A DNA stretch of 9,903 bases from Octopus sinensis (taxonomy: Eukaryota), in contig NW_021827791.1 in assembly GCF_006345805.1 (NCBI RefSeq), forward strand, positions 1 to 9,903, in the 5' to 3' direction. Numbering within the stretch: position 1 is the stretch's first letter; each line of letters begins with the position of its first letter. Below, in pieces: positions 1 through 9,903 of the stretch. The notes beneath the pieces were generated by a model that did no database searches, had not been told where the DNA came from, and saw nothing but the letters and a program-made list of their open reading frames with translations. The translations under genes were made by a program, and so were the position numbers.

Positions 1-8
1 TCCTTTTT

Positions 9-335
9 GTGACTTTGGGATTATCATTGCAGTTTTGGGTCTTTATTCGACATCAATTGGTTTATTTTAATGATGGAGGTTGTAGGAAATGATTGCACCG
101 GGGAACACCATGCGGCCATTCGAGTGGTGGCCTGTCACTCGCCAGTGATGTCTTCTTCCGATTATATTCTCAAAGAACGCTACAAAATTAGCTCCAAGAG
201 TTCTCCTGCGAAAATGACCGTTTAACCCCAAATTTACTTGCAGGGAGACATTTCGTGGAAGATTGGTTGCAATTCTTGACAATTCAGACACTTCCGTGAT
301 TAATCGACTCGACTTGTCTTCATGTGCTTATTCAG
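9..335 (+). other. Unidentified intron-bearing gene fragment (three candidate tiny introns: 9-32, 60-85, 220-243)
   Basis: Three GT...AG segments of 24, 26 and 24 nt match the intron size class seen elsewhere in the window. After splicing, every frame still contains stops and no family is recognisable. Confidence 0.35.
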
Positions 336-682
336 GAGATTGATGTGGACTATTCAAGAATTAAGGCTTATCCGGCTATAGATAGTCAGTGGGAGGCGAT
401 TGCTCCTCTTCGTATTTTGAGTTTCGATTGAATGTGCTGGAGAAAAGGTTACCACATTGTTTTAGTAGGTTTATTATCATTCAAAGTATATTTAAAAAAT
501 ATACTTTAAATAATATATTAAATTAATTATTTGTAGGTATTTTTCCACAGCCTTCCCAAGACCCAGTAATTCAGATAGCAAATGTTTTAAAGTCATACAA
601 CTCAGATCAGCGGTCAGAAACCAATCTAATATTCACTTTATCAGCATGTGCCCCAATTATAGGAGCGATAGTCATTTCCTTC
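336..682 (+). pseudogene. POLD1: DNA polymerase delta catalytic subunit, exonuclease-domain block (ExoI region), frameshifted
   Basis: Translates as EIDVDYSRIKAYPAIDSQWEAIAPLRILSFD(IE)CAG(R)K, then after intron 448-536 as GIFPQPSQDPVIQIANV...IFTLSACAPIIGAIVISF. This matches the Pol delta IAPLRxLSFDIECAGRKGxFPxPxxDPVIQI...CAPIxG signature. There is a -2 and a -1 deletion around DIEC (about 428-440). Confidence 0.9.
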
Positions 683-684
683 CT

Positions 685-1559
685 GGAACTCGACAATAAC
701 AAGGACGGACAACTCGCCTAGGAAGAAAACAATAAAAATTTTATATGTTAGAGAAAATTTATATGTAGGGGTAAAAAATATTGTTTTTTTAAATTATTTA
801 TAAATAAATCATTATAATACATCATAGTTATTGGTTAAAAATAATATAAAAATAAAATACTAAATAATTTTATTCTGTTTTAAAAAAAGTGTACTTAGCA
901 ATGATTCTTAAGAAATCATCCGTTTCAAATTCTTGGTAGTGATAACAAATTACTTTCAGTTCTTCTTCCTTTTTAAAGTCAGATTTAGGTATTCCAATTT
1001 TCCAATTTTCCGCATTCGCTTGACACATCCTCAATACTTTCTTCTTCTAGCACACAAAAAGTACATTCATTAGATTTGTCAGGTGAGGATGCGCGGTTGA
1101 AAAAAACTATTAAGAACCCGATGCCAAGATTCTAGTACATTTGAAGTTCTTGGAACAGATGATTTGATCCTTTCAAACCATGACCAAAATGAAACATCAT
1201 AACTTGGCGATTCACCATCAAGTCCGGGAATAAATTGTTTTTTGAAATATCCAAAAATTCATCTAGCTTTGTCCCTTTCGGTCAGTTCCTTTCTGCATAT
1301 TAAAGCAGATTTTTTCGAATTGGAAAAGAACCATCCTTCTCATCAATAAAAGCCAGAGAAAAGCAATCTCTGATATCTGGTGTGCCACTCTTTATCTTTG
1401 TATTGTACACAAAGTCCCTCGGCTTGGACTCTCCTCTCAAATCATCTGCCCAAGTGAAAGTTGCACCCCGACACCCTAGCCGAAGTAAAACTGCAGCCGA
1501 AGAGTTAATTAGCCTCTTTTCAAAGTCCAAAACAATTGTTCTGGGTCACTGTCAGTTAG
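685..1559 (-). mobile_element. Truncated Mutator-like (MULE) DNA transposon remnant: one putative terminus (about 685-722) plus degenerate transposase C-terminal half (about 865-1555)
   Basis: Minus strand, across frameshifts and stops: PRTIVLDFEKRLIN..F..ARVSGCNFHL, FSLAF, FGYFKKQFI, FWSWFERIKSSVPRTSNVLESWHRVLN..AHPHL. These are the MULE DFE, GCxFH, RTNNxxExWH and HP motifs. A GC-richer GGAACTCGACAA...GGACAACTCGCC block lies at the Pol delta breakpoint. No second terminus was found. Confidence 0.85.
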
Positions 1560-1588
1560 GTTTTGACCTCATTAAAAAAGTGCGTCAG

Positions 1589-3638
1589 CCTAATGCTGCT
1601 GATTAACCTCGTCGAAATGGCCAGAGTGGCGGGAATTCCTATTTCGTATATCTCTAAAAGAGGGCAGCAAATCAAAGTTGTGTCTCAACTGCTCAGAAAA
1701 GTGTTTTTTGGGTTATTTATTGGCAGTGTCGAGCACGTAGCACTCTCATTCCTAATTTGAAGGGAAGTGGAGACGAGGAGTTCACAGGAGCCACAGTTAT
1801 TGAGCCTGTGAAAGGGTTTTGGGGTCTTTTAGTTAATTTAAGTTATTTTAATTACCCAATTGCCACATTGGACTTTACTTCGTTGTATCCTTCGATAATG
1901 ATAGCTCATAACTTGTGCTATTCGACTCTTCTTGGGAGTTCATTTGAAGGGTTGTGGGTGTTTTATGTGTGAAGGCTCTCTGTGGTAGACTATGAGGTGT
2001 CGCCGACCGGAAATACGTTTGTTAGAAGCAATATTCAGAAAGGTCTTCTTCCTGAGATTCTTGAAGATTTGCTAAAAGCTAGAAAAAAGTGTTTTGAGGT
2101 CGAAATATATTTTAGAGCTAAACTTGAACTCAAATCAGAGACAGATCCAGTTCGGAGACAAATTCTAGATGGGAGACAACTTGCTTTAAAACTCTCGGCT
2201 AATTCTGTCTATGGGTTTACACTGGGGCACAAAACGGGCGTCTGCCTTGTTGGAAATATCTCAAGTGTGAACTTTTTTCTATTCAAAATTGCAGAGTGTG
2301 ACATCTTATGATCGAGAAATGATCGAAATGACTAAAATGAAATTGAACTTAATATAATATTCGAAATGGATATGAGTTTGATACTAAGGTTATCTACGGA
2401 GATATTGACTCGGTGATGTGTCGGTTTGGCTTTCAAGATGTCCAAAGGACCATGGAAGTGGGTTTTGAGGCAGCCAAGTATGTCTCCTCCCGATTTCCCC
2501 CTCCAATCAATTTAGAATTCGAAAAAGTATATTTATTCATATTTTTAAACCAGATTTATTATCCATATCTTCTAATAAATAAAAAACGTTACGCGGGAGT
2601 TGTATTTCCCGCGGGATCGTACAGTAAAGACAAGACTGACTATGAATCTGACCAGATTGACTGTAAGGGAATTGAGAATGTGAGAAGAGACAACTGCACG
2701 TTGGTGGCAAATCTGATTTCTGACTGTCTGAGGATAATTTTAGTGAACAGGTCATTATATATGGTCTGATTGGCAGAGATCCTGAGGAGGCTGTAAATCA
2801 CGTGAAGAAGACAATTTCTGAGTTGTTGAGTAATAAAGTGGATATTTCTCATCTTGTGATATCCAGAGAGCTCACAAGAAGAATATGCTGGCAAACAAGC
2901 TCATGTAGGAATTGGCAGCTCGGTTTGATTTTTTATTGATGGTTTAGAATGAAAAAGAGGGATCCTGGGACTGCTCCAAAAATCGGGGACCGTGTTCAGT
3001 ATGTGATCATTGCTGGGACTAAAGGGACAGCAGCATATTTAAAATCAGAGGTTCTGTTTAGTAATGATGGTTAAGGACCCTTTGTATGTACTTGAGAACA
3101 ACATTCCTATCGACACTGATTATTACTTCAACAATCAACTCAAAAAACCAATTTTACGAATTGTTGAGCCAATCTTGGGGGCAAAGACCGAGTCAATCCT
3201 TTTTGGTAAGTTCTATAATTGTGATAGTTAAGCTGGCGAACATGTCAATCAGAAGAAAATTATGACATCTAAAGTTGGAGGGTTGATGAGCTTTGTAAAG
3301 AAGTCGTTTTTATGTTTAAAGTGTCGTGTCCTAATGAAGGGTCACTTTATGGTTTATTTGGACAGAAGGTAATCGAGCTCTCTGTGACAATTGTGAGGAT
3401 GTGAGGAATCAGTATTCCGAGACTTATATCCGCCAGATGAGACAGTTAGAAGAACGGTTTTCTACATTGTGGGTTGAGTGCCAGCGATGTCAGGGGAGTT
3501 TTCATGATCAAGTTATATGTTCAAAGTTGGTTGTTGTTTGTGTGTTTTAGTCGTGATTGTCCTATTTTCTATATGCGAGTTAAGGCTAGAAAAGATTTGA
3601 AGGAAGTCTCTGATATTGTCGATCGTTTTGATTGGTAG
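1589..3638 (+). pseudogene. POLD1: DNA polymerase delta catalytic subunit, polymerase domain and CysA/CysB tail; 12 internal tiny introns; multiple frameshifts
   Basis: Motifs: [48 protein letters not shown] (motif A), [17 protein letters not shown] (motif B), YGDIDS (motif C variant), KKRYAG, KGIE.VRRDN, KQAHV, GDRVQY, EDPLYV, CLKC/CDNC, CQRCQGS...CSNRDCPIFY; stop TAG at 3636-3638. Introns: 1701-1726, 1816-1842, 1951-1974, 2089-2115, 2265-2294, 2527-2553, 2751-2776, 2923-2947, 3051-3075, 3206-3232, 3341-3365, 3526-3550, plus a probable one at 1560-1588. Indels near 2220, 2251, 2340, 2351, 2880 and 2908. Confidence 0.95.
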
Positions 3639-3832
3639 TTTTAAAATCTTTTTTGATATATTTTGTCACCGTCCAGACCGGCCGGGGCGCCAGATCGGTC
3701 AGGTCAATTATCTAAATACAAAACAAATATTTTTCCTACAAAACATTTCATTGCAAAAAAATATTGATAATAAAAAAATAAAATCTTATTAATAAAAAAG
3801 TTCTAAAAAGTTGAAAAGATTAGCATTAATCA

Positions 3833-4381
3833 ATGGTTTTAGTTGAATTAACTCGAGACACCCTCGAAAAAATTAGGGAGTATTTGGAATCAGGCCACTT
3901 TGATGATTCCTTGAGTTCGGAAGAAAGGGCACGAATACGGAGATATGCCAAAAATTTAGTTTCAAGGAGAACAACACCTACATTTCTAAAAATGGCTCAA
4001 AGTTGCGTTTTTTTTGTATCGAAGACACTGAACTTAAGTTAAAATTCATTGAAGTAGTGTATTTGTTTATTTAAATTAGGCTCAACACAATCTTAATCAC
4101 TTTGGACATGATAAATTGTACAGTTTATTGACACTCACCATTTATGGTGCCAGACGTACTGATGTGGAAAATGGAAATATGATGAAGTTGAAAGTGGCGA
4201 TGAAATTTTAATACGCCATGATGGGGATGCAAACCCGGGTTATAGAAAATACCCATTATACGACGAGATATCTGCACAAAAATATATTGTGAAAAATAGG
4301 GATCGAGAACTCGTAACGATAATTAATGAAGAGGATGAAAAAGATCAAAGGATCCATATTAGCAGAGTAAAAAAACTTTAA
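3833..4381 (+). pseudogene. Integrase/transposase remnant of the Ginger-like element (His part of the HHCC zinc finger fused to the C-terminal domain; DDE core absent)
   Basis: MVLV..IREYL..EERARIRRYAKN, -1 shift near 3955, FSFKE..KLKFIE, intron 4054-4079, AQHNLNHFGHDKLYSLL..IYGARRTDV. The frame then jumps near 4166 to ..SGDEILIRH..YIV..QRIHISRVKKL, stop at 4379-4381. No CxxC or D,D35E core lies in between. Confidence 0.7.
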
Positions 4382-4560
4382 CTGCAAATATTCATGGGGT
4401 TCGTTCTGTGTTTTTTCTCGTGTCATATTTACTTAATATATTGCGATCCTGAGGGGCAACGTCTTCTCGATCATCAGCAGCTTAAGATTATGATAATCAT
4501 TTTCGCTCAATATCTTTTTACTTAATTGTGAAATAATTGTGCCATTGTTACAAATTCGAC

Positions 4561-4620
4561 GCGGCCGAAGGCCGCATAGGGAAAAATATTCACATTGAAT
4601 CATCCGGCCGTAGGCCGGAT
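4561..4620. repeat. Two perfect GC-rich mini-hairpins with GNA triloops (4561-4575 and 4602-4620)
   Basis: GCGGCC-GAA-GGCCGC and ATCCGGCC-GTA-GGCCGGAT, read directly from otherwise AT-rich DNA. Confidence 0.9.
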
Positions 4621-5349
4621 TGTATTTTAGAGTTTTTATGATAAAAATAGAAATTTACAACATTTTTAAAAATTAAAAATGGATTTTTCTAATAAACTTT
4701 ATTGTTGAGAATTGTTTGGCTAACCTTGGTTAAAGCGTTTTTAAATAAAATGCAAAATCAATACGGTAATTATCTGGAAATGACTTGATGTTGGTTTTTT
4801 GTGAACTCAGTAACTTCAATATTTTGGCAAAAATAATATTAAAATCAACAAAAAAATGAACAGAAAAAGAAAATAGCTTCCGAAAGGTAGTTTTTATTAA
4901 AAATTTTATACATAACCGATCTGGCGCCCCGACCTATCTGGACGGTGACATATTTTTTCAATTAATTAGTTTATATGAAGAATTTTGTCAAAGTGATAGT
5001 TTTGAACTCAATCCATCGTTTTGTGTTATTTACTATAAATGGGAGGTAATTATATCATATAAATTAAACAAAACAAAAAATGTGATTGTGTTTTAATATA
5101 CATTCTGGAACAAATTCTATATGAAAAAAAATAAAGTTAGTCACTAGGGAAATTAAACAAATTAACTGTTTTGTTAGAAAAATTAAAGTTTGTTGTTTTT
5201 GTAATAACTGCCAAAAATTTACAAAATCGTAGATTTTGAATTCGAGGTTTTACTTTTTTGTGAAGAGTCTCTTGAATATTTCGATATGTTTATGAATCTG
5301 TTTGTTAATTCCGCTCTCTAATGACGCTATCAAATGTTTGCCATGTTTG

Positions 5350-5830
5350 GTGAGATGGAGAATGCAGAAAAAGAAAATTAGTTTCAATTATATTTATGTA
5401 AGCATATTGACCACCTGAAGCAGGTCGAGGTTGAGAAATGCCATAAATACGATCTATTGACAGGGAAGTTGTCCATTTTGTACGACGCTCAAGTGAAAAT
5501 AATTCCACTGATTTTGACTTGGGACGGGCTTGTTTCTAAGTTTTTTAAGAAATACATTGAAAAGTTGGCTATCGAAGACGCAACTCAGTCTTATATACAA
5601 TCAGTTGTATTGAAGAAAGCATTGGAGAGTATGATTGTTGAGCATAGGCATGGGATCAGAATCACTGATGAGGAGATAAATTCACCCATTAGTCTCCTAA
5701 TTGAAGCAAGTCATTTGTACAAAGTTAATATGTAGAATGAGGGAAAAAGAGTCGTAACTAACTTGGAGACATAGGATCAAAGAGTGGTGTTGGTTACTTC
5801 CTTCTCTAAAAGAAGGAGATTAACCTCCAG
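5350..5830 (+). mobile_element. 3' fragment of a non-LTR retrotransposon with a restriction-like endonuclease (R2/R4-type) C-terminus
   Basis: DHLKQVEVEKCHKYDLLTGKL..VKIIPLILTWDGLVSKFFKKY..YIQSVVLKK.LE resembles the EKxxKYxxL...IIPxxxTWDG...YIQSxVLKK tail of RLE LINEs. The upstream PD..D/ExK region is degenerate, no RT domain is present, and the boundaries are approximate. Confidence 0.7.
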
Positions 5831-6041
5831 CGGAAAACGGTCGGATTAACATCAATTAAATAATATTAACTTAATTAATTCAATTCTTAGAAATTTACAT
5901 GTAATAATCAAATTGATTTCTTTAAATTTTTTGATTATTTCTATTTTTAGTTTATCTAAATAATTTTGAAAATCAAAAAATTATAAGCAAAAATTATAAA
6001 AATTCAAAAAAAACGAAATTTAATTTTTTAATAACGTATTA

Positions 6042-7105
6042 TTAAAATTTTTTTAAAGATTCCAAAATTTTCAAAATTTCGTAAAATTCAGGCCTTTAAT
6101 ATTTATATATAAACTACCTTTTGGAATTTTCATATGCACAACAAAATTTTACAAGGTCAAGTAACACGGAAGGATATGCTTGTTTATATACATTTCTAAA
6201 AATATCAACGTTGACTAAAAAATTTTCATTTCTTGGAAGAACGTCAGGGTCGCTGCCAACTCTATTAATTAGCTAAAAAATTTCAACATGGTTTATTGAT
6301 ACCTCACATAGAATAATCCCAAATGAATAAACATCAGCTTTATAATTGTATTCCATCCCATTTAGTATTTCTGGAGCCATATAGAATACACTTCCCACGA
6401 CTGAATTTCGACCTTGTGAAGATTCGTAAATATTTTCATAAAACGTTTTGGACAGTCCAAAATCAGCAACAACCACAACTCCGTTCTTTACATATTTTAA
6501 TGTACTAATTGTACTTTTTTAATCAGACAATTATCCGATTTCAGATCTCTGTGCATAATATTTTGATTGTTCAAATACTTCTAACGAATAGATTACATAT
6601 TAGTACAAACCATTCCACATGCGATATCGACTGATATATCGATCTTACGTTTTAACGTAATGTTTATAGTTGAATTTAGTAACAATTGTTCCAATGATCC
6701 TCCACTGGCATATTCTGTAGAATAAAAACAAATGAAAACCAATCACCATCGAAATATGTTCCAGATTTTTATTTCTGCCAAAAAACAGCAAAATATTTGG
6801 ATGTCGTAATTTATTCCAAATTGAGACCTTTTGAGTTATTTAAAATATTTAACCTCTTTAATGGATGAAGAAGTCAAATCGTCTTTCAGCCATTTTACTT
6901 CTTTGATTGCGACTATTTCATTTGTTTTGAGAATCTTTCCCTATAAAAATAAGATTACGATTAATAAAAACCAAATATACTTTTCCATATTTTCCTTCAC
7001 CGATAAGCTTGTCATAAAAAATTTCGTTTTTTGCAAAGTAAAAAATATTTTGAGATACTTGTTCTGTGTAGCTTTTTATCTACGATCAGATCGTTCGTAC
7101 TCCAT
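6042..7105 (-). CDS. LIMK/TESK-like (TKL group) protein kinase, single-domain, apparently intact (about 282 aa; alternative start at 7150 gives about 286 aa)
   Basis: Spliced frame is open: IGEGKYGKVY, VAIK, HPNIL, EYASGGSL, HRDLKSDNCLIK, VVADFGLS, VVGSVFYMAPE, KADVYSFGIILCE, RVGSDPDVLPR, CC..KRP; stop TAA at 6044-6042. Introns: 6941-6971, 6828-6853, 6715-6739, 6581-6610, 6486-6514, 6273-6302, 6094-6117. The first exon(s) are ambiguous. Confidence 0.9.
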
Positions 7106-7236
7106 GTTTTTCTAAATTTAAATAAATTATTTTTACTTTTTATTCCACATTTCTTATTATTGTGAAATGATATGTTTAAATGACACAAATGCGGTATTTT
7201 ATTTATTTATCAATCCGCATCTATACCATTTCCCAT

Positions 7237-7425
7237 ACTAAATGGGATTTGCACCAAACTAAGTGGGATTAGCAGAAAACTAAATGGGATTAACGTCAAA
7301 CTAAATGGGATTAACATCAAACTAAGTGGGATTAACGTCAAACTAAGTGAGATTAATACCAAACTAAATGGGATTAATACCAAACAATATGGGATTAATA
7401 GCAAATTAAATGGGATTAACACTAA
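7237..7425 (+). repeat. Left TIR array: 9 x 21-bp units, consensus ACTAAATGGGATTAAYRYCAA
   Basis: Contiguous units start at 7237, 7258, 7279, 7300, 7321, 7342, 7363, 7384 and 7405, with no spacers. Confidence 0.95.
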
Positions 7426-7766
7426 AAAATTCTTTTTTTTAAATTTTATGTTAATGTCGGCAATATTTCGGCAAATTTGTTTGAGGCAAGTACGGATTAA
7501 ACATGGTGGTCCAGTTACTATGGTGTTGGACAATGCACCAGCTCACAACGGTATCGAAGAAGTTTGCTTCTAAAAAAACATCGCTTCTAAAAAAACCAAA
7601 TTTTATTCCAACAAGGAGAAGGCTTATCAATTAAAGAGTATCGAACACGGATACTTGAACAAATAATTGTGGATGGAATGAAAACCATTACGTCTAAAGA
7701 TTGTGTAATCTTTATTTCTGGAATACAGGGAAATATAAATATGGTTAACATAAAAAAATGAATTTT

Positions 7767-7871
7767 TTGGTATTAATCCCATTTAGTTTGGTGTTGATCC
7801 CATTTAGTTTGACGTTAATCCCATTTAGTTTTCTGCTAGTCCCACTTAGTTTGGTGTTAATCCCATTTAGT
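7767..7871 (-). repeat. Right TIR array: 5 x 21-bp units, inverted relative to 7237-7425
   Basis: The reverse complement reproduces the left units in order, including the diagnostic unit 2 (AGTGGGAyTAGCAGAAA) and unit 3 (AACGTCAA). Confidence 0.95.
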
Positions 7872-8470
7872 ATGGTATAGATAAAAAAGAGGACATTAAT
7901 TAATTGTACAAATAATAATCATTAAAAACAAACTCTAATGATTAAATGACGCACACGATGTTTTATTTAATTCTTAGAAATAAAAGACAAATATACTGCA
8001 ATTTCTTAAATCCGTCGCTTTTCGATTCAGCTTCTTTTAATTATTTCGATGGATTATTTAAAATCCTCTCTTCAAATTAATCAAAATTTTAAAATATTTA
8101 TTACACGCATCATTGTAATTGTGACGGATTGTGTTAAACTTTTTAGCAACAAAAAATTTCTATACTATGCTATATTTCGGTGACCCATTTGTTTCTGCTT
8201 CTCAATTTTCCAAGATTTTTTTCTTTTTCTTCACGAGTAAAGAGAAAATTTCTCTGAAGATCTTAAATAAAATGGAACGTTTAAATGTGACAAATATCAA
8301 AAAATTTAAACATAACAACAATTCCAAAACTCAAATTTAATGAAACTGTTAAAGATTTTGACTTATTGAGTATTGAGTCATATTTAGATAGTCACTTATT
8401 TTTTTGTTAGATCTACAATTACATGTAGAAATTCTAATTTTCTCATTAATTGATAATCTAATTATGTGAC

Positions 8471-8506
8471 ATGGGCTGCGCGATACCTATGGGCCGCGTG
8501 ATACCT
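8471..8506. repeat. Tandem 2 x 18-bp GC-rich repeat
   Basis: ATGGGCTGCGCGATACCT followed by ATGGGCCGCGTGATACCT (2 mismatches). Confidence 0.85.
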
Positions 8507-8628
8507 GATATGACCTTGAAATGTGCAATTTTGACATTGATGGGATTAAATTATAAATCTTTTAATTTTTTTTTAAAGGAAACATAAATATTTGCAAGAA
8601 AGAAATTAAAGATAGCTATGTTAATTAA

Positions 8629-8809
8629 AGGCCTCACGAGACACCCGACCAGCCTCGCGAATGGCGAAGCCGTTCCCTCGGATCACAGCAATCGACAGAC
8701 GTTCCAGGAGCCAAGAAAACTCTCTTGAATCGTGACTAGTCTTTGAAATCCGTCGACCGAGCGAGTGAAGGAAGCGGAGTGTCTTGGGACCGAAGATCCA
8801 GGAGGACCT
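8629..8809. mobile_element. Possible Kolobok-like miniature non-autonomous element (181 bp)
   Basis: Sharply bounded GC-rich island flanked by TTAA (8625-8628 and 8810-8813), with ends AGGCCTC... and ...GAGGACCT forming a short imperfect TIR. AGG termini with TTAA fit Kolobok better than piggyBac (CC ends). Confidence 0.5.
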
Positions 8810-9286
8810 TTAATTAGACCGCGACTCATTCTTATCATTTAATAATTTACTAAATTAGCTAAAAACTCTCTCATTTTGAAAAAAAATTATATTTGTAGGA
8901 ATTTAATTATCAAAAATTAATTTTTTTGGTGGAAAACCTAAATTTCTTGAGTTATTTCTAGCGTGCAAGTATATTTTGCAGCAATGTCCTCGTACAAAGG
9001 TTATGTAAAGAATAGTTTGGAATATCAAATTTTAAAAGATGCTTTACAGGATAAATTTCCTGAACATCTTACAAAGCAAAAAAATATAGACTAGTTAAGA
9101 AAATTGAAAATTTTACTGTAATTGAAACTTAGAGGTAAAAAAAAACAAAAAAAAACTTAGAGGTATACGACAAAAAATAATCAAATTTATTGAAAAAGAA
9201 TACTATTCCAAATTTAAACTAATATTAAGAATATTAATTTTTTGTAAAATTGGCTCTCGAATCGATAGATTCGAATATATTAATAA

Positions 9287-9903
9287 CTAGCTCGGCAGCT
9301 CGCTTCGCTCACCGCGACCTAGCTCCTGCGGAGGGCCTGTTTCATCAAACAACTATAAGTTTATGTAGATGTATAAAACTACCTGGTTTAATGTAACCCT
9401 ATTCTATCGCCTGTTGATAAACGATGTTTGTCGTCCGTCCTTCCTTGGCATATATGAATAAATTTTCTCTTCTGCCTACCCTCGAGCATCCCACATACAG
9501 CTGTCCATGTGAAAAGCACTCACTCTCTAAAAATAACCCAACTACCTTTAATGACTGTCCCTGGGCCTTGTTTATTGTCATTGCAAAACTCATCCTCAAA
9601 GGAAATTGCAGCCTTTTAAATCTAAATGGTAATTCATCAGAAATTATCGGAATTCGTGGAATATAAACATCCTCACCTCTATACTTACCTGTTAATATCG
9701 TAGCCTCTATTACGTTAGCCATCAAATTTTTGATAACTAACCTCGTTCCGTTGCATAATTTAGGTGGCGCAAGATTTCGTAATAAAACCACTGGAACGCC
9801 TATCTTTAACTTTAAAAGATGATTCGGCATTCCAGAGGGATCTAAGGATTTTAAAAAATTCAATCCGGTTGAATTTTTAGAAAATAACAAAAAAATAAAG
9901 AAA
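9287..9903 (-). mobile_element. Helitron 3' portion, running off the right edge of the window
   Basis: A PIF1-type helicase C-terminus is followed about 110 nt downstream by a GC-rich imperfect hairpin (9293-9314) and a terminal CTAG (9290-9287) followed by T on the minus strand. Confidence 0.9.
9399..9870 (-). CDS. Helitron RepHel PIF1-like SF1 helicase C-terminal segment (partial)
   Basis: [82 protein letters not shown]. Homology breaks down above about 9870. Confidence 0.9.

What the first reader, a model, noticed from the sequence alone, without database searches (positions are those of the whole stretch)
336..1600. A half-MULE replaces the ExoII/ExoIII core of DNA polymerase delta
The gene stops at ..GAIVISF (682) and resumes at [12 protein letters not shown] (1589). 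In known Pol delta proteins about 150-160 residues, including the ExoII (NFD) and ExoIII (YCLKD) motifs, lie between these points. The gap holds a MULE with only one terminus and the C-terminal half of its transposase, so one deletion appears to have removed the other half of the element plus flanking exons, as expected for a transposon-adjacent deletion. Pol delta is essential, so an intact paralog or haplotype should exist. If none does, this organism has lost or replaced its lagging-strand polymerase.
Basis: partly seen in the sequence, partly recalled or inferred. Interest (0 to 1): 0.7.

Follow-up and report, generated by a model that had tools for sequence, protein, structure and literature searches.

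The report
Dead Pol delta copy holding MULE remnant
This is a broken, non-functional copy of the DNA polymerase delta gene. A piece of a Mutator-like transposon sits where about 150 codons of the proofreading domain used to be, which is an ordinary way for a gene copy to die and not a sign that the organism lost the enzyme.

Summary
A family-B DNA polymerase delta (POLD1) gene runs on the + strand from at least nt 336 to the TAG at 3636-3638. It breaks after ...GAIVISF (nt 682) and resumes at about 1572-1590 ([18 protein letters not shown]). About 150 residues, including ExoII and ExoIII, have no match anywhere in the window.

The gap holds the 3' half of a FLYWCH-type Mutator-like element on the minus strand.
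- Transposase profile positions 236-457 of 458 map to nt 1545->873. The remnant carries 2 frameshifts and 5 stops.
- A terminal-repeat motif (TAGGCGAGTTG, 710-720) is shared with related elements.

- Seven small indels disrupt the remaining exons.
- One pair of indels puts a TGA inside the ExoI FDIE motif.
- YGDTDS has become YGDIDS.

A neighbouring kinase gene and a Pif1-type ORF have no frame disruption. General assembly noise is therefore unlikely (P about 0.01).

The locus is a decaying pseudogene or null allele in a transposon-rich region. Its 25-39 nt introns point to a myxobolid myxozoan or a dicyemid. I could not find or rule out an intact copy: the source genome is not in the searchable collections. 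Essentiality makes an intact copy the default expectation. Interest is low.

The parts
31..225 (+). Possible upstream POLD1 exon (FGSLFDINWFILMMEVVGNDC...SSPAKMT), followed by a putative 110-nt intron at 226-335
   Evidence: Only weak, non-significant similarity to the VVGCNW...PAGKY region of POLD1 (profile E 0.14; tblastn piece). Far more diverged than the downstream exons.
336..447 (+). POLD1 exon with the ExoI region. It is broken by a 2-nt loss at 429 and a 1-nt loss at 442, so FDIECAGRKG reads FD*MCWRKG (TGA at 429-431).
448..536 (+). 89-nt GT-AG intron, unusually long for this gene. It contains an AT-rich palindrome.
   Evidence: Exon ends read from the sequence. Inverted repeat I17/I14 neighbourhood.
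537..682 (+). POLD1 exon GIFPQPSQDPVIQIAN...CAPIIGAIVISF, the last host codons before the insert
   Evidence: tblastn and profile alignments. Coordinates.
683..722 (-). MULE terminal region. It holds the motif TAGGCGAGTTG (710-720, minus strand) and a degenerate second copy (GGAACTCGAC, 685-694, + strand).
   Evidence: The exact 11-mer occurs once in the window. It recurs in L001 at the same distance of about 150 nt past the transposase stop. It occurs three times inside the 69-nt TIRs of L084. It is absent from the other 83 loci.
723..869 (-). AT-rich untranslated 3' part of the MULE, between the transposase stop and the terminal motif
   Evidence: Sequence. Partial nucleotide similarity to L001 (66.5% over window 838-1265; alignment).
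870..1548 (-). Decayed C-terminal half of a FLYWCH-type MULE transposase: profile positions 236-457 of 458, stop codon at 870-872, 2 frameshifts (about 1490 and 1100) and 5 in-frame stops
1549..1571 (.). Right junction zone of 23 nt that cannot be assigned to either the MULE or POLD1
   Evidence: The MULE profile ends at 1545-1548. The POLD1 profile starts at 1572.
1572..3638 (+). Rest of POLD1: polymerase domain and the CysA/CysB zinc modules, ending at TAG 3636-3638. It has 12 mini-introns of 25-39 nt and five more small indels: +2 at 2222-2223, -1 at 2250, +1 at 2352, +1 (or -8) at 2880, and +1 at 2908.

Best explanation
The locus is a non-functional copy of the gene for the catalytic subunit of DNA polymerase delta. 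It could be a paralogous duplicate or a null allele/haplotype. It lies in a transposon-rich stretch of a genome with ultra-short introns.

Proposed history:
1. A FLYWCH-type Mutator-like element inserted in minus orientation into the exon, directly after the Phe codon that ends at nt 682.
2. Later a deletion removed the 5' half of the element and about 150 codons of the host gene, including ExoII and ExoIII. One end of the deletion lay inside the transposase ORF, near profile position 236. The other lay in the POLD1 exon just upstream of LRLL-KLM.
3. The copy went on decaying. Seven small slippage-type indels break the remaining exons, and the first pair destroys the ExoI FDIE motif.

What is shown: the gap, the identity and extent of the MULE fragment, the terminal motif at the left junction, the extra lesions, and the absence of any usable splice donor before the TAG at 719-721.

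What is inferred: the order and number of events, and that an intact POLD1 exists elsewhere. The second rests on the established essentiality of Pol delta in eukaryotes.
For: - Gap and missing motifs.
- MULE identity: 716 hits, best E 1.4e-33; relatives carry PF10551 MULE and PF04500 FLYWCH.
- MULE extent: (profile 236-457 of 458 maps to nt 1545->873, with 2 frameshifts and 5 stops).
- Terminal motif.
- Extra POLD1 lesions with coordinates.
- Changes at ultra-conserved sites: 4 of 71, the 5th highest of about 126 sequences, including YGDTDS->YGDIDS.
- No GT donor in 683-721, so translation ends at TAG 719-721.
- Control for assembly noise: a kinase domain (Pfam positions 4-248 of 258, spanning several mini-introns) and a 163-aa Pif1-type ORF show no frame disruption. 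At POLD1's indel density (7 in 1974 coding nt), 4.3 indels would be expected in those 1224 nt. The Poisson P of seeing none is 0.013.
- Context: relatives of this MULE come from assemblies GCA_041192925.1 and GCA_024449705.1. MULEs are the most abundant DNA transposons in a myxobolid genome (PMC11557904).
Against: - No intact POLD1 from the same organism was found. The closest proteins are 59-62% identical and the closest metagenome loci 58%. Exact look-ups of window ORFs found nothing. Copy number therefore remains untested.
- All POLD1 lesions outside the gap are indels, with no nonsense substitution, whereas the MULE remnant has 5 stops and 2 frameshifts. This fits the insertion of an already decayed element. 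An indel-only pattern is also what consensus errors in a noisy long-read assembly look like.
- The excess of changes at conserved sites could reflect a fast-evolving parasite lineage rather than relaxed constraint. Two other sequences in the set score higher.
- The element's exact terminal base and its 9-bp target-site duplication cannot be checked with only one end present.
Confidence: 0.82

Rival explanations
1. The small indels are assembly or consensus errors. The locus would then be a recently disrupted allele, a young null haplotype carrying only the MULE-plus-deletion lesion, rather than a long-dead pseudogene.
For: - All seven lesions are 1-2 nt length changes next to identical bases or in dinucleotide repeats.
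- There are no nonsense substitutions in 658 codons.
- The indel density is similar in POLD1 (3.5 per kb) and in the MULE remnant (3.0 per kb).
Against: - Two other coding stretches in the same window (1224 nt) have no frame disruption, P about 0.013 under a uniform rate.
- Ultra-conserved residues are also substituted.
- Two of the lesions are 2-nt changes, which are less typical of consensus errors.
Confidence: 0.18
2. The MULE piece never transposed into this site. A double-strand break or deletion in the POLD1 copy was patched with a captured fragment of a MULE (filler DNA).
For: The fragment is truncated inside the ORF at one side. No target-site duplication or second end can be shown.
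Against: The other side of the fragment runs through the element's 3' untranslated part to the TIR-type motif within 3-38 nt of the host junction. This is what a true insertion end looks like.
Confidence: 0.1
3. The structure is a misassembly: a chimeric join or a collapse at a repeated MULE.
For: MULEs are highly repeated in related genomes (PMC11557904). No reads were available.
Against: - The right junction joins the MULE interior to unique POLD1 sequence, with no shared repeat that could mislead an assembler.
- The left junction falls at an element end.
- Other lesions independently mark the gene as decayed.
Confidence: 0.04
4. The locus encodes a working, proofreading-deficient Pol delta, or it is the organism's only POLD1.
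For: No other copy could be found in the accessible data.
Against: - In-frame TGA at 429-431.
- TAG at 719-721 with no splice donor before it.
- Five further uncompensated frameshifts in the polymerase domain.
- Failure to find another copy only reflects that the source genome is not in the collections.
Confidence: 0.01

Closest known systems
Transposon-disrupted pseudogenes and Mutator-adjacent deletions (Mu elements of maize)
   Same: A MULE end stays in place while a deletion removes part of the element and neighbouring host DNA. 'Mu adjacent deletions' and 9-bp target-site duplications are treated as known behaviour in PMC2774946.
   Different: Here the event is ancient and fixed in an assembly. 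It is in an animal-type genome. No second end or target-site duplication is left to confirm the mechanism.
FLYWCH-bearing animal MULEs (the Phantom/Muta1 group in the taxonomy of PMC6446971)
   Same: Relatives of the fragment are single-ORF transposases of about 460 aa with an N-terminal FLYWCH finger and a MULE DDE domain. They have TIRs of tens of nt. These traits are listed for Phantom and related groups.
   Different: Assignment to Phantom in particular was not tested by phylogeny. The window holds only the C-terminal 48% of the protein and has no FLYWCH part.
POLD1 / Pol3, catalytic subunit of DNA polymerase delta (PDB 6s1m, 3iay)
   Same: 59-62% identity to animal POLD1 over the retained parts. 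The polymerase motifs and both C-terminal cysteine modules are recognisable.
   Different: ExoII and ExoIII are absent. ExoI is destroyed. There are seven frameshifting indels. YGDTDS has become YGDIDS.

Membership tests
DNA polymerase delta catalytic subunit (family B polymerase) | Sequence homology across the exonuclease and polymerase domains | tested here: met
   Pfam DNA_pol_B E 1.8e-68 and DNA_pol_B_exo1 E 5e-14. Human POLD1 E 1e-103. 59-62% identity to full-length animal POLD1.
DNA polymerase delta catalytic subunit (family B polymerase) | ExoI FDIE motif with the catalytic Asp and Glu | tested here: not met
   It reads FD*MCW, with TGA at 429-431, after losses of 2 nt and 1 nt.
DNA polymerase delta catalytic subunit (family B polymerase) | ExoII (NxxxFD) and ExoIII (YCLKD) motifs | tested here: not met
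   The residues corresponding to human 372-520 and Ridgeia 333-486 have no match in any frame of the window.
DNA polymerase delta catalytic subunit (family B polymerase) | Polymerase motif A (DxxSLYPS) and motif C (YGDTDS) | tested here: inconclusive
   Motif A is present ([11 protein letters not shown]). Motif C reads YGDIDS: both Asp residues are kept, but the near-invariant Thr is replaced.
DNA polymerase delta catalytic subunit (family B polymerase) | C-terminal CysA and CysB cysteine modules | tested here: met
   CLKC...LCDNC and CQRCQGS...CSNRDCPIFY align to the references.
DNA polymerase delta catalytic subunit (family B polymerase) | A continuous reading frame after splicing (a functional gene) | tested here: not met
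   Seven small indels and the 683-1571 replacement. No splice donor before TAG 719-721.
Mutator-like element (MULE) | Transposase homologous to MULE DDE transposases | tested here: met
   The fragment itself gets no Pfam hit. It matches 716 proteins, best E 1.4e-33, and the full-length members carry PF10551. The profile alignment covers positions 236-457 of 458.
Mutator-like element (MULE) | Complete DDE catalytic core | tested here: not met
   Profile positions 1-235 are absent. These hold the FLYWCH finger and the first part of the MULE domain. The remainder carries 5 stops and 2 frameshifts.
Mutator-like element (MULE) | Terminal inverted repeats at both ends | tested here: not met
   Only one end carries the TIR-type motif (710-720). 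There is no inverted partner in the window. Related elements have paired TIRs.
Mutator-like element (MULE) | Target-site duplication of 8-11 bp (usually 9 bp) | not testable with these tools
   The second end is deleted, so nothing remains to compare.
Phantom family of MULEs | Phylogenetic placement within the Phantom clade | not tested
   Only the shared FLYWCH-plus-MULE architecture of the relatives was seen.

The most novel reading that the evidence does not exclude
No intact POLD1 exists anywhere in this genome, so a highly reduced parasite replicates its lagging strand without a canonical, proofreading Pol delta. My evidence cannot exclude this, because the source genome could not be searched. 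Every feature of the locus instead points to a redundant dead copy.
Probability: 0.01. Interest if true: 0.9.

Novelty: new member of a known kind. Interest (0 to 1): 0.12.

Why it matters
It matters little beyond annotation.
- The locus should be flagged as a POLD1 pseudogene, so that it is not taken for the organism's replicative polymerase or for evidence of an exonuclease-deficient one.
- It gives one dated-looking example of a FLYWCH-type MULE destroying a gene copy in a genome with ultra-short introns.
- The shared TAGGCGAGTTG terminal motif could help define that MULE clade's ends.
- It would become important only if a whole-genome search showed that no intact POLD1 exists.

Tried and rejected
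- My first stitching of the minus-strand ORFs used the wrong frame for the GCNFHLG segment. It gave no Pfam hit.
- The corrected stitch also gave no Pfam hit and no word-indexed hit. Only the full HMMER scan found the family.
- The first POLD1 search returned only fragments of 507 aa or less, so it could not give full-length references. I repeated it with a longer query.
- Exact look-ups of 11 window ORF variants, meant to recover the source contig and its flanks, found nothing.
- The JGI metagenome scan for close POLD1 relatives found nothing above 58% identity.
- A paper search for the two assembly accessions found nothing relevant.
- I considered that residues 333-486 might lie elsewhere in the window, as in a scrambled or inverted gene. 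tblastn at E<=10 on both strands rejected this.
- I considered splicing across 683-1589 to give an exonuclease-less protein. I rejected it because there is no GT donor before the TAG at 719-721, and the AG at 1587-1588 would leave the frame off by one.
- I considered ciliate-type codes or programmed frameshifting, prompted by the 25-nt introns. I rejected them: the exons have no in-frame TAA/TAG, the protein is animal-like, and the shifts are not at a consistent motif.
- The Rfam and tRNA scans of the window found nothing credible.
- A first invariant-site count was inflated because pre-gap residues were misaligned across the gap. I redid it on the post-gap part only.
Full report
**What the window is.** The + strand from nt 336 to the TAG at 3636-3638 carries a family-B DNA polymerase gene. 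Pfam assigns DNA_pol_B_exo1 to the first exons (E 5e-14) and DNA_pol_B to the later ones (E 1.8e-68). The best solved-structure matches are the Pol delta catalytic subunits of human (6s1m, E 1e-103) and yeast (3iay). With a 658-residue stitched query, the best database proteins are full-length animal POLD1 at 59-62% identity: fishes, amphibians, the annelid Ridgeia and Octopus.

The exons are separated by 12 GT-AG introns of 25-39 nt. There is also one 89-nt intron at 448-536 and probably one 110-nt intron at 226-335. According to PMC13644364, introns this short occur in animals only in myxobolid myxozoans and in Dicyema japonicum. A myxobolid genome is reported to consist largely of MULE and Tc1-type transposons (PMC11557904). 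The window therefore probably comes from such a parasite. That is an inference; the source could not be identified.

**Check of the observation.** The gene does stop matching after ...CAPIIGAIVISF (nt 682) and resume at [12 protein letters not shown] (nt 1590).
- Human POLD1 aligns at residues 287-371 and then 521-733.
- Ridgeia POLD1 aligns at residues 248-332 and then from 487.
- A permissive tblastn (E<=10, both strands) with three full-length POLD1 proteins found nothing credible for the missing 150-154 residues anywhere in the 9.9 kb.
- Reference sequences place NIQNFD (ExoII) and YCLKD (ExoIII) inside that stretch.
- A POLD1 profile extends the right-hand match slightly, to nt 1572 (LKKCVS aligned to lrlldk). 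The position of the ExoIII aspartate is not recovered.
- After nt 682 the frame reads LELDNNKDGQLA and stops at TAG 719-721. No GT dinucleotide occurs in 683-721, so there is no splice donor that could skip the insert.

**What fills the gap.** On the minus strand, three frames together read a pattern typical of animal Mutator-like transposases: DFEKRLINS, then GCNFHLG, then PRTSNVLESWHRVLNS.
- Pfam did not recognise the fragment, and the word-indexed search found nothing.
- A full HMMER scan gave 716 hits, 82 of them below 1e-10 and the best at 1.4e-33.
- The full-length hits are about 455-465 aa. All eight that I tested carry the MULE domain PF10551, and seven also carry an N-terminal FLYWCH finger.
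- A profile built from 50 full-length relatives aligns to nt 1545->873 at profile positions 236-457 of 458. It needs two frame changes (near 1490 and 1100) and crosses five in-frame stops.
- The transposase stop codon is at 870-872.

**The element end.**
- The 11-mer TAGGCGAGTTG occurs once in the window, at 710-720 on the minus strand, about 150 nt past the transposase stop.
- The same 11-mer lies at the same distance past the stop in the related element on L001 (assembly GCA_041192925.1).
- It occurs three times inside the 69-nt terminal inverted repeats of a complete related element on L084 (GCA_024449705.1).
- It is absent from the other 83 loci fetched.
- A degenerate second copy (GGAACTCGAC, 685-694) lies 3 nt from the last POLD1 codon.

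This is what an authentic insertion end looks like. The exact last base and the target-site duplication cannot be checked, because the other end is gone.

The rest of the gene is not intact. Locating each conserved peptide in its frame and reading the sequence gives seven small indels:
- a 2-nt loss at 429 and a 1-nt loss at 442, which together turn FDIECAGRKG into FD*MCWRKG and put a TGA at 429-431 in the ExoI catalytic motif;
- a 2-nt gain at 2222-2223 and a 1-nt loss at 2250, inside [18 protein letters not shown];
- a 1-nt shift at 2352;
- a shift at 2880;
- an extra G at 2908, inside [12 protein letters not shown].

None of the downstream shifts is compensated within its exon.

At 71 alignable columns that are at least 97% conserved among about 125 diverse Pol delta sequences, this copy differs at four: RVTG->RVAG, Y->F, G->D and YGDTDS->YGDIDS. 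That is the fifth-highest fraction in the set. The exon upstream of 336 is so diverged that it is not significant against a POLD1 profile (E 0.14).

**Are the small indels real?** They are all slippage-type length changes, and POLD1 has no nonsense substitution, so consensus error had to be considered. Two other coding stretches in the same window argue against a generally noisy assembly.
- A protein-kinase gene on the minus strand (7025-6117) covers Pfam positions 4-248 of 258, spans several mini-introns and has no frame change.
- A 163-aa Pif1-type helicase ORF (9399-9890) is uninterrupted.

At POLD1's density of 7 indels in 1974 coding nt, 4.3 would be expected in those 1224 nt. The Poisson probability of seeing none is 0.013. 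I put the chance that the indels are real at about 0.8. The conclusion that this copy cannot make a polymerase does not depend on them.

**History and mechanism.** The simplest history has three steps:
1. A MULE, probably already defective given its five stops, transposed into the exon after nt 682.
2. A later deletion, with one end in the transposase ORF and the other in the exon just before LRLL-KLM, removed the element's 5' half and about 150 host codons together with their mini-introns.
3. Neutral decay followed.

Deletions adjacent to Mutator elements are a recognised phenomenon (PMC2774946). A single deletion is sufficient but not demonstrated. Capture of a MULE fragment as filler DNA during break repair is the main alternative, and the presence of the terminal motif at the junction makes it less likely. 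Misassembly is unlikely, because the right junction joins MULE-internal sequence to unique POLD1 sequence with no shared repeat.

**Is there an intact copy?** This could not be tested.
- No protein closer than 62% identity and no metagenome locus closer than 58% was found.
- Window ORFs are not in the protein collection.

Because Pol delta is essential in eukaryotes (established knowledge) and this copy shows multiple independent lesions, a functional gene elsewhere is the default expectation. It may be a paralog or the other haplotype.

**Verdict.** The locus is an ordinary transposon-disrupted, decaying pseudogene: a new instance of a well-known kind, and of low interest.

Noticed in passing
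window 1701-3550 (12 introns) and 6117-7025 (kinase introns): Nearly all introns are 25-39 nt with plain GT...AG ends. PMC13644364 reports such lengths in animals only for myxobolid myxozoans and Dicyema japonicum. The window probably comes from one of these parasites.
   Followed up: partly
window 3664-4950: A 1.3-kb element bounded by imperfect terminal inverted repeats (arms 3653-3704 and 4910-4961, 83% complementary, core TGTCACCGTCCAGACCGGCC...). It sits 25 nt after the POLD1 stop codon. It contains GC-rich palindromes at about 4560-4620 and a 69-aa ORF (3833-4042) with no Pfam match.
   Followed up: partly
window 7210-7895: A foldback-like structure: two inverted arrays of a 21-nt repeat (8 copies at 7213-7447 and 6 copies at 7753-7895, arms up to 92% complementary). 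They flank about 300 nt that read ...VLDNAPAHN..., reminiscent of a Tc1/mariner DDE remnant. Pfam gave no hit on the short pieces.
   Followed up: partly
window 6117-7025, minus strand: An apparently intact protein-kinase gene (PK_Tyr_Ser-Thr, E 3.3e-48, profile positions 4-248 of 258), split by mini-introns and free of frameshifts or stops. I used it as a control for assembly quality.
   Followed up: yes
window 9399-9890, minus strand: An uninterrupted 163-aa ORF with a Pif1 2B domain (E 1.5e-16) and the C-terminal helicase motif (TINKAQGQS). It is either a Helitron-type helicase fragment or the 3' end of a host Pif1 gene. Upstream of the 163-aa ORF the frame closes at an in-frame stop about 10 nt from the window end, so any further helicase sequence lies beyond the window or across a frame change.
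   Followed up: partly
window 658-667 and L001 1012-1021: The 10-mer TTATAGGAGC lies exactly 50 nt outside the shared GACAACTCGCCTAG motif in both the window and L001. In the window it encodes POLD1 residues I-I-G-A. The 50 nt in between are otherwise unrelated (about 34% identity). It is probably coincidence, but unexplained.
   Followed up: partly
window 5457-5735: A 92-aa ORF (…IIPLILTWDGLVSKFFKKYIEKLAI…) that from memory resembles the C-terminal tail of some invertebrate retroelement polyproteins. It has no Pfam match and was not pursued.
   Followed up: no
window 8630-8830: A 200-nt island of markedly higher G+C in an otherwise AT-rich spacer. It has no Rfam or tRNA match, and its nature is unknown.
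   Followed up: partly
window 870-1548 compared with 336-3638: The lesion spectra differ. The MULE remnant has 5 nonsense codons and 2 frameshifts in about 670 nt. POLD1 has 7 frameshifting indels and no nonsense substitution in 1974 nt. This suggests the element was already defective when it inserted.
   Followed up: partly

Follow-up and report, generated by a model that had tools for sequence, protein, structure and literature searches.

Genes in the Window

The window, i.e., the whole stretch of 9,903 nucleotides (9.9 kb) analyzed herein, carries a Pol delta copy on the plus strand and a TESK-like protein kinase gene of the TKL group on the minus strand. The Pol delta copy includes an exon of the ExoI region (336..447), whose reading frame is broken by two bases missing inside the SFD/IECAG motif (~429-432). 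This exon is followed by an 89-nt GT-AG intron of phase 1 (448..536), which harbors an AT-rich palindrome and short tandem repeats and is equal in position and phase to a 3422-nt fish POLD1 intron, and by a further exon (537..682) ending at consensus column 247. The adjoining AT-rich stretch (683..1589) showed no Pol delta homology and stands in place of 154 residues (consensus columns 248-401) of the ExoII/III region. Its ORF fragments on the minus strand are tentatively transposase-like, judging by a motif, and a Pfam search gave no match. The C-terminal two thirds of Pol delta (1590..3638) consists of 13 exons and terminates with a TAG stop codon at 3636-3638, and its product was 58-60% identical to animal POLD1 with 100% query coverage. 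The sister group of this Pol delta was purely animal in 200 of 200 bootstraps.

The kinase gene (6042..7105) comprises nine exons encoding 280 amino acids, with the ATG at 7105 and the stop codon ending at 6042. Once its eight introns were spliced out, the reading frame was unbroken, and the spliced product covered positions 4-257 of 258 of the Pfam domain PK_Tyr_Ser-Thr (E 2.8e-55). Its best database matches were animal TESK proteins. Database searches brought up no protein or contig of the same species, and scans of metagenomes were negative.

Short Introns of the Two Genes

The introns were predicted from the DNA sequence by our own protein-to-genome spliced alignment, in which only GT-AG boundaries were allowed. 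The alignment yielded 12 short introns of 24-30 nt in the Pol delta copy, besides the 89-nt intron, and eight introns of 24-31 nt in the kinase gene, in agreement with the approximately 20 introns of 24-31 nt claimed in the preliminary description. Taken together, the 20 short introns ranged from 24 to 31 nt, with a median of 26 and a mean of 26.75 nt. When the alignment was repeated with no splice-site preference, the same Pol delta gaps of equal lengths were recovered with shifts of at most 3 nt, and among all 256 pairs of donor and acceptor dinucleotides, GT-AG gave the top spliced-alignment score (1870, against 1735 for the runner-up and a median of 1609). A GT start and an AG end were present in 20/20 short introns and in the 89-nt intron. 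As for U12-type introns (RTATCCTT donor, TCCTTAAC branch site), no donor matched, the closest being GTATCAAT at 6302, and AT-AC ranked 140th of the 256 pairs.

We compared the Pol delta intron positions with those of fish (Albula) POLD1 and the horseshoe crab (Limulus). Eleven of the 13 introns lie at the exact codon position and phase of Albula introns, and eight of these positions are also common to Limulus, namely 1701..1726 (26 nt, GTG..CAG, phase 0), 2089..2115 (27 nt, GTG..TAG, phase 2), 2265..2294 (30 nt, GTG..CAG, phase 0), 2527..2553 (27 nt, GTA..CAG, phase 0), 2751..2776 (26 nt, GTC..CAG, phase 2), 2923..2947 (25 nt, GTT..TAG, phase 2), 3206..3232 (27 nt, GTAAG..AAG, phase 1), and 3526..3550 (25 nt, GTT..TAG, phase 2). 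Shared with the fish are, in addition to 448..536, the introns at 1816..1842 (27 nt, GTT..AAG, phase 2) and 3051..3075 (25 nt, GTT..AAG, phase 0). The remaining two lie within 6-9 nt of fish introns of equal phase: that at 1951..1974 (24 nt, GTT..GAAG, phase 2) is 9 nt off in a gappy stretch of the alignment, and an alternative in-frame donor at 1960 would shorten it to 15 nt (1960-1974), while that at 3341..3365 (25 nt, GTC..CAG, phase 1) is 6 nt off the intron of both fish and Limulus. In this region, 12 of the 14 fish introns have been kept, and the fish and horseshoe crab introns at the matching positions are 93-6091 nt long. Such sharing of position and phase with fish and Limulus indicates that the Pol delta introns are ancestral animal introns that were later shortened, from lengths in the hundreds to thousands of nt, not gained.

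The kinase introns (all on the minus strand) are, from the 5' end of the gene, 7058..7083 (26 nt, GTA..AAG), 6941..6971 (31 nt, GTT..TAG), 6828..6853 (26 nt, GTT..AAG), 6715..6739 (25 nt, GTT..CAG), 6581..6610 (30 nt, GTT..TAG), 6486..6514 (29 nt, GTA..AAG), 6273..6302 (30 nt, GTA..TAG), and 6094..6117 (24 nt, GTA..AAG). The placement of the first is weakly supported because the N-terminus of the kinase is not conserved, and splicing at 7072-7100 (29 nt) instead would equally preserve the frame; for the sixth, an in-frame donor at 6505 would give an intron of 20 nt (6505-6486). Retention of the fifth, seventh, or eighth intron would introduce an in-frame stop, and these are all three kinase introns whose length is a multiple of three (3/3). 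None of the eight kinase introns was found at the exact position of a TESK intron in the genes of brittle star, butterfly, and comb jelly, and two were near TESK introns of these three animals (6 nt and 2 nt away).

Splice Signals

The base at donor position +3 was T in 9, A in 6, G in 3, and C in 2 of the short introns, and that at acceptor position -3 was A in 8, C in 6, T in 6, and G in none, which gives an acceptor consensus of HAG. The donors had been described as GTG, GTT, GTC, or GTA with a single GTAAG, which we located at 3206, and the GAAG acceptor reported at 1974 was likewise correct, whereas the number of AAG acceptors had to be revised from seven to eight. Donor positions +3 to +6 were mostly T, leaving nearly no intron-side consensus past GT; the match to CAG/GTAAGT averaged 4.6 of 9 positions at the real donors versus 3.6 at exonic GT sites. 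No clear branch motif was visible in the 20 short introns, as had also been stated before. The only hint of one was an A at -9, which half of the introns (10/20) carried (p 0.03, uncorrected); nine of 20 had an A at -10. The previously noted difference in composition between the two genes was borne out by the G fraction per intron (p 0.003): the intron interiors had G 0.21, T 0.52, and A 0.20 in Pol delta and A 0.40, T 0.43, and G 0.07 in the kinase. In Pol delta the introns are rich in G/T and contain G-runs, and in the kinase they are A/T-rich.

Within the two pre-mRNAs, a GT and an AG are spaced so as to enclose 24-31 nt in 122 cases. Of these GT..AG pairs, 20 are the introns and 66 are unused and entirely exonic, and the latter served as decoys for splice-cue tests. 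The last exon base was G in 13/20 real introns versus 8/66 decoys (p 8e-6) and G or A in 19/20 real introns; G at -3 occurred in 0/20 versus 19/66 (p 0.005), and the interior T content was 0.48 versus 0.30 (p 1e-7). The exon side retains an AAG/GT bias, and the intron interiors are U-rich and C-poor. Although the donor consensus on the intron side is degenerate, as is the polypyrimidine/branch region, the real introns are marked beyond GT, AG, and length by a purine as the last exon base, the lack of G at -3, and a U-rich interior. With 122 GT..AG pairs of suitable length and 66 of them unused in exons, there must be more to the signal than GT, AG, and length. The proposal that the signals amount to little more than these three was therefore upheld as to the weak intron-side donor, the HAG acceptor, and the narrow length range, but not as to the cues that set the introns apart from the decoys.

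State of the Pol Delta Copy

Twelve of the 20 short introns sit in a gene copy with a broken reading frame. The preliminary description missed that this copy of Pol delta is disrupted. At least six frame breaks were found (~429, 2219-2220, 2251, 2352, 2880, and 2908), and the alignment over 1590-3638 needed five frame corrections unrelated to introns. Two of these breaks fall within one 18-residue stretch (2219..2252), with two extra bases at 2219-2220 and one missing at ~2251; another lies at 2352, at the junction of ..MTKMKLNL and YNIRNGYEF, and two more (2880..2908) lie on either side of EYAGKQAHV, at ~2880 and ~2908. Consensus columns 248-401 (154 residues) were absent from the whole 9.9-kb window. 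In motif C, DTD has become DID, and 10 of 165 invariant residues were changed, mostly conservatively, the protein being otherwise well conserved. In its assembled form, the Pol delta copy is nonfunctional and in all likelihood represents a young unprocessed pseudogene. If the copy is dead, 12 of the 20 short introns would in turn be relics in a dead gene.

Alternatively, Pol delta could be functional, and the frame breaks and the 154 missing residues could be assembly artefacts, caused by indels left uncorrected in long reads and by a transposon at which the assembly was mis-joined or collapsed. Several features are compatible with such artefacts: once the indels were bridged, no in-frame stop was left in 1590-3638, the splice dinucleotides were intact (24/24), the invariant residues were mostly kept, and the indels at 2251 and 2908 fall in short homopolymer runs. 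Moreover, the candidate source assemblies were built with PacBio reads, that of D. japonicum by merging PacBio and Illumina contigs and that of H. salminicola with polishing by Racon only (PMC13644364). However, the two 2-nt changes (~429 and 2219-2220) lie outside homopolymers, and all six indels (6/6) occurred in Pol delta with none in the ~1.56 kb of checkable kinase and helicase-like sequence, a distribution with a chance probability of roughly 0.05. Also opposed to artefacts are the DID in the catalytic motif, the ~900 nt of unrelated sequence where the 154 residues belong, and an upstream in-frame TGA at 297-299. We thus regard a functional Pol delta as unlikely.

Nature of the Introns and Comparison with Known Systems

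It might be argued that the inserts are not spliceosomal but are ciliate-type internal eliminated sequences (IESs) removed at the DNA level, or random insertions in decaying genes. The length range of Paramecium IESs indeed overlaps that of the 24-31 nt inserts, and the Pol delta copy is decaying. Nevertheless, only 2 of 20 inserts could be TA..TA-bounded within +/-4 nt, and the best TA-start pair ranked only 20th of 256. The host Pol delta clusters with those of animals, its inserts correspond in position and phase to spliceosomal introns that fish and Limulus possess, and the intact kinase gene carries inserts of the same kind. All these observations make this possibility exceedingly improbable. 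Somewhat more credible, and still unlikely, is the proposal of a reduced spliceosome that removes introns whose definition consists essentially of GT, AG, and a length ruler. The narrow length range, the weak intron-side donor, and the lack of a branch motif are in line with it, and the published logos of such genomes are reduced likewise (PMC13644364). It is opposed by the 66 exonic pairs of the right length that remain unused and by the significance of the added cues, and myxozoans that have introns as short as these retain conserved U2 snRNA and U2AF1/2 (PMC13644364); the sequence of the window, moreover, has no bearing on the content of the spliceosome.

Among animals, Dicyema introns measure 26.2 +/- 1.9 nt (Aruga 2007, PMC2222250), with a median of 27 nt in Dicyema sp. 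(Zverkov 2019, PMC6543705, which also cites Ogino 2010 for ultra-short Dicyema introns), and 48.9% of the D. japonicum genome consists of repeats (Lu 2019, PMC6736024). The window, with its median of 26 nt, resembles Dicyema in its animal genes, standard code, intron positions conserved with other animals, richness in repeats, and, tentatively, reduced splice motifs, which are GT(a) and AG in Dicyema. The departure from dicyemids implied in the preliminary description is therefore not supported, since a repeat-rich animal genome with the standard code and introns of ~26 nt has already been published for Dicyema (PMC6736024, PMC2222250). The non-coding GC content of the window, however, is ~29%, as compared with a genome average of 36.7% in Dicyema. 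In the Dicyema and myxozoan logos the 5' splice site is reduced to 'GTa' with weak A residues upstream of AG, and the 3' splice site is reduced to 'AG' alone in D. japonicum and non-myxobolid myxozoans (PMC13644364). Unlike these 'GTa' logos, T exceeds A at donor +3 in the window (9 versus 6), in a small sample that includes 12 donors of a probably dead gene.

The myxobolid myxozoans, whose median introns are 22-27 nt (Hadjez et al. 2026, PMC13644364), are likewise animals in which the 5' motif is reduced and AG is preceded by weak A residues, and they have AT-rich genomes (29% GC in H. salminicola), where a long-read assembly could explain indels such as those observed here. In myxozoans, the branch-binding region of U2 snRNA is conserved and U2AF1/2 are present (PMC13644364). 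On the other hand, myxozoan genomes have been described as relatively transposon-poor, whereas the window is crowded with transposons, and a Pol delta 58-60% identical to its bilaterian orthologues seems high for such fast-evolving cnidarians.

More distant systems are less similar. Chlorarachniophyte nucleomorphs have introns of 18-21 nt, and Paramecium uses a variant genetic code. Ciliate introns (20-35 nt in Paramecium and 15-16 nt in Stentor, as cited in PMC2222250 and PMC13644364) are similar in length and GT-AG ends, and their retention, too, would interrupt translation, but the Pol delta of the window clusters with animals and its introns are orthologous to those of fish and Limulus. 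Nucleomorphs and microsporidia (short introns of the latter being cited in PMC13644364) share the extreme miniaturization, there in reduced genomes; they are, however, other lineages with gene-dense, transposon-poor genomes and with introns that are shorter or sparser.

Considering these comparisons, we conclude, with a probability of roughly 80%, that the inserts represent spliceosomal introns of the ordinary U2-type with GT-AG ends, from an animal whose introns shrank genome-wide to near the physical minimum of ~24-31 nt, a miniature-intron regime that has already been described in dicyemids (Dicyema) and myxobolid myxozoans. Under this shrinkage of ordinary introns, a conventional U1/U2 spliceosome would recognize them through intron definition, their narrow range of lengths may reflect a steric lower limit together with a deletion bias, and retained introns would bring in-frame stops or frameshifts that could expose unspliced mRNA to quality control. 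It appears improbable, by comparison, that the window derives from an animal lineage beyond the dicyemids and myxobolids, and/or that the strong difference in intron make-up between the two genes reflects two recognition modes and not local mutation bias. Were such another animal lineage the source, it would represent a third independent origin of introns of less than 30 nt.

Ultra-short introns in the polymerase and kinase genes

The window, which is AT-rich (33% GC) and eukaryotic, holds two genes carrying very short introns. A copy of the gene for the catalytic subunit of DNA polymerase delta (Pol delta; POLD1) was located by protein homology on the forward strand at 336-3638, and its conceptual product, searched as a 568-aa query against a protein database, showed 58-60% identity along its entire length to the POLD1 proteins of fish, molluscs and arthropods. 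On the reverse strand, from 7105 to 6042, lies a TESK-like kinase gene, the best named relatives of which are the animal TESK proteins (36-46% identity). Once spliced, it encodes in an unbroken frame from ATG to stop a product of 280 aa with a full-length match to the Pfam kinase domain (4-257 of its 258 positions, E 2.8e-55).

Introns were mapped with a custom protein-to-genome aligner that tolerates gaps and frameshifts and can place introns in any of the three phases; its scoring used profiles built on POLD1 (five proteins) and TESK-like sequences (eight proteins). When limited to GT-AG boundaries, the aligner placed 12 Pol delta introns, each 24-30 nt in length, within 1701-3550, and the same 12 gaps, equal in length and offset by no more than 3 nt, were recovered by homology alone with the boundary preference switched off. 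Upon realignment for each of the 256 donor/acceptor dinucleotide pairs, GT-AG came out first with a total of 1870, whereas the runner-up scored 1735 and the median was 1609, a match far beyond chance. The same boundary test spoke against two other readings, introns of the U12 or AT-AC kind and eliminated sequences like those of ciliates, and both were rejected. One further intron, at 2612-2641, was proposed by the homology-only run. This 30-nt in-frame stretch (..PAGSYSKD..), which none of the compared POLD1 proteins contains, has neither GT-AG boundaries nor a stop codon, so that a lineage-specific insertion into the coding sequence is the better reading. In region 1-335, no additional Pol delta exons could be linked through GT-AG introns.

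Of the eight kinase introns, the aligner detected five automatically; the other three, which lie towards the less conserved N-terminus, were positioned manually. The eight introns occur in 843 coding bases, a density of one per 105 nt. Three kinase introns have a length divisible by three, and each of them carries an in-frame stop. The donor is ambiguous in the third Pol delta intron (1951 or 1960) and in kinase intron 6 (6514 or 6505), as is the placement of kinase intron 1 (7083-7058 or 7100-7072).

Taken together, the short introns number 20 and range from 24 to 31 nt (median 26, mean 26.75). Donor position +3 is T in 9, A in 6, G in 3 and C in 2 of them, with a single GTAAG donor at 3206, and acceptor position -3 is A in 8, C in 6, T in 6 and never G. 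Their interiors differ between the genes (G 0.21 and T 0.52 in Pol delta; A 0.40, T 0.43 and G 0.07 in the kinase), the G fraction per intron being significantly different (p 0.003). The intron lengths, weak donors and compositional contrast between the genes noted in the preliminary description were accordingly correct in nearly every detail by our own alignment and counts, with eight AAG acceptors rather than seven.

Cues beyond GT, AG and length

It had been proposed that GT, AG and length make up nearly the whole of the splice signal. Across the two pre-mRNAs, GT and AG are paired at a spacing of 24-31 nt in 122 cases; 20 of these pairs are the introns, and a further 66 are confined to exons. 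These unused pairs, taken as decoys, differed from the real introns in several respects. The last exon base was G in 13/20 real introns and 8/66 decoys (p 8e-6) and a purine in 19/20 and 28/66, respectively, while G at -3 occurred in none of the 20 real introns compared with 19/66 decoys (p 0.005), and the interior T fraction was 0.48 versus 0.30 (p 1e-7). The exon-side AAG/GT bias persists (A at -3 in 11, A at -2 in 11 and G at -1 in 13 of the 20), and T predominates at intron positions +3 to +6. On average, the real introns matched the animal consensus CAG/GTAAGT at 4.6 of 9 positions as compared to 3.6 at exonic GT sites, and the last 12 nt ahead of the acceptor were 49% T as compared to 29% ahead of exonic AG sites.

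A three-cue rule, by which position -1 must be a purine, position -3 must not be G and the interior T fraction must reach at least 0.30, retained 19/20 real introns and 11/66 decoys, the sole real intron to fail being the doubtful kinase intron 1. No branch-point motif was detectable among the 20 introns. The intron-side signals are indeed minimal, as had been proposed, but the 66 unused exonic pairs and the additional cues indicate that GT, AG and length are insufficient: the last exon base, the missing G at -3 and U-richness distinguish the real introns from their exonic look-alikes. A conventional U1/U2 machinery, which would act by intron definition, is consistent with these findings.

Intron positions compared with other animals

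The Pol delta introns were compared, on the same alignment columns, with the POLD1 introns of Albula, a fish, and Limulus, a horseshoe crab. Eleven of the 13 Pol delta introns, including one of 89 nt, coincide exactly with a fish intron in both codon and phase, and 8 of these 11 are common to Limulus as well; the remaining two are 6 and 9 nt off, in the same phase, within gappy parts of the alignment. Conversely, of the 14 introns that the fish gene has within the C-terminal 580 residues, the Pol delta copy retains 12. As the orthologous introns range from 93 to 3422 nt in Albula and from 544 to 6091 nt in Limulus, the shared positions and phases indicate that the Pol delta introns are ancestral animal introns, up to kilobase size, which were cut to approximately 26 nt without being moved.

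The 89-nt intron (448-536, forward strand), identified by GT-AG alignment, shares its position with an orthologous fish intron of 3.4 kb; an insertion may have lengthened what was once a tiny intron. An 11-nt perfect palindrome (AAAGTATATTT/AAATATACTTT) and 13-14-nt AT repeats were observed within it.

The kinase introns showed no exact positional match to those of the TESK genes of brittle star, butterfly and comb jelly, two of them lying within 2-6 nt of shared positions. The case for the kinase introns therefore consists of frame restoration and domain completeness. The absent match could reflect intron gain or sliding, or the kinase could be no true TESK orthologue.

A broken polymerase copy

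Both genes had been regarded as well supported, and the kinase proved intact, but the Pol delta copy is broken. At least six frame breaks fall in its highly conserved stretches with no intervening sequence, namely two bases missing in the ExoI motif between SFD and IECAG (~429), two extra bases at 2219-2220, one base missing at ~2251, and further frame shifts at ~2352, ~2880 and ~2908. In addition, consensus columns 248-401 of the POLD1 alignment (154 residues, ExoII/ExoIII region) were found nowhere in the window, their place being taken by 683-1589. Catalytic motif C reads YGDIDS in place of YGDTDS, and an in-frame TGA is present at 297-299.

From these sequence features, the Pol delta copy is probably a young unprocessed pseudogene. 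Its splice dinucleotides are all intact, 1590-3638 contains no stop codons, and only 10 of 165 invariant residues are altered, mostly conservatively, all of which argues against long decay. Attribution of the Pol delta defects to long-read assembly errors appears unlikely to us; the kinase is free of such frame defects. Being broken, the Pol delta copy is unsuited to RNA-based validation of the introns.

Transposon debris and other features

Transposon remnants occur between the two genes and on either side of them. Five transposon-like ORF fragments gave no Pfam matches, and their naming, made from motifs, is thus tentative. Within 683-1589, an AT-rich filler (720-900) is followed by two adjacent transposase-like ORF fragments on the reverse strand (~1000-1530, no Pfam match), whose motif ..RTSNVLESWHRVLN.. 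presumably recalls MULE-type transposases. A pair of 52-nt terminal inverted repeats (3653-3704 and 4910-4961, 83% complementary) bounds an element at 3653-4961, inside which lie decayed ORF pieces (3833-4380), integrase-like by eye with no Pfam match, and two GC-rich hairpins at ~4555-4625, gcggccgaaggccgc and tccggccgtaggccgga. The fragment ..IIPLILTWDGLVSKFF.. at 5290-5735 (forward strand), also with no Pfam match, may derive from the tail end of a protein encoded by a retroelement.

Inverted arrays of a 21-nt repeat, CCAAACTAAATGGGATTAACA, at 7233-7426 (9.2 copies) and 7766-7876 (5.3 copies) flank approximately 340 nt bearing the fragment ..VLDNAPAHN.., which we take to recall the DDE transposases of Tc1/mariner-type elements. 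Repetitive arms as long as those of 7233-7876 are unusual. An 18-nt GC-rich unit, ATGGGCCGCGCGATACCT, occurs in two tandem copies at 8471-8506. A GC-rich island of approximately 200 nt (8630-8830) amid ~28% GC sequence, for whose GC-rich content neither an Rfam match nor an ORF accounts, may be a short retroposon.

An intact 163-aa ORF on the reverse strand (9399-9890) corresponds to the C-terminal part (3' part of the ORF) of a PIF1/Helitron-type helicase, with 64-72% identity to many animal copies. A GC-rich stretch with a terminal CTAG (~9287-9330) may be the 3' end of the helicase-bearing element. Rfam detected no snRNA or other RNA in the whole window, except a sub-threshold mir-1923 match in the helicase-like ORF (9685-9767; 34 bits, gathering score 94), and no tRNA was found in the window.

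Animal affinity and published short-intron systems

In protein searches, the closest database proteins to Pol delta, the kinase and the helicase-like ORF showed at most 72% identity. No match came from an exact look-up of an ORF of the window, nor from metagenome scans with a transposon terminal repeat and with the putative 3' end of the helicase-bearing element. In a distance tree, 200/200 bootstrap replicates gave the Pol delta copy a purely animal sister group. Its branch is long and most often lies basal to the bilaterians sampled (125/200), with placement beside flatworms in some replicates (34/200). Dicyemid introns measure 26.2 +/- 1.9 nt (n=16 introns; PMC2222250), with a median of 27 nt in Dicyema sp. 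(PMC6543705), and myxobolid myxozoans have intron medians of 22-27 nt (PMC13644364). The transposon load of the window is a better fit to Dicyema, the genome of D. japonicum comprising 48.9% repeats at 36.7% GC (PMC6736024), whereas its low non-coding GC is a better fit to Henneguya, H. salminicola having 29% GC (PMC13644364). Origin from a third animal lineage with such introns is possible but unlikely.

In the latter study, published in 2026, the 5' motif is only 'GTa' in myxozoans and D. japonicum, the 3' motif is only 'AG' in D. japonicum and non-myxobolid myxozoans, and myxozoans possess a conserved U2 snRNA together with U2AF1/2 (PMC13644364). The reduction of splice motifs put forward in the preliminary interpretation was already published there for animals (PMC13644364), and that interpretation is partly right. 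The underlying observation is real and well described, and the window represents no new kind of system but a published animal phenomenon, reduced splice motifs included. What is added here is the exact positional orthology of the Pol delta introns, the decoy test revealing cues past GT, AG and length, and the broken state of the Pol delta copy. The recognition mode of such tiny introns was left as unknown at the close of the 2026 paper (PMC13644364); introns of approximately 26 nt probe the minimum sequence that a spliceosome requires.
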